From contig OZ244922.1 in NCBI GenBank assembly GCA_965221905.1, positions 928,001 to 992,000 of the forward strand: a stretch of 64,000 bases of DNA. The letters are read 5' to 3'. The stretch is from Chloroflexota bacterium. Its GTDB lineage: Bacteria > Chloroflexota > UBA11872 > VXOZ01. A program made the position numbers and the translations under genes. Numbering within the stretch: the stretch's first letter is position 1; each line of letters starts with the position of its first letter. This document shows, one piece after another, positions 1 to 64,000 of this stretch. The notes beneath the pieces were generated by a model. It was not told the origin of the DNA, made no database searches, and saw nothing but the letters and a program-made list of their open reading frames with translations.

Positions 1-1656
1 TACACAGACAATTCTCTCGGACGATTGCTGTCTAGGACCCGAGTGGCTGCACTGCCAGTCGAAACCGTGACGACACTTAGCAATCTATGCATCAGGGCGA
101 TCACTTGTGTCCTGTCTCGCATTTCGACCTCCAGCGATTCAAACGGAGGAGTCGCGTTGGTAGAAAGATGGCAGGTAGCTTTGGAAGTATTGTCACGGCT
201 TGTGCCACGTCTTCCCCCTGACATGGTTGATGCTGTCTTGGATATTGCTCTCAAGTATTGTAAATCGAGAGACGTCGTCCAACAGCATATGCTTGCGTCG
301 CCTGTCAGGAGATTAGTGGTACGTTCATGGCAATCCTTGTCGAATGAGGGCCGCAGAAATCAAGTTATCGAGCTCTTGAATGCACCAATTGTTGGATTTG
401 ATGGCTTTCCAGATAACGTTGACTTTCCCGATCCGGGAGCTCTTGTGAATTCCCAGGACTTGCCATCCAAATACGTTCTTGACGCCAGCTCAGAATTCCG
501 GCAAGTGGTTAGCTTTCTCATTCGTGGACTAAGAGGTAGCGGGACAGTTCATTTGCGTGCAATTGCAAGGCTAGACCCACTCATTGCTTCAAGTAGCCTA
601 ACAGTGAGTGAAACACATGAAGTTGCTACGGCTCTTTGGGAAGATTCTGACCCAATCCTGAACGACCAGTGAGGCAATAACCATATTCCAGACTGGTTGT
701 ACCTGATGTTACCGGAGCTGGAAGAAGGGAGAGCTGAACAGTCTTTCAGATGTAAGTGGCTAACTCCCAACACGGAGAAGCAGAGCGATAAGAGGGAGTA
801 TGCAATTGACGTTTTGGCCCAAGTAAGTGCGGCGGTTGCAGAATTGGAGAGAATAGGCAAGAGCTTCGCGTTGTCGATGGATGAACAACAACACATTGTA
901 GCCCAGCTTGGGCCTCTCACAGAGCTGCATACTTCGAGTCCAGTTAGCCTGAACTTTGGCCACAGATACTCTAATAGTCAAATCAGCTCATTGATTGTCC
1001 GAATTAGAATGCCAGAGGATGTTGCCGAGCAGTTGATTGAGAGAGTAGAAGATCTGCTTAGAGTGGATCTTCCTATGGGGAATCCTTGGAGCAAACCGCT
1101 TGCCGACCAGCGCATTGGTCTTGGCTACGCACTTATTCCTGGACTGACAAGAGCTCTGCCTAACCAGTTAGACAGAATCTCCTTGTGGCTGACAAACGGG
1201 CTAGGATCTGATGAAAACTCGCGAGCTAGCGGGGCCATCTTGACCCTACTTACTTGGCTCTTTGCGTCAGCACGATCGGAAATGCAGCCTATACCTGAAA
1301 ATCTTATTCGTGAGGTGGGGACGATTATTGCGCTCGGCCACAAAGCCGCACTCGCAGACAGCCTTGTTTTTGCTCGGAATGTGTTTGAAAAAGGACTTTC
1401 ATTAGAACAAGAAATTATCGGCCCGTTTGCGCTAAGGGGCCTTAGCTACCTGTCCCAAGTGCTAAAGTACGATCCAGATCAAGGTCAATATACTGATGTT
1501 TATAGGTTGAGGATTTGTTGCACCGAACTCGCCGTATCTATGGCAAGGCACGGATTTGAGAATGATGATGCTGTTGCTAGATGGTTAGAAATTGGGAAGA
1601 ATGATCCATTTTCCGAAATTAGCAATATAGTGGCCGAATCTGATCTTGTGGGCTAA
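1..1656 (+). pseudogene. C-terminal part of a large helical protein resembling SIR2/Dsr1-type defence proteins; 5'-truncated by the window edge, with an in-frame TGA at 670-672
   Basis: Frame 1 is open from base 1. ORFs 25..672 and 697..1656 share a frame and are separated by a single TGA. Motifs ALEVLSRLVPRL, FPDP, LPExExGxAExxFRxKWL and terminal WLExGKNDPFxEI recall Dsr1-like C-termini (from memory). GC is lower than the flank. Confidence 0.5.
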
Positions 1657-1768
1657 TTTTACTTTGACGATGCGAATGGCTATCCGCATTTCTCACGGTA
1701 CAAGCGAGTAGGATTGAAAGTTTTCCATCTGACTTCAAAAGTGTTCCAATTACAGTTGGACTGTCAGG

Positions 1769-2650
1769 CTAGACGAACGTCTCGAGTGCCACGAAGACGA
1801 AGAACACGGCGGAGAGGGAGCTATTGACGTGGAAGAAGGCGGTGTTGATGCGGGAGAGGTCGCGGGGGTTCACGAGCAGGTGTTCCCAGGTCAGTAGGGC
1901 CGCCGTGGCCGCGATACCGAGCCAGTAGAACAGGCCGAGACCAAGTAGCAGGCCCACGCCCGCCAGGCACAGCGCGGTTGCCGTGTGTGAGATGGCGGAG
2001 AACAGCAGGGCCTTAGGGATGCCGAACCTGGCAGGCACGGAGTAGAGACCCTCGCGCAGGTCTATGTCGTAGTCCTGGCAGGCGTAGATCATGTCGAAAC
2101 CCGCCATCCAGGTTACTACGGCCGCTCCCAGGAGCACCGTGCTCCACGCGAATTCCCCGGTTACCGCAATCCAGCCGCCCATGGGGGCCATGGAGCCGGA
2201 AACGCCGAGCGCAAAGTGGCTCAGCCACGTGAAGCGTTTGGTGTAGGAGTAGGCCACCAGCCAGAAGATCGCCACCGGCGAAAGCAGGGCGCAGAGCGGA
2301 TTGAGCATGGCCGCGGCCAAGACCATTATCGCCAGGGCCACGATGCTCGCGCCCCACATGAATTGCGGCGAAAGTATTCCCTGCGGCAAGGCGCGGACGG
2401 CAGTGCGTGGGTTACGGCTGTCGAGGTGACGGTCGATGATGCGATTGAGCGACATGGCCGCCGTCCTGCCCGCGGTCATGGCTACCGAGACCCAGATGAA
2501 CTGCCACAGCGTCGGCAAGCCATCTGCCGCCAATAGCATGGCGAGATAGGCAAACGGCAAGGTAAACGCCGCGTGTTCGATCTTGATTGCTTCCAGGAAC
2601 ACCGGCACTTTGCGTATGACAGACCCAATGGAAGTGGACGTCGCGCTCAT
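1769..2650 (-). CDS. UbiA-family prenyltransferase (MqnP/futalosine-pathway type)
   Basis: IKIEHxxFxLPFAY, NRIIDRHLDSRNPRT, YSYTKRFT and GFDMIYACQDYDxD motifs; multiple TM helices. Confidence 0.9.
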   Translation of the reverse strand: MSATSTSIGSVIRKVPVFLEAIKIEHAAFTLPFAYLAMLLAADGLPTLWQFIWVSVAMTAGRTAAMSLNRIIDRHLDSRNPRTAVRALPQGILSPQFMWGASIVALAIMVLAAAMLNPLCALLSPVAIFWLVAYSYTKRFTWLSHFALGVSGSMAPMGGWIAVTGEFAWSTVLLGAAVVTWMAGFDMIYACQDYDIDLREGLYSVPARFGIPKALLFSAISHTATALCLAGVGLLLGLGLFYWLGIAATAALLTWEHLLVNPRDLSRINTAFFHVNSSLSAVFFVFVALETFV

Positions 2651-2803
2651 AGCAACCTTCTATACCAATCCAAACTGCGCTTGAAAACGTACCATTTGAG
2701 CTATTTAGGACTCCTCTAAACTACATGGTCTCTACGTCGCACTTGCCACCGTCCCGACGGCCACGTGATGCCCGTTTCTTTCAAAGGGCAGACGACGCAC
2801 AAT

Positions 2804-2874
2804 CCGTCATTCCGGCGAAAACTGGAATCCATCTTCGCAGAGTCCCTGGACTCCGGCCTTCGCCGGAGTGACGG
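2804..2874. repeat. Palindromic repeat family A (CCGTCATTCCGGCGAA...GGA(T/C)TCCGGCxTxCGCCGGA(A/G)TGACGG), full two-arm copy
   Basis: Inverted arms. Related full or half copies at about 13745, 14747, 24481, 24643, 43638, 46395, 50253 and 53078. Confidence 0.85.
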
Positions 2875-3131
2875 GCAAGAAGCCAGCCACCATGAATTGC
2901 CCTTCTCCTGCCCACGGCTTGCCGCTGGGAATGTGGCCTGGCAGGGTCGTGGTGTTTGCAGCCAATGCGGGTATCTGCTTCTACATGCGATTCTTTATTT
3001 GCGGCTGAGCGAGGGACAAGCCCCGCGCTACGTATACCTGCCTGACTCTCCATTTTCGGACACAGACCGCAGATCTACGAAACGGTTCTGTCAGTCTGAA
3101 TCACGGCGCTTGCCTTTTCCACTGGCTTTCG

Positions 3132-3722
3132 CTACTCGTCGGCAAGCATCTTCACGAGCAGAGCTTCCATAGTTGCGATCGGCAGCGGGCCGACAAACTT
3201 GGCGGCGATTTTACCGTCCGGAGTGATGAAAAACGTTTCGGGTATGCCGGAAACCCCGTACTCAATGGCGATTTTGCCATTTGGATCGGGCCCACTGGGG
3301 TACGTTTGCCCGAATACTTTGCGGAATTCAGCCGCGGCCTCTTCGGAATCCCAGAGATTTATGCCGAGGATAACAACGCCGCGGTCCGCGTAGCGTTGAT
3401 GGGTCTCTTCCAGCGTTGGCGCTTCGGCGCGGCACGGGGTGCACCAGGAGGCCCAGAAATTGATTACCACCGGTTGGCCGCGAAATTCACTCAAACGCAC
3501 CACGCGCCCGTCGCTGAGCGTCAGCGCAAAGTCCGGCGCGGGGCGATTATCCATGCGGATGAGTTTCGGCTCCAGGTTGATGCCGGGCGAAAAGCCGGCC
3601 AGTTGTCCGCTCTGCGAGAGCACGTAGAAGAGCAGCGCCAACAGACCCGAGATCATCGCGACAAAGAGCGGAATGAGAATATACCGCAGCGGTATAATCC
3701 GCGGAGCCCTAAGCGCGCTCAC
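3132..3722 (-). CDS. Membrane-anchored TlpA/ResA/CcmG-like thiol:disulfide oxidoreductase
   Basis: N-terminal TM helix, NFWASWCTPC and GIPETFFI motifs; GTG start overlaps the upstream gene's TGA (GTGA). Confidence 0.9.
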   Translation of the reverse strand: MSALRAPRIIPLRYILIPLFVAMISGLLALLFYVLSQSGQLAGFSPGINLEPKLIRMDNRPAPDFALTLSDGRVVRLSEFRGQPVVINFWASWCTPCRAEAPTLEETHQRYADRGVVILGINLWDSEEAAAEFRKVFGQTYPSGPDPNGKIAIEYGVSGIPETFFITPDGKIAAKFVGPLPIATMEALLVKMLADE

Positions 3723-4522
3723 TGCACAGTCTCCCAAATGTGCTCGATCAGGTAGGGAAGGTCGTCGCCGCGGAAGACGGCATTGCGCCCGTCGAGACGC
3801 TCCTGGCGGGGAGGACTGTAGACGCTCTGGTCCCAGATATGCGTGTCCGTGACCGTAACCTGAATTTCATATGGCGGTTGCAGCGCCCAGATCGGGGGGA
3901 GAGAGGGAGAAGCAAGCGCGTCACATACCGCTTCATCTATTTCGGCGCGTATCGTGGCGGGAGGGCGCAGCTTGGCAGCCTGAAAGCCAAAGCCCCACTT
4001 TGTCGTGCACGTTCGCACACCCGGCAGTAATGACTCCGCCTCGGCGCAGGCGTGATTGTCGCCACTCACCAACACCACAGGTACATGCTGAGTGCCGCAC
4101 AATGCAGCGTGGATGCCGATAGTGCCGAGGTCTTGTCCATTTATCAGGACGCGCTGAATGCTCGGCGCTAGCGTTTGACAGAGCACCGCGCCCCAGGCGC
4201 CGGCCTTGGCGGGGTGGCCGAGCAGAATGGCGGCATTTGCATTGGCAAGCTCAGCAAACCGCACCTGTTGTTGCTCGCCGAAGACATACGTCGCGCCTGG
4301 ATGCAGCAGGTCTTCGTGAAACGGCACAAGGCCCGTGGCGTCGTGCACAAGGACCTCACTTGCACCCGCCCGCTGCGCTCCGGTAACCGCAGCCTGTATC
4401 TCACGCGCCATCAACGTGCGCGCTTCATCGTAGAGGAAGGATGCCTCTCCGTGTGGGTCAATCTGATTGCGGTGTACGACGCCAGCAGTACCGGCGTACA
4501 GAGCGATGATTACGACTTTCAT
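3719..4522 (-). CDS. Peptidase M55 (DppA D-aminopeptidase)-like protein with degenerate metal ligands
   Basis: Family-like segments AAVxGAxxAGAxEVLVxD, AKAG, VPVVLVSGD and TxTTKWGxG; the canonical DxE and His ligands are missing. Confidence 0.75.
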   Translation of the reverse strand: MKVVIIALYAGTAGVVHRNQIDPHGEASFLYDEARTLMAREIQAAVTGAQRAGASEVLVHDATGLVPFHEDLLHPGATYVFGEQQQVRFAELANANAAILLGHPAKAGAWGAVLCQTLAPSIQRVLINGQDLGTIGIHAALCGTQHVPVVLVSGDNHACAEAESLLPGVRTCTTKWGFGFQAAKLRPPATIRAEIDEAVCDALASPSLPPIWALQPPYEIQVTVTDTHIWDQSVYSPPRQERLDGRNAVFRGDDLPYLIEHIWETVQ

Positions 4523-4718
4523 AGGGACATTACTAGCTAGGGACGGTGGATATGTGCAAGAACTGTGCGCTCGACATAGCATTATCCAACGGAGGCGTCA
4601 GGCAGATTACAGATTCAATTGGATGTAACTGGCACAAGACAAGGGATTACGAGCATGGTTGCGAAAATGCGTGCGGAATATTGGGCCTCCAATGGGCGCG
4701 ATACACCGGACGACACGA

Positions 4719-5888
4719 TTACATGGTAGGCCCGATCCTGTGGGGAGCGAATTCCCGATGTCCCAGGATTTCAGTAGCCGTAAGCAGCCCGTTGACGGTG
4801 TCGAGAGTAAGGTCGAACAGATGCTCGCCAAGCTCGCGGATGGTGGCGTTGCCTTCTAGCACCGGTACGCCGGAAAAGTCGATGTTGTCCTGCATACGCT
4901 CCACAGTCTGCGGATTGGCGCACACTTTGATGACCGGCGCGATCGGATTGCCCAGGGGCGAGCCCCGCCCGGTGGTGAAAATGCAGACCTGAGCGCCGCC
5001 GGCCATCATGCCGGTCACCGATTCCGAGTCAAAACCCGGCGTGTCCATCACCACCAGTCCTTTCTTGCTGGGGGCGTCGGCATAGCCGATCACCTCTTCC
5101 AGGACGGTAGTGCCGCCTTTGTAGATGCAGCCCAGGGACTTCTCTTCGATGGTCGTCAGCCCGCCTTGTATGTTGCCCGGGGCTGGATTAGCCCCCCGAA
5201 TCGAGACGCCCATCTTGAGCGCGTCGTTTTCCGCTTTGCGCACCACGGCGATGAGCTGCTCGCCAATTTCCGGTACGCGCGCCCTCTGGGCAAAGATGTG
5301 TTCGGCGCCGATGAACTCCGCGGCCTCGCTAATTATCACTGTGCCGCCGGCTTCCACCAGCATATCGGAGACCACGCCGGTAATGGGATTACTGGACAAC
5401 CCGCTGGTAGTGTCGGAGCCCCCGCATTCAGTCGCCAGGACGAGCTCTGAGAGTGGGAATTCCTCCCGCTGCATAGAAGAGAGCTTGGCTGAGAGTTTTT
5501 GCGCCATCTGCGCGCCTTGTTGGATGGTTTTGATGGAGCCGCCGGCCTCTTGTATCACGATGAGCTCCACCGGCTTGCCAGTCTTGGCGATACCCTCGGC
5601 AATCAGGGGTGCTTCCGCCGTCTCGCAGCCAAGCCCGACCACGATGACACCCCCGACGTTCGGATTGCTGCCGGTTCCTACCATCGTACGCACGAAAAGG
5701 TCTGCATCCGCTCCCAGTTGACCGCATCCATATTGATGTGTCGTGGTAACCGCGCCGGGCACGAGTTCCGTAATGCGCTGGCCCACGGTAGCCGAACAAA
5801 TCACCGAGGGCAGGATCGCCAGGTGATTGCGCACTCCCACACGACCGTCGGGTCGGCGGTAGCCTTGAAATGACTCTGCACGTGCCAC
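4719..5888 (-). CDS. UxaA-family dehydratase / sulfolactate sulfo-lyase large (beta) subunit
   Basis: GYRRPDGRVGVRN, GLGCE, ECGGSD, NPAPGNxxGGLTTIEEKSLG and FTTGRG motifs. Confidence 0.92.
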   Translation of the reverse strand: MARAESFQGYRRPDGRVGVRNHLAILPSVICSATVGQRITELVPGAVTTTHQYGCGQLGADADLFVRTMVGTGSNPNVGGVIVVGLGCETAEAPLIAEGIAKTGKPVELIVIQEAGGSIKTIQQGAQMAQKLSAKLSSMQREEFPLSELVLATECGGSDTTSGLSSNPITGVVSDMLVEAGGTVIISEAAEFIGAEHIFAQRARVPEIGEQLIAVVRKAENDALKMGVSIRGANPAPGNIQGGLTTIEEKSLGCIYKGGTTVLEEVIGYADAPSKKGLVVMDTPGFDSESVTGMMAGGAQVCIFTTGRGSPLGNPIAPVIKVCANPQTVERMQDNIDFSGVPVLEGNATIRELGEHLFDLTLDTVNGLLTATEILGHREFAPHRIGPTM

Positions 5889-6274
5889 GGTGTTTACCCC
5901 CTCTTCCGGCCTCGTTTGGTATCAAATACAGTCAATCTCACTTTACTTTCCCTCGTATTGTACTCTTCTTGTCGATTCAGTGTTGTCGCACGCCGGGCAC
6001 CTGCATGGTAGAGAAAAAACTGCCTCGCCCATGTGGCGAAAGTTGCTGCAATCACGGGACAAGTGCACGATAAGACCGTGTGTCCGCGACGGCAATCAAG
6101 CTGAAATAGTGTGATGGTCCAAGAGGAGCATTCTTGCAGGGATACGCTGCTATTAAGCGAAAACACGGCCATTTCTCGCACAATAGGGATGTAATTTGAC
6201 ATTAAAGTGCATGTAGCGTACGGTGAATCACTGTGCTATTGCACACTTTTGCTTGACAGCCCGCACGAAGTAAA

Positions 6275-6301
6275 CTGAGACTCGGCAAGAGCGAGTGTAG
6301 T
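6275..6301 (+). promoter_or_regulatory. Degenerate CIRCE-like (HrcA) inverted repeat upstream of groEL
   Basis: CTGAGACTC-N9-GAGTGTAGT versus consensus TTAGCACTC-N9-GAGTGCTAA; correct 9-nt spacer, outer bases mismatched. Confidence 0.35.
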
Positions 6302-6349
6302 TTGCCGGGTATGTAAAATCATAGTTTGTTGAACGAGGAGACTGCATAG

Positions 6350-7972
<1,623 letters not shown>

Positions 7973-8000
7973 TCGCTAGCTATAGACAATGACAGCTTTG

Positions 8001-8030
8001 GCCCCTCCACGCTGGAGGGGCTTGCTTTTT
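8001..8030 (+). terminator. Intrinsic terminator after groEL
   Basis: GCCCCTCCA-cgc-TGGAGGGGC followed by TTGCTTTTT. Confidence 0.75.
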
Positions 8031-8299
8031 CTGTCTGCGCCGCTTCTCGGACTTTCGTCCGCCGACCCCGAGCCTCTCGCGGGCGGGACCCACGTACGCG
8101 TGCGCACTTGGCTGCGGCCTTGCAATTCGCCTGCACTAGCGAATGGCAGCCTTCCCGTAACGCAAAGGCTTCGACGGTACTTGAGGCGAGATCAAGGGAT
8201 AACGGTTTTGAACCTAGCAAAAACCAGAGCGTGTTCGGTAAGAACTGGTGATACTATGTAGTTAAAGGCTGTAAGTGCCGCTACAAAGGAGTGGAAGTC

Positions 8300-8917
8300 A
8301 TGAATAAGCGGGCATTGCTGATTGCTATTGGCTTGATCGTCGTCGTGGTCGGTGGAGCGGCGGGTTGGTGGCTTGGGTCGCCCTTGTTCATCAACACGGT
8401 CGTCGAGGAGGAGCTGCCGTTCGAGATTCCGACTGCGGAAGAAATGGACAAGATGTCCGAAGACGAGCGCGAGAAGGTGGCCGCGGATGTAATGGATGCG
8501 GCAGCGAAGATGCCGGACAAAGAGATGGAAGAAGAGATGCCGGAGCAGGCGGAAGACGCGCAACCGGCGGTGGTAGCACAGGGCCAGTTCCGCGATGCGG
8601 ACGAATTCCATAAAGGCGCCGGCACGGTAACGCTCTACCGCTTGGCGGACGGCACGCACCTCCTGCGGTTTGAAGACTTCCGCGTTACCAACGGTCCGCA
8701 GCTTCACGTGTTGCTGGTGAACCATGCTGATCCTGCCAGCCGCGCCGACATTGAGGAGGGGTACGTCGATCTGGGGTCGATAAAAGGAAACGTGGGCAGC
8801 CAGAACTACGAGATTGCGGCTGACACCGCCATAGACTCCGTGAATAGCATCGTAATCTACTGCAAGCCCTTCCACGTCGTCTTTGCCACGGCACCGCTCA
8901 GCAGCGATGGGAATTAG
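8300..8917 (+). CDS. DM13 domain membrane-anchored protein
   Basis: TM anchor, SPLFINTVVEE, then HKGAG, LRFEDFxVTNGPxLHV, LKGNxGxQNY-like and IYCKPFHVVFAxAPL. Confidence 0.9.
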   Translation: MNKRALLIAIGLIVVVVGGAAGWWLGSPLFINTVVEEELPFEIPTAEEMDKMSEDEREKVAADVMDAAAKMPDKEMEEEMPEQAEDAQPAVVAQGQFRDADEFHKGAGTVTLYRLADGTHLLRFEDFRVTNGPQLHVLLVNHADPASRADIEEGYVDLGSIKGNVGSQNYEIAADTAIDSVNSIVIYCKPFHVVFATAPLSSDGN

Positions 8918-9104
8918 GATGGTTTGACGCTCAATAGCATTCCTGTAGTTTCCTCGAATTGCGCTGACAGATTGGTCACCGAGGAGGCAACGCGACGAAG
9001 GCCGATACAGGGGCATTGAAGCGCGACTCTAAATGTGGCCGGAGGCCGATTGGGGTCACTTAGCGGAAACTAGGCAGAGCGATCGGTTGATCTCTTGCAA
9101 AAGA

Positions 9105-9132
9105 GTAGGGGCACGGCATGCCGCGCCCCTAC
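9105..9132. repeat. GTAG-type REP-like palindrome
   Basis: GTAGGGGCACGGCATGCCGCGCCCCTAC. Confidence 0.75.
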
Positions 9133-9279
9133 GTCCTTCGTTGCTATTGCGGGATAGCTCTCGCGCCAGGCGCGTAGTGCCTTGCGGCTTCCCGTTGCAT
9201 TGAGCGCAGGAGTTTACAGAGCAGGCATTGCAAACAGTGCCGGAGCGTGGGTAGGAATTCCAATCCGCGCCGATGGGGC

Positions 9280-9300
9280 GCAGGTTGCAAACCTGCGCTA
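9280..9300. repeat. REP-like hairpin GCAGGTT(G/A/T)(C/G)AAACCTGCG
   Basis: Related copies at 30274-30296, 32227-32248 and 46425-46445. Confidence 0.7.
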
Positions 9301-9436
9301 CCGGAGTTTGGGCAATCGGAGCCGGGGACGGCGCTGAGGGCCGGAACGGGCAACGCTTCCATTAGACCGACGGCATCTATTGGCAGAGACTCTCCGGCCA
9401 GCTACCGATTGCGCCCAGGCAGTACCAAGCTCCCGC

Positions 9437-10372
9437 TTACGCCGGATCGAGCGCCTGCGATTTCGCGGGGTCGCTAGCAGTCTGCGGCTGTTCGGCGTGG
9501 CGTTCCAACGGCCAGAAGAAGAGCGCCGTAGCCGAAGCCATGATCAAGGCTGCGGTAAGAACGTGCGCCACCCGCAGCGCGTCGGGCAGGCCCATCAATA
9601 CCTGCGCAAAGCCCAGCGTGATTTGCACCGCCAAGAGCGCGATTACGAGGACGCCGATCATTCTTGCATTGCTCTGGTCCAGGCGTATACGCCAGCCCGC
9701 CAGTAAAGCCAACGTAACGGCAAATACGTATGCAGAGTAGCGGTGGCCCATGTGCACCTCTTCGAGGATACGGGGCGAGCCGCCGCCGCCGTCGCAACTC
9801 AGGATGCCGTGGCAAGCAATGCCTGCCGCCATGCCGACCACAAACGCGCCGGAAACCACGACGAGAAGCCCGGCGGAGAGGGCGGCAATTCCGCGCCACT
9901 TGGGGAATGCACTGACGCTGAGCGAGTTGTTCTGCACCTGCACCGCGCCCAATACGGTCGCGGAGATGAAGAGCATGGAAATCGTAAGGTGGGAACCTAC
10001 GAGCAGGGCCGGTAATTCCGTAAGTACCGTCACCGCTCCGAGGACTATCTGCGCCACGAGCAGACAAGTGATCACAAGCACGGTGGGGCGTACTTGGCGC
10101 ATGCGGCCTTGGCCGAACCACGCCTTGACCAGCACCCAGATCACGCCGACGGTCAGGAGCAACGCCAACAAGCGATGAACAAACTCAATGACCGCCGCTG
10201 TTTCGAAGGGCGGAATCACCTGACCTGAACAGAGCGGCCAATCGGGACATCCCAGTCCCGAGCCCGTCGCCCGTACCACCGCTCCCCATAGAATGTGTAT
10301 GAGGGCCAGCGAAACGACACCCCACATTACCAGCTTTGCTTGATTGTCACTACGCTTCAATGCCTTCGTCAT
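9437..10372 (-). CDS. ctaA: Heme A synthase (COX15/CtaA family)
   Basis: GSGLGCPDWPLC, EFVHR, a second Cys pair, HMGHR and a C-terminal His; about 8 TM helices. Confidence 0.9.
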   Translation of the reverse strand: MTKALKRSDNQAKLVMWGVVSLALIHILWGAVVRATGSGLGCPDWPLCSGQVIPPFETAAVIEFVHRLLALLLTVGVIWVLVKAWFGQGRMRQVRPTVLVITCLLVAQIVLGAVTVLTELPALLVGSHLTISMLFISATVLGAVQVQNNSLSVSAFPKWRGIAALSAGLLVVVSGAFVVGMAAGIACHGILSCDGGGGSPRILEEVHMGHRYSAYVFAVTLALLAGWRIRLDQSNARMIGVLVIALLAVQITLGFAQVLMGLPDALRVAHVLTAALIMASATALFFWPLERHAEQPQTASDPAKSQALDPA

Positions 10373-10628
10373 GCTTCTCTCCTTCTGCGTAACATCTCAA
10401 ATTCAGTATATCATTGCGCTCGCAATTGAGGCATCAGCGCAAGACGTCATTGAGTTGCCAGGCAGGTACATCCATGTCATTATCTTTGACAGAGCCGCCG
10501 CCCGAGGGTAGAGAGAAAGGTGGAGGCGCACGACATTCTGTTGGTCGTGATCAGTGTGTGAGGGTCGTGCGCGCAAGCTTGTCCCGGTAGTTTATGGGAA
10601 TGGGCCTACAACTTAAGGAGCATTAACT

Positions 10629-11651
10629 ATGCCGGAAAGTATCAAGGTCGTCGCACTTGAATCAGCGCACACCCACATTAACAGCCTGATCAGGCAGACG
10701 CAGGAGTTGGCAGGCGCCGAGTTTGTCGGCTTTGCCGATCCGAAGCCGGAACACCGCGCCCAGACCCAAGAGCGCAGTGGACTCGGCGACGATATGGTTT
10801 TTGCCGACTATGAAAGGCTCCTTGACGAACGCCAACCGGATGCCGCGATCATATGTTCCACGAATGCCGATCACGTGAAGTACGTGGAAGCGCTGGCGCC
10901 GCGGGGCATTCACATCATGCTGGAGAAGCCGTTTGCCGCCAGCCTCTCAGATGCCGACCGCATGATTGCGGCGTGCGAGAAGCACGACGTGACCTTGATG
11001 GTCAATTGGCCGACCGCTTGGGGTCCGGCATTGCGGCGGGCGCGCGAAATCACTCAATCGGGCGTGCTCGGGCAAGTCTTTCAGATTGCCTTCCGGGGCG
11101 GACACATGGGGCCCACCGCCGATTTCGATAGTTGGTGGTACCGTCCGCAGGATGGCGGCGGTGTGCTGCTGGACTACTGCTGCTACGCGGCTAACGTCTT
11201 TACGTGGATTCTCGGCAAGGTGCCGCGCCAGGTCTGCGGCATGGCCGATACACTGGTGAAGCCGGTCAAGTCTGAGGACAACGCGGTGCTCCTCCTGCGC
11301 TATGACGACGCGCTCTGCGTCAGCCAGGCCACCTGGACCCGATTCGGACCGGAACCGATTCACGGACCTGTCATCAATGGCACAGCCGGCAGCGTGACCG
11401 TGATCGGCAGAAACCAAGTCAAGCACTGCACGCAGGAGAACCCGGTCGGCGACATCATTGATGTACCCGATTTGCCGGAACCCCACATGCAGAGCGGGCC
11501 GGCGTATTTCGTCCACGCTCTACTGAACGGCACACCAATCGAGTCGCCGTGCGACGCGGCGTTCAACCGGGATGGACAAGAAATTCTGGAGGCGGGCAAG
11601 ATTGCGGTGCAGACCGGCGTTACGGTGAATCTGCCTATTTTGCGGGCCTAG
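10629..11651 (+). CDS. Gfo/Idh/MocA family oxidoreductase
   Basis: HIMLEKPFA, GGGVLLDYCCY and EDNAV motifs; AAGGAG RBS. Confidence 0.9.
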   Translation: MPESIKVVALESAHTHINSLIRQTQELAGAEFVGFADPKPEHRAQTQERSGLGDDMVFADYERLLDERQPDAAIICSTNADHVKYVEALAPRGIHIMLEKPFAASLSDADRMIAACEKHDVTLMVNWPTAWGPALRRAREITQSGVLGQVFQIAFRGGHMGPTADFDSWWYRPQDGGGVLLDYCCYAANVFTWILGKVPRQVCGMADTLVKPVKSEDNAVLLLRYDDALCVSQATWTRFGPEPIHGPVINGTAGSVTVIGRNQVKHCTQENPVGDIIDVPDLPEPHMQSGPAYFVHALLNGTPIESPCDAAFNRDGQEILEAGKIAVQTGVTVNLPILRA

Positions 11652-11682
11652 AGTCCCAACATAAATCTTGCTATTGGATGAA

Positions 11683-11711
11683 AGAGAGGGAATGCCATGC
11701 ATTCCCTCTCT
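11683..11711. terminator. Strong hairpin, probable terminator
   Basis: AGAGAGGGAATGC-cat-GCATTCCCTCTCT just downstream of the stop codon. Confidence 0.6.
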
Positions 11712-11880
11712 TCATGTTTGAAGACGAATTTTCTAAGGAGCCGACGAAAGAAACTGCGATTGCACCTTGGCTGCAAAGAAGGTCTGTTAGCCCAAGACCC
11801 GTCTAGATTTCAGCGCAATTCGTTCTACGCATGTCCAGGTTCGACGCGATGGAATTGGAGGAGTCTCAGAGGGCCTGCAC

Positions 11881-11960
11881 GCCGTTCGTGCTGAGCACAT
11901 TGAAAAGCTCAGCACAGGCTGTCGAAGTGCTCAGCACAGGCTTGTGGAAGCATGAACGGA
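11881..11960. repeat. Palindromic repeat family B (CCGTTCGTGCTGAGC...GTCGAAG...GAACGG)
   Basis: Related copies at about 27322, 48375-48462, 48596, 48654 and 52981. Confidence 0.75.
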
Positions 11961-11997
11961 CCATCGATGTGCATTTGCTACGCATCTTGCCCATCCA

Positions 11998-12018
11998 TAT
12001 ACCCCCCAGTGGTATAAT
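11998..12018 (+). promoter_or_regulatory. CsoR-like operator overlapping an extended -10 promoter of copA
   Basis: TATACC-CCCCAGT-GGTATA inverted repeat with a C tract; TGGTATAAT extended -10; lies upstream of a Cu-ATPase. Confidence 0.65.
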
Positions 12019-12146
12019 TGTAGGTGAGCATAGTTGCTCGCTGCGTGGGTCGCTGGTGCGCTAAAAGTCACAGCCGGCGGTAAGAGACGAGACATAATGA
12101 GAAGGCTGCGAGTGGGAAGCGCCCGCAGCACTTAGAGAATTGAACC

Positions 12147-14678
12147 GTGGCAGTTACTGAGCATACGCAAGAAGAACAATCGATCTCACTGGTTGTGCAG
12201 GGCATGACCTGTGCGGCATGCGTTTGGCGGATCGAGGAAGCCGTTACCCGAATTCCGGGCGTGCGCGAGGCAGCCGTAAACCTGGCGACGGAGCGGGCGC
12301 GGGTTACCTATGACCCGGCTGTGGTTACGCCCGCCCACATCGCCCATGCCGTGACGGATGCAGGTTATGCCCCTGCGGTCGTGAAGCGCACGCTGCGCGT
12401 GGGCGGCATGCAGGACGCCTCGGCGGTCAGCCGCGTAGAAGCAGCCCTCAGGGCCGTGCCGGGAGTCCTGCGAGCGGACCTGAACCTGGCGGCGGAGAAC
12501 GCGTTCATCGCCTATCTCCCCGACGTTACGGACGTGGCGGCATTGAAAAGTAGCGTTGCGGAGGCGGGATATACGCTGGAAGCCGCGGGGCATGAGCCGG
12601 AAACCGCCCACGGCGCGTCTATGCAGGCAGCCGGCAGCGCCGAGCAGCGCGCCATGAAGGTGCGCTTGGGCATCTCTCTGGCGCTCTCGTTCTTGGTCCT
12701 GCTTGGCAGCATGGGCAGTGTGCTTTTCCCCTCTCTGCGCGGCTGGTGGGGCGAAAACCCCTATCTGCTCTGGGCGCTGGCGACACCGGTGCAGTTTTGG
12801 GTGGGCTGGCGATTCTACCGGGGGGCATGGGCAACACTGAGGCACCTCACTTTTGACATGAACGCCCTCATCGTCATGGGCACCAGCGCAGCTTATTTCT
12901 ATAGCGTAGCGGCCGTGTTGGCGCCGGGGTTCTTTATCAGTCAAGCAGTGGATGGCGAAACGCCGCTGTACTTCGACACTGCGGCAGTCATCATTACGTT
13001 GATTCTCCTTGGGCGCTATCTCGAGGCGCGCGCGAAACGGCAAACCGCCGCAGCAATCCACGCATTGATGGACTTCCAACCGCAAATGGCGCGCATTGTC
13101 CGTGAAGGCACACCCCACGAGGTGCCGGTCGCCACGCTAGCCGTGGGCGACGTTGTCCAGGTGCGACCGGGCGAACGGGTGCCCGTGGATGGTCTTGTCT
13201 TGGAGGGGCAGAGCGCGGTTGATGAATCGATGCTTACCGGCGAGAGCATGCCCGTAGAGAAGACGCCAGGAGATGAAGTCGTCGGCGGAACGCTGAATAC
13301 GATAGGCTCCTTCACGTTCCGCGCCACGAGGATAGGAAAGGACACGGCGCTCGCACGCATCGTGCGCTTGATCGAAGAGGCCCAAGGTTCCAAAGCGCCG
13401 CTGCAGCGACTGGCGGATCGTATTGCCGCCCGCTTTGTACCCGCGGTGATCACGGTTGCGCTGGTGACGTTTTTCGCGTGGTATCTTCTGGGGCCGGAGC
13501 CGGCGCTTACGCGGGCGCTGCTGGCTTTCGTGGCGGTGCTGATAATTGCGTGCCCCTGTGCATTGGGACTGGCGACCCCGACGGCAGTCATGGTCGCGAT
13601 GGGCGCCGGCGCGGCAAAGGGCGTGCTGGTGCGCGACGAGGAAGCCCTCGAGCGCCTGCACAACGTGACGACGGTTGTGCTGGACAAGACGGGCACGCTC
13701 ACCCAAGGCAAGCCTGAGGTTACGGACGTTATCGCAGTTGATCGGATGGACTCCGGCGTGCGCCGGAACGACGAACCGGGAGACAGCAACCCTCAAAGCA
13801 ATGACAGCGAATCCGCAGCCGAAATGCTGTGGCTTGCCGCCGCAGCGGAGCAGGCAAGCGAGCACCCGTTGAGTCAGGCGGTGGTGCGCGCGGCACATGC
13901 CAGGTCACTCACATTGCCGCCGGCCAAGGAATTCATCGCCGCGCCGGGACGCGGTATCCGGGCAGAGGTGACAGGCAAGTTGATTCGCGTGGGCAACCAA
14001 GCCTACATGGAAGAGAGCAGCGTTGACTTAGGTGAGAATGCGGCGCGTGCCCGGTCGTTCCACGCAGAAGGCAAGACCGCCCTATTCGTAGCCGTGGATG
14101 GAATTGTGGCGGGTGTGATCGCGGTAGCCGATACGCTCAAACCAAGTGCCGCGCCCACAGTGCAGGCCCTCCGCGATAGAGGACTCACGGTGATGATGCT
14201 CACGGGTGATGCGGCGCGGACCGCGCAGGCGATTGCCGGGCAGCTTGCTATCGAGCACGTCTCGGCGGAAGTCTTGCCCGGACAAAAGGCGGCGGCAATC
14301 GAAGCGCGTCAGGCAGCAGGAGAAGTCGTCGCCATGGTCGGTGACGGCATCAATGATGCGCCGGCGCTCGCCCGCGCGGACGTGGGTATTGCGCTGGGGG
14401 CCGGTGCTGACGTGGCGCTGGAAGCTGCGGACATAACACTCATGGGTGACAGTCTTAGCGGTCTTGAGACGGCCTTTGCGCTTTCCCTGGCCACGCGCCG
14501 CACGATTTGGCAGAACCTCGGCTGGGCGTTTGGCTACAACGTGGTGCTTATTCCAGTAGCTGCGGGCGTGTTGTATCCCTTTATCGGCATCGTGCTAAAT
14601 CCGATGCTGGCGGCAGCGGCAATGGCGTTTTCCTCTGTGTCAGTAGTTATGAACTCCCTCCGTTTGCGTCGGCTGTAA
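12147..14678 (+). CDS. copA: Cu(I)-translocating P1B-1 ATPase
   Basis: GMTCAAC HMA domain, [26 protein letters not shown] and MxxSS motifs. Confidence 0.96.
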
Positions 14679-15057
14679 TGCTTCTTTTAGGGTAACTGTG
14701 GGACAAAGGCAAGACGTTGTTCAAATCACTTGATTGCGCTTGAGGATCGTCATTCCAAGCGCGCCATAGCCCCGTGCTTGACACGGGGGAGGAATCTAGA
14801 AAACTAGCAAAGTGCATAGATAGAGAGTTAATGGCCCGTGCATTGTGCGGTGTGGGGGACAAGCCCCGCGCTACAGCTACTGCAAGAACCATGTGTGAAG
14901 CGGCACGGGCTGACGTGCAAGGGTCGAAAGTTTATTAGTCAAGATCCTAATGGAATTCACACGGGAAATTGCGTACGATGGACGAAGTATACGAAGGCTT
15001 ACGCCTTGCCGACGGCAAGACGCCAGGAGCACCCCCACTATCGAAAGGAGCACTATC

Positions 15058-15204
15058 ATGGCTAAATGCGCGACCTGCAATGAGTCGGTTGACCCCGCGA
15101 CTGCCGAACACAAAGTGGAATACCGAGGCACAGTCTACTACTTCTGCTGCCGTCACTGTCTAGCAGCCTTCGAGCAGGGGCCGGAGCGGTACGTGAAGGC
15201 GTAG
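15058..15204 (+). CDS. Stand-alone YHS/TRASH metal-binding protein (48 aa)
   Basis: CATCxxxVD...YRGTVYYFCCxxCxxxFxxxPERY; AAGGAG RBS; downstream of copA. Confidence 0.85.
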   Translation: MAKCATCNESVDPATAEHKVEYRGTVYYFCCRHCLAAFEQGPERYVKA

Positions 15205-15604
15205 CGGCGGGTCTGAACCGCAATCAATTCTGCTACTGGATGCGCCCCTCACGCACCGGCGACTCGCGTAAGGGCATTTGCTCCTATACGCGAATAGGTA
15301 AGGCATTTCTAGAATCTTAGCCTTTTCTTAGGCTGGGATTCCCGCGCGTTTAATCATAGTTTTCCTTTGCATTCCTTCGTACTCCGTTTCCTTGCGTAGC
15401 AAGGAAAGTCTGCATTTCCCCGCGCACGGCACTCTCTTGCTCGTGCCGACTCATGGCGGCGGCGTTTCCCCTCTTAATGCTTGACAGACCGCGCCACTGT
15501 GCAATGATGGATTCAATACCCGGCGCCAGGTGGGGCAAGGGATGTGGGGGATGAAGGCGCCTAAACAGCTTAAGCACTGCACTCTGGGGGAAAGGAGCAG
15601 AGCA

Positions 15605-16936
15605 ATGCTTACACGTCGTTCGTTACTCGCGGGCTCGGCGGTGCTCGCCGCCGGCTGCAGCACGGTGGGGAATCCACTTACTCCGCCGAGCGCGCCGCTG
15701 GATGCTGAGATAAAGGTGGCGGCATTCACGAGATCCATCTATCTCTCAATGCCGTATGGCAATTACGTACCGGGTGACGATAATGAAGTCAGATACGAAC
15801 GGGCCCTGGCAGCACTTGAGGAAGATGAGGATAACGCGTACGGCCCGAAGCGCGGCGGATACTCGCTGGCGCTGCGGTTTGTAGAAGACTTTGCACCGCA
15901 GATCGAGCAGTCGAAAACTGTGGAAGAGGCAGAGGCGTCTCGGGAGGCGAGGCTGGATGCAGTTGCCGAGACGTTGGATTTGCTTGAAGCGGACCTTGTG
16001 ACGGTTTGGCCGGAAGAGGCGCGATGGTGGGGTGAGAACGGACTCTTGCTGCCCTTAGACCGTTTCAGCGGCGCCGGGGAGTCTGAGCTCAATCAGGAAT
16101 TCTTCCCCACCGTGCTCAATCAGTACCGGCGAGACGGTGCGCTCTATGCACTGCCGGTGGACGCAGCACCGCTCATGCTCTTCTACGATCCGCGACACTT
16201 CACAAAGCAAGGCGTGCCGCCGGTGGATGCGACTTGGAATTGGGACGACCTGGTGAGGAGTGCCACCAAACTCACCACTTCCAAGCCGGATGGCAACATG
16301 GCGCGCTGGGGCCTGATCGCACATGGGCAAGGGGTTGCGTGGGCGCTTTGGCAAAATGGGGCGACCTTATTCGATGCAGACACGCAGCAGTGCCGCTTGC
16401 CGGAACCGTCGGCGGTTGAAGCCCTGCAGTTCGTGCACGACCTGCTACACAAGCACCGCGTCTCACCGCTGGCAGAGATGAGGGACTTATGGGACTACCT
16501 TTGGGTAACGCCGCCGGCCATGCTGTACGATTTCTCTCCCATGATTCTCAATCAGAGGAGTAGCTTTCGCATGGCGGCGCTGCCCCGGGGCAAGGTATCC
16601 GCAACGCCGGTGAGAACCCATCTAGGGATCGGCATTGCCGCCCGCACGCAAAGAACGGAGGCGGCATTTGCCGCGCTGAAAGGGTTCAACCTTGCTATGC
16701 AGGAGCACGTGGCAATTCCTGCTGGCAGGGAGGCGGTGGCGCGCTTGGCAGACATCCGCACGGACATTAGCCCGGCGGAAGTTGCAGCAGTGCAGCACTC
16801 TCTGGAACACGGCCGCGAGTGGCCGCAAGACGGCCTGACGCTGCAAATCATGTATGAATTAACGCAGGGCCTCGGGCGCGGCGACGACGTAGCGACCATT
16901 GTCAATCAGGCCTGCTCCCTCGCGCACGAATTCTAG
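15605..16936 (+). CDS. Divergent extracellular solute-binding lipoprotein, Tat-type (paralog 1)
   Basis: TRRSLL...LAAGC signal; LLLPLD, GALYALP and WNWDDL SBP motifs. Confidence 0.8.
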   Translation: MLTRRSLLAGSAVLAAGCSTVGNPLTPPSAPLDAEIKVAAFTRSIYLSMPYGNYVPGDDNEVRYERALAALEEDEDNAYGPKRGGYSLALRFVEDFAPQIEQSKTVEEAEASREARLDAVAETLDLLEADLVTVWPEEARWWGENGLLLPLDRFSGAGESELNQEFFPTVLNQYRRDGALYALPVDAAPLMLFYDPRHFTKQGVPPVDATWNWDDLVRSATKLTTSKPDGNMARWGLIAHGQGVAWALWQNGATLFDADTQQCRLPEPSAVEALQFVHDLLHKHRVSPLAEMRDLWDYLWVTPPAMLYDFSPMILNQRSSFRMAALPRGKVSATPVRTHLGIGIAARTQRTEAAFAALKGFNLAMQEHVAIPAGREAVARLADIRTDISPAEVAAVQHSLEHGREWPQDGLTLQIMYELTQGLGRGDDVATIVNQACSLAHEF

Positions 16937-17041
16937 CAATCGGGCAAGCTGCCGTTCCCCGGTTACTAAGGTGTGCGTGAGTTAATACAGGGAAATCAGC
17001 GAAATACCTTAGCCGCCGTTAAATTGAATAGGATCAGAGCT

Positions 17042-18403
17042 ATGCTGTCACGGCGATCGTTATTGGCAAGTTCCGCTGCGCTCGCCGCGGGTTGCAGCAC
17101 GCTCGAGTCTGCGTTCTCGCCGCCCGGTCTGCCCAAGGAGACAGAGATAGACTGGGCAGTTTTCAGTGGATTCATCAGCCTCTATGATCCGGAGGGAATA
17201 CTGAACTCTGATGAGATTGTGCTCCAGCGCGGGCTGGCGGCGTTGGCGGAGGACAAGGAAAACCCATACGGCCCGCAGCGTGGGCGATACAACGTCACGC
17301 TGCGTTATGCGGAGGACTACTTGCCGGAACTGGCTCCGCCGCCAGAGAACCGCGAAGAAGTCTTAGAGTATTTTGCAGAGTTACTGGATGCCTTTTCGGC
17401 TGACCTCGTGGCGCTGCCACCATTTCTCGCAAGACTATTGGGCGAGGAAGGTCTCGTGTTGCCCTTAGACCGATTCATGGGTGCGGAGAAGTCTGCGATC
17501 GAGGCGTCATTCTTCCCCAGCGTGCTCGAGCCGGGTCGGGGCGCGGGCGGGCTCTATGCCCTGCCGGTGGGCGCGCTGCCGCAGATGGTGACGTATGATG
17601 CGGTGTTCTTCACGAAGTGGGGCGTACGGCCGCCGGACGGAAGTTGGGACTGGGATGATTTGGTGAGCAATGCGGCGCGGCTGACGCAGCGCGATGCGGA
17701 TGGCGAGGTGACGCGCTGGGGCGTGGTTACGCACGGGGGCATCATTGGCGGGATTTGGTGGACGCTTTGGCAAAACGAAGCAGGCGTATTAGAGCCGGAA
17801 ACGATGCGGTGCCGGCTACAAGAACCGGACGCATTAGAAGCCTTGCAGTTCTTCCGCGACATGCTGCATACGCACCGGGTCTCGCCGGCAGTAAGTAGAG
17901 GCGAACTCTATAAGCTATGGACGGGAGTGACGCCGCACTTTGCGATGAAATACAGCACACCAGCGCTTGTCCCGACTACCCTTGACTTCCCTTTGGCGGA
18001 GTTGCCCCGGGGCAAAGTGCACGCCGTGCCGGTGAGCGCAGACTTAAGCATTGCCATTGCCGCCAGGACGGAGAAGGCGGAGGCGGCGTACACGGCGCTC
18101 AGGGGCGTCGTGGGCGTCATGCAAGAGCGCGTGCACGTGCCCGCCGAGCGTGAGGCGCTCGCGCGCCTTGGCGAGTTTCGCAAGAGGCTCAGGCCCGATG
18201 AAGTAACGGCGATCCAGCGTTCAATGGAACATGGGCACGCTATGCCGCAGTTTGGCGTTCAATACGCTGCCATGGGAAGCATAATGGAGGGTCTGGTACG
18301 CGGCGACGACGTGGCAACGGTGGTGGGCACGGCATGTGCACGCATAGGCGAGCACATGCAGTTTTGCGAGGCTAACCCCATAGTCTTTAGGTGTCTCATC
18401 TAA
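17042..18403 (+). CDS. Divergent extracellular solute-binding lipoprotein, Tat-type (paralog 2)
   Basis: SRRSLL...LAAGC; same motif set as paralog 1. Confidence 0.8.
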   Translation: MLSRRSLLASSAALAAGCSTLESAFSPPGLPKETEIDWAVFSGFISLYDPEGILNSDEIVLQRGLAALAEDKENPYGPQRGRYNVTLRYAEDYLPELAPPPENREEVLEYFAELLDAFSADLVALPPFLARLLGEEGLVLPLDRFMGAEKSAIEASFFPSVLEPGRGAGGLYALPVGALPQMVTYDAVFFTKWGVRPPDGSWDWDDLVSNAARLTQRDADGEVTRWGVVTHGGIIGGIWWTLWQNEAGVLEPETMRCRLQEPDALEALQFFRDMLHTHRVSPAVSRGELYKLWTGVTPHFAMKYSTPALVPTTLDFPLAELPRGKVHAVPVSADLSIAIAARTEKAEAAYTALRGVVGVMQERVHVPAEREALARLGEFRKRLRPDEVTAIQRSMEHGHAMPQFGVQYAAMGSIMEGLVRGDDVATVVGTACARIGEHMQFCEANPIVFRCLI

Positions 18404-18675
18404 AAGCCTCCGCCGTTGGGCGGTCCGCATCGTCGCGGAGCCGTTGCGCACTGTGTCAAAAGCAGTCAATTGCTATATCGTGGCGGAAGGCATCCGTGGT
18501 TAAGGGTGCTATGTGCATTGGGAAAGCGAACCCGTAGCGCGGGGGCTAGTCCTCCACATCCTCAAGAGGGAATTGAACGTTTCTCGATCCTTGCCTATCA
18601 GGAATGGCTCACTTCACGCGCAGAGGGCGAGTCAGCAGTAGTGAGGCTGCAGCCGTCATGAGCAGAGACAGTGCG

Positions 18676-20106
18676 ATGCTTTCACGACGAACTTTACTCG
18701 CGGGCTCGGCGGCGCTCGCTGCCGGATGCAGCTCGCTGGGTTCTCCGCTATCACCTCCGAGCCTGCCCAAAGTGACGGAGTTGAACTGGGCAGTAATCGG
18801 CGATTTTCCCAGCCTGCATGATCCCGAAGGTTTACTGCTCTCGAATGAGAGCGTGCTCCAGGGAGGATTGGCGGCGTTGGCGGAAGACAAGGAAAACCCA
18901 TACGGTCCGGAGCGTGGACGTTTCAACATCAAACTGCGCTATGCAGAGCGCTGGCCGAAGCAGGACTCTCCGCCAAAAGACCTTGAGGAGTGGCTGGCGT
19001 ATTTCGTGGAGGTGCTGGACGCCTTCTCCGCCGATCTTGTGACGGTGTCACCCTTACTCGCGAATTTTCTGACTGAACATGGCCTCATGATGCCCTTGGA
19101 TCGTTTCTTGGGTAAAGAGAAAGCGGGAATTGAGGCTGAATTCTTCTCTAGCGTGCTTGAGCCGCACCGCGGCCCGGGTGGACTCTATGCCCTGCCGGTG
19201 GCCGCGTTGCCGCAGATGGTGACATATGACGCGGTGTACTTCGACAGGAGAGGCGTACCGCCGGTGGACAGTAGTTGGGACTGGGACGTTTTGGTGCGTA
19301 ATGCGGAGCGGCTGACGCTGCGCCATGAGAACGGCGAAGTGGCGCGCTGGGGCGTTGTCACCCTTGGGAGCGTAATTGAAGGTATTTGGTGGGCGCTATG
19401 GCAAAACGAAGCGAACATGGTTGATCCGAAATCGCTGCAATGTCGGCTACAAGAACCGGCCTCATTCGAGGCCTTGCAGTTTTTCCGCGATCTCATCCAT
19501 ACGCACCACGTCTCTCCTCCACTAGACAGTGGTCACCGCCGTAATTTGTGGTCCGGCGTGACACCGCTATTCGCCATGCAATACAGCACACCAGCACTTG
19601 CTCCGACTACCCTTGACTTTCGTTTGGCGGAGCTGCCCCAGGGCAGGGCGCGCGCCGTGCCGGTGGGCGTAGACTTTAGCATCGCCATTGCCGCTAGAAC
19701 GGAGAAAGCGGAAGCGGCGTACGTAGCGCTGCGGGGCGTTGTCGGCGCCATGCAGAGATTCGTACGTGTGCCCGCAGAGCGTGAAACGCTCGCGCGACTG
19801 GGTGAGATTCGCAAGCGGCTGCGCCCTGAGGAAGTCTCTGCGATTCTGCGCTCCATGGAGCATGGGCACAAGCTGCCGCGATTTGGAGCAGAGCACCTTG
19901 CCATGGGCCGCATTGTTTGGGGTCTGGCGCGGGGTGAGGACGTGGCGTCGGTAGTGAATTCGGCCTGTAGGTTCATGGATGAGCAGCGAGAGTTCTGTTT
20001 ACAGAACCCCGATGACCCACGCTGTATCTTCTCTTGGCCCGCTCCAATAGAATTACTGCAATTTAGTGGTCCTCCTGCACCGCCAAGGCAAATTACGCCG
20101 CCCTAA
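18676..20106 (+). CDS. Divergent extracellular solute-binding lipoprotein, Tat-type (paralog 3)
   Basis: SRRTLL...LAAGC; same motif set, closest to paralog 2. Confidence 0.8.
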   Translation: MLSRRTLLAGSAALAAGCSSLGSPLSPPSLPKVTELNWAVIGDFPSLHDPEGLLLSNESVLQGGLAALAEDKENPYGPERGRFNIKLRYAERWPKQDSPPKDLEEWLAYFVEVLDAFSADLVTVSPLLANFLTEHGLMMPLDRFLGKEKAGIEAEFFSSVLEPHRGPGGLYALPVAALPQMVTYDAVYFDRRGVPPVDSSWDWDVLVRNAERLTLRHENGEVARWGVVTLGSVIEGIWWALWQNEANMVDPKSLQCRLQEPASFEALQFFRDLIHTHHVSPPLDSGHRRNLWSGVTPLFAMQYSTPALAPTTLDFRLAELPQGRARAVPVGVDFSIAIAARTEKAEAAYVALRGVVGAMQRFVRVPAERETLARLGEIRKRLRPEEVSAILRSMEHGHKLPRFGAEHLAMGRIVWGLARGEDVASVVNSACRFMDEQREFCLQNPDDPRCIFSWPAPIELLQFSGPPAPPRQITPP

Positions 20107-20205
20107 AAGTCTCCGTTAGCTGTCTCAGCCGGTTAGGTGTACGAACACTTGCACCGAGCGTGCGGCGGTCCTGTTGTCGTATCGTCGCAGTCGAGAGCAT
20201 ATCCG

Positions 20206-21636
20206 CTAATTCCATTCAGGCCCGATCATATCCAGGGGTGGAGTGGTTGTGCTGAGCAGGCGCTCGGTGAGGAGGCCGTGGTATTCGCGCATGCGGGCAT
20301 GGGCGGCAGGATCGTGTGCCAGGTTGCGGAATTCGTGTGGGTCTTCCTGCAGGTCGTAGAATTCGCTGCCCAACTCCCGGCCCCAGTAGGCGTACTTGTA
20401 GCGGTTGGTGATGAGCGCCGTGCCGCGCGTGACGCGATCGCCGTGTATGTAATCGGATAGCGCCATGCCGGGCAGGTTCGCCTTGCCCTCGATAACCGGA
20501 CGCAGGCTGGTGGCGGCCATCGCCTCAGGTATCGGCACACCGGCGTAGTCGAGGATTGTCGGCGCGATCTGGAAGGTCTCCACCACGTCCTCCGCCACCG
20601 GTGTGCGCGCCTGACCGGTCGGAGGTACCACGATGAGGGGCACCCGCGCCGAGGGTTCCCAAAACGTACCTTTGCCGCCGCGCGACCAATCGCCCATGTG
20701 GTCGCCGTGGTCGCTGGCATAGATTATGAGCGTATTGTCCAGCGTACCGGCGTCCGCCAGCGTCTGCACTAACTTACCCACCATGTCGTCGATCATGGTG
20801 CAGAGACCCCAGTACTTGGCAATAGCTTTGCGGATGATGCGGTCGTCGGGCTCCTTGGCAAAGCGCCCGCCGCCGTTTTGCAGGTGCTTGGGTTTGTCGC
20901 TGTCGTCGGCCAGGTACGTGGCGGGCATGTCGATTTCCGCCGGATCATACATGCTGGCGTAGGGCTCCGGCGGGTCCAACGGGCCGTGGGGGCCGCAGAT
21001 GCCGCACCAGGCAAAGAAGGGCCGGTCACGGCTCTCGCGCATGAAACCGGCGGTGTTGTTCGTGATCCAGGTGTCGATGTAGTCTTCGTAGGGCAGCACG
21101 TTGGTGATGGCCGTCATCTCTTTGTACTCAGGCTGGCGGCGCTGGGCGTATATTTTTTCATAGCCGCCCGGATGGCGCTCCTCCAGCCACGCGGCGTAGA
21201 GCGGCCCCAAAGGTCCCGGCCCAAAATGCGTGCCGGAGGATTCCGTCCAGCGTGAGCCTTTGCCTTCGGTCAAGATCGTGAAACGGAAACCCTTTGGCGG
21301 CCACATGTGTATCTTGCCGAATGCCGCCGTATAGTAACCTGCCGCGTCGTGGAGATGTTCCATGAAGGTCAACTCCGACGGGGGCAGACCCGGTGTGCGG
21401 TCAATGGGAAGGGCCTGGAAGGTCACGCCGTGCTGGTGGATATAGCGTCCCGTCTGGATACATGCGCGGGCAGGCGTACAAATGGTGTTCTGCGTGTAGG
21501 GACGGACAAAGCGAGTGCCTTTGGCGGCCAGAGCGTCGATATGAGGTGTCTTGACCTTCTTGTTGCCGTAGCAGCCGAGCGTATCCCAGCGCTGTTGATC
21601 TGTGGTGATGAGCAAAACGTTCGGAGCTTGCGCCAT
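20206..21636 (-). CDS. Formylglycine-dependent sulfatase
   Basis: PNVLLITTDQ, CTPAR (CxPxR), GKIH, PHxP, SDHG and YDLxxDPxExxNL motifs. Confidence 0.95.
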   Translation of the reverse strand: MAQAPNVLLITTDQQRWDTLGCYGNKKVKTPHIDALAAKGTRFVRPYTQNTICTPARACIQTGRYIHQHGVTFQALPIDRTPGLPPSELTFMEHLHDAAGYYTAAFGKIHMWPPKGFRFTILTEGKGSRWTESSGTHFGPGPLGPLYAAWLEERHPGGYEKIYAQRRQPEYKEMTAITNVLPYEDYIDTWITNNTAGFMRESRDRPFFAWCGICGPHGPLDPPEPYASMYDPAEIDMPATYLADDSDKPKHLQNGGGRFAKEPDDRIIRKAIAKYWGLCTMIDDMVGKLVQTLADAGTLDNTLIIYASDHGDHMGDWSRGGKGTFWEPSARVPLIVVPPTGQARTPVAEDVVETFQIAPTILDYAGVPIPEAMAATSLRPVIEGKANLPGMALSDYIHGDRVTRGTALITNRYKYAYWGRELGSEFYDLQEDPHEFRNLAHDPAAHARMREYHGLLTERLLSTTTPPLDMIGPEWN

Positions 21637-21988
21637 GAAAATGCCTCCCGACGTGGTGCTTGAAGCAAAAGAACTACTGTGTCGCAACCGATTATATACT
21701 CTGATGTTCCTTGAGGTTTACTCGCGATTCAGGCAACATCTCAGCGCACGGTATGAAAACGTACGAGGGCGAGAGCGCCGAGTTTGGTCGCCAGTGCATG
21801 AACCAATCCGCGCACCGTTTACCGCCGGTAGCGGCGCAGTGCCACGGCTGCTAGTAGTTTAGACTCAATGAATGCCCACTTATCTGGAACAGATTTAGTG
21901 CCGACTGCGACGCAATCTAGGATAGATCGCGAGCTACCGGCAGTGTCGCGGGCGGTTAGAATACGCTGCTTGCTGGGTTTGAGATCGT

Positions 21989-22636
21989 GTGTTAGCATAC
22001 GGGTACTCCTCGGTAGCATCTGCCCCTAACTTAAGGTTTCGTATGGCTTCCCCGGTGAAGCAGCCCCACTCGCGACGCGTGGGCGTTCGCAAGCAATCTT
22101 CTTCGGCCTCGGCTGTCTTTAAGTCACCGCGCCTGGAGGCCCTTCTCACGCCCAAGAATCTCAGCGCCACAGGAGTCTCGAAGTGGCCCTCAGCTCCGAC
22201 ATCTGCGCGGCGCCCCCGACAGCGGCGCATACCTACCTCGGCACGAATGTTTTCTTTGCGGCGCTTGCTGCCCGCGTGGCTGTTGCGGGCACTATTCATG
22301 ATTGCCGCGATCAGCGCAAGCTGGCTCACGCTAATTTGGGTCATGGTCACGCAGGATCCCGCCCAAAGCGGCAGCCGGGTGGTCTTCGTCGTTAGCGTCT
22401 TCATCACCATATTCGTCACCAGCTTACCCATAATGCACCGCGTCTTTTCGCGGTTTGCACCATCGCGCTTGCAGCAGGGCAATCCGGTGCTGGTTGCCGG
22501 TAACTCTTTTCTGCTGGCGAGCATCATCGTGGCAAACTTGAGCCTGCTGCTCGTGGGAAGCTGGAATGTGGCGATGTTCGTTTTGATCGCTGCGATAACT
22601 GTTGTGGTAGAGTTCCTCTTCCTCGCGCGCAAGTGA
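21989..22636 (+). CDS. Hypothetical membrane protein (basic N-terminus, 4 TM helices); start uncertain
   Basis: Four hydrophobic segments in the C-terminal half; same strand as, and directly before, the methyltransferase. Confidence 0.55.
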   Translation: MLAYGYSSVASAPNLRFRMASPVKQPHSRRVGVRKQSSSASAVFKSPRLEALLTPKNLSATGVSKWPSAPTSARRPRQRRIPTSARMFSLRRLLPAWLLRALFMIAAISASWLTLIWVMVTQDPAQSGSRVVFVVSVFITIFVTSLPIMHRVFSRFAPSRLQQGNPVLVAGNSFLLASIIVANLSLLLVGSWNVAMFVLIAAITVVVEFLFLARK

Positions 22637-22666
22637 TCACGCCCGAAGGAAATCCCAACGGATACA

Positions 22667-23434
22667 ATGCTTGAGTCAGACGACCTCGCCCAACTCTACG
22701 ATCTTGAATACGACGACTGGGACGAGGACAGCGCGTTCTGGCAGAGCTTTGCCGCGCGTACGGGTGGCCCAATCGTCGAGCTTGGCTGCGGCACGGCCCG
22801 CGCCCTGGCGCCATTGGCGCAACGCGGTTATAGAGTTGTCGGCATCGATTCTTCGCGGGCCATGCTGGAACGCGCAGAAGAACGGTTCCAAGCATATGGC
22901 ATTGACGACGAAGATTTCCAGCTTGCGTGTGAACCTATGGAATCCGCCGCGATCTCCGAGCCGGGGCGCCTCGTCTTCTCTGCGCTGAACGCCTTCGCCC
23001 ATTTGACGACGCCCCTGCAACAGACTCAAGCACTCGACGCCGCCCACCGCATGCTCCACCCTGAGGGGTTGCTCGTGCTCGATCTCTTCAACCCACTCAC
23101 GCAGGAGTATGACGAACGCGACCGCATGGTGACCCTGCGCAACGTCTTGGCAGACCCGCGGACCGGCGCACCCATTCAGCAGTTCGAGGTGTGGGAGGTG
23201 GACCGCGATACGCAGGTGGTGCAAATCACATATCTTTACGACCATTTACAGGCCGACGGCAGCATTCGCCGCACTACAACCACGTTCCCCATGCGATACT
23301 CCTACCGCTATGAGATCGAGGCAAGGCTGGCTCAGTCGAACTTTGCAGTCGAGAACGTCTTCGGCTCGTATGAGGCCGATGCGTTTACGGGCAGCGAGGA
23401 GAAGATGATTTTCGTGGCCCGCCCGCAACGGTAG
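22667..23434 (+). CDS. Class I SAM-dependent methyltransferase
   Basis: ELGCGTAR, GIDSSxxML and LHPEGLLVLD motifs. Confidence 0.9.
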   Translation: MLESDDLAQLYDLEYDDWDEDSAFWQSFAARTGGPIVELGCGTARALAPLAQRGYRVVGIDSSRAMLERAEERFQAYGIDDEDFQLACEPMESAAISEPGRLVFSALNAFAHLTTPLQQTQALDAAHRMLHPEGLLVLDLFNPLTQEYDERDRMVTLRNVLADPRTGAPIQQFEVWEVDRDTQVVQITYLYDHLQADGSIRRTTTTFPMRYSYRYEIEARLAQSNFAVENVFGSYEADAFTGSEEKMIFVARPQR

Positions 23435-23585
23435 AATGTGCAATTGATTCACGCCATTCCGAGCGTGGCATAGCCCGTGCGAGAATTGCGCGCGGGGTAC
23501 CGGTGGGAACACGGAAGTCGAACGTGCTATTCTGAGTATGAGCCTTTCCCCGAGTGCACTGCATCAGATGTGAAAATCATCTCCT

Positions 23586-24464
23586 ATGGCAACAAAAATC
23601 GAACGAAAGCCGGACTGGATCCGCGTCCGCTGGAAAGAGGGCGACCAGTACCGCGAACTCAAGCAGATCATGCGCGGGATGGACCTGCATACTGTCTGCG
23701 AAGAGGCGCGGTGCCCGAATATCAGCGAGTGCTGGAATTCGCGCACGGCGACGTTCATGATCCTGGGGGATACCTGCACCCGCGCGTGCAGCTTCTGCGC
23801 GGTAAAGAGCGGGCGTCCCGCGGGTCTGGACAAGATCGAACCCATCCGCGTGGCCTGGGCGGTGAAGCAGATGGGGCTGCGCCACGCCGTGATTACGTCC
23901 GTGGCTCGCGATGACTTGGAAGACGGCGGCGCGCAGATCTTTGCCGAGACCATCCGCAAGGTGCGGGAACTCAACCCGGATTGTTCCATAGAAGTGCTCA
24001 TTCCCGACCTGGACGGCAAGCACGACGCGCTGAAAGAGGTGGTGGCGGCCAAGCCGGCAATCCTCAACCACAACGTGGAGACCGTGCCCCGCCTGCAACG
24101 CCGCGTGCGCCCCAAAGCCCGCTATGAGCGTAGCCACTGGGTGTTGCGCACCACCAAGCTGCTCGACCCGGACATGCTAACAAAGTCCGGCATTATGCTC
24201 GGCTTAGGCGAGACCTGGGACGAGATTGTGCAAACCCTCACGGACATGGCCGAAACGGGTGTGGACATATTCACCATCGGCCAATACCTGCGCCCTTCCA
24301 AGAAGCACCAGAAGCTGGAACGCTACTACCGCCCGGAAGAGTTCACCGAACTCAAGGATATCGGCGAGTCCCTCGGCATCCGCCACGTCGAATCCGGCCC
24401 CCTCGTCCGCTCCTCCTACCACGCCCGCGATCAGGTTGAAACGCTACAGGATAAGGCAGAGTAG
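23586..24464 (+). CDS. lipA: Lipoyl synthase
   Basis: CEEAxCPNxxEC, CTRACxFC and RSSYHA motifs. Confidence 0.98.
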
Positions 24465-24480
24465 CCAATTCTGTGGGTCG

Positions 24481-24672
24481 TGTCATTCCGAGCGCGCCTT
24501 AGTCTCGCACTCTACACGGGATTGGAGTGTAGAGCGTGCGTTCTGCTGGGTCGCCATCATTTGCCAAGGTGTAGCAGTTGATTCGTAGCGCGGGGGCTTG
24601 CCCTCCCCTCGCCATCGGGCTGTATGCGTGGGGTGCGGAGAAGATGGATTCCCGCGAAAGCGGGAATGACGG
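24481..24672. repeat. Cluster of palindromic repeats (family A halves, a GTAG-type REP and a hairpin)
   Basis: TGTCATTCCGAGC, CTCTACAC...GTGTAGAG, GTAGCGCGGGGGCTTG and GATGGATTCCCGCGAAAGCGGGAATGACGG. Confidence 0.7.
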
Positions 24673-24753
24673 CCTGAGTTGCGTTTAATTCAATTGCAAT
24701 GAGGATATATTTCCTCAAGAGCTACCAAACAAAAGAGAGACTGGCAGGGCAGT

Positions 24754-25503
24754 ATGACGCAATGGTTTGAGGACGAATCTCTCTGGGTCGAGACGTATCC
24801 GTATATGTTCTCACCGGCGCGATTCGCTGCCGCCGAGGAGGAGATCGATCCGCTGCTTAGGCTCATTGGGATGAGGCCGCAGTCGATTCTCGACCTTTGC
24901 TGCGGGCCGGGACGCTTTGCCGTTCCCCTGGCTCGGCGCGGCTTTCGCGTCACCGGTGTAGACCGGACGACGTTCTTTCTCGACAAGGCCAAGGAGAGAG
25001 CAGCCGCGGAAAACGTCGTGGTCGAGTGGATCCAAGAGGACATGCGGACGTTCGTACAGCCGAGCGCGTTCGACCTGGCCCTCAGCATGTTCACGTCCTT
25101 CGGCTACTTCGACGACAAGGCAGAGGACTTAACGGTGCTGCGGAATGTCCACGAAAGCCTGCGGCCGGGCGGCGCTCTGGTCATGGACGTGGTGGGCAAG
25201 GAACGGCTGGCACGGACGTTTCAACCCACAAACTCCAGGAAACAGCCCGATGGAGCCGTGGTGATCGATCGCCGCGAAGTCTACGACGACTGGACGCGCG
25301 TACGCATGGAGTGGACGATAATTAAAGGCGATGCTGTGCGCGTCTTCACTATCCACCATACGGTCTACTCCGGCCAGGAACTCAAGGACAGACTTACCGC
25401 CGTGGGATTTGGCGACGTCAGGCTCTACGGCGATATAGACGGCGCACCCTACGGCCGCGAGGCCGACCGCCTGATCGCCGTCGCGCGTAAGCCTGCTGAG
25501 TAA
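24754..25503 (+). CDS. Class I SAM-dependent methyltransferase
   Basis: LDLCCGPGR, DMR, FTSFGYF and LRPGG motifs. Confidence 0.92.
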   Translation: MTQWFEDESLWVETYPYMFSPARFAAAEEEIDPLLRLIGMRPQSILDLCCGPGRFAVPLARRGFRVTGVDRTTFFLDKAKERAAAENVVVEWIQEDMRTFVQPSAFDLALSMFTSFGYFDDKAEDLTVLRNVHESLRPGGALVMDVVGKERLARTFQPTNSRKQPDGAVVIDRREVYDDWTRVRMEWTIIKGDAVRVFTIHHTVYSGQELKDRLTAVGFGDVRLYGDIDGAPYGREADRLIAVARKPAE

Positions 25504-25858
25504 AGTCAGCAAGCTGCCGCCGATTTCGCTGCAACGGTCCCTGGATGTGGGGTCCGGCGCAGCAAGCAAATTGCAGGGATCTGGTCGCGCAGAGTTACTC
25601 GCAGATAGGTCCGCAGGCAGAGGCAAGTCTCACGAGTCTGGTTGGAGTGCATAATTCAATTATCCAACGGGCTTGCTAATGCTCAATGGCTGGGTTCCAG
25701 TCCGATAGTACCTTGCTTTTGTGTACCATGCGATAATTGTGATGAAGCGCTGAATTTCAGTGGGTAGGGACACTATCATAGAAGACAAGGGTCACGTTTG
25801 CCGCGCAAGTTGCCTTTGGTAAGCGACGCGGTGGGCGCAATGGATTAGAGAAAGTAAC

Positions 25859-26182
25859 ATGGCGAAACAGATTCAGTCCGCGCCACAGATACCGGTACCG
25901 CGAGAGCTAATTGCTGCGGTCTGCCTGCGGTATCACATTCGCACACTGGCGCTCTTTGGCTCCGTATTGAGCGAGGACTTTTCGTCCGACAGCGACGTTG
26001 ACGTGCTCGTGGAGTTCGAGCCGGGGCGGACGCCCGGATTCTTTGCGCTGGCGCGGATCGCGCGGGAGCTTTCACCGCTATTCGGTGGGCGCGAGATAGA
26101 CCTGCGGACCCCACTCAGTCTTTCCCCGTACCTTCGTAGTGAAGTCGTGAATTCGGCATATCCAGTCTATGGATACCCTTGA
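25859..26182 (+). CDS. Minimal nucleotidyltransferase (MNT) antitoxin
   Basis: LFGSVLxxDFxxDSDVDVLVEF (GSx10DxD). Confidence 0.92.
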   Translation: MAKQIQSAPQIPVPRELIAAVCLRYHIRTLALFGSVLSEDFSSDSDVDVLVEFEPGRTPGFFALARIARELSPLFGGREIDLRTPLSLSPYLRSEVVNSAYPVYGYP

Positions 26183-26501
26183 CCGCGTTCGTCTTGGGCA
26201 CATGCTGGAGGCTGGGCAGGAAGCACTGACCTTCGCCGAAGGCAAGACACGCGCCGACCTGGAGTCAAATCGCATGTTAGCGCATGCCCTTGTGGAGTGT
26301 CTGCGTATCGTCGGTGAGGCCGCACGGCAAGTCTCCTCAGAAACCCGCCAACAGTATCCTGCTATCCCGTGGCGAGACATCATTGGCATGCGCAACCTGC
26401 TTGTACATGAGTACTTCAGAATTGACCATGACATTGTTTGGCAAACCGTCACCGTAGAGCTACCCGCGTTGGTCCATGCACTGGAGGAACGCCAAGCGTG
26501 A
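26169..26501 (+). CDS. HEPN (DUF86/HepT) ribonuclease toxin
   Basis: IVGEAA and IPWRxIIGMRNLLVHEYF (Rx4H); overlaps the MNT stop. Confidence 0.92.
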   Translation: MDTLDRVRLGHMLEAGQEALTFAEGKTRADLESNRMLAHALVECLRIVGEAARQVSSETRQQYPAIPWRDIIGMRNLLVHEYFRIDHDIVWQTVTVELPALVHALEERQA

Positions 26502-27253
26502 GCAGACCAATTGGAGCGTTGCAACGCCATCCCTGCGCCTTGATTGATCTGGGCATGGTGCCGTACCGCGCTGCCTGGGAATTGCAGCGGCGCTTGGCGG
26601 CGGCGCGGCAGACGGACGCGATCCCCGACGTTGTGCTACTCCTGGAGCATCCGCACACCTACACGATAGGTCGCAGGGGAGATGACCGTGAGGTGCTCGC
26701 CACGCCGGAGCACCTTCATAGGCTGGGAGCGACCGTGGTGGAGGTGGACCGGGGCGGACTGGTGACCTATCACGGGCCGGGGCAACTGGTGGGATATCCC
26801 ATCCTCGACCTCCGGCCGCGCGACCGTGACGTGCATCGGTACCTGCGGGACCTCGAACAGGCCCTCATCGACACGCTGCAGGAGTGCGCCATACCGGCGC
26901 AGCGCATCGAGAAGAAGACGGGTGTATGGGTGGGTGACCGCAAGATTGCCTCCATCGGCGTACGTTTCAGCCGTTGGATCAGCAGCCACGGCTTCGCTCT
27001 CAACGTCACCACCGACCTCAGCTACTTTTCCCATATTGTGCCCTGCGGCATGCCGACGGTCACGATGACGTCTGTTGCACAGGAGACGTCCGTTGCACAG
27101 GAGGCCGACACAGCCGACATGGCTTGGCTCCGCGCGCGCATCGCGCACCACCTGGCGCAGGTCTTCGCGCTTCGGTACCTGGACGACTTTCCACCCACGC
27201 TGTGCGACATGCTTGCGGCAATTCAAGAAGATAGAGTGGAAGCGCTGCGGTAA
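26498..27253 (+). CDS. lipB: Lipoyl(octanoyl) transferase
   Basis: LLLEHPHTYTxG, RGGxVTYHGPGQLVGYP, KIASIG, HGFALN and IVPCG motifs. Confidence 0.96.
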   Translation: MSRPIGALQRHPCALIDLGMVPYRAAWELQRRLAAARQTDAIPDVVLLLEHPHTYTIGRRGDDREVLATPEHLHRLGATVVEVDRGGLVTYHGPGQLVGYPILDLRPRDRDVHRYLRDLEQALIDTLQECAIPAQRIEKKTGVWVGDRKIASIGVRFSRWISSHGFALNVTTDLSYFSHIVPCGMPTVTMTSVAQETSVAQEADTADMAWLRARIAHHLAQVFALRYLDDFPPTLCDMLAAIQEDRVEALR

Positions 27254-27321
27254 TTGCCACGGCCGCAGGTCTTCCTCCGCTACCTTGCCGCAGCCTTGCG
27301 TGAGGTGTGATTTCCACAGGA

Positions 27322-27378
27322 GCCGTTCATGGTTCGACCCCGCGGCAGGCTCAGGGCAGGCAGGCTCGCCACGTACGG
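27322..27378. repeat. Palindromic repeat family B, nested copy
   Basis: CCGTTCATGGTTCGAC...CAGGCTCAGGGCAGGCAGGCTCGCCACGTACGG. Confidence 0.65.
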
Positions 27379-27634
27379 AATCTGTGCCTACTAACCACGA
27401 AGTGGGTGCCCAAACGCCACGCACGGAATCCCCGTACACCCCGAACGGGAGCCCCGCTCTTTTCGAATGGCCAATCCGGCTAGGCATGATCGTCTGGAGC
27501 GCGGTTCACTGCCCAATCGCAACTTGCTCGCAGCCAGCATGCGGGGTACACTTGCGCTCAATGCAGCGTTTTCAACGAAGTCAGCCTTCACAGATCGAGC
27601 GCAGCCCATTGCAACCACGGCACGGTCTTCTTCG

Positions 27635-28858
27635 ATGAAGCCGTCATCCGCCCATGTCTTCACCCTCTCGTGGGCTGCAATGTCTGCCTTCTTCGTCATC
27701 CTCTTCTTCAATGTTGGCGCTGCCAATCCGCCGCGCGCGCAACTGCCGGTCTACGTAGAGAGCGTGCTGGCAGCGGCGCCAATCGTCACCTCAATTGTCC
27801 AATCCACGTTTCACATCGTTTTTGCGGCGATGCTGCTGGTTGGCGGCTTTCTCGCCGACCGTTTCCGTCCCAAGCGGACATTTGTCATCGGCTTGCTGAC
27901 ACCGGCCGTTGCCGGCTTTTTGTTTATTGCGCAGGAGGTCTGGCAACTCGCGCTCGTAGCGGCGCTCACCGGCGCCTTCTTTGCGTTGCACGCTGCCGGC
28001 AGTCGGGCCTATCTCGTGCTGGCGGTGCCGCTCAAACGCATGGGACTGCTCGGCAACCTCTATGAGCTTGGGTTTACGTTGGGCGCAGCTCTCGGCAACG
28101 CCGCAGTGGGCATCATCGCCGCGCGGTCCGGCTTTCCACTCGCCGGCATTATCATCGTAGCGTTGGGATTTCTCACCGCTCTTGCCGCGCAGCTTTGGCT
28201 GCCATCGGTCAAGCCGAAGGTAGTGAGTGCCGAGCCCATAACGCTAGGGAGCTACTGGCAGATGGTGCAGCGCCGCTCGGTGCAACTCTTGCTCCTCTTG
28301 CGCGCTCTGCCGACGATCTATTGGGCCACCGGGCAACTGGTGATCGGCATCCAACTCTTGCGATTGACAGAGTCTCCCGTAGCGCCGGCCCTTTTCTACG
28401 CGGCAAGCCTCTTGGCGATTGGCACCACCATGATGCCTGTGGGCTGGGCTGCCGATCGGTGGGGCAGCGCGCATCCGGTAGTCGCGTCTACTGTGCTGGT
28501 GATTGTCGGGTCGGTGTTGGCGGCAATATTCATAGGCAATGTATGGGGGCTGGCCTGTGGGGCCTTTGTGGGGCACCTCGGCGCATGGTGGCTCTCCGGT
28601 CTCTTTCCGCTGCTCGTTGCTGAAAGCGGAGCGCACGACGAACAAGGCCGATTGACTGCCGTCACGGAGATGGCGTGGAGCCTTGGCGCGGTGGTGGGCG
28701 CTTTGGGAGCCGGAGTGCTCCTGACCCTCCATCTGAGCGCGCCGTTCTTGATGGCGGCATGGCTGAACATACCAACGCTTTTCGTTGCCATGCTCGTCGC
28801 GAGCGGCGGGCACAGGGCATTTTCCAAAGAGCAGGTTGCAACGAACGAAGCAGGATAA
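27635..28858 (+). CDS. MFS transporter (paralog 1); start approximate
   Basis: About 12 TM helices; motif A GGFLADRFRPK and GWAADRWG. Confidence 0.88.
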   Translation: MKPSSAHVFTLSWAAMSAFFVILFFNVGAANPPRAQLPVYVESVLAAAPIVTSIVQSTFHIVFAAMLLVGGFLADRFRPKRTFVIGLLTPAVAGFLFIAQEVWQLALVAALTGAFFALHAAGSRAYLVLAVPLKRMGLLGNLYELGFTLGAALGNAAVGIIAARSGFPLAGIIIVALGFLTALAAQLWLPSVKPKVVSAEPITLGSYWQMVQRRSVQLLLLLRALPTIYWATGQLVIGIQLLRLTESPVAPALFYAASLLAIGTTMMPVGWAADRWGSAHPVVASTVLVIVGSVLAAIFIGNVWGLACGAFVGHLGAWWLSGLFPLLVAESGAHDEQGRLTAVTEMAWSLGAVVGALGAGVLLTLHLSAPFLMAAWLNIPTLFVAMLVASGGHRAFSKEQVATNEAG

Positions 28859-28891
28859 CGCACGAAGGTTAAGGGGAGGAAATTGTAGCAT

Positions 28892-30136
28892 ATGGTCTCA
28901 AAGTTGCACGCGCGTATGGGCAAATTAGGCACGTGGCGGCCGGTCCTGATAATGTTCGGCCTGCTCTTCCTAAACCTGACATTCATGAGTCCGGCGCAGG
29001 GCCTTCTTCCGGTCTTTGTCGAGAAGGTGCTCGAGCGGTCTCCCTTCTTTACCGCGATTGTCGTCTCGCTGAACACGGCGGTCTATGGCGTCATGCTGTT
29101 GGTCGGCGGAGTGCTGGCCGACCGTCTGGGCGCGAAATGGACGTTAGTTCTGGGGTTCTGCGGGGCGATCGCGGTGGGTCTTATGCTGCGATTGGAGTCG
29201 GCATGGATGTTGCTTATCATCGCGCCGGTGTACGGTCTGCTTTTCTCGTTTATGACCACGGGGAGCCGCTCGTACCTAGCGCGTGCCCTGCCGTTGACGC
29301 AGATGGGCATCGGCGGCGCTCTGTATTTCTTGAGCCTCATCGTCTCTATGGCGGTTGGCAGCGCAATAGGCGGCAGAATCGCGGATACGGTGGGATTTGG
29401 CACATTGGGCCTGATTTCCATTATCGCCGGTGTTGTGCTCGTGCCGCTGACTGCCTGGTTGCTGCCTTCCGTCCACGCCGAACCCGATAAGACGGAGTCC
29501 GGTGACGAATCCCCGCAGAACAAAGCGAGGTTCACGGACTACCTAGACATGTTGCGCGACTCGCGCATTCTCGCCCTCTGCGGCCTGCGCTTCTGCGCCA
29601 CGTACTTCTACGGCACTATGAATTTGCTTTTGGTGCTGCAACTCTTTCGGCTTACGGAATCGGTCACGTTTGTGGGGCTTTACGGCAGCGTGATCCTGTT
29701 TATCATCGGGCCGACACAACTTGCAATCGGCTGGATTGCAGATAAGCGCGGCCGGGAAGGGCCGGTGCGCATGGCAGCCGTGCTCGTGATGGGCGGTGCC
29801 GTGCTCATAACGCTCCTCATCAACAACGTTTGGGGTCTGGCCGCCGGCGGTCTTTTGGCTAATATGGGCGCCTGGTGGTTTTCAGGGCTCTATCCGAAGC
29901 TGGTGGCGGAGGCCGGCCCGCCGGAGGAGCAAGGACGCCTCATCGCCATTACGGAGTTCTTTTGGGCTGTGGGCATTTTGGCGGGAACGCTCATCTCCGG
30001 CGCACTGGTATTGGTCTTTCTGCAACTGCCGTTCATTGTCTGCATAGCGGTCACGATTCCCATGTTCCTATTGGCCTTGCTGGTTGCGCGGGGCTACCAT
30101 CGGGCACCTGAGGAACGTGCGAAGGCTGCCAGTTAG
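28892..30136 (+). CDS. MFS transporter (paralog 2)
   Basis: GGVLADRLGAK and GWIADKRG; shares GSRxYL, NVWGLA, GAWWxSGLxPxLVAE and EQGRLxA with paralog 1. Confidence 0.9.
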   Translation: MVSKLHARMGKLGTWRPVLIMFGLLFLNLTFMSPAQGLLPVFVEKVLERSPFFTAIVVSLNTAVYGVMLLVGGVLADRLGAKWTLVLGFCGAIAVGLMLRLESAWMLLIIAPVYGLLFSFMTTGSRSYLARALPLTQMGIGGALYFLSLIVSMAVGSAIGGRIADTVGFGTLGLISIIAGVVLVPLTAWLLPSVHAEPDKTESGDESPQNKARFTDYLDMLRDSRILALCGLRFCATYFYGTMNLLLVLQLFRLTESVTFVGLYGSVILFIIGPTQLAIGWIADKRGREGPVRMAAVLVMGGAVLITLLINNVWGLAAGGLLANMGAWWFSGLYPKLVAEAGPPEEQGRLIAITEFFWAVGILAGTLISGALVLVFLQLPFIVCIAVTIPMFLLALLVARGYHRAPEERAKAAS

Positions 30137-30522
30137 CAAAAGCCAACAGCCAAGAACGCACACGATGTCTGCTGGCGGAACGATGCCACTTGTCCAAAGC
30201 AGACTTTCCTCTACTGCCGTTGATTGAAGGCGAACGGGATGGGAGCGAGATGGATGGAGCACCGCTACTCTTGGTAGCGCAGGTTTGAAACCTGCGTCCG
30301 CTTGGTGCTAATGCGTTTGCGAAGGTTATCAGGATCTCGAAACGACAACGGAGAGGATTTGTCCTAAACACGGTCTATACACCGGTGGAGGGGGGCGAAC
30401 CGCTCCTGACTTGTGCTCCCGTCCACTGTGAATTGGGATCTCTTACCGTTGTGAACCATCCCATTCCTGGGTGTATAATCGAATGCGAAATGCGGAACAA
30501 CAGGAATTGAGAAAGCTGCTCC

Positions 30523-31311
30523 ATGATCATCGACGTTCACGTTCATACACGCCTGGGGCCGGACCCCGGGGGATTCCAGTACCTGCTGGACCAAGCAGAG
30601 GCTCTCGACGTGACTCTCTGCGTTAACAGTTTGAGCCCGAAAGACGGCACCGGCATGCCTTATGATCCGACCGAGGACGAAGTTAAGCGCTGCAATGACT
30701 GGACCGCAGAACTGGCTGCCGCCCATCCGGCGCGCATAATTCCGATGTGGTACCTCAATCCGGCGCACGGCGACTTCGCCTGCCGGGAGCTTGAGCAGCG
30801 CGTTGCAGCGTATACAGGTCTTCAGGGAGTAAAACTCTGGGTAGCGGTGCGCTGCAATGACTCGCGTCTCGACCCCATCATGCGACTTTGCGCTACCCAC
30901 AAATTGCCGGTGCTGCAGCACACGTGGTTCAAGGTCACGGGCAATCTGCCCGGAGAGTCCACGCCAATGGATCTGCGCGTCTTGGCGTTGCGGCATCCGA
31001 GCGTTAGTTTCTTCTGGGGCCACAGCGGCGGCGACTATGAGTATGGGGCCAAGTGCGCGCGCGGCCTCCCGAACGTTTACATGGACCTGGGCGGTGGCGA
31101 AGCCATGAGCGGCTACGTTGATATACTTGCGGAGCACGAGACCGCCGATCACATCGTCTTTGGCAGCGACGCGCCGGGGCGCTCGCTCGCTTCCCAGCTT
31201 GCCAAGGTGTATGGCGCGGATCTCGATGACGAAGAGCGTGAGAAGATCCTCTACCGCAATGCGCAGGCTATCTTCGCTCGCCAAGAAGTAACCAACGGAG
31301 CAACGTCATGA
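30523..31311 (+). CDS. Amidohydrolase_2 family protein (metal ligands intact)
   Basis: IIDVHVH, GVK, PVLQH, GHSGG and FGSD motifs. Confidence 0.9.
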   Translation: MIIDVHVHTRLGPDPGGFQYLLDQAEALDVTLCVNSLSPKDGTGMPYDPTEDEVKRCNDWTAELAAAHPARIIPMWYLNPAHGDFACRELEQRVAAYTGLQGVKLWVAVRCNDSRLDPIMRLCATHKLPVLQHTWFKVTGNLPGESTPMDLRVLALRHPSVSFFWGHSGGDYEYGAKCARGLPNVYMDLGGGEAMSGYVDILAEHETADHIVFGSDAPGRSLASQLAKVYGADLDDEEREKILYRNAQAIFARQEVTNGATS

Positions 31312-32075
31312 TCGATGCCAACGCGTATGTGGGCAATTGGCCGTTTCGCCAGTTGCGCTACACCACACCGGCCGCCCTGCTCGGCAAGATGGACGCGCTC
31401 GGCATCGAAAAGGCCGTGGTGTCGTCGCTCGAGAACGTTTTCTACAAAGACCTGCTTGCAGGTAACCGAATTCTCCATGCCCTGGTGAAAGCGCACGCGG
31501 ACCGCTTCCTCCCCGCGTTCACCATCAATCCGACCTTTCCCGGGTGGGAAGAAGACCTGGAGATTTGCGTGCAGGAATTAGGCATGCGTGTCATGCGGCT
31601 GCATCCGAACTACCACCAATACGCGCTGGACGCGGCAGAGTGCACGGCGGTGCTGGAAGCAGCCCGCGCGCACGGGTTCGTAGTGATTGTCACTATCGGT
31701 ATGGAAGACACGCGCCACCACCACCCGCTGATAAAGGTGCCCGATGTGCCGAGCGGGCAGGTGGCAGCGGCCGTCTCCGCATTTTCTGACGTGCCGTTTC
31801 TCGTTGCCGCCGGTTCGTTCTCAGCGCAAAACGCGGTATGGGCGCAGTCCACGCACACAGGAAACCTCAATATCGACATTTCACGGGTGCAAGGGCCGGT
31901 GGGAGATATTGAGAAGCTCTGCGAAACGATGGGCGCCGACCACGTGCTATTCGGCACCAACTTGCCGCTGCACGTGCCCGAAGCTGCGACGATGGCAATT
32001 GAGCATGCCAAGATCAGCGCTGACGAACGCCGGATGATCGTGCAGGGCAATGCCGCGCGCCTGTTCGGCCTTTGA
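31308..32075 (+). CDS. Amidohydrolase_2 family protein (metal ligands degenerate)
   Basis: IDANAYVGNWPF, RLHPNYH, FGTNLP and NAARLF; start overlaps the upstream stop (ATGA). Confidence 0.85.
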   Translation: MIDANAYVGNWPFRQLRYTTPAALLGKMDALGIEKAVVSSLENVFYKDLLAGNRILHALVKAHADRFLPAFTINPTFPGWEEDLEICVQELGMRVMRLHPNYHQYALDAAECTAVLEAARAHGFVVIVTIGMEDTRHHHPLIKVPDVPSGQVAAAVSAFSDVPFLVAAGSFSAQNAVWAQSTHTGNLNIDISRVQGPVGDIEKLCETMGADHVLFGTNLPLHVPEAATMAIEHAKISADERRMIVQGNAARLFGL

Positions 32076-32298
32076 TGTAGGCGACCCTAACGACACGAGC
32101 AGGGCCTTCGCTTCTCCTACTTAGAAGGTGCTGCCGCGCACTGGTATGTGTTCGCCCCCAACCGCCAATCCCGTTCGGATTGAACCTATTCTGGCTTCTC
32201 TCCGCAAATGCTAGGGCAAAGAGGAGGCAGGTTACAAACCTGCGCTACTGGAGTGAGTCGACGATGTAGGCGTGCATACTGTCTTTAGGCGAGGCGAT

Positions 32299-33138
32299 CT
32301 AAGACTGTCGTGCCTGGGCGTGGAATTGGGTGCCGACTTGGTCGTCGGTAAGTAGCTGGCGCAGGACGGCGTGCGGCTCGCGGCCGTCAACGATGTGGGC
32401 GGACGGCACCCCTTCCAAGGCATCCAAACAGGCAGTGACTTTTGGGATCATACCCCCGGAGATCGTGCCGTCGCGGATGAGTTGCCGTGCTTTAGCGGCC
32501 GTAAGGGAAGGCAGTATGTCGCCGTCCTTGTCCTGCACGCCCGGCACGTCGGTGAGCAAGAGGAAGTGACGAGCCGAAAGCGCCTTGGCAATATCGCCTG
32601 CCACAGTGTCGGCGTTGATGTTGAGAAGCTGTCCTTCTTCCGTGATGCCGAGCGGGGCAATAACCGGCACGGCTCCGGCTTCCCCCAGGGCCACAAACAT
32701 CGAGACATTCACCTTCTCCACTTCACCCACAAATCCAAGTCCGGCAGGATTCTTGCGCGGCCTCGCCAAGAGCAATGTGCCGTCCGCGCCGGTCAGGCCG
32801 ATCGCGTTGATCCCGCGCGCGTTGAACATTGCCACCAAATCGCTATTCACCTTACCGGCGAGGACCATTTGCACCAGTTCCAGGGCATCGGCGTCCGTGA
32901 CCCGCAAGCCCTGCACGAACTTTGCTTCTCGGCCTAAGGTCTTTTCCCATTCCGTCACTGCCTTGCCGCCGCCGTGCACGATAACGGGGAACACGCCGGC
33001 TTCCCACAACGCATTGACGTCTTCGCAGAATGCCTCGTGATGAGGCAGTACGTTGCCCCCAATTTTGATTACCACAGCCTCTTCGCTAAGTGTGCGGAGT
33101 CTCGACAGTGTTCCGATGAAGTGTTCATATGCTGCCAC
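32299..33138 (-). CDS. argB: Acetylglutamate kinase
   Basis: KIGG, VHGGG, GLRVTD, NINADTVA, LTDVPGV and GGMIPK motifs. Confidence 0.97.
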   Translation of the reverse strand: MAAYEHFIGTLSRLRTLSEEAVVIKIGGNVLPHHEAFCEDVNALWEAGVFPVIVHGGGKAVTEWEKTLGREAKFVQGLRVTDADALELVQMVLAGKVNSDLVAMFNARGINAIGLTGADGTLLLARPRKNPAGLGFVGEVEKVNVSMFVALGEAGAVPVIAPLGITEEGQLLNINADTVAGDIAKALSARHFLLLTDVPGVQDKDGDILPSLTAAKARQLIRDGTISGGMIPKVTACLDALEGVPSAHIVDGREPHAVLRQLLTDDQVGTQFHAQARQS

Positions 33139-33168
33139 TATCGTCTGCTCCTTTGCGATTGTGTCCCA

Positions 33169-34134
33169 TCATTTTGATAGCACTTCGGGGTTGACGCAGA
33201 AGTGGGGACGTTCTCCCTGCAATACGCGGGTGATGTCCAGGGCGAGAGTCGTCGCCATCCGTATCATCGCCTCTTCGGTATGGGCGGCCATGTGCGGGCT
33301 GACGATGACGTTCTCCAAGGCAAAGAGTGGGTGGTCCGCAGGCGGTGGTTCTTGCTGCCAGACGTCAACCGCCGCTCCGGCAATCTGGCCCTCCAGCAGC
33401 GCCGTGGCCAGCGCCTGTTCATCCAGGATGCCGCCGCGCGCGCAGTTGATGAGGATGGCCGTGGGCTTCATCAGGCTGAGCTCGCGCGTCCCGATGAGAT
33501 CGCGAGTCTCAGGTGTCAGCGGCGAATGCAGAGAGATGTAGTCGGCCTCTTGCAGCAAGGTCGAAAGGTCTGAAACGAGTTCGACCCCCCGCAGGCGGGC
33601 ATCATCCGGCGAAAGGTACGGATCGTAGGCGATCACGTGCATGTCAAGCGCGGCACGGCACATGCGGGCGACCCGGCTGCCAACCCGGCCCGCACCCACG
33701 ATCCCAAGCGTCTTCCCATAGAGTTCGAAGCCAATGAGGCGCGTGCGCGATTGGAAATCGCCGTTGCGCTGGGCGCGGTCGCCGAGCAGCACCATCTTGC
33801 TCACGGCGAGCATCATCCCCAGCGTGTGCTCCGCCACCGATTCCGCGTTTGCGGCGGGAGTATACAGCACCGGAATGCCGCGCGACGTAGCATACGCCAC
33901 GTCCACGCTATCAACGCCGACGCCGTGCCGGGAAATGGCGCGCAAAGAGGGCGCGGCGTCGATAAGTTCCGGTGTTACTTTAGTGAGGCGAGCGACCAGG
34001 GCGTGGGCGTCACGAATCTGGTCTGTCAAGGGGATACCGCCGGCTTGGCTTGCTTGGCGCACCGTTGCGATCTGCTCCAGAATCGCGATCCCTTGCTCAT
34101 GAATAGGATCGGCTAGGACGATGGTATAGGCCAT
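33169..34134 (-). CDS. D-2-hydroxyacid dehydrogenase (SerA-like, no ACT domain)
   Basis: RHGVGVD, GIVGAGRVG, INCARG, DVWxxEP and SPHMA motifs. Confidence 0.92.
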   Translation of the reverse strand: MAYTIVLADPIHEQGIAILEQIATVRQASQAGGIPLTDQIRDAHALVARLTKVTPELIDAAPSLRAISRHGVGVDSVDVAYATSRGIPVLYTPAANAESVAEHTLGMMLAVSKMVLLGDRAQRNGDFQSRTRLIGFELYGKTLGIVGAGRVGSRVARMCRAALDMHVIAYDPYLSPDDARLRGVELVSDLSTLLQEADYISLHSPLTPETRDLIGTRELSLMKPTAILINCARGGILDEQALATALLEGQIAGAAVDVWQQEPPPADHPLFALENVIVSPHMAAHTEEAMIRMATTLALDITRVLQGERPHFCVNPEVLSK

Positions 34135-34417
34135 TGGCTCTTTCCCCACAGAGGCGACGCAGTCCAGATTTCACGCGCGATCGGCGCCAAATGCATGCTA
34201 TAATGTAGCAGAAGTTCCAACTCTCTGCCAGGCATAGCGCCATTGCTCCGTCAGTGGTCGCTAGCCGCCTGGACGTGTGGATCACACACGCAGGTCTCTG
34301 CGTGCTTTGTTATTTGTAGGCAATATTGCGCGCCTGCAAGTATATGAATGTGTAGCCTGCGGGGGCCGGATTCAGCAGGAATGAGAGAGTATTGACGGCT
34401 AAGGAGAAGACGAGCGC

Positions 34418-35644
34418 ATGGCGCGAGTCGTTCAGAAATACGGCGGCAGTTCGGTAGCATCGGCGGAGCGCATCAGGGCCGTGGCTGCGCGCCTCGCCGC
34501 TGTCCACGATGCCGGCAACAACGTGATCGTCGTGGTCTCCGCCATGGGAGACACCACCGACGACCTCATAGCCCTCGCGCATGAAGTGTCCCGCACGCCG
34601 GGGGGCCGCGACCTGGACCTGCTTCTCTCGACCGGTGAGATCGTTTCCTCTACGTTGCTCTCCATGTGCCTCCGCGATATGGGCTACGATGCTGTCGCGC
34701 TCACCGGCCAGCAAGCGGGGATTCGCACCGACTCATTCTATTCGCGCGCGCGCATCGTTGACATCGACCCTTCACGGATGGAACAAGAACTCGACCAGGG
34801 CCGCATCGTCATTGTGGCCGGATTCCAAGGTGTAACCCACGACCTGGATGTAACCACACTCGGGAGGGGCGGTTCGGACACCACCGCAGTCGCCATCGCA
34901 ATTGCGGTGAAAGCCGCCACCTGCGAGATATATACCGACGTAGACGGCATCTACACCGCCGACCCGCGCGTAATTCCCACCGCACGGAAGCTCAGCCGGA
35001 TTGCCCATGAGGAGATGCTGGAGATGGCAATGCTCGGCGCGCGCGTGATGCACGCCAGGGCGGTAGAGCTGGCAGAACTCTTTGACATGCCCATCGTGGT
35101 GCGTTCATCGTTCAATGACGATTCAGGTACAGTGATCACGCGAGGAGAGGATATGGAGAAAGACGCTAAACGCATTCGCGGTATCGCAGTAGATACCGAC
35201 GTCGCCAAGATTTCTGTGCTCGGCATTCCAGACCGCCCCGGCATTGCCCACGGGCTTTTTCAACCTCTCGCCGACGAAAGCATCAACGTGGACGTAATCG
35301 TGCAGAACATCAGCCACGACGGGATAGCCGATATCTCTTTCACCGTTTCGCGCGACGATTTGGCTAAGACGCTGGAGTTAATCGAAGTTGCCTGCCAGGC
35401 TTTGGGCGCGTCTGACGTGTTGCACTTTGCCAATCTGGCAAAGGTGTCGATCGTGGGCACCGGCATACAGAGCACTCCCGGTGTGGCCGCACGCATGTTC
35501 GGCGCACTGGCAGAACCGGGCATCAACATCGAGAGCATTACGACGAGCGAGATCAGACTTACGTGCCTCGTGCATGAAGACGACGCTGAGCGGGCAGCCA
35601 TATCCCTGCACCACGCGTTTGAGCTAGACCAACCGGAAGAGTAA
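34418..35644 (+). CDS. lysC: Aspartate kinase (alpha/beta type)
   Basis: VQKYGGSS, SAMGDTTD, TTLGRGGSDTTA, DVDGIYTADP; two ACT domains. Confidence 0.96.
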   Translation: MARVVQKYGGSSVASAERIRAVAARLAAVHDAGNNVIVVVSAMGDTTDDLIALAHEVSRTPGGRDLDLLLSTGEIVSSTLLSMCLRDMGYDAVALTGQQAGIRTDSFYSRARIVDIDPSRMEQELDQGRIVIVAGFQGVTHDLDVTTLGRGGSDTTAVAIAIAVKAATCEIYTDVDGIYTADPRVIPTARKLSRIAHEEMLEMAMLGARVMHARAVELAELFDMPIVVRSSFNDDSGTVITRGEDMEKDAKRIRGIAVDTDVAKISVLGIPDRPGIAHGLFQPLADESINVDVIVQNISHDGIADISFTVSRDDLAKTLELIEVACQALGASDVLHFANLAKVSIVGTGIQSTPGVAARMFGALAEPGINIESITTSEIRLTCLVHEDDAERAAISLHHAFELDQPEE

Positions 35645-35749
35645 ACTGAAAGTACTGAGGGTACGCGTGCTGTTGCCCTGGGACGCTCGGCGGCGCCGGG
35701 CGACCGTGACCGGAAGACACTGTAGAGAAGCTACGCAGGCGGTATTTCG

Positions 35750-36283
35750 ATGATCGAGATGGTGATAGAGAAGGTGGGCAGGAACCCGGCCAATCCGACC
35801 CGGCTGGTTGTCCTGCGCGAGAAGGACCAACAGCGTTATCTCGTGATCGTAATCGGCATTGCCGAGGCCGATTCGATTGCGATCAAGCTCCACAAGCACA
35901 GTTTCTCCCGGCCGCTAACCCACGACCTCCTCAGCAGCGTCATAGAGATGCTCGGCGCTACAGTGGTTAGTATCCTCATCAACGATTTGGCGGATCGCAC
36001 CTACTACGCGCGGATCGTGCTCGACCACAATGGACGGCACATCGAAATCGACGCGCGACCTAGCGACGCGATCGCCCTGGCAGTGCGTGTCGATGCGCCA
36101 ATTCTCGTCGCGGAGAGCGTGCTGGATGCTGCGAGTTTTACTCCAGCGAAGGAAGAAGGAGGCGATGGCGAGTCCGGAGAGGAAAGCGCGCACGATCCCG
36201 AGCTTGAGGAACAGCTCGGCGTCTTTCGCGAGTTTATAAACTCCCTCGACGTCGATGACTTGGAGAAACCGAAGCAGGAGTGA
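35750..36283 (+). CDS. Bifunctional nuclease family (DUF151) protein
   Basis: IGxAEAxxI, RPLTHDL and IDARPSDAIALA motifs. Confidence 0.93.
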   Translation: MIEMVIEKVGRNPANPTRLVVLREKDQQRYLVIVIGIAEADSIAIKLHKHSFSRPLTHDLLSSVIEMLGATVVSILINDLADRTYYARIVLDHNGRHIEIDARPSDAIALAVRVDAPILVAESVLDAASFTPAKEEGGDGESGEESAHDPELEEQLGVFREFINSLDVDDLEKPKQE

Positions 36284-36451
36284 GCACTGCGCGGACAAGA
36301 AAATAAATCTGAGCGAGTTCGCGTCCCGTAACTTGGAGTGGTGGGGCGTCTTTGCTTTAAAGACTTGGCGATATGCTTATCATGTCCAGAGCAAATTCGT
36401 GGTGAGGTCTTTGGGCAATTGCAGCATGAAATCCTCTAGGGTACACGGGAA

Positions 36452-37180
36452 TCAAGCTTTACGTTCCGCCAATTTGCTGCCCGGCAGTGGAGGAGTTCCA
36501 GGGTTGACTTCCCGGAATTTTCTATATAGTCGAGGATCAAATGGCTTGGCAGAAACTATCTCGGCTGAAGATATGATCACTCGCGTGTCACTAGCAACGA
36601 TGTCGCTATCAGCTAGTATTACTCCGGTATAGTCAATCTCTATCACCAGCTTTTGCGTTGATTCGTCACGGTATCCACTTTGCAGTGGAGAGAGCTCAAT
36701 GTCAGCATTGCGACCGTTCTTCATGCTTAGCGGATAGCCAATATAGGACTTCCTGTTCTTAAGTGTAATCTCAACGAACATGTCCGATCCGAGAGCTTCG
36801 GCGATAAGTGCTCCAAGTTGGTCGCCTCTCTCTCTCGCAGACTTAATGAAGCCTGCTGCTTCGTTGTAGAACGCCAGCGCAAGGAGCAACCAGATCAATC
36901 CTAGGGCGATGCCTGCAATATAAGCGCCGACGTAGAATCCGAATGGTGAAAGCGATCCCCATGTTTCAGAGATTCGTAGAACCCAATCTGCAGAAGCAAA
37001 AGTGTGCCCAATAATCGAACCAAGTACATAGGGCACACCCACGAGACCATAGCCGACAAGTGCAGACTTGAAGAAGAGATGGTAGCCGGATTCGTGGGGT
37101 ATCGTCAAACGGGTGCGTTTTGAGGCCTTAAGGAAGAAATATCCAATTAGAGCGGGAAAGAGTGTCGATACTAGATCCAT
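36452..37180 (-). CDS. Hypothetical protein, 3 N-terminal TM helices plus a beta-rich C-terminal domain
   Basis: 242-aa ORF with lower GC; EITLKNRKSYIGY and PLQSGYRD segments. Confidence 0.75.
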   Translation of the reverse strand: MDLVSTLFPALIGYFFLKASKRTRLTIPHESGYHLFFKSALVGYGLVGVPYVLGSIIGHTFASADWVLRISETWGSLSPFGFYVGAYIAGIALGLIWLLLALAFYNEAAGFIKSARERGDQLGALIAEALGSDMFVEITLKNRKSYIGYPLSMKNGRNADIELSPLQSGYRDESTQKLVIEIDYTGVILADSDIVASDTRVIISSAEIVSAKPFDPRLYRKFREVNPGTPPLPGSKLAERKA

Positions 37181-37369
37181 CTAGGACTCGGCTACAGTTG
37201 GACTATCCTTTGGTGAGGACTCTGCCATTGGCCCAAGTTCATTGAGTTCTCTGATTTTTTCGCGAATTGTTGGGTTCTTGAACACGTCTTCCGGCTTGAC
37301 ATACAGTCCCCCATTTCCATCCGCATAAACCCTAATCTTCTTCTCTTTTTCGCCACTAGATTCAAGCAT
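37181..37369 (-). CDS. Small hypothetical protein coupled to the downstream membrane protein
   Basis: Its TAG stop directly abuts the next ATG (TAGATG); same lower-GC composition. Confidence 0.55.
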   Translation of the reverse strand: MLESSGEKEKKIRVYADGNGGLYVKPEDVFKNPTIREKIRELNELGPMAESSPKDSPTVAES

Positions 37370-37585
37370 CTTGCACATTCCAATCTGCTTCTTTCCAGGA
37401 CACCCCCTTAATCCTATTCTCATTCGTAGTATTGTAGCAAGTCATCGACGACCAACTGCGCACAGACCCCAGGTTGCTTCAGGAATTTACCAACTTTCCG
37501 TCTACTCTCTCTGCTGAGCACACAACACTGTAGTGGATTGATCACCGATTGATCGTTGGCCATAAATTTCTTGGAGACATTTACG

Positions 37586-38587
37586 TCAAGCCGTCACGTG
37601 CTCGAGGAGTTTCCCTAGAGAGACGGTATCTTGCGCGAGAAGCCGACGTAATGCGCGGCCGGAGACCGAATCTGAAGCAGCCAACGCAACTGCGGCTTGG
37701 AATTCGGCTGCTGAGAAGTCGCCTTCCGGTTCTGCCAAGAGTGCGTCTCGAATCCGCAGCCTCAGCGCGTAGCAGTCAATCTTTTCTCCACTTGGCAGCA
37801 CGACCGGAGCTGTGTAGACGCCCGTTGCAGCGATGAAGTCTTGCACGAATTCAGGCACCGCAGTCGCACCGGCGGCGCTGCCACTGCCTTGAGCATATGC
37901 CGTACGAACGCTCGTTGATGAGAGCGCGGGGTCATGGTAGGCGGGCAGCGTGGTCAGTGCCGCAATATGCTCGCGATACATGCGATTTTCCTTCTGATCA
38001 AGCAGGTTGTCCAGTGCCTGTGTACCGTGCGTACCGCGTTCTGCGACCAGGAATCGCGCGAGCGAAAAGAGCCGGTCAAGGCTGGCTTTGCGATCGGTAT
38101 AGTAGCGGGGATCGAGTATCTGCTGAATCTTGTCGTAGCCCACAACGAAAACCAGCTCCCGCCCGGGCGCGACCATGGCTCTGTGCAGCGCCTCGGCTTG
38201 GTCAACGTAGAGGCCGCGATTGCAGAGCACAACACCCACATTCGGCCGCGATTGTGTGAGCGATTCGAGCATGCAGAGACGGTCTTCCAGGCACACGCCG
38301 GTGACCTCCTCCTTATCTACGGTGTGAATCGCCAGCAAGAACCAGACCGCGTCTATGTTCGGTTGCTGCAGCGCGCCGTCGCAAAGGCTGAGGTGCGCGT
38401 ACGTTACCGGGTTAAACGACCCCGCCACCACCGCTACGTTGCGGTCTGACTCTTTCTGGGGCGGCCGAATGGCTGGTGCCCCAGGGGGTACAACTACGCG
38501 GGCTTCAGGGGGTGAAACGTGTGCAAGTGCGGCGACGTGCCTGTGCCAGGCACGCAATCGCTGCACGTCATACATATGATTTTTCAC
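37586..38587 (-). CDS. HIGH-superfamily nucleotidyltransferase (NMN/NaMN adenylyltransferase-like, divergent)
   Basis: GSFNPVTYAH, VGYDKxxQILDPRYY and LSSTxVR motifs. Confidence 0.8.
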   Translation of the reverse strand: MKNHMYDVQRLRAWHRHVAALAHVSPPEARVVVPPGAPAIRPPQKESDRNVAVVAGSFNPVTYAHLSLCDGALQQPNIDAVWFLLAIHTVDKEEVTGVCLEDRLCMLESLTQSRPNVGVVLCNRGLYVDQAEALHRAMVAPGRELVFVVGYDKIQQILDPRYYTDRKASLDRLFSLARFLVAERGTHGTQALDNLLDQKENRMYREHIAALTTLPAYHDPALSSTSVRTAYAQGSGSAAGATAVPEFVQDFIAATGVYTAPVVLPSGEKIDCYALRLRIRDALLAEPEGDFSAAEFQAAVALAASDSVSGRALRRLLAQDTVSLGKLLEHVTA

Positions 38588-39083
38588 CGCCTCACTCTTT
38601 CATGCCCCCAGCAATGACGGCTCTTGCGTAGCGCGAGCGGTTGTCCTTCGCTTCTTGCGCTAAGGATCGGACACCGCATGGGGCCTGCTGCTTCGCCAAT
38701 CAAATCTCAATGCTCCTCGGAATCGTTGCTTTGGTGCGTGCTCTCCCAGGCATCCGGCTGCTTGGTGCAAGCCTCAACACCATGAGAGAAATCGCGGTTG
38801 AGGACGGTAGTAGGCAGAATAGCGGGATAGCGGCTCCGGGGCAAGAGGCGGAACGCGGTTCATTGCGGGGCATCTGCCGTTGCATCCGGTGCTGTATACC
38901 CGGCAAAGGCAGCACCGCTATAATGAGAGTCCATGGTGACAACGCTAATCAAATGCCGCGCAGACCGGCCGCAGAGTCCACCGCTTTAGCAACGGCGGAC
39001 TAATAGTTGCGAAAGAAGAGAGCGGCCCAAGAGTCCGCAATGGCAAAGTACGCGGATTTTCATCCCTAAGAAGGCGGACACAT

Positions 39084-39935
39084 ATGGCTGACGAAAGCAA
39101 TTTTACCAACCAAACTCCTTCGATCACACTCTCCGCCGGCTCGCTTTATACGTATGGTTTGGCGCGAACCTTTGAATTGATGAAGGGCTCCGCGTTTGAC
39201 GGTGTGGAAGTCATCGTTGACGATCGCTGGGATACCCGCCAAGCGGAATACATCAATGCACTCACTGCGCAGTGGGGCATTCCTGTTTGCAGTGTACACG
39301 CGCCGTTTAGAACCATACCGGAAATGGGGGCGGACTATCCCGGCACGCTCAGGGCGACGATACGCTTGGCCGAAGAAGTCGGCGCGCGCACGGTTGTCAT
39401 TCACCCTATTTCGCGAGGCACGCCTGACCTTGCTGAATGGCTGCTGCAGAACCTCGCCGACCTGCAAGCACAGACCCCATTGCTGCTCACTGTCGAGAAT
39501 ATGCCCCGCATATTGGTGAAACGCTTGGGAATCTTGCAGCGGGACGTTCACGAATTTTGGTACCCGGAGGCCATGCGCTCCTTTCCGGCGCTGACGATGG
39601 ATACGACGCACTTTGGCGTCTCGAAAATCGACATCTTGGAAGCGTGGCAACAGCTACACACTACGGTGCGGCATATCCACCTTTCGGACGAATACAATGG
39701 CCGGGAACACCTCTTTCCCGGCGAGGGCACGCTGCCGCTTGCGGACTTTCTTAACGAATTGAGCCGCAGCCGCTTTGGGGGCAACCTCGTGGTGGAGCTT
39801 CACCCCTATGCACTGCATGCGGGGCGCTCTGATGAGAAGGTGCGCGACCGCATCCACCGGGCGTCTGCCTTTTGCCGTGAGCACTTGCACTTGGAAGCAG
39901 CTCAAGCAGAGCCTGCAGGACAGACGAGCAGATAG
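39084..39935 (+). CDS. Sugar phosphate isomerase/epimerase (xylose-isomerase-like TIM barrel)
   Basis: DGVE, SVHAP, VENMP, DTTH, HIHLSD and HLFPGEG motifs. Confidence 0.88.
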   Translation: MADESNFTNQTPSITLSAGSLYTYGLARTFELMKGSAFDGVEVIVDDRWDTRQAEYINALTAQWGIPVCSVHAPFRTIPEMGADYPGTLRATIRLAEEVGARTVVIHPISRGTPDLAEWLLQNLADLQAQTPLLLTVENMPRILVKRLGILQRDVHEFWYPEAMRSFPALTMDTTHFGVSKIDILEAWQQLHTTVRHIHLSDEYNGREHLFPGEGTLPLADFLNELSRSRFGGNLVVELHPYALHAGRSDEKVRDRIHRASAFCREHLHLEAAQAEPAGQTSR

Positions 39936-40017
39936 TCGCGGCCCGGAGGGTTGGCGGTGAATCTGCGGGTCACGCCAGTGCGATACGGCAGCACGGGGCC
40001 GGATTGCCGGGGAAAAA

Positions 40018-40053
40018 CCCTCATCCTAGCCTTCTCCCTCGGGGAGAAGGGAC
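40018..40053. repeat. Short palindromic repeat (CCCTCATCCTAGCCTTCTCCC...GGGAGAAGGG) between convergent genes
   Basis: Hairpin; a degenerate relative may lie at about 62935-62960. Confidence 0.5.
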
Positions 40054-40120
40054 TTTCTTCTGCTGCCGCAGTCTTACGCAGGACGCCGGTCGCGCCACGC
40101 TCCGACGCAAAGAAGAGACT

Positions 40121-41365
40121 CTACACGGCAACTCGTTGCAGTTGGTCCACGTGGCGGCGCACCTTGGCGATGCCCTCCGCAATATCGTCCATGTCCGACT
40201 CTTCCGCCAGCAGGGTCACGTGGCCCATGGCGATGCCCTCTTCCCTAGTGACAAGCTCGGACTCCGGACAATCCATCACGCGGAATTTTCCCGCGCCGCC
40301 GACAATGTCGCCGGATTCAAGGTCGAGCATAGGATTCTCATAGATCGGCCGCGGGTGGCCGCCGGAGACCGGCACGCCCTCCGCGTGGGCAGCGCGTAGG
40401 AAGGTCTCTTTGTCCGTGCCGAATTGCTCCGGCTTTAGGCGGAACGTATAGATATGCATCCCGTGCTGGGTGACCTCGGGCGGAATCGGCGGCGGCTCGA
40501 TGCCGTCTATTTGCGCCAAGAGGTTGGAGAGGTATTTTGCGTTGCGGTTGCGCTTCTTCGTTTGTTCGTCGAAGCGTGACAGTTGCCCCAGCAGAATTGC
40601 CGCCAGGAACTCGTTCATGGGGTAGTGGCCGCCCAACTCGTAGTGCACGTAGCCCGGTTCACCCTTGGCTCGGCCAAAGCTGGAGAGCGTATAGAGCCAG
40701 CGCTCGGCAAGCTCCTCGTGGTTGGTGGTGAGCATGCCGCCCTCGCCGGTGCTCATGTTCTTGCCGCCGCCTAAGCTATAGGAACTGGCGTCGCCCATGC
40801 CGCCAAGTTTCTTGCCCTTCCACTCCGCGCCGTGGGCATGGGCGGCATCGACGATGATCGCCAGGTCGTGCTTGCGGGCGATTTCCTCAAACCGTTCCAT
40901 GTCCGCTGGGTAGCCGCCATAATGCACCGGGCTGATGGCGCGCGTGCGCGGCGTAATGGCCTCTTCGGTGCGGTCGGGATCAAGGCATAGCGAACCCGGA
41001 TGAATATCCGCCATTACCGCAGTCGCGCCAAGGTACATGGGCGCAAATGCGGTGGCGATGAACGTGAAGGCCGGTACGATCACCTCATCTCCTGCGCCGA
41101 CGCCAAACGCCTTTAGTCCAATCTCCAGGCCGGCGGTGCAACTGATAAGCCCAATGCCGAATCGGGCGTCGTGATAGGCGGCGAACTGCTCCTGCGCCGC
41201 GGTCTTCATGGGCCCGTGCGCTGTGCCGCCCCACGTTCTACTCTCGAAGACCTCTTGCACGTTGCGCAGTTCGCGTTCATCGTATTGCGGCCACTTCGGC
41301 CAACGCTTCGAGCCGTCCCGAACCGGTGTCCCGCCATGCAGGGCAAGTCGCTCCATAACACCCAC
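40121..41365 (-). CDS. DegT/DnrJ/EryC1/StrS PLP-dependent aminotransferase
   Basis: LALHGGTPVR, GDEVIVPAFTFIAT, DAAHAHG and SxxxxKNMSTGEGG motifs. Confidence 0.94.
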   Translation of the reverse strand: MGVMERLALHGGTPVRDGSKRWPKWPQYDERELRNVQEVFESRTWGGTAHGPMKTAAQEQFAAYHDARFGIGLISCTAGLEIGLKAFGVGAGDEVIVPAFTFIATAFAPMYLGATAVMADIHPGSLCLDPDRTEEAITPRTRAISPVHYGGYPADMERFEEIARKHDLAIIVDAAHAHGAEWKGKKLGGMGDASSYSLGGGKNMSTGEGGMLTTNHEELAERWLYTLSSFGRAKGEPGYVHYELGGHYPMNEFLAAILLGQLSRFDEQTKKRNRNAKYLSNLLAQIDGIEPPPIPPEVTQHGMHIYTFRLKPEQFGTDKETFLRAAHAEGVPVSGGHPRPIYENPMLDLESGDIVGGAGKFRVMDCPESELVTREEGIAMGHVTLLAEESDMDDIAEGIAKVRRHVDQLQRVAV

Positions 41366-41569
41366 TCCTGTTTGTCCAAGTATTCAGAGAATCTCGACAC
41401 ACGTCAGTGCACAATTCACGCCGGTAATTCTTGACGCAATTATATACCCTTTGGCCGGAACTGTGCTCCTGTCAAACGAACGAGGGAATAGCCTTGTAAG
41501 CTACTCCCTCGTGTCGGACCGACGAGGCGATTGGCAACCTTAACCGGTTACTACGCCTCAGACGACCTA

Positions 41570-42958
41570 CTATTCCCGATGCTCGTCGGGCCGGCGGTCG
41601 ATAATCTCTTGGAGAATTCTCGCCGATTCGCGCAGGCCTTCAGGCACGGTAAGTTCGCCTCTGAGCGCGCTGTACCATGGCTGCTGCAGCGGCCCCCAGG
41701 CCTCGTTGAACTCAGGCAGGCGCAGGAAGTTGTGGCCTTCCTCGGCCCACGCCTGGATGGCGTCCTGGACGTTTGTGCCTTCGAAGCGCGACGCCCACCC
41801 GGGGTGGGAGGCGTGCTCGATGATGGAGGGCCAGGACGTCCAGCCAAAGTACTCGGAACCGGTAGCGCCCTCATCCGAGCCGAGCCACTTCAGGAAGTCC
41901 CACACGGAATCCTGCACTTTGGAAAGACCCATGACGGAGTGGGCGTTGCCGACCACGGTTGCCGTGCCGCGCTCACCACGGGGTGGCCTGGTCACACTTA
42001 GGTTTTCACCCAAGTGCTGCTGGGAGGCGTTGTAGCGAAAGACGCCGTTGAACTCCATGGCGATGTGCCCAAGCTCCAGAATGCCGATACCGGACCGGCC
42101 TGCCAGAAGCTCTCTGACTATCTCGCTCGGCGGTGTGAACTCATGTTTCAGGTGCAGGTCCACGTTGAACTGGGCGCCGGCGTGCGACTTTGGATCTTCG
42201 CCGTAGAGTACCCTGTTGCCGTCTTCGGTCAACTCCTCTCCGCCAAAATTGAGCATGAACGTACTGGCCATGTAGAAGAGGCTGTTTTGACCGACCCGCA
42301 CGGCCCAGCGGTTGTCCTCAGGCTTGTGCAGCTTCTGACACATGTCGATCATGTCGTCATAGGTCCACTGCCCGTCCGGATAATTCAGACCGGCTTCATC
42401 GAAGAACTGCTTGTTAAAGAGCACCAACTCGCCGCCGGATTGGGTGGGGATGGCGTACAACTTGCCGGCCCAGCTCCAGGCTTTGATGTCAGCGGGATAG
42501 TAGCGGCTGATGTCGATATTGTCACGCTGCATCAACGGTATGTGGTCGACGAACATGCCGTTGAACCCGCCAAAGAAGACCCAGTTGACCTGATTCATTG
42601 AAATGTCCACGTCGGCCGTGCCGGCGGCAAAGGCTGTCTTCCGCCGGTCCCAGATGCCGCTATACTCACCGGGAATTACGTTGAACTCGACGTTCAACTC
42701 CTCTTCGGCCAGATCGAGCGTGGCCAGGTACGGCGCGTGGCGCCCGTCGGACTCGGTGAAGTACTCATCGATGTTGATGACGGGTATCACGGCCTCGGGC
42801 ATGGCCTCTTTGGCCTTGGGCTCCTCAGCCATTTCTTCTGCGGGCGCAGTTGTGGCAGCCGGCATTGCGCCGCAGGCAGCGAGCGCCAGCACACTAGCCA
42901 TGCCACCGGCGCCAATGAACAGGCGCCTACGCGTAAGCAAATTCGATCGTGTCTTCAT
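41570..42958 (-). CDS. ABC sugar-type substrate-binding lipoprotein (Tat signal)
   Basis: TRRRLF...LAAC, flexible linker, GKLYAIP, FNKxxFDEAG and WTYDD motifs. Confidence 0.9.
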   Translation of the reverse strand: MKTRSNLLTRRRLFIGAGGMASVLALAACGAMPAATTAPAEEMAEEPKAKEAMPEAVIPVINIDEYFTESDGRHAPYLATLDLAEEELNVEFNVIPGEYSGIWDRRKTAFAAGTADVDISMNQVNWVFFGGFNGMFVDHIPLMQRDNIDISRYYPADIKAWSWAGKLYAIPTQSGGELVLFNKQFFDEAGLNYPDGQWTYDDMIDMCQKLHKPEDNRWAVRVGQNSLFYMASTFMLNFGGEELTEDGNRVLYGEDPKSHAGAQFNVDLHLKHEFTPPSEIVRELLAGRSGIGILELGHIAMEFNGVFRYNASQQHLGENLSVTRPPRGERGTATVVGNAHSVMGLSKVQDSVWDFLKWLGSDEGATGSEYFGWTSWPSIIEHASHPGWASRFEGTNVQDAIQAWAEEGHNFLRLPEFNEAWGPLQQPWYSALRGELTVPEGLRESARILQEIIDRRPDEHRE

Positions 42959-43394
42959 CGCAAATGACCTCCTCCGGTCAATGGCGTACGTACACTGTAG
43001 CTGTGCGTTGCTAAGCCAACTGAAAACGAGAACGAGGACCGGCTTAGAGCGTCACAGCCCTTGGGAAGCGCTGATTGTGTGGCCTCCTTTCGTCAAAATG
43101 CTCCAAACACACATCTTATCAATGCTGTATTGTAGCACAGTACCGCAAGAATAACTGTGTCAATAATTCTTTTTCGGAATCTTACGTGCCATCCTCGTCC
43201 GTGAAAGTGCCCGTGCGCGGACATTCGCGTTGGCCGAATGCAATTCTGCCTGCAGATTTGCTTTCGCAAGAGCTTGGATGAAGGATTGTTGGCGGCCATT
43301 GGTTGACAAGGCGTTCGCCAGCGCCTATGTTCATTGCTAGTACTTCGGATGAGCCATATCGTGTTAAACGTCCCACCAAGAGAAAGTCTGTTCT

Positions 43395-44612
43395 ATGGCA
43401 CGTATGCAGTTCACAGTCCGCGCCGGTAATCACGAGCGGCGGCATTGTCCGGTTTGGGTCGACGGCGAAGGGCTCGATCCGGCCCGCGACTACGTCGTGG
43501 TATCAGACGAGAGCAAGGAAACGCTCCCCGCACAGGCGGTGCAAACCGCAGACGGTGTCCGTCTGGCCTGGATTCTGCCCGCGCTTGCCGCTAATGCCAG
43601 CCGGTCGTTCACGCTGGAGGAAGGCGCGAAGGGTGGTCTGGATTCCCGCCCCGTATCGAGTACGGGGCAAGCTTTTCGCGGGAATGACGACGCCGTGACC
43701 GTGGCTGACGGCAAGTACGGCCTGGACATTCACCTCAATGGCGAGCTCTTTACTACGTACCACCACGCCCAAACGCACAACAAGCTCTTTCTCTACCCCG
43801 TGATCGGTCCTACGGGCAAAGGTATGACGCGCGGGTATCCTATGGTTTCCGACATACCTGGCGAGAAGCACGACCACCCGCACCATAAGTCAATCCACGT
43901 CGCGCACGGCGATGTGAACGGCGTGGATTTCTGGAGCGAACTCGACGCCCACGGCTACCAGCGCCACGACTCTTTTCTCCCTGCCTTTGGTGCGGGTACC
44001 GCCTTTGTAAACGGCCCGGTCTGCGGCGCGTTTCGCTCGCGCAGCTACTGGGTAAGCCGCGACGAGCAGCCGGTGGTGGCGGAAGAAAAGCGCGTGGTCG
44101 TGTACGCCCCTGCGCCGGACGCGCGCATACTGGACATCGCCGTGACCTTCCATGCTACGGAAGGCCCCGTGCGCTTTGGCGATACGAAGGAAGGCGCCAT
44201 GCTCTCCGTGCGGGTTGCCAGCAGCATGGACGCGGATGCGGATGGAACCATCGAAAACGCGTACGGCGGCAGAGGCGAAACCGAATGCTTCGGCAATCGC
44301 GCCCAGTGGATGGACTATGCAGGGCCCGTGGACGGCAAGACCGTGGGCGTTGCGGTGTTCGACCACCCCTCCAGCTTCCGCTATCCCACCTACTGGCACA
44401 TGCGCAATTACGGCCTGATGCATGCAAACTCATTCGCCTGGCGCGAGTTTCTGGGACACCCCGGCGTGGACGGCAGCTACGTGCTCCCCGAAGGCGCGCG
44501 CCTCGATTGCAACTTCCGCGTCTACCTCCACACCGGCGATACCCAGCACGCTCACGTCGCTGACCGCTACCACGATTTCATCACCCCACCGGTGGTGGAA
44601 GTCGCCAAATAG
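43395..44612 (+). CDS. DUF6807 (PmoA-like annotated) beta-sandwich protein
   Basis: LYPVIGPTG, TRGYP, DHPHHKS, DFWSE, FGDTKEG and WHxRxYGL motifs. Confidence 0.8.
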   Translation: MARMQFTVRAGNHERRHCPVWVDGEGLDPARDYVVVSDESKETLPAQAVQTADGVRLAWILPALAANASRSFTLEEGAKGGLDSRPVSSTGQAFRGNDDAVTVADGKYGLDIHLNGELFTTYHHAQTHNKLFLYPVIGPTGKGMTRGYPMVSDIPGEKHDHPHHKSIHVAHGDVNGVDFWSELDAHGYQRHDSFLPAFGAGTAFVNGPVCGAFRSRSYWVSRDEQPVVAEEKRVVVYAPAPDARILDIAVTFHATEGPVRFGDTKEGAMLSVRVASSMDADADGTIENAYGGRGETECFGNRAQWMDYAGPVDGKTVGVAVFDHPSSFRYPTYWHMRNYGLMHANSFAWREFLGHPGVDGSYVLPEGARLDCNFRVYLHTGDTQHAHVADRYHDFITPPVVEVAK

Positions 44613-44815
44613 GGTTACATTCAGAATGTGTCAATTCCCCATAGCGGTCACTCGCCCCATTGGGCAGCAGACCTAATGGAAAAGTCATTTAACGTCTCGT
44701 CTTTTTGACCCCTACTTTGTGACTGACTAATATGAAGCCAGTAGTGCACAGCTATCAGTCTATGTTCGTGCATAGAAGCTTCTGTGCCATGAGGGTCAAA
44801 CGGGAGAACTCTTAA

Positions 44816-45994
44816 ATGCAGGATGTGGGCAAAATGGGCTTTTTGGGTGAAGTGCGCAAACTCTCCGACAATTTCGCCAGGAGACTTGACCACCTCGATA
44901 CTGAAGAGGCTACCAAGCATGCGCTCGTTCTACCGTTCATTCAAATGTTGGGCTACGCAACTGACGATCCGACCGAAGTAGTGCCGGAGTTTACCGCAGA
45001 TGTAGGAACGAAGAAGGATGAAAAGGTTGACTATGCCCTCATGAGGGAGGGTAAACCTGCAATCCTCGTCGAGTGTAAGACCTACGGCACAAACTTAAAC
45101 CAGAGAATGCAGGCCCAACTACATCGCTATTTTCTCACAACTGACGCCCGCTTTGGCATTCTTACAGACGGTATCATCTATCAGTTTTTCTCGGACCTCG
45201 ATGAAGACAACAAGATGGACCAAGAGCCATTCTTTGTTTTTGACATGCTTGACTTTGGTGAAGGTCAGGTGGTTTGGCTAGAGCGATTCAAGAAAGCTAA
45301 CTTTGGCCTAGATGAGCTTGTCAACACTGCAAGAGAATTGAAGTACACGGCCAGAATCAAGCGATTGATTGCTGAAGAACTTGCAAGTCCTTCTGACGAG
45401 TTTGTCCGGTTTATTATCGGATGTGTATATGAGGGGAGGGCAACTCAAGCGATACGAGAGCAGTTTCGCGCATACATGCTGAGGGCGTTCGCCCAAATTG
45501 TGCATGAGCAGGCGTCCCCGTCACCGGATGTTTCGACTCGGTTTTCTTCCCAGCCACCGGATACTCCGCCACAGGTGGAACCTGATGTTCCTAGTGTGGA
45601 GCCTCCTGCTCCGCAATTGAGTGGTTGGCAATCGCTTGCAACCCTGAAACCGGCAGCCGTGAACGGAGTTTCTCCCAGGCCTATGGAGATACGGTTTCCA
45701 GACAATTCCCATCGTCTTATCAAGAGATGGAGTCATGTTGTGGTCGAAGTCACAGGCTGGCTCATGCGGAATAACCTTCTCCAGGTAGACTCACTTCCCA
45801 TTCGACGAAACAGCCGTTATCTCGTTGCCAAGGATCCCACACATCCATCTGGCAAGCCGTTCAAAAACCCCCAACTAGCAGGACATGTCTTTGCTGAAGG
45901 AAATTACAGCGCGCACGATCATACGGAGAATGCTCGCATTGTTATCAAGCACGTCGGACAGGACCCGGCGAAGTTCGCCGTGCGCTTTGATTGA
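44816..45994 (+). CDS. Type I restriction HsdR N-terminal domain (PD-(D/E)xK) protein with linker and C-terminal domain
   Basis: TEEATKHALVLPFI, VVPEF, KVDYA, VECK, QLxRYF and ILTDG motifs; lower GC. Confidence 0.85.
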   Translation: MQDVGKMGFLGEVRKLSDNFARRLDHLDTEEATKHALVLPFIQMLGYATDDPTEVVPEFTADVGTKKDEKVDYALMREGKPAILVECKTYGTNLNQRMQAQLHRYFLTTDARFGILTDGIIYQFFSDLDEDNKMDQEPFFVFDMLDFGEGQVVWLERFKKANFGLDELVNTARELKYTARIKRLIAEELASPSDEFVRFIIGCVYEGRATQAIREQFRAYMLRAFAQIVHEQASPSPDVSTRFSSQPPDTPPQVEPDVPSVEPPAPQLSGWQSLATLKPAAVNGVSPRPMEIRFPDNSHRLIKRWSHVVVEVTGWLMRNNLLQVDSLPIRRNSRYLVAKDPTHPSGKPFKNPQLAGHVFAEGNYSAHDHTENARIVIKHVGQDPAKFAVRFD

Positions 45995-46052
45995 TTGGTT
46001 TGGGCATCGGACCGGTGGCACAGCGTGCGTGGGAATGACTTGGAGAATTGGC

Positions 46053-46328
46053 ATGTTTCGATCAACCGTAGTTGAACCCCGGGAGGGTTACCGGATTTGC
46101 CTACGGTTTTCGGATGGCGCGGCCGGGGTAGTCGACCTAGCGCATTTAGCAGAACGCGGCGTGTTCGAGGTGTGGAATGACCGCGCTAACTTTGAGACGG
46201 ATTATATTGCCCCGCTCGGATCAGTTGCTTGGGGGCAGGACATCGAGCTTTGCCCCGATGCGCTCTACATGCAGCTAACCGGTAAGCCTATCTCAGATTT
46301 TGTGCCGGGTGCTGACCGGCTCGTTTGA
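46053..46328 (+). CDS. DUF2442 domain protein
   Basis: YxIxLxFSDGxxGxVDL, GVF and W...IELCPDALY motifs. Confidence 0.75.
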   Translation: MFRSTVVEPREGYRICLRFSDGAAGVVDLAHLAERGVFEVWNDRANFETDYIAPLGSVAWGQDIELCPDALYMQLTGKPISDFVPGADRLV

Positions 46329-46521
46329 GAGTCCTGTACTGCGTCGAGTCTGTAGTGCATAGCTGACCTGCATAGCGTCGCAATGTCCTAAATCCTAGCT
46401 TTCGCCGGAATGACGGAAAGGGCCGCAGGTTGCAAACCTGCGCTGCCGGAGCTAGAGGGATGGATGCCCGTTCCGTATTGGCATAGTGACACGTTGTTTA
46501 CCAGAGTCACGAGGAAATCCT

Positions 46522-48234
46522 ATGGCACAAACTGACAACACGTATGCCGTAACGCGAGAAGAAAACGTTCCCGTGCCAATGCGCGATGGCACCATTCTCC
46601 GCGCTGACGTGTATCGGCCTGACGCGCCCGGTGAATTTCCCGTGCTGTTGTGCCGGACGCCCTACAACAAGAGCCCGCATGATCTCAGCGAGGGTCATGC
46701 CGCGCGGGGGTATATCGCCGTAGTGCAGGATGTGCGGGGGCGGTTTGCGTCGGATGGCGAGTTTCGTCCCGGCTTCTACCGCGGCGACACCTATGATGCT
46801 ACGGATGGCTATGACACGGTGGAGTGGGCGGCGCGCCTGCCCGGTTCCACCCGCAAGGTCGGCACCTTTGGCAACTCCTACAACGGCTGGACACAGTGGG
46901 AACTTGCGCCCACCCGACCGCCGAGTCTCGCGACCATGTACGCCAGCGGCATTACCGCGAACCTGCTCGACCGCGAGCTTGGCGGGGTGCTGCGGCTCGG
47001 CCGCGTGCTGTGGTGGACCATAAACTCGCTGGCGCCGGACCTGCGTATCCACATTGGCGATACCAAAGGGCCGACCACCAATGCGGACGCGGAACGCATT
47101 TGGCTGGAGCAGGACCGCAGCAAGTGGCTCTGGTATTTGCCGCTGCTGGACATTCCCGATGACGTGCTCTCCGGTATGAAGCCGCACTTCCACCACTGGC
47201 TGACCGACCATGCTCAGGACCACTTCGGCTTTCTGCAAAAGCACCGCAACGTGAATGTGCCGGCGTTGAGCATGACCGGCTGGTACGATCAGCAGATTGG
47301 CACCATCAAGCAGTTCACCGGTATGAAGGCCAACGGCATGACGGCCCACGCCCGCGAAAACCAATACCTCATCATCGGCCCATATACGCATACTACCGCC
47401 GACTTGAACCGCACGGTGGGTTCGGTAGACTTCGGCCCGGCGGCGGTGCGCGACTACTACGAAATTGCCGATGCCTGGTTCCGCGCCTGGCTCAAGGACG
47501 ACCCCAGCGGCATCGCCGATTGGCCGCCGATCCAGCTATTCGTGATGGGCGCGAATACGTGGCGCGGCGAGAACGAGTGGCCGCTGGCGCGCACGCAGTA
47601 CACCGATTTCTATTTCCACAGCGGCGGCGAGGCGAACACGCCCTTTGGCGACGGCGTACTCTCGCGGGAAGCGCCTACGGACGAGCCGTCGGACGCATAT
47701 ACCTACGATCCACGCGATCCCGTGATGACCCTCTACACCGGTCCCGGTCAGCAAGAGCCCCACGACCAGCGCGCGCTGCAGCACCGGCGCGATATCCTGT
47801 CGTATGCTACGCCGCCGCTGGAGACACCGCTGGAGGTCACCGGGCCAATCACGGTGAAGCTATGGGCGGCGTCATCCGCCCGCGATACGGACTTTGTGGT
47901 CAAGCTCATCGACGTGTGGCCGGATGGCTTCGCGCAGGAGCTGTGCCACGGCATTGTGCGCGCCCGCTACCGGGATTCCTATACGGAACCCACGCTCATC
48001 GAGCCGGATGCAGTTTATCAATACACGATCCAGGTGAATCCGACGAGCAACCTCTTCAGGGCCGGTCACCGCATCCGCATCGACATTTCCAGCAGCGACT
48101 TCCCCAACTTCGACCGCAACCACAACACGGGCCTGGACGAGTATGCCGACGGCACACTGCTCTCGGCTCAGCAGACGATCTTCCACGACCACGGCAGGCC
48201 GTCTCACGTGACGCTGCCGGTGATACCGCTATGA
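46522..48234 (+). CDS. CocE/NonD family serine hydrolase
   Basis: MRDGxxLxAD, RTPY, DVRGRFASDG, GNSYNG, GWYD, IGPYTH and SSDFPNFDRN motifs. Confidence 0.95.
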   Translation: MAQTDNTYAVTREENVPVPMRDGTILRADVYRPDAPGEFPVLLCRTPYNKSPHDLSEGHAARGYIAVVQDVRGRFASDGEFRPGFYRGDTYDATDGYDTVEWAARLPGSTRKVGTFGNSYNGWTQWELAPTRPPSLATMYASGITANLLDRELGGVLRLGRVLWWTINSLAPDLRIHIGDTKGPTTNADAERIWLEQDRSKWLWYLPLLDIPDDVLSGMKPHFHHWLTDHAQDHFGFLQKHRNVNVPALSMTGWYDQQIGTIKQFTGMKANGMTAHARENQYLIIGPYTHTTADLNRTVGSVDFGPAAVRDYYEIADAWFRAWLKDDPSGIADWPPIQLFVMGANTWRGENEWPLARTQYTDFYFHSGGEANTPFGDGVLSREAPTDEPSDAYTYDPRDPVMTLYTGPGQQEPHDQRALQHRRDILSYATPPLETPLEVTGPITVKLWAASSARDTDFVVKLIDVWPDGFAQELCHGIVRARYRDSYTEPTLIEPDAVYQYTIQVNPTSNLFRAGHRIRIDISSSDFPNFDRNHNTGLDEYADGTLLSAQQTIFHDHGRPSHVTLPVIPL

Positions 48235-48374
48235 ATAGTAAGATGATGGCTGCAACAACTGTTGACAGCTTGTGTCTAAAGCGGCTGGTGGCGGGTGCTT
48301 TTAGACATACTTAGCGGTCTCGCCTGTTCGGTTCGTGCTAGACGTGTCATACTTTTGGCGTTAGGCGAGACGAA

Positions 48375-48462
48375 CCGTCCATACTTCGACAAGCTCAGCA
48401 CGAACGGTTCTAGTCAAATTGGGAACGATCCCGTTCGCCCTGAGCTTGTCGAAGGGTGAACG
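48375..48462. repeat. Family B repeats in inverted arrangement
   Basis: CTTCGACAAGCTCAGCACGAACGG ... CCGTTCGCCCTGAGCTTGTCGAAGGG. Confidence 0.85.
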
Positions 48463-48534
48463 AAACTCTAGCACGTTTCCAGCATGGCGAGCAGCCAGTC
48501 TCGTAGGCAAACACAACTGGAGGAATTGTACATA

Positions 48535-48579
48535 ATGCGCGCCCTCTATTCGAACAATCGCGGTGAAGTCTACTCGTGA
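48535..48579 (+). pseudogene. 14-codon remnant duplicating the 5' end of the downstream dehydrogenase
   Basis: MRALYSNNRGEVYS* versus MRALYSNNRGEIYI at 48994; has its own GGAGG RBS. Confidence 0.75.
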
Positions 48580-48681
48580 TAGTGAAAGTCTCTAACCGTT
48601 CGTGCTGAGCTTGTCGAAGCATGAATGGCAATTTGCCAACTTGAAGGAGATACCGTTTACCCTTCGATCCTTCGGCAAGCT

Positions 48682-48919
48682 CAGGACAGGCACGCTCAGG
48701 GCGAACGGTTTATGACTAGGGGTATTCGTTCGGCTCAGTCATCGGCATACACAGGACAGGCATGCTCAGGGCGAATGGTTTATGACTAGGGGTATTCCGT
48801 TCGGCTCAGTCATCGGCATACAAAGGACAGACAAGCTCAGGGCGAACGGTTTATGACTAGGGGTATTCGTTCGGCTCAGTCTTCGAAATACACAGAGCAG
48901 GCATGCCATGGGCGAACGG
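48682..48919. repeat. Tandem repeat of about 70 bp, 3 full units plus a partial one, built on family B
   Basis: GCTCAGGGCGAA(C/T)GGTTTATGACTAGGGGTATTC(C)GTTCGGCTCAGTC occurs three times. Confidence 0.92.
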
Positions 48920-48993
48920 CCTATTGTGCAAGTTGAATGTTAAAACGACCATTCGATTGAGACAGCAGAAAAGGATTGGAGAAGCTTCACATA

Positions 48994-50049
48994 ATGCGTG
49001 CCCTCTATTCGAACAATCGCGGCGAAATCTACATCAAAGAGGTGCCGGAGCCCGCGCTGCAAGGGTCCGGCGTGGTGATTCGGACGCTGGCTTCGGTCTT
49101 TGGGGCCGGTTCCGAGATGGCGGGCGTCGGGCGGCGGCGCAAGGCGCTGCAGGAAGGGCAAGACCCCGGCGCGTTCTCAGAGAAGGCCCACAGCTACCAG
49201 TCCGCCGGAGAGATTCTGCAGGTGTCGCCTGACTTGCAAGACCGCTTCCAGCCGGGCGATCTGGTCGCGGCGGCAGGCGGCGGCTTCGGCTTCCACGCCG
49301 AGCAAGGGTACGTGCCCAAGCACTCGTTTGCCAAGATTCCGCCGGGCCTCGCGCCCATCGAGGCCGCGACCACGAACGTCGGTCTCACGGCGTTCCACGC
49401 CATCCGCCGCGCGGTGCTGCTGCCGGGCGAGACGGCGGTGGTGCTCGGCCTCGGCATGGTGGGGCAGATCGCGGCGCAGCTTGTCCAAGTTACGGGTGGG
49501 CAGGCGCTCGGCGTTGACCTCCATGAGTTCCGCCTGGATAAAGCCCGTGAACTCGGCGCGGCGGCGACGGCCGGAGGCAGCGACGACGAGATAGCCGCCG
49601 CGGTGGCTGACTTCACGGACGGCAGGGGCGCGGACGCGGTTTTCATCGCGACCTCGGCGCGGGTGCGCGGTCCGGCCTCCCTGGCGGTGCGGCTGGTGCG
49701 GGAGAGCGGGCGCGTGCTGCTGATCGGGCGCGTGATCTGGGACTTCACGCCCACGCACCCGGACGCCGACCCCCACACCAAGGAAATCAACATCCATTGG
49801 GTGAACGGCCGCGGCCCCGGCAGCCGCGAGCGCGACTACCTGCGCGGCGAGGCAGACTACCCGTCTCGCTTCGTGCCCTGGGACCAAGAGCGCAACCTGC
49901 AATCCCTGCTGGATCTCCAAGCCGCCGGTAAAGTGCGCGTCGCGCCGCTAATCACCCACCGTTTTCCATTCGACCAAGCCCCCCAAGCCGCCGAAGTCGC
50001 CATCAACCTCCCCGCCGAAGCCCTCGGCGTGGCGCTGGAGTATGCCTAA
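48994..50049 (+). CDS. MDR (zinc-binding alcohol dehydrogenase-like) oxidoreductase lacking the canonical Zn Cys/His ligands
   Basis: GLGMVG Rossmann motif, GRGADAV and PLITHRFP. Confidence 0.88.
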   Translation: MRALYSNNRGEIYIKEVPEPALQGSGVVIRTLASVFGAGSEMAGVGRRRKALQEGQDPGAFSEKAHSYQSAGEILQVSPDLQDRFQPGDLVAAAGGGFGFHAEQGYVPKHSFAKIPPGLAPIEAATTNVGLTAFHAIRRAVLLPGETAVVLGLGMVGQIAAQLVQVTGGQALGVDLHEFRLDKARELGAAATAGGSDDEIAAAVADFTDGRGADAVFIATSARVRGPASLAVRLVRESGRVLLIGRVIWDFTPTHPDADPHTKEINIHWVNGRGPGSRERDYLRGEADYPSRFVPWDQERNLQSLLDLQAAGKVRVAPLITHRFPFDQAPQAAEVAINLPAEALGVALEYA

Positions 50050-50252
50050 CGGCAGGGCGGTCTCCCAAAGGACTTGGTTGGACTTACAGGTATTGCCATG
50101 CCTGAAAGTGTCAGGTGAATCGCTGACAATAGGGAAACGTGAAACGGCAAGAAGTGCTGGCTACCTATCGGCCGCCTTACCCATTTCGTATTTCTGTCAC
50201 GAGCAGTGACAGCTCATGCATCAAAGACGAACGCGATAGACGACACGAGAAT

Positions 50253-50323
50253 CGTCTCTCCGGCGAAAGCCGGAGTCCAGGGGGTGCAGCGAAGATGGAT
50301 TCCGGCTTGCGCCGGAATGACGG
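50253..50323. repeat. Palindromic repeat family A, full copy
   Basis: CGTCTCTCCGGCGAAAGCCGGAGTCCA...GATGGATTCCGGCTTGCGCCGGAATGACGG. Confidence 0.85.
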
Positions 50324-50413
50324 ACTGAGGCGTTTCGTCTAATTCTTTGTGAAACGTGAATAGTAGAGTCCGTCAACGGAAGTGTCAGCACATTCAAGAG
50401 TGACAGCCAGAGC

Positions 50414-50442
50414 GTAGCGCGGGGGCTTGTCCCCCGCGCTAC
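50414..50442. repeat. GTAG-type REP palindrome (family C)
   Basis: GTAGCGCGGGGGCTTGTCCCCCGCGCTAC; partial copies at about 3012, 14853, 18535 and 24585. Confidence 0.85.
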
Positions 50443-50496
50443 TACTGTGGCGAAGGCTGAGCTAGTGTCGGCAAGATATCAGCAGAGACACACCGC

Positions 50497-51822
50497 TTAC
50501 TCGCGATCCGAGCCCCCCGTCTGCTGGTACTCGCGTACGAAGGAACAGGCTTGGTTGACGACAGTAGCAACGTCGTCGCCGCGCACGAGGTCGCCAACTG
50601 CATTGTCCATGGCATGCCAAGCCGGCACATTCCGTGGCAGCCCCCGTCCAGCTTCTAGCGACCGCTGGATCGCCTCAACCTCTTCCGGTTGGAGGTCTGG
50701 CCGCAATTCCCCTAGTCGCGCCACCGCCTCCCTTTCCGCAGGCACTACGACAAACTGCTGCATTACATGCACCAAACCCTTGAGCGCGGTGTAGGCCGCC
50801 TCCGGTTTGGCTGTCCGCGCAGCAATTGCGATCCCCATTTGCGCGTACACTGGCACGCTGCGCACTGTGCCTCGCGGTATCTCCGCCAGATGATAGTGTC
50901 CGCGCGGAGGACGAAACGGTGGAATCTCATACACCATCGCCGGCGGAAACCCCGCTGACTCGAAGATTAGTTTCCATAAGTCTCTATTTACAGCCGGAGA
51001 GACGCGATGGGTATGGATCAGCCCACGGAAGAACTTCAGCGCTTCGATCGCTGCCGGCTCCTGCAACTGGCACTGCAGCGTCGCCGGCTCCACCGCCGCC
51101 GCTTCGTTCTGCCACAGCGCCCACCAGATCCCATACCTATGCGTTGCCAGCCCCCAGCGCAGCACTGAGCCATCCTCCCTACGCCTCGTCAGTTTCACCG
51201 CATTGTCTACAAGGTCACTCCAGTCCCAGCTACCGTCCACTAGTGGCACCTGCTCCAATTCGAAGTAGTCGGGATCGTAGTACAGCATTAGCGGGCCGGC
51301 ATTTAACGGCAAGGCGTAGAGTGCACTCTGTGTTCGAAACTGATCGAGCACACTTGGGAAGAATATGCGGTCAGGTGCAGGGCCATCAAAGCTGCTAAAC
51401 TGCTCTAAGGGCAGCAACACACCCATCTCTCCCAATGCCCTCGCCCGCCCAGGTGACACGGTCACGAGGTCCGCGTCGAGTTCGTGCAGCCACGCCGCAG
51501 CTTCGTCCAATGCCGGTGCCTGCTCCACATGCCGCAAAGTTAGACTATACCTGCCTTGCTTAGGACCGTGCAGGTTCTCCTTGTCCTCCTCAAGTGCTGA
51601 CAGCGCTCGCTGCAGTTGCTCCTCGCCACCGACTCCTCTTGGACTAGCTAGGCCAGTATACTGACTTGAGGCCGCCCAAGTGAGTGCAGCTTCTTGGGGA
51701 AGGCCTGGTACTGAGAAATGTAACCGCGGCACACTGCATCCGGCAGCGAGGACTGCTAAACTTGCCACAAACAATCGGCGTGAAATCACTGCAAACATCC
51801 TTAGTGTTCGACTCTTGGTCAT
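50497..51822 (-). CDS. Divergent extracellular solute-binding lipoprotein, Tat-type (paralog 4)
   Basis: SRRLF...LAAGC; shares EDKENxxGPxxGRY, WALWQNEA, CxLQEP, IAIAART and RGDDVATVVNQAC with the 15.6-20.1 kb genes. Confidence 0.85.
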   Translation of the reverse strand: MTKSRTLRMFAVISRRLFVASLAVLAAGCSVPRLHFSVPGLPQEAALTWAASSQYTGLASPRGVGGEEQLQRALSALEEDKENLHGPKQGRYSLTLRHVEQAPALDEAAAWLHELDADLVTVSPGRARALGEMGVLLPLEQFSSFDGPAPDRIFFPSVLDQFRTQSALYALPLNAGPLMLYYDPDYFELEQVPLVDGSWDWSDLVDNAVKLTRRREDGSVLRWGLATHRYGIWWALWQNEAAAVEPATLQCQLQEPAAIEALKFFRGLIHTHRVSPAVNRDLWKLIFESAGFPPAMVYEIPPFRPPRGHYHLAEIPRGTVRSVPVYAQMGIAIAARTAKPEAAYTALKGLVHVMQQFVVVPAEREAVARLGELRPDLQPEEVEAIQRSLEAGRGLPRNVPAWHAMDNAVGDLVRGDDVATVVNQACSFVREYQQTGGSDRE

Positions 51823-51857
51823 ATTCCCCCAGCACGCTCAAACCATAAGACGGGCGA

Positions 51858-51903
51858 CAGAGCACCCATGGAGGGCAATAGTTCCCCCCATGCAGGGGCT
51901 CTG
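51858..51903. other. Imperfect hairpin between the peptide gene and the lipoprotein gene
   Basis: CAGAGC-ACCCATGG-AGGG...CCCC-CCATG-CAGG-GGCTCTG. Confidence 0.45.
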
Positions 51904-51958
51904 CGCTTGTTCTCCTGCCTAGGCTTCCTGTAAAGCGAAGGCTGAGGTATTCATGAAT

Positions 51959-52279
51959 TCAACACTCAGCTTCGCAGTCGCGAAAGCTATAGAGAGCAGG
52001 GCAATTTGCTCCCGTGTAGCAGTCATTCCCTTCTTGCCTCCAGTACCTCGCTTTCTTGGGGAAAACGCAATGGGAGTCGCCGCAGAATCCATCTTCATTT
52101 GACCGGGCAGTTTCACAAAAGTGGCTCCCTCCACAATGATCGGCACGTGCTACAGTGGCAAAACCAGCAGTTAGAACGGCAGCACCGCCCGCTGCTCGGG
52201 CAAGTCTTCCCAGAAATCCACGTCGGTTCATGCTGGCTTTCGCCAGGCTAATACTCGCGTTCGCAATAAGCTTGTCCAT
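51959..52279 (-). CDS. Tat-exported cysteine-rich peptide precursor (46-aa leader plus 60-aa core with 8 Cys)
   Basis: GGGAGGT RBS; NRRGFLG Tat motif; hydrophobic stretch; ARA|D cleavage site; core ends in Cys. Confidence 0.85.
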   Translation of the reverse strand: MDKLIANASISLAKASMNRRGFLGRLARAAGGAAVLTAGFATVARADHCGGSHFCETARSNEDGFCGDSHCVFPKKARYWRQEGNDCYTGANCPALYSFRDCEAEC

Positions 52280-52362
52280 GGGTTTTACCTCCCATGCTTT
52301 GCATGCATTGCGTCTCTGATGCGACTCTCGCGTGGGGCGTCGTTACACTTCGCGTGCAGACG

Positions 52363-52935
52363 TCACGCGCTCACATTCTTTGGCAAGCTGCCGGTCGTCA
52401 CATCAGTAGCGAGCAGCTCGCCTAGCACATCCACATTGTTCACCACCCCCTTTCCAGCGACTTTGCCATCGGCATCGACCACGAAACCGTACGGCGTCCA
52501 ACTACTGCCGTACAAGTCGGCTATCTCGTGCTCCTGCTGGATCACCAGCGGACACGAGAGCTTGAATTCTGCAATCATCTCCCGGTTCTGCTCGTGGCTG
52601 CCGCCGCTTACGAGCACTAAGCGCGCGCCACGTTCCTGGATGCGGTCCATCTCCCCATTGAGGCTTCCAAACAGTTCCTTGCAGGGCGGGCAGGTGGGAT
52701 GGACGAACAGCACCAGCAGCCGTTCGCCAACCATGGTCTCCAGGTCAACCGCCCCATTGAGACCCTCTCCCTGGAAGAGCGGCGCTTTGTCACCGACCGC
52801 GATACCGTTCTCGCGCTCTTCCCCGACGCGTAGGCGCAAATCGCCAATCTGCCGCATGAGGCCGATGACGACGAAGGCGAGCAGGCCGATGAGGACCCAT
52901 TGCAACAGGTACGATGCCAGCCAGATGCCTTCCAT
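52363..52935 (-). CDS. MauD-like membrane-anchored thioredoxin-fold protein
   Basis: W...LMRQIGxLxxRV N-terminal signature, GxxVGxxAP, FVHPTCPPCK, TPYGFVVDxxG and KGVVN; AGGAGG RBS. Confidence 0.88.
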   Translation of the reverse strand: MEGIWLASYLLQWVLIGLLAFVVIGLMRQIGDLRLRVGEERENGIAVGDKAPLFQGEGLNGAVDLETMVGERLLVLFVHPTCPPCKELFGSLNGEMDRIQERGARLVLVSGGSHEQNREMIAEFKLSCPLVIQQEHEIADLYGSSWTPYGFVVDADGKVAGKGVVNNVDVLGELLATDVTTGSLPKNVSA

Positions 52936-52980
52936 GACTTCTGCCTCCTGGTCCACTTTGGCGACCGGTTGCCGTTGATG

Positions 52981-53106
52981 CTTCGACCCTTCGACAAGCT
53001 CAGGACAGGCAAGCTCAGCACGAACGGATACGCGAATGCTCACCATAGTGTGTTAGAGCCTAGCCCCTCCGCCCCGCCTGGATTCCGGCTTGCGCCGGAA
53101 CGACGG
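52981..53106. repeat. Nested family B copy plus a family A half between mauE-like and mauD-like genes
   Basis: CTTCGACCCTTCGACAAGCTCAGGACAGGCAAGCTCAGCACGAACGG; CTGGATTCCGGCTTGCGCCGGAACGACGG. Confidence 0.85.
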
Positions 53107-53120
53107 ATAGTTGCTTTCCT

Positions 53121-53663
53121 TCAATATGATTGGGAAATAGTGCGCAGCCGCAGCAGTTCGGCGGCGACGAAAGCCACCGCCCACGCCCCGACCACGAACA
53201 AGGTAGCTCCTGCCACGCTGCTGGCGTCCCCAGTGAGGCCGGCCTCCACTAGCCAAGTTGCACCGGCAGTGGGCGCCAGGAGTACAAGCAATGTCAGGAT
53301 GACGACCTGCTTGATGATGGTGGCTTTGCCCAGCGGCTGACGGCCCGCGCCGAAGCAGTAGCAATCGATCCCGCCCCGGCCCTGTGCTAACGCCACGGAC
53401 GAGGCTACGATGAAAGCTGCCACTAGGCTTACGCCCAACCACACACCCCATGCCACGGCAAGGCCCGTGACGAGCAAAGTGCCGCAGATGAGTTCCAATA
53501 CGGGGATCGCGCCACTCACCGGCTGGAGCGCGCGCGCCGGCACAAGACCAAATCCCTGCGCGGCTGCTTTTTACTCGGACAGGTGCAGCAACTTGGCGGG
53601 GGCAGCAAGGAGAAAAACGCCACCCACCAGGAATTGGAGCACGAGCACGCCAGTTGCAAGCAT
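53121..53663 (-). pseudogene. MauE/DoxX-family membrane protein with an in-frame TAA at codon 31 (53571-53573)
   Basis: MLATGVLVLQFLVGGVFLLAAPAKLLHLSE*KAAAQGFGLVP...IPVLELICG...IDCYCFG; GGAAGGA RBS; same frame throughout. Confidence 0.85.
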
Positions 53664-54159
53664 TAGCCCGTTCCTTCCAGATCGTGAAGGCTCATTCAGA
53701 TGAACCTTCACGATCCCCTACCCCTCTCACGTACATTTGTAGTAGTTCAAATGTAGCATACAATTGACCAAAGTCAAGCAATAAGACATCGAAAATAGTA
53801 ACAACATGTCACATACGCAAAAAACCTCCGATTACTTTTACAGAGCACGTAGCGGGCAAACACGTCAGGCGTCCGCCATGCTAATTTTCCACTTCCGTTG
53901 CCGGCTAGCGCAGATTAGTCCCAGTGCCCTGTGTGCGATCGCCAATAAAGAGACGCCTACAGCGAATGCGTAGTATCCTAAGGGAAGAAATCTGTTATCC
54001 GTCCGAAGGCAAGAGTCACGCACGGCTATGACTGTGGAACAAGACGGTATACGCGCGTGACTCTTGTGTCTACGAAAGCGAGTTAGCGGTTAATGGTTAG
54101 TCACAGAGCTAACCAAACTGTCATACTTCGGTTCAGATTGGTAAAAAGCGTAAGACTGC

Positions 54160-54918
54160 ATGCGTGCACAGGGTTCGGCAAATCGCGACCGTTTCGATGA
54201 ACTCTATCTGGCGACATACGCCGACTTGACCGGCGACCGTTACACGGTGCCGGAGGTGGAGGCTATCGAGCGGTTGCTGGAGCTGCGGCCGGGGTCGACC
54301 TTGCTTGATCTGGCGTGCGGACAGGGCCGCCATCTCATTCACCTGGCGATCCAGGGCTATTCCGTGATCGGGTTGGACCGCTCAGACGTGCTCATGCGCC
54401 AGGCATACAAGGACGGGCAGATACGCGGTTTGGACGTCAACCTTGTGCAGGGCGACATGCGCGCGCTGCCGTTCGACTGCGCGTTCGACGGTGTCGTCAA
54501 TTGGTTTACGGCGCTTGGATACTTGGAGAGCGATGAAGAAGACCAGAAGGTGCTGAACGACGTGGCGGCGGTGTTGCGTCCCGGCGGCCGTTTCGTGATG
54601 GAGATGGCTAATCCGATTCAGACCTACCAGAAGCAGGCCTGGGAGGACTCGGAGATGGCATCCACCGGCTACGCCATGGTGAATAGGAATCGCATGGACT
54701 ACGAGACGGGATGCCAACACACGAGCCGCGTCATAATTACGCCTGATGGCGAGCGCATCGAGCGCGAACTCAAGGTGCGCGTCTACCTGCCGCATGAGCT
54801 CGAGCGCATGCTGAATATTGCCGGCATGGAACGGCTCGGCTTCTTCGGCAGCCTGGATGGTGAGCCGCTGGCGCCGGAAAGCAGCCGTCTTATCCTTACC
54901 GCCAGGCGGATGGCATAA
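54160..54918 (+). CDS. Class I SAM-dependent methyltransferase
   Basis: LDLACGQGRH, GDMR, FTALGY and LRPGG motifs; same subfamily as 24754..25503. Confidence 0.92.
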   Translation: MRAQGSANRDRFDELYLATYADLTGDRYTVPEVEAIERLLELRPGSTLLDLACGQGRHLIHLAIQGYSVIGLDRSDVLMRQAYKDGQIRGLDVNLVQGDMRALPFDCAFDGVVNWFTALGYLESDEEDQKVLNDVAAVLRPGGRFVMEMANPIQTYQKQAWEDSEMASTGYAMVNRNRMDYETGCQHTSRVIITPDGERIERELKVRVYLPHELERMLNIAGMERLGFFGSLDGEPLAPESSRLILTARRMA

Positions 54919-55005
54919 CCGGACGAAGTAGATGAGACCGGCGCATCGGAAGAAAAATGCGGCGGCTTGCGAGCAAAATTTGATGCGGTGACTGGCGAGG
55001 AATAG

Positions 55006-55485
55006 ATGCTACAGCGTCCTATGGTGTGGAAATCGCTCTTATACGGTGGCGGGATGGGGCTGGCGGTGCTGCTGCTGGTTGGCATTCCCAGCGGCGTAAT
55101 CCCGAACCAATTCTTCGTCCGCCCGCTCGATGCGCGGCCCACGGACTACCTCTTCCTTGGCATCATTACTGCCTTGGCGGTTGTGCTGGGCGCGACGTAC
55201 GGCGTGCCGACGGTCTGCCCGCCTCAGGATACGAAAGCGCTCGGCAGTGGGCTGCTGCTTTTCATCGGTGTCGGCTGTCCGGTCTGCAACAAAGTGGTGC
55301 TTGCCTTGGCAGGCGCCAGCGGCGCGTTGACCTATTTTGAGCCGATCCAGCCGCTCTTTTCGCTTGGTTCTATCGTCTTGATGAGCGTCGCGCTCGTGCT
55401 ACGCGTGCGTGACATTAGACGCTCGACAGGAATTGGACAACCTGCGGCTGCAGCGATACAGCCGTCACCGCCTCCCCGCCAGTGA
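55006..55485 (+). CDS. Small integral membrane protein with a CPVC motif
   Basis: GxPSGVIPNxFFxR and GCPVCNKVVLxLxGASGALTYFEPIQP; 4-5 TM helices. Confidence 0.8.
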   Translation: MLQRPMVWKSLLYGGGMGLAVLLLVGIPSGVIPNQFFVRPLDARPTDYLFLGIITALAVVLGATYGVPTVCPPQDTKALGSGLLLFIGVGCPVCNKVVLALAGASGALTYFEPIQPLFSLGSIVLMSVALVLRVRDIRRSTGIGQPAAAAIQPSPPPRQ

Positions 55486-55561
55486 CGCTTTTTCCACCTC
55501 TGAGCTAATGCCGTAGCACGACAGGTGCGACTACGTCGCTATTTCCATCACGAGGGACCAT

Positions 55562-57421
55562 ATGACGATGGGACGATCCAGACACGCTCTAGCCTATTTG
55601 CTTCTCTTTGCGCTTGCGACCATTCTCGCGTTGACCGCGTGTGCAACTGCCGAGCCGGCAACCACGCCGAGCCCAACTCCGCAACCGACCACCGAAACCG
55701 CTCAGCCTGCAACGCCTGTCCCCAATCCGACGCCCCAGGTGTTTCGTCTCACAATTTTACATAACAACGATGGTGAATCGCAGTTGATCAATGCCGGAAG
55801 GGGTCTTGAGGACTTCGGCGGCGCGGCTCGCTTTGCCGCGCTGGTGGCGAAACTGCGACAGGAAGCGCAAGAGAGCGGCAGTGGCGTGTTGGTGCTCTCG
55901 GCCGGTGATAATTTTCGGGCGGGCCCGGAGTTCAGCGCTAGCCTGGCGCGCAGGTCCGCGCCCTTCTACGACATTATTGCCCTCGATCTGATTGGCTACG
56001 ACGCAATCGTGCTGGGAAACCATGAGTTCGATTTCGGCCCGGACGTCTTGGCAGATGCAATTCGCGGTTCCTCATCCCAGGCCCCATTTCTCAGCGCTAA
56101 CCTGGACTTCAGCGGCGAACCGCGCCTGGCCGAACTGGTAGCTACAGGGCGCATTGCCAGCAGCACTATCCTTGCAGTTGGTGGTGAGCGCGTCGGCGTG
56201 ATCGGCGCCACCACGCCGGGGCTGCCCTATCTATCTAGTCCGCGCAACGTGCGGGTGGCGCAAGACGTGGCGGCGGTCGTCCAGCGCGAAATCGACGCGC
56301 TGCAAGCGGCGGGCGTGAACAAGATCATCGTCGTGAGTCACTTGCAGGGCGTTGCGGGCGATCTTGCGCTTGCTGCCGCGCTGCGTGGAGTGGACGTAAT
56401 GATCGCCGGAGGCGGCGATGAGCTGCTGGCGAACGCAGGCAATCTGTTGCTTCCAGGTGATAGGGAAGAAATATTCGGCCCGTATCCGCTGCTGGTCCCG
56501 GATGCTGACGGTAGGAACGTACCGGTGGGGGTTGCGCCCGGACGGTACACCTACGTGGGTCGTTTGATTGTTGAATTCGATACAAGTGGAGTCGTCACGG
56601 CGATTGATCCCGCCAGCGGGCCGATGCGCGTGGTAGGGGGTGATTACCCCGATGCCGTGGAACCTCATGCGGCAGTGCAGGAGCAGGTAGTGGCGCCGGT
56701 GGCGGACTTCATCGGGGCGCTGGCACGAACTCCGGTCGGTATCGCGGAAGTGCCCTTGGACGGTCAGCGCCGTTCAGTGCGCTCGCGCGAGACCAATCAG
56801 GGCAATCTCATTGCCGACGCGCTGCTCTGGCAAGCCAACGTATTGGCTGACCGCTACAACGTCCCGGCGGCGCACGTGGCGCTGCAAAACGGCGGAGGCA
56901 TTCGCAACGACACCGTGATTCCACCAGGCACGCTGTACGAACTCGATGTCTTTAGCATGGCCCCGTTCTCGAATTTCCTTGCAATCGTCCCGGACGTGCC
57001 GGTGGAGCAGTTCAAGGAGATTCTTGAGAATGCCGTTTCGCGGGTCGAGCGCGGCGATGGCCGCTTTCCGCAGATTGCCGGTTTCACTATGACCTGGGAT
57101 CCGAACGGTACCGCACAGGCGCTCGATGACGACGGGCAGGTGGTCACGCCCGGCACGCGTATACGCAGCGTGCAACTTGCCGACGGCACGTGGCTGGTGC
57201 AGGATGGCGACCTTGTGGCCGATGCCGGACCGGTGCACGTGGCGACGCTCGACTTCCTCGCGCGCGGCGGCGACGAGTACCCGTTCCGCGGCGCGGCGTT
57301 CGTCACACTTGGGGTCACGTATCAGCAGGTCGTTGCTAACTACATCGTCCAGGGGCTCGGCGGCGTCGTGTCGGCGGAGCGCTATCCCGCAGGCGGCGAG
57401 GGCCGCATCCGTTCGCCTTGA
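55562..57421 (+). CDS. 5'-nucleotidase / metallophosphoesterase lipoprotein
   Basis: LTAC lipobox, Pro/Thr linker, LHNND, AGD, GNHEFD, SH, NGGGIR and GGDxY motifs. Confidence 0.94.
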   Translation: MTMGRSRHALAYLLLFALATILALTACATAEPATTPSPTPQPTTETAQPATPVPNPTPQVFRLTILHNNDGESQLINAGRGLEDFGGAARFAALVAKLRQEAQESGSGVLVLSAGDNFRAGPEFSASLARRSAPFYDIIALDLIGYDAIVLGNHEFDFGPDVLADAIRGSSSQAPFLSANLDFSGEPRLAELVATGRIASSTILAVGGERVGVIGATTPGLPYLSSPRNVRVAQDVAAVVQREIDALQAAGVNKIIVVSHLQGVAGDLALAAALRGVDVMIAGGGDELLANAGNLLLPGDREEIFGPYPLLVPDADGRNVPVGVAPGRYTYVGRLIVEFDTSGVVTAIDPASGPMRVVGGDYPDAVEPHAAVQEQVVAPVADFIGALARTPVGIAEVPLDGQRRSVRSRETNQGNLIADALLWQANVLADRYNVPAAHVALQNGGGIRNDTVIPPGTLYELDVFSMAPFSNFLAIVPDVPVEQFKEILENAVSRVERGDGRFPQIAGFTMTWDPNGTAQALDDDGQVVTPGTRIRSVQLADGTWLVQDGDLVADAGPVHVATLDFLARGGDEYPFRGAAFVTLGVTYQQVVANYIVQGLGGVVSAERYPAGGEGRIRSP

Positions 57422-57462
57422 TCCAGGCCACGGGCGGGCTTACTCTCCCCATGAAGTAGCAG

Positions 57463-57497
57463 ATGGGATGGTTCCCTCTAGATGGGAACCATCCCAT
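57463..57497. terminator. Perfect hairpin between convergent genes (bidirectional terminator candidate)
   Basis: ATGGGATGGTTCCC-tctagat-GGGAACCATCCCAT. Confidence 0.7.
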
Positions 57498-57538
57498 TGT
57501 GCATTTTCTCTCATTCGCTTTCGAGGAGCGGGAGAAAC

Positions 57539-58675
57539 TTACTCGGTAGAGCAATTGGGGTAGTTGTCTCGCTCGGGCTCAGTAGTTGCCGGATAGGGCG
57601 GCCCGATGGTAATGCGTTCGAAGAAGCCCTCATCGGCAGCGGTCACGTTGCACCAGTAGAAGCCGAGGGCCTGGAAGGTGGGCCAATTCGGTATGTGCCA
57701 CCACTGCTGGAGGGAGGCATCGTAAGCGAAGATGCGGTCATCGCCGCCGTCGAAGCGACGCGCGAGCATGTTCGGCTCAGGCAAGCGGTCATCCAAGGGT
57801 ACAGCGGCGAGCACTGCTGTTGGCACCGTGTACTGGGTGTTGACGACATTCCAGTCGATGGCATGGATCAGCGGGCTGGTGGGCGAGACCCAGCGGCGGA
57901 CGACGCGGTTGTCGCCCTCATGGCGGACGATGATATAGGTCTGGCCGAGGGGAGTGTCGCGGATGACGCCGACGAGGATGACTCGAGAGCCGTCCATAGA
58001 GACCCAGCCGATCCCAAGTTCGAGAGTACCGTCGGGCTGGCCGTGAAGGTCTATGCGGAGTTTGTCGCCGGGCAGAACGGTGGCGGTAGCAGCGCTGGTG
58101 CTGCCAATGACGGGATTTGGTGTGGGTGCACCCCGTGATGTAGCCCGTGGCGCAGGCGAATTCCCATCAGGCTGCCGGCTATCACGCCGCTCAAGTACCC
58201 GGACACTTGCTTCGGAAGGACCTCCGACATTGTAGCCGTCGCCAGGTAAGACGGTAACTGTTAATGTCCGGCCCGCTAAGACCTGTGTTCCCGTGTCCGG
58301 GCCAGTGACCACACTTATACGTGCAATCTCTGCGGGGGTAGCATTGTCAATGAGTCGTAGCTCTGTATCATGTGAATTAAAGTATGACGGTCCTTGAACT
58401 GTGAATCGAACGTTGATTGTGACTCCATCGGCAGGTACACTGCTGGCTGAGAAAACAAAGGGGATCTCTTGCCCTTCCGTCACAGTGCTAACCGAGGAGC
58501 GAACCGTTACGGAGGGTAGTTCATCTGTCTGGGCCCGCGCAGGCATCGCCACGACAATGTAGAGAATGACTGCGAAGAGGAAGGGGATTACCAACCAGGT
58601 TGACAAAAGCCCTACCCGGGCACTAATCCCATTCTGCAGTTTTGCAGTTGGATCAACGTGCAATAGCTTCATCAT
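57539..58675 (-). CDS. Secreted/surface protein: signal peptide, Ig/Calx-beta-like domain, linker and an unknown C-terminal domain; start approximate
   Basis: Hydrophobic signal ending ARA|Q; VTEGQ...LTVTVLPGDGYNVGGPSEASVRV is Calx-beta-like; Pro/Thr linker. Confidence 0.75.
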   Translation of the reverse strand: MMKLLHVDPTAKLQNGISARVGLLSTWLVIPFLFAVILYIVVAMPARAQTDELPSVTVRSSVSTVTEGQEIPFVFSASSVPADGVTINVRFTVQGPSYFNSHDTELRLIDNATPAEIARISVVTGPDTGTQVLAGRTLTVTVLPGDGYNVGGPSEASVRVLERRDSRQPDGNSPAPRATSRGAPTPNPVIGSTSAATATVLPGDKLRIDLHGQPDGTLELGIGWVSMDGSRVILVGVIRDTPLGQTYIIVRHEGDNRVVRRWVSPTSPLIHAIDWNVVNTQYTVPTAVLAAVPLDDRLPEPNMLARRFDGGDDRIFAYDASLQQWWHIPNWPTFQALGFYWCNVTAADEGFFERITIGPPYPATTEPERDNYPNCSTE

Positions 58676-58720
58676 AGAGATCGAAACCATTAATGAGTAC
58701 GACACAAAACAATGCTAGCA

Positions 58721-58751
58721 TGTATCAAATATTGACACAATATTTGATACA
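58721..58751. promoter_or_regulatory. Perfect 14-3-14 AT-rich inverted repeat (operator candidate)
   Basis: TGTATCAAATATTG-ACA-CAATATTTGATACA. Confidence 0.6.
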
Positions 58752-58985
58752 AACCCACTAGAGATTGTTTGACAAGAATGTGTTCAATTGGGCCTTGCGG
58801 CTCCAAGCCAATCTTGGCGACTCAGGCTAGCCTGAGTGGGACACATTGATTGCCATTGACCGCTTTCCAGAATAGAACGCAGGCCTCCATATCTGGAGAC
58901 CTGCGTGCCGCAAGCGTAAACATCAAGTGCCAGTCGTTAAGTCGGAATGACGAGTCTAGTTTCGGCCCTGAAAGCTCGTAGATGG

Positions 58986-59225
58986 CTATTCGATAGTTAT
59001 CCGCTCGGCCTTGGTTTTATCGTCTTTGGCGCGGGTCTCGACCCGGATTTCCACGCCGCGGCGGATGAAGTCGAGGATAGCGTTCGCCTTTTGGCTAAGC
59101 GTCTCCTGCAAGTTCTCAAACGCATCGCCGGGCGAGTTGCGCAGCTCGATGGTGACGCGGAAGAATGGCTGCTCCGCCGGGCCCTTGTGGGCATCCCCGT
59201 TGCCGTTATTGGGTGTATTCTCCAT
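58986..59225 (-). CDS. Small hypothetical protein (79 aa)
   Basis: AAGGGG RBS, GC-rich third positions, AT-rich promoter-like region upstream at 59330-59420. Confidence 0.6.
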   Translation of the reverse strand: MENTPNNGNGDAHKGPAEQPFFRVTIELRNSPGDAFENLQETLSQKANAILDFIRRGVEIRVETRAKDDKTKAERITIE

Positions 59226-59449
59226 GACAATGAACCCCTTTCTTGTCGGTGCTGCCAGGTGGTATGTGCCGCTCAAACGCACTCTACCTGCGAGATCTTC
59301 AGGGCGTCACTCGATTAACCATCCGGTAGCAACTGGTTATCAAATTTCTTAATTCAATTATAACCATATCAAGATATATGATGCAAGAGATTTCAAAGAT
59401 ATTCTTTAAAGAAATGTATGTATAGGTGTAGCATCCACCAAGAAGACGC

Positions 59450-60190
59450 TTATTCTGCGAATAGATCGATCCTTACGGCTTCGACTCTGGCGAGGACTGC
59501 CGCCGCTTCTTGCTCCAGGGAAAGTTGGCTGGTGTCGAGCACGATGGCATCGGGCGGTTGTGCAAGCGGCGCCGTCTCTCGACTGCTGTCAATCTGGTCG
59601 CGGCCAGCGAGGTTCCGGGCGATGTCGTTGGAGGAGATTTCCGTCCCCCGTCCTGCGAGCTCCTGTTGGCGGCGCTGCGCGCGGGTGGCGAGATCGGCCT
59701 GGAGAAATACTTTCACCTCGGCTTCCGGACAGACCACGGTGCCGATATCGCGTCCCACCATCACCACGCTCTTCTGTCGGGCCAGGCGCTGTTGCAGGGG
59801 AAGCAGCGCGGCACGCGCTTCAGGCTGCGCTGCGACCTGCGACACATTCGCATCAACTGCGGGCGAACGGATCGCCCAGGTGACGTCTTCAGTGCCGAGC
59901 AAGAGCGTGAACTGGCGGTCATCGGCGGGTCGTGTTCTGGCGCGTCGCCTACCGGGGACAGTAGGCGGCTCTATGCGGACATCCAGCGTGCCTGCGAGCG
60001 CAGCCAGCGCGGGACCATCCTCCACGGAAACCTGCCCGCGCAAAGCAGCCAAGGTCAGGACGCGGTAGAAAACGCCGGTGTCTACGAAGAGGTAGCCGAG
60101 CCGGGCAGCGAGGAGGCTGCCCAAGGCGCTTTTGCCCGAACCGGCGGTACCGTCGATGGCGATCGTGAGGCGAGGTTCATTATTGGTCAC
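59450..60190 (-). CDS. cmk: Cytidylate kinase
   Basis: IAIDGxAGSGKS, DTGxxYR, GRDIGTVVxP, RDxxDSxR and APL motifs. Confidence 0.96.
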   Translation of the reverse strand: MTNNEPRLTIAIDGTAGSGKSALGSLLAARLGYLFVDTGVFYRVLTLAALRGQVSVEDGPALAALAGTLDVRIEPPTVPGRRRARTRPADDRQFTLLLGTEDVTWAIRSPAVDANVSQVAAQPEARAALLPLQQRLARQKSVVMVGRDIGTVVCPEAEVKVFLQADLATRAQRRQQELAGRGTEISSNDIARNLAGRDQIDSSRETAPLAQPPDAIVLDTSQLSLEQEAAAVLARVEAVRIDLFAE

Positions 60191-61034
60191 GATTGCGATT
60201 TCCTACTGCGCCGCTGACGTGCGATGGGTCATCGCTCCCTCGTGCATTCGAGGTGGCGGGAGTCTCACCCCTGCTGTGCGGTGCGGGTGCAAAGGCTTTG
60301 CGTTCCGAGTCTGGGGATTGCGGCGATTCGCGCCAGTGCTCGATCTCGGCTTCAGTCAGCGGTCGCAATTGACCTGGGCCCAGGTTTCCCAGACTTACCG
60401 GCCCAATGCGGATGCGGATCAGGCGCCCGGCGTGTTTGCCGATCGCCGCGAGCATCTGGCGAATCTGCCGCTTGCGCCCCTCGGTTAGGGTCAGCGAGAC
60501 CCACGTGTCTTCGCCTTCGCGATCCATCATCCGAACGGCGACCGGCTTGAGCCGATAGCCGTCAATGGTCATCGGCGCTCGCAGCGCGGTCCGCTGTTGA
60601 GCGGTCAGCGTACCGTACACGAGGACATTGTACTGTTTCTCGCCGCCGTAACGCGGATGCGCGACTCGATTCGCCCACTCGCCGTCGTCCGTAAAGAGGA
60701 GTAGCCCTTCGCTCCGATAGTCCAAACGACCCACGGGCGCCAAGTGCGCGCAGTTGGCGGGCAGCAGGTCGTATACGGTGCGCCGGCCATGGGGGTCGCC
60801 GCGCGTGGTCAGGAACCCGGTCGGTTTGTGCAGAGCCAGGTAGGTGGACGCGGCCGGCGGAGCGACTTTCCTGCCGTCCACCATTACTGTGTCGAGCTCG
60901 GGACTCACCTTTGAGCCAAGCTCCGTAATTGTCTTTCCGTTTACGGTTACCTGACCCTGGGTAATCAAACGCTCTGCGCGGCGGCGGGATGCTACGCCAC
61001 AGCGAGCAAGGTATTTTTGTAAGCGTTCCTGCAT
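60180..61034 (-). CDS. rluB: RsuA/RluB-family rRNA pseudouridine synthase
   Basis: ERLQKYLAxxGVASRR (S4), HKPxG, VGRLDxxSEGLLL and EGRKRQIR motifs. Confidence 0.9.
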   Translation of the reverse strand: MQERLQKYLARCGVASRRRAERLITQGQVTVNGKTITELGSKVSPELDTVMVDGRKVAPPAASTYLALHKPTGFLTTRGDPHGRRTVYDLLPANCAHLAPVGRLDYRSEGLLLFTDDGEWANRVAHPRYGGEKQYNVLVYGTLTAQQRTALRAPMTIDGYRLKPVAVRMMDREGEDTWVSLTLTEGRKRQIRQMLAAIGKHAGRLIRIRIGPVSLGNLGPGQLRPLTEAEIEHWRESPQSPDSERKAFAPAPHSRGETPATSNARGSDDPSHVSGAVGNRNRDQ

Positions 61035-61272
61035 GTGCTTAAGTATACAGGGTCTTAATTGCTTGACGGCGGCCGACCAAAACCGCCCTGCGCCACTTGC
61101 CCGAAGATGTCTGGAGTTTGCCCGCAGGAGCGTTGACATCACAAAATGCCAATGACCTCCTATGCTTGCGGCCATCTCCTCGCGTTGACAGCGTCCGCAG
61201 CCGCGTGCTACGTTCTGCCCGTTAGCTTTAATAGAAACCTGAACGAAGCACAATGGCAAGAGAGGAAAATTC

Positions 61273-62073
61273 ATGAAGATACACTTTGGGTGTTTCAGCC
61301 GACCTTGGACCAAATATGCCTTGGAAGTTTCCATGGAGGGCACGGCGCAGGCGGGTTTCAAGCACTTTGGATTTATGACAGCGGGGGATGGCGCGCCTTT
61401 GCCGCCCAACGCGTCCGAAGACCAGGTGGCAAACCTCGCCAGCTTGTTGGAAAAGTACAATTTGAAGAACCTGGAGAACTATACGAGCATTCCCTGGGGG
61501 GATGAAGCCGTCGCGCGCTCGGCGTTGCACAGCTACGTGGACAACAGCCATACACTCGGTGCGCGGTTCATGCACAATAGCGGCACGAATGACGAGGCGC
61601 TCTACGATCAGTTCTTGCACCTCATGGAAGAGGCCGCCGAGTATGCCAAGAACAAAGGCATCGTGGTGATGATGAAGCCCCACGGTGGCGTGACGGCAAC
61701 AGCGCGGGGTTTGGTGGCGCTGATGAAGCGCATTCAATCCGATAATTTGAAGGTCTTCTACGACCCGGGCAACGTGCTCTTCTATACCGGTGAGCGGCCG
61801 GAAGACGATTTTGAGGAACTCGCACCATACGTGGCAGGGATGTCCATCAAAGATGAGACCGGTGGCGTTAAGGGTTCGGTGGACGTGACGCCAGGCGATG
61901 GCGATGTTGATTTCAAGGCGCTCTTTACGATCCTGCGCGACCACGACTTCGACGGTCCCTGCATGATCGAGCAACTCGGCGAAGGAACCATTGAAGAAGT
62001 GCACCACGAGGCCACGCGCGCTCGTGACTATCTGCTCGGGCTGTTGGATGAACTTGGGGCAGACGTAGACTAG
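61273..62073 (+). CDS. Sugar phosphate isomerase/epimerase TIM-barrel protein
   Basis: KPHGG, YDPGN, IKD, PGDGDVDF and MIE motifs; GAGG RBS. Confidence 0.85.
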   Translation: MKIHFGCFSRPWTKYALEVSMEGTAQAGFKHFGFMTAGDGAPLPPNASEDQVANLASLLEKYNLKNLENYTSIPWGDEAVARSALHSYVDNSHTLGARFMHNSGTNDEALYDQFLHLMEEAAEYAKNKGIVVMMKPHGGVTATARGLVALMKRIQSDNLKVFYDPGNVLFYTGERPEDDFEELAPYVAGMSIKDETGGVKGSVDVTPGDGDVDFKALFTILRDHDFDGPCMIEQLGEGTIEEVHHEATRARDYLLGLLDELGADVD

Positions 62074-62146
62074 CGATGACTGAAGATCCAGTTGAGAGTC
62101 GGCACGAATGCAGTAGCAACGTGCCGTGAAGGGAGTTTGGGGACGC

Positions 62147-62875
62147 GTGGGAAAACTAAATGACATGGTAGCGATTGTTGGCGGCGCGAGCACCGGCATG
62201 GGCGCGGCGACGGCGCGGCTCTTTGCCCGGGAGGGAGCGGCGGTGGTCGTAGCGGCGCGCAGCGCCGATAAGCTGGCGTCGCTTGTAGAGGACATCACCG
62301 AGAGTGGCGGCACTGCGCTGGCAGTGCCAACAGACGCGAACGACCGTGCTGCCGTGGCCGCCATGGCTGAGCGGACGCGTGAGCAGTTTGGCAAGATTGA
62401 CGTGCTGGTCAACAGCGTGGGCACCAATATCAAGAACCGCGCGTTTGCTGAAATGCGGCCCGCGGACTGGGATATGATGATCGCGCATAATCTTACGGTT
62501 GCGTACAACCTCGTGGATGCGGTTTTGCCAACTATGCGCGAGCAGGGCGCCGGCACGATCATTCACTATTCCTCAGACGCGGTGCAGAAGCCCAACGTGG
62601 TTTCAGGCATTGCTTACCAGGCGACAAAGCACGGCGTACGCGGACTGGCGCATGGCACCATGATGGAAGAACGCGAGCGTGGCATTCGCGTTTCGGTGGT
62701 ATTCCCCGGCCCGTGCGAAACCCCGCTAATGGAAAAGCGGCCGGAGCCGCCGCCGCCGGAAGCGTTCGCCAAGATGCTACAACCGGAAGACGTGGCGGAG
62801 GCGGCGCTCTTTATCGCCTCGCTCCCGCCGCGGGCCTTCGTGCCGGAGCTAGTGCTCGGAGCAAGCCAGATGTAG
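62147..62875 (+). CDS. SDR family oxidoreductase
   Basis: GGASTGMG, IDVLVN, YQATK (YxxxK) and PG motifs. Confidence 0.92.
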   Translation: MGKLNDMVAIVGGASTGMGAATARLFAREGAAVVVAARSADKLASLVEDITESGGTALAVPTDANDRAAVAAMAERTREQFGKIDVLVNSVGTNIKNRAFAEMRPADWDMMIAHNLTVAYNLVDAVLPTMREQGAGTIIHYSSDAVQKPNVVSGIAYQATKHGVRGLAHGTMMEERERGIRVSVVFPGPCETPLMEKRPEPPPPEAFAKMLQPEDVAEAALFIASLPPRAFVPELVLGASQM

Positions 62876-63027
62876 TGGCTGCGGTGTATGCCTGCTGCCA
62901 AAATCAGTTGCTTGAGCGGCTTATCAATTCCTCGTCTCCGCGAGAGATTTAGGGTGAGCGCCTCCGGTCGTCGATGAAACGCCGCGCGGCAGTGAATAGT
63001 CCCGCATCTCTCCACATCGAGCCTCCA

Positions 63028-64000
63028 ATGACTGCACGTGATGCACCAGCCGCCCTCGTCGCCATTGTCGGGGCGACGGCTGTGGGCAAGACCGGGCTTG
63101 CTAAGGCTCTGGCCGCGGAATTTGACGCCGAAATCATCAGCGCCGACTCGCGACAGGTCTATTGCGGTCTAGACATCGGTACGGCAAAGCCCACTAAGAC
63201 GGAGCGTCTGCAGGTGCCCCATCACGGTATAGACGTGGCGCCTGCGGACAACACCGCTTTCTCTTTGGCAGTATGGCGCGAGCATGTGGACAGTGCGCTG
63301 CTGGATATCGCTGCACGACAGAAACGGCCATGGCTCGTGGGAGGGACCGGACTATATATTCAGTCAATAGTGGACGGTCTTGAACTCCCTGCCGTGCCGC
63401 CTCAGCCCAAGCTGCGCGCCGAGCTCGAACACACATTGGAGCAGGAAGGAATTGATGCTCTGGGCGCGCGCCTGCATAGTCTCGATCCGGTGGCTGCCGC
63501 GCGGATTGATCGGCGCAATCCCCGGCGGCTGATTCGCGCTTTAGAGGTTTGCATTGTATCCGGCAAACCGTTCTCTGCCCAGCGAACCCGGCGTCCGCCG
63601 CCGTATCCTGTCTTGCAGATCGGTCTGCGCACCGACCGCGACAGGCTCTATCAGCGCATTGACTTCCGTGTAGACCGCATGATCGCAGATGGCTTTGTGG
63701 ATGAGGTTGAGAGACTGCTTGCTGCAGGCATCACAAGCGACCTACCGAGCATGCAGAGTGCAGGGTACCGGCAGCTTGCCGACTACCTGCACGGCGAGTG
63801 TTCACTGACGGAGGCTATACAACAGACCAAGTACGCGACTCACCAACTCGCCAAGCGCCAGGAGACTTGGTTCCGCAAGCAAAAGGGCATAGAATGGATA
63901 GAGATCGGCACAGACGCCGTGGCGTCCGCGCGGGAACGGATCGAAGGCTTCTATGGAGCATGCGAGCGGCGGCGCAGGTGCCAGGCGAGCGAAGGAGCAA
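63028..64000 (+). CDS. miaA: tRNA dimethylallyltransferase (runs off the window edge; absent from the ORF track)
   Basis: Manual translation of frame 1: GATAVGKT, SADSRQVY, DIGTAKP, VGGTGLY, NPRRLIRALEV and AKRQETWFR. Confidence 0.96.
   Translation, partial: MTARDAPAALVAIVGATAVGKTGLAKALAAEFDAEIISADSRQVYCGLDIGTAKPTKTERLQVPHHGIDVAPADNTAFSLAVWREHVDSALLDIAARQKRPWLVGGTGLYIQSIVDGLELPAVPPQPKLRAELEHTLEQEGIDALGARLHSLDPVAAARIDRRNPRRLIRALEVCIVSGKPFSAQRTRRPPPYPVLQIGLRTDRDRLYQRIDFRVDRMIADGFVDEVERLLAAGITSDLPSMQSAGYRQLADYLHGECSLTEAIQQTKYATHQLAKRQETWFRKQKGIEWIEIGTDAVASARERIEGFYGACERRRRCQASEGA

Follow-up and report, generated by a model that had tools for sequence, protein, structure and literature searches.

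In the annotated mauF-B-E-D-A gene clusters of Paracoccus yeei (NZ_CP020445.2) and Novosphingobium (pNL2), the mauE and mauD genes are followed by the gene of a small Cys-rich client with a Tat leader, and the locus described here has the same order. A 2026 preprint (bioRxiv 10.64898/2026.03.05.709764) describes MauE as a generalist DsbB-like oxidase that has a CXC-F-G active site and takes the place of DsbB in E. coli. In the 2020 decRiPPter study of Streptomyces (PMC7794033), mauE is present in three candidate RiPP families and mauD in one, and these genes adjoin small precursors with at least eight Cys residues in genomes without other mau genes. Thus, the use of MauE and MauD outside methylamine dehydrogenase is already known, and the "new system" proposed in a first-pass annotation of this locus was too strong a term in view of these sources. 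What is not already known is the pairing of a mini-protein with a lipoprotein; no earlier description of a mini-protein/SBP pairing was found in the literature at the level of titles and beginnings of abstracts.

Gene organization of the cassette

The window is the whole 64,000-nucleotide stretch analysed here, taken from a Chloroflexota genome of 3.52 Mb that forms a single contig (99.6% complete). As the first-pass annotation had indicated, the region from 50497 to 53663 contains four co-oriented genes, all on the minus strand, for a MauE-like protein, a MauD-like protein, a mini-protein precursor, and an SBP-like lipoprotein. Three such cassettes were found in the host genome. My main reading, to which I assign a probability of roughly 0.5, is that the cassette may be devoted to the oxidative folding of a secreted mini-protein, restricted to this lineage, that works with the neighbouring lipoprotein.

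The mauE-like gene (53121..53663, minus strand; ATG at 53663, stop codon at 53121) encodes a protein of the four-transmembrane MauE/DoxX type with a CYCFG motif, and its translation (DCYCFGAG) contains the CXC and F-G active-site motif as defined in the 2026 preprint. Its reading frame is interrupted by a TAA at 53573-53571, a codon that is TTC (Phe) in the relatives, and is therefore open only from a GTG at 53543. The 140-aa ORF matches the Pfam MauE family (PF07291) with an E-value of 2.4e-12 and 47.7 bits (cut-off 27), and the score is 73.1 bits when the single TAA is read through. At 53571-53572, the contigs of run X1 include both the letters of the window (depth about 118/187) and those of the paralogue (69). 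Judging from the sequence, the mauE copy of the window is probably a pseudogene. Two of the three mauE copies of the host genome are broken, and the single intact one encodes 196 aa (L005:8031-8621). The host-genome matches to PF07291 over the cut-off are confined to the three cassettes. A DsbB homologue is encoded elsewhere in the genome, and MauE is thus not the sole oxidase.

The mauD-like gene (52363..52935, minus strand; likely start MEGIW at 52935) encodes a membrane-anchored thioredoxin-fold protein with RQIG and CPPC motifs and with matches to the AhpC-TSA and Redoxin families. Its N-terminus (LASYLLQWVLIGLLAFVVIGL), as read from the sequence, is hydrophobic, which fits a membrane anchor followed by a CxxC thioredoxin fold. 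The protein scores 65.5 bits against TIGR02661 (MauD), below the cut-off of 188.6, in an alignment covering profile positions 3-179 of 189. By this sequence comparison, it is a MauD-like protein and not a MauD equivalog. The paralogues and orthologues of this protein are 77-95% identical. A high-copy, MITE-like repeat (about 52972..53029), which translates to words of the PELVEG/SLSKG type, is inserted between mauE and mauD and creates a spurious longer mauD ORF of 227 aa. The summed contig depth of the repeat in X1 is about 26,000, versus about 110-350 alongside, and in the RNA-library contigs of relatives, mauD is joined to mauE by 102-112 other letters in its place. The first-pass annotation overlooked both the TAA and this repeat.

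It was correct, on the other hand, in regarding the MauE/MauD pair as being used without methylamine dehydrogenase. A search of the whole 3.52-Mb genome gave no match to MauA (PF02975) or MauB (PF06433) at E≤1 and none to MauG (PF03150) above the cut-off. The host differs from the bearers of mau clusters in being without MauB, MauG, MauF, and amicyanin. The locus differs also in the MauD score, which is far below the equivalog cut-off, and in the partner protein, which is an SBP-like lipoprotein rather than a beta-propeller heavy chain.

The mini-protein precursor

The third gene (51959..52279, minus strand) encodes a precursor of 106 aa. An N-terminal extension of 16 residues precedes the twin-arginine signal (MNRRGFLGRL), a cleavage-like site lies between ARA and DH, and the core that follows, about 60 aa long, contains 8 Cys and 1 Trp. 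A GGGAGG sequence lies 8-9 nucleotides upstream of the ATG. Among the 23 full-length cores of the family, the total number of Cys residues is always even (8, 10, or 12) and four Cys are invariant, while there are 0-3 Trp residues, none of which is conserved. The conserved leader and cassette with varied, divergent, even-Cys cores anticipated in the first-pass annotation were thus found. As to the criteria for RiPPs, the leader/core pattern is present, and MauE and MauD are the sole "modification" genes in the cassette.

The client is not MauA, as had been stated from the start. When the mini-protein was compared with two real MauA sequences by hhalign, the leaders aligned (pairwise E 3e-5 and 5e-4), while the cores did not. 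Thus, the likeness to MauA is limited to the leader, which has a long n-region before the twin arginines. In contrast, the core has about 60 aa rather than about 130 aa and lacks the conserved Trp pair of TTQ. It was considered whether the MauA-type leader might be a specific "address tag". This idea was rejected, since a similar long n-region precedes MNRRGFLG in an unrelated family-5-like SBP of Tropicimonas (L020), and the resemblance to the MauA leader is treated as unproven.

No other known family was found for the mini-protein. There was no match in Pfam and NCBIfam at E≤0.1, a profile search of the PDB at E≤10 gave Tat-signal matches alone, Foldseek gave no match of the core to the PDB at E≤0.001, and the ESM Atlas gave no usable match to the core. 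The AF2 model of the core is all-beta with a pLDDT of about 85-88. One may suppose that the mini-protein carries a cofactor, such as an Fe-S cluster or another metal centre, assembled in the cytoplasm, and that MauE and MauD serve as reductants or isomerases and not as oxidants. Cytoplasmic assembly would explain the export by Tat, and the Cys/His-rich cores with their HC motifs are in keeping with this idea, as is an earlier study that, according to the preprint citing it (bioRxiv 10.64898/2026.03.05.709764), proposed MauE as a possible reductase. However, just four Cys are invariant, with the total varying among 8, 10, and 12 and always being even, no ferredoxin, HiPIP, or rubredoxin match was found in Pfam, NCBIfam, or the PDB, and the all-beta core is predicted confidently without a ligand. 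I therefore consider a cofactor protein very improbable and continue with the disulfide-bonded mini-protein of the main reading.

Distribution and linkage of the genes

The mini-protein family is tiny, a set of 1.84 billion proteins containing 14 representatives. Within one genus of uncultured Chloroflexota, whose 17 genomes are all the genomes of the order, it is present in 12 of the 17, with 0-8 copies each. MauE was found in 10 of the 17 genomes, all of which also have the mini-protein, and it is missing from each of the five that lack the mini-protein. In two genomes (95% and 96% complete), the mini-protein occurs with no MauE match, and at the locus L016, both mauE and mauD have been lost. 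These absences, like the broken mauE copies of the host genome, count against the main reading. A genome-wide regex screen of the host for further small Tat-type Cys-rich ORFs beside the other SBP arrays returned 174 candidates, which are mostly spurious high-GC frames, and only the three profile-positive genes adjoin arrays.

These MauE proteins resemble those of the preprint in the CXC-F-G motif and in occurring without MauA beside a thioredoxin-fold partner. They differ from the generalist described there in being found only at the cassettes and being absent from client-less genomes, while a DsbB is also encoded in the genome. The residue between the Cys pair is Tyr here, whereas it is mostly Gly or Ala in the preprint text. 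The present MauE may be seen as a dedicated, client-linked oxidase in spite of the DsbB in the genome, which complements the generalist picture given there. As compared by description only, the decRiPPter families belong to a different phylum and to different peptide families; the present locus is set apart by its Tat leader, its tandem arrays, and its obligatory SBP-like neighbour.

Each of the 24 distinct mini-protein genes (25 rows, with an overlap between the loci L006 and L017) has an SBP-like gene behind it in the same orientation. When the peptide types were compared with the lipoprotein subtypes by reading the table, they agreed in 9/9, 6/6, 3/3, 2/2, 3/3, and 2/2 cases, although matched subtypes are expected from duplication of the whole unit and are not by themselves proof of an interaction.

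The SBP-like lipoprotein and its predicted binding to the mini-protein

CUT1-type binding proteins generally count as the sugar receptors of importers. The fourth gene of the cassette (50497..51822, minus strand) encodes a Tat lipoprotein of 441 aa with a twin-arginine signal and an LAAGC lipobox. This is an orphan SBP-like protein of the CUT1 type and is predicted to be the partner of the mini-protein. It matches SBP_bac_1 (PF01547) with 49.8 bits (cut-off 26), its profile match in the PDB is 6rjy (1.5e-20), and its Foldseek match is 5f7v (4.1e-22), with a TM score of about 0.6-0.7 to CUT1 SBPs. Thus, it shares the two-lobe fold and the SBP_bac_1 match with AbnE (6rjy), Lmo0181 (5f7v), and TMBP (1eu8). 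It differs from them in having no adjacent permease/ATPase operon that could be found, in forming tandem arrays, and in its predicted ligand, which is a protein hairpin and not a sugar.

The subfamily is present in all 17 genomes with 2-25 matches each, including the five genomes without the mini-protein. The host genome has 21 matches, most of them without an adjoining mini-protein gene. In the window itself, three tandem paralogues of the same subfamily (15605..20103, plus strand), one of which has an internal TAG, have no adjoining mini-protein gene. Such frequent occurrence without the mini-protein indicates that the lipoproteins have an independent existence. The host genome also encodes dozens of other CUT1 SBPs. 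The subfamily lies at seven places in the host genome. When the ORFs of 150 aa or more up to 7 kb from these places were compared with Pfam BPD_transp_1, which comprises the permeases of binding-protein-dependent ABC importers, no match was found at any of the seven.

Complex prediction for the mini-protein and the lipoprotein gave a median score of 0.86 (runs of 0.89, 0.00, and 0.86), compared with 0.02 for the best control. Of 80 solved complexes, 58 attained the score of 0.86, as did 2 of 110 mismatched pairs; this calibration is rough only, own alignments having been used. Across the runs, the contact agreement was at least 0% and the partner pLDDT at least 45, with a partner pLDDT of 46 in the run scoring 0.00. 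In the model, a hairpin of the mini-protein sits in the ligand cleft of the lipoprotein. The cleft is the most variable part of the lipoprotein. Variability is much higher at the 41 residues of the predicted interface (mean entropy of 2.34 bits) than at the remaining 353 (1.20 bits; Mann-Whitney p = 3e-13), where the comparison covers all residues, both surface and buried, and the cleft and surface of SBP paralogues vary anyway. The earlier suggestion that the lipoprotein is the partner of the peptide is thus supported, as a predicted binding partner, by the controlled complex prediction. If the predicted docking holds, CUT1-type proteins would have a second function, the type-specific recognition of small folded proteins.

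Alternatively, the neighbourhood may be coincidental, the SBP-like proteins being ordinary oligosaccharide-binding proteins of distant ABC importers and the mini-protein being an unrelated client of MauE and MauD, such as a surface protein with a structural or metal-binding role. The profile and fold matches to CUT1 sugar-binding proteins, the presence of the subfamily in all 17 genomes regardless of the mini-protein, and the other CUT1 SBPs of the genome agree with this explanation, as do the His-rich cores (up to 10 His). However, the peptide-then-SBP order, which holds with matching subtypes for all 24 genes, and the complex score of 0.86 against 0.02 for the controls speak against coincidence, and an importer permease adjoins none of the seven loci, although a transporter may lie farther away. 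On balance, a coincidental neighbourhood seems unlikely.

The predicted binding also bears on another explanation, in which the mini-protein is a secreted bacteriocin-like protein that the adjoining lipoprotein sequesters on the producer, and the peptide-less paralogues are orphan immunity genes or targets on sensitive cells. Tat-exported Cys-rich halocins come with their own immunity proteins. Halocin C8 with HalI is such a Tat-exported disulfide-rich peptide with immunity encoded alongside, and the LanI proteins of lantibiotics are lipoproteins binding the cognate peptide; their likeness to the present cassette is by general organisation alone. The accessory presence of the mini-protein (12 of 17 genomes, 0-8 copies), the type-matched arrays, in which many copies have decayed, and the tight binding predicted by the model would fit a bacteriocin, and the core has a weak fold likeness to the disulfide-rich laterosporulin (TM 0.54 on the target, with a non-significant E of 1.4). 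In contrast, the cores are mostly anionic (net charge from -9 to +3, mean -2), unlike most membrane-active peptides, and genes for lysis, export, and processing are absent. The pairwise dN/dS values of the cores show no sign of positive selection; they are 0.11-0.37 in 9 of 11 same-type pairs, which places the cores under purifying selection. For the specific toxin type named in the first-pass annotation, defensin/knottin-like, there is no indication, given the mostly anionic cores and the lack of any fold match at E≤0.001. Thus, I regard a bacteriocin as rather improbable, and the folding cassette with a lipoprotein partner as the preferred reading.

Proposed mechanism and role

In the preferred reading, the twin-arginine leader would direct the precursor to Tat export, with cleavage after ARA. 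The anchored CPPC protein MauD would then oxidise the 8-12 Cys residues into 4-6 disulfides outside the membrane, and the CXC membrane protein MauE would re-oxidise MauD. These two oxidation steps are proposed on the basis of the activity published for the MauE family and of the strict gene linkage. Since the mauE copy of the window is broken, the intact copy, which lies 1.7 Mb away, would supply the activity. Proteins that leave through Tat are normally folded already, and disulfide folding after export is a poor fit with this, which speaks against the proposed mechanism. If the mechanism is nevertheless right, the cassette would be a compact natural test case for the long-standing question of how a disulfide-dependent fold is compatible with a Tat leader, since it comprises a single small client with a single thioredoxin and a single membrane oxidase.

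According to the controlled model, the folded three-stranded beta mini-protein may put the hairpin N61-C71, with F65 at its tip, into the cleft of the downstream lipoprotein, and the outcome would be a type-specific pair tethered at the surface. The mini-protein types and lipoprotein subtypes would be inherited as matched units, duplicated in arrays behind one mauE-mauD head. My best guess is that a polymorphic secreted ligand has the lipoprotein as its receptor, its tether, or its sequestering (immunity-like) partner, and that the lipoprotein is not a nutrient-uptake protein. A broader idea, which I put forward only tentatively, is that a polymorphic family of disulfide-locked Tat mini-proteins, with MauE/MauD maturation of their own, act as protein ligands that block the sugar-binding cleft in orphan surface lipoproteins of the SBP type, each ligand having its cognate lipoprotein. 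This would be a new kind of recognition between SBPs and protein ligands, serving self/non-self discrimination, antagonism with immunity, or surface display, and the matched ligand-receptor units would diversify by tandem duplication.

Other features around the cassette

In two RNA-library runs, contigs of relatives that are 90-95% alike span mauD-mauE and a piece of the leader; such contigs cannot show transcription. A promoter-like site (TTGACT-16-TACATT with a TG; 53750..53777, minus strand) lies upstream of mauE and is a weak feature. The region has three promoter-like sites compared with 1.7 ± 1.4 in shuffled sequences, and neither this count nor that of the terminator-like sites is above chance. 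A SAM methyltransferase gene, missing from two of the three cassettes of the host genome, neighbours the cassette of the window; its product is a generic one, with 72.6 bits on the daptide methyltransferase profile, whose cut-off is 175.

Genes of the window cassette

All four genes of the cassette lie on the minus strand. The mauE-like gene runs from an ATG at 53663 to a stop at 53121 and matches the Pfam MauE family (PF07291), with a CYCFG motif. The mauD-like gene, whose most likely start is MEGIW at 52935, encodes a hydrophobic anchor, an RQIG motif and a CPPC thioredoxin fold; against the MauD equivalog model its product scores 65.5 bits, far under the 188.6 cut-off, with nearly the whole model aligned. 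The gene of the mini-protein precursor (106 aa, 52279-51959) has a good Shine-Dalgarno sequence ahead of it, and the precursor consists of a 16-residue N-terminal extension, MNRRGFLGRL, an ARA/DH site and a core with eight Cys and one Trp. Finally, a 441-aa SBP_bac_1 protein (51822-50497), resembling a solute-binding protein (SBP), has a twin-arginine lipoprotein signal (SRR...LAAGC). The first-pass annotation had described these four co-oriented genes, and all are present; what it overlooked is a stop codon in mauE and a repeat between mauE and mauD.

A TAA lies in the mauE frame at 53573-53571, and therefore only a 140-aa ORF, from GTG 53543, is open. The window mauE ORF scores 47.7 bits on PF07291 (cut-off 27), and the read-through match, reported with one TAA in a profile search of the genome, scores 73.1 bits. 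Since nine related mauE copies have TTC (Phe) at this codon, the window codon differs by two base changes. In the contigs of run X1, about 118 of 187 depth units at 53571-53572 have the window letters and 69 have those of the paralogue. Thus, the stop codon is not peculiar to the assembly, although X1 is possibly the source sample. Among the three cassettes of the genome, mauE is intact (196 aa) only at locus L005; it is frameshifted at L004 and TAA-interrupted in the window. No further Pfam MauE match over the cut-off was found in this genome; a DsbB homologue is encoded elsewhere in it, and a search of it for VKOR found none. One relative has an extra, better-scoring MauE (106.6 bits; G016:C1:1266249-1266629) away from that genome's two clusters of mini-protein matches.

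The short repeat at about 52972-53029 is of very high copy number, its summed depth in X1 contigs being about 26,000 vs about 100-350 alongside. Its translations contain PELVEG, SLSKG and FDKLR-type words, and like words occur at about 48295-48790 of the window. It separates mauE from mauD in both the window and the L005 copies, and it causes a spurious N-terminal extension of the mauD ORF. It was not found in contigs of the relatives' RNA libraries.

A mini-protein family distinct from MauA

The window's genome consists of one contig of 3.52 Mb, with a completeness of 99.64%. Neither the light chain (PF02975) nor the heavy chain (PF06433) of methylamine dehydrogenase (MADH) was found in it at E<=1, and no MauG-type peroxidase scored over the cut-off. 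The window cassette is not the MADH system, and the earlier remark that no mauB or mauG is near extends, at these thresholds, to the whole genome. The mini-protein matched no Pfam or NCBIfam family, and a profile of 24 homologues retrieved only Tat signals from the PDB at E<=10. Its AlphaFold model has three long beta strands (core pLDDT about 85-88), and a Foldseek comparison of it with the PDB gave nothing at E<=0.001. When it was compared by hhalign with two MauA proteins from annotated mau clusters, the leaders alone aligned (pairwise E 3e-5 and 5e-4), which agrees with the proposal of a non-MauA core. A similarly long leader is present on an unrelated SBP in a Tropicimonas locus, and therefore no specific tag shared with MauA is claimed.

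The family is very small, with 34 clusters at 90% identity and just 14 representatives found at E<=0.001 among 1.84 billion proteins. The confirmed loci (14 of 15 loci) are all in uncultured Chloroflexota. In the 17 genomes that make up the whole order as sampled, all of one genus, the mini-protein is found in 12, with one to eight copies each. The leader hardly varies; the core is strongly divergent, only C49, C55, C87 and C93 being invariant. Every one of the 23 full-length cores has 8, 10 or 12 Cys and never an odd number, as had been predicted together with the conserved leaders. Most cores are anionic, with a mean net charge of -2, and they are rich in His. That the mini-protein is a cofactor-carrying redox protein is judged very improbable. 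In codons 18-30, around the RR motif, codon pairs have 46% synonymous differences vs 17% non-synonymous ones, showing constraint at the protein level. Met17 is replaced by Ile in the closest orthologue of the window peptide; therefore Met1 is the start, and the N-terminal extension is translated. The core dN/dS is 0.11-0.37 in 9 of 11 related pairs; of the other two, one has 0.99 on seven changes only and one is not computable. The cores are functional and of old types.

Linkage of the mini-protein and lipoprotein genes

In relatives, the cassette takes an array form, mauE-mauD-[mini-protein-SBP(1-3)]n. Upstream of 24 distinct mini-protein genes, mauD is full-length in 13 cases and split by an insertion in one; a 3′ fragment of mauD alone precedes seven, and three have no trace of it. 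The fragments are a footprint left by duplication of the unit. An SBP-like lipoprotein gene follows on the same strand in all 24. Each of six peptide types is associated with one lipoprotein subtype (9/9, 6/6, 3/3, 2/2, 3/3 and 2/2, in a table read by eye), and the window's type was found again in L006, a further locus.

MauE was found in 10 of the 17 genomes, all 10 with the mini-protein, and in none of the five genomes lacking the mini-protein; since the genomes are close kin, this describes a pattern and does not amount to a statistical test. In two genomes, 95% and 96% complete, the mini-protein is present but MauE had no match. At L016:6480-7312, in a relative, mauE, mauD and the first six or so leader codons are deleted, leaving a methyltransferase gene, a mini-protein that can start only at Met17, the lipoprotein gene and an ADH-like gene. 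This locus is a natural variant without MauE/MauD and without the N-terminal extension. Single in-frame stops or splits affect many array members, such as the SBP-like genes at G000:C1:943605-944939 and 1097400-1098689 in the window's genome, and the mini-protein gene at L008:3460-3789 has a TGA within the RR motif. Such decay is frequent in the system.

The lipoprotein and its predicted complex

The AF2 model of the lipoprotein (pLDDT 84.9) matches sugar-binding proteins of CUT1 importers, with Lmo0181 (5f7v) at 4.1e-22, while its profile matches AbnE (6rjy) at 1.5e-20. On the lipoprotein profile, full-length members in the genome score more than 500 bits, gene fragments 78-486 and dozens of ordinary SBPs less than 100. 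By these scores, the lipoproteins form a sharply separate SBP subfamily in this genome. It has 21 matches at seven places, several split or with stops, and no importer permease was found near any of these places among ORFs of 150 aa or more up to 7 kb away. All 17 genomes have the subfamily (2-25 matches), those without the mini-protein included, which makes the lipoproteins more general than the mini-protein module and of earlier origin. One SBP-like trio without a mini-protein is flanked by a copper-type P-type ATPase with HMA domains (12147-14678) and a sulfatase (20206-21687). That the genes are coincidental neighbours and the lipoproteins ordinary sugar SBPs is rated as rather unlikely.

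One controlled complex prediction was made with lipoprotein residues 42-441 and core residues 47-106, both as alignments, and three controls. The median score was 0.86 (single runs 0.89, 0.00 and 0.86) vs 0.02 for the best control, with contact agreement of at least 0% and partner pLDDT of at least 45. Of 80 solved complexes, 58 reached that mark, as did 2 of 110 mismatched pairs, a rough benchmark since own alignments were supplied here. As a prediction, the model supports binding of the mini-protein to its lipoprotein. In the predicted contacts, the hairpin N61-C71, with F65 at its tip, lies between the lipoprotein lobes (residues 54-58, 176, 228-231, 300, 326 and 328), the place of sugar ligands in the SBP fold. 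The 41 predicted interface residues have a mean entropy of 2.34 bits vs 1.20 for the other 353 (p = 3e-13), computed over 43 paralogues with surface and buried residues together. This fits co-diversification with the variable cores, and equally paralogues that bind different small ligands. Besides the lipobox Cys, C251 and C426 (residue numbers of the window protein) are invariant in 43 of 43 SBP-like lipoproteins and may form a disulfide; if so, the lipoprotein would be a second client of MauD/MauE.

Proposed pathway and prior reports

The mini-protein precursor would be exported by Tat, and the anchored MauD-like thioredoxin, itself re-oxidised by MauE, would form its four to six disulfides. 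This oxidation is proposed because of the gene linkage and of the published replacement of DsbB by MauE proteins, which use a CXC-F-G site (bioRxiv 10.64898/2026.03.05.709764). For the window cassette, MauE would have to be supplied by the intact gene at L005. The oxidised mini-protein is then predicted to be bound by its own lipoprotein, in the cleft. This pathway, with a type-specific ligand held by a receptor or tether, is ranked first, at a probability of about one half. Surface display, a receptor of a polymorphic ligand and a peptide with immunity are all candidate roles for the pair; a bacteriocin/immunity pair, which the type-matched lipoproteins could also suggest, is rated as rather unlikely.

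MauE use outside MADH is already published: the same preprint gives MauA in only 10.2% of MauE-bearing species. In the decRiPPter study (PMC7794033), mauE accompanies three candidate families of Streptomyces, one of them with mauD as well, each having at least eight precursor Cys; they were compared with the mini-protein by description. Judged by titles and abstract openings, literature searches brought up nothing on the mini-protein family or its obligatory orphan SBP-type Tat lipoprotein partner, nor on mauD-footprint arrays or a protein hairpin docked in an SBP cleft.

Genes flanking the cassette

A SAM methyltransferase gene (54160-54918, plus strand; a weak daptide-methyltransferase-like match, 72.6 bits where the cut-off is 175) and a Zn-ADH-like gene (48976-50049, plus strand) flank the cassette in the window and at L011, L016 and L018. 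They do not adjoin the genome's other two cassettes, and they seem to mark the conserved site of insertion and not to belong to the system. Two genes away, 55006-55485 (plus strand) encodes a 159-aa multi-pass membrane protein that matches no Pfam or NCBIfam family; it has VCPP and GCPVCNK motifs and may be a further thiol or metal protein of the membrane.
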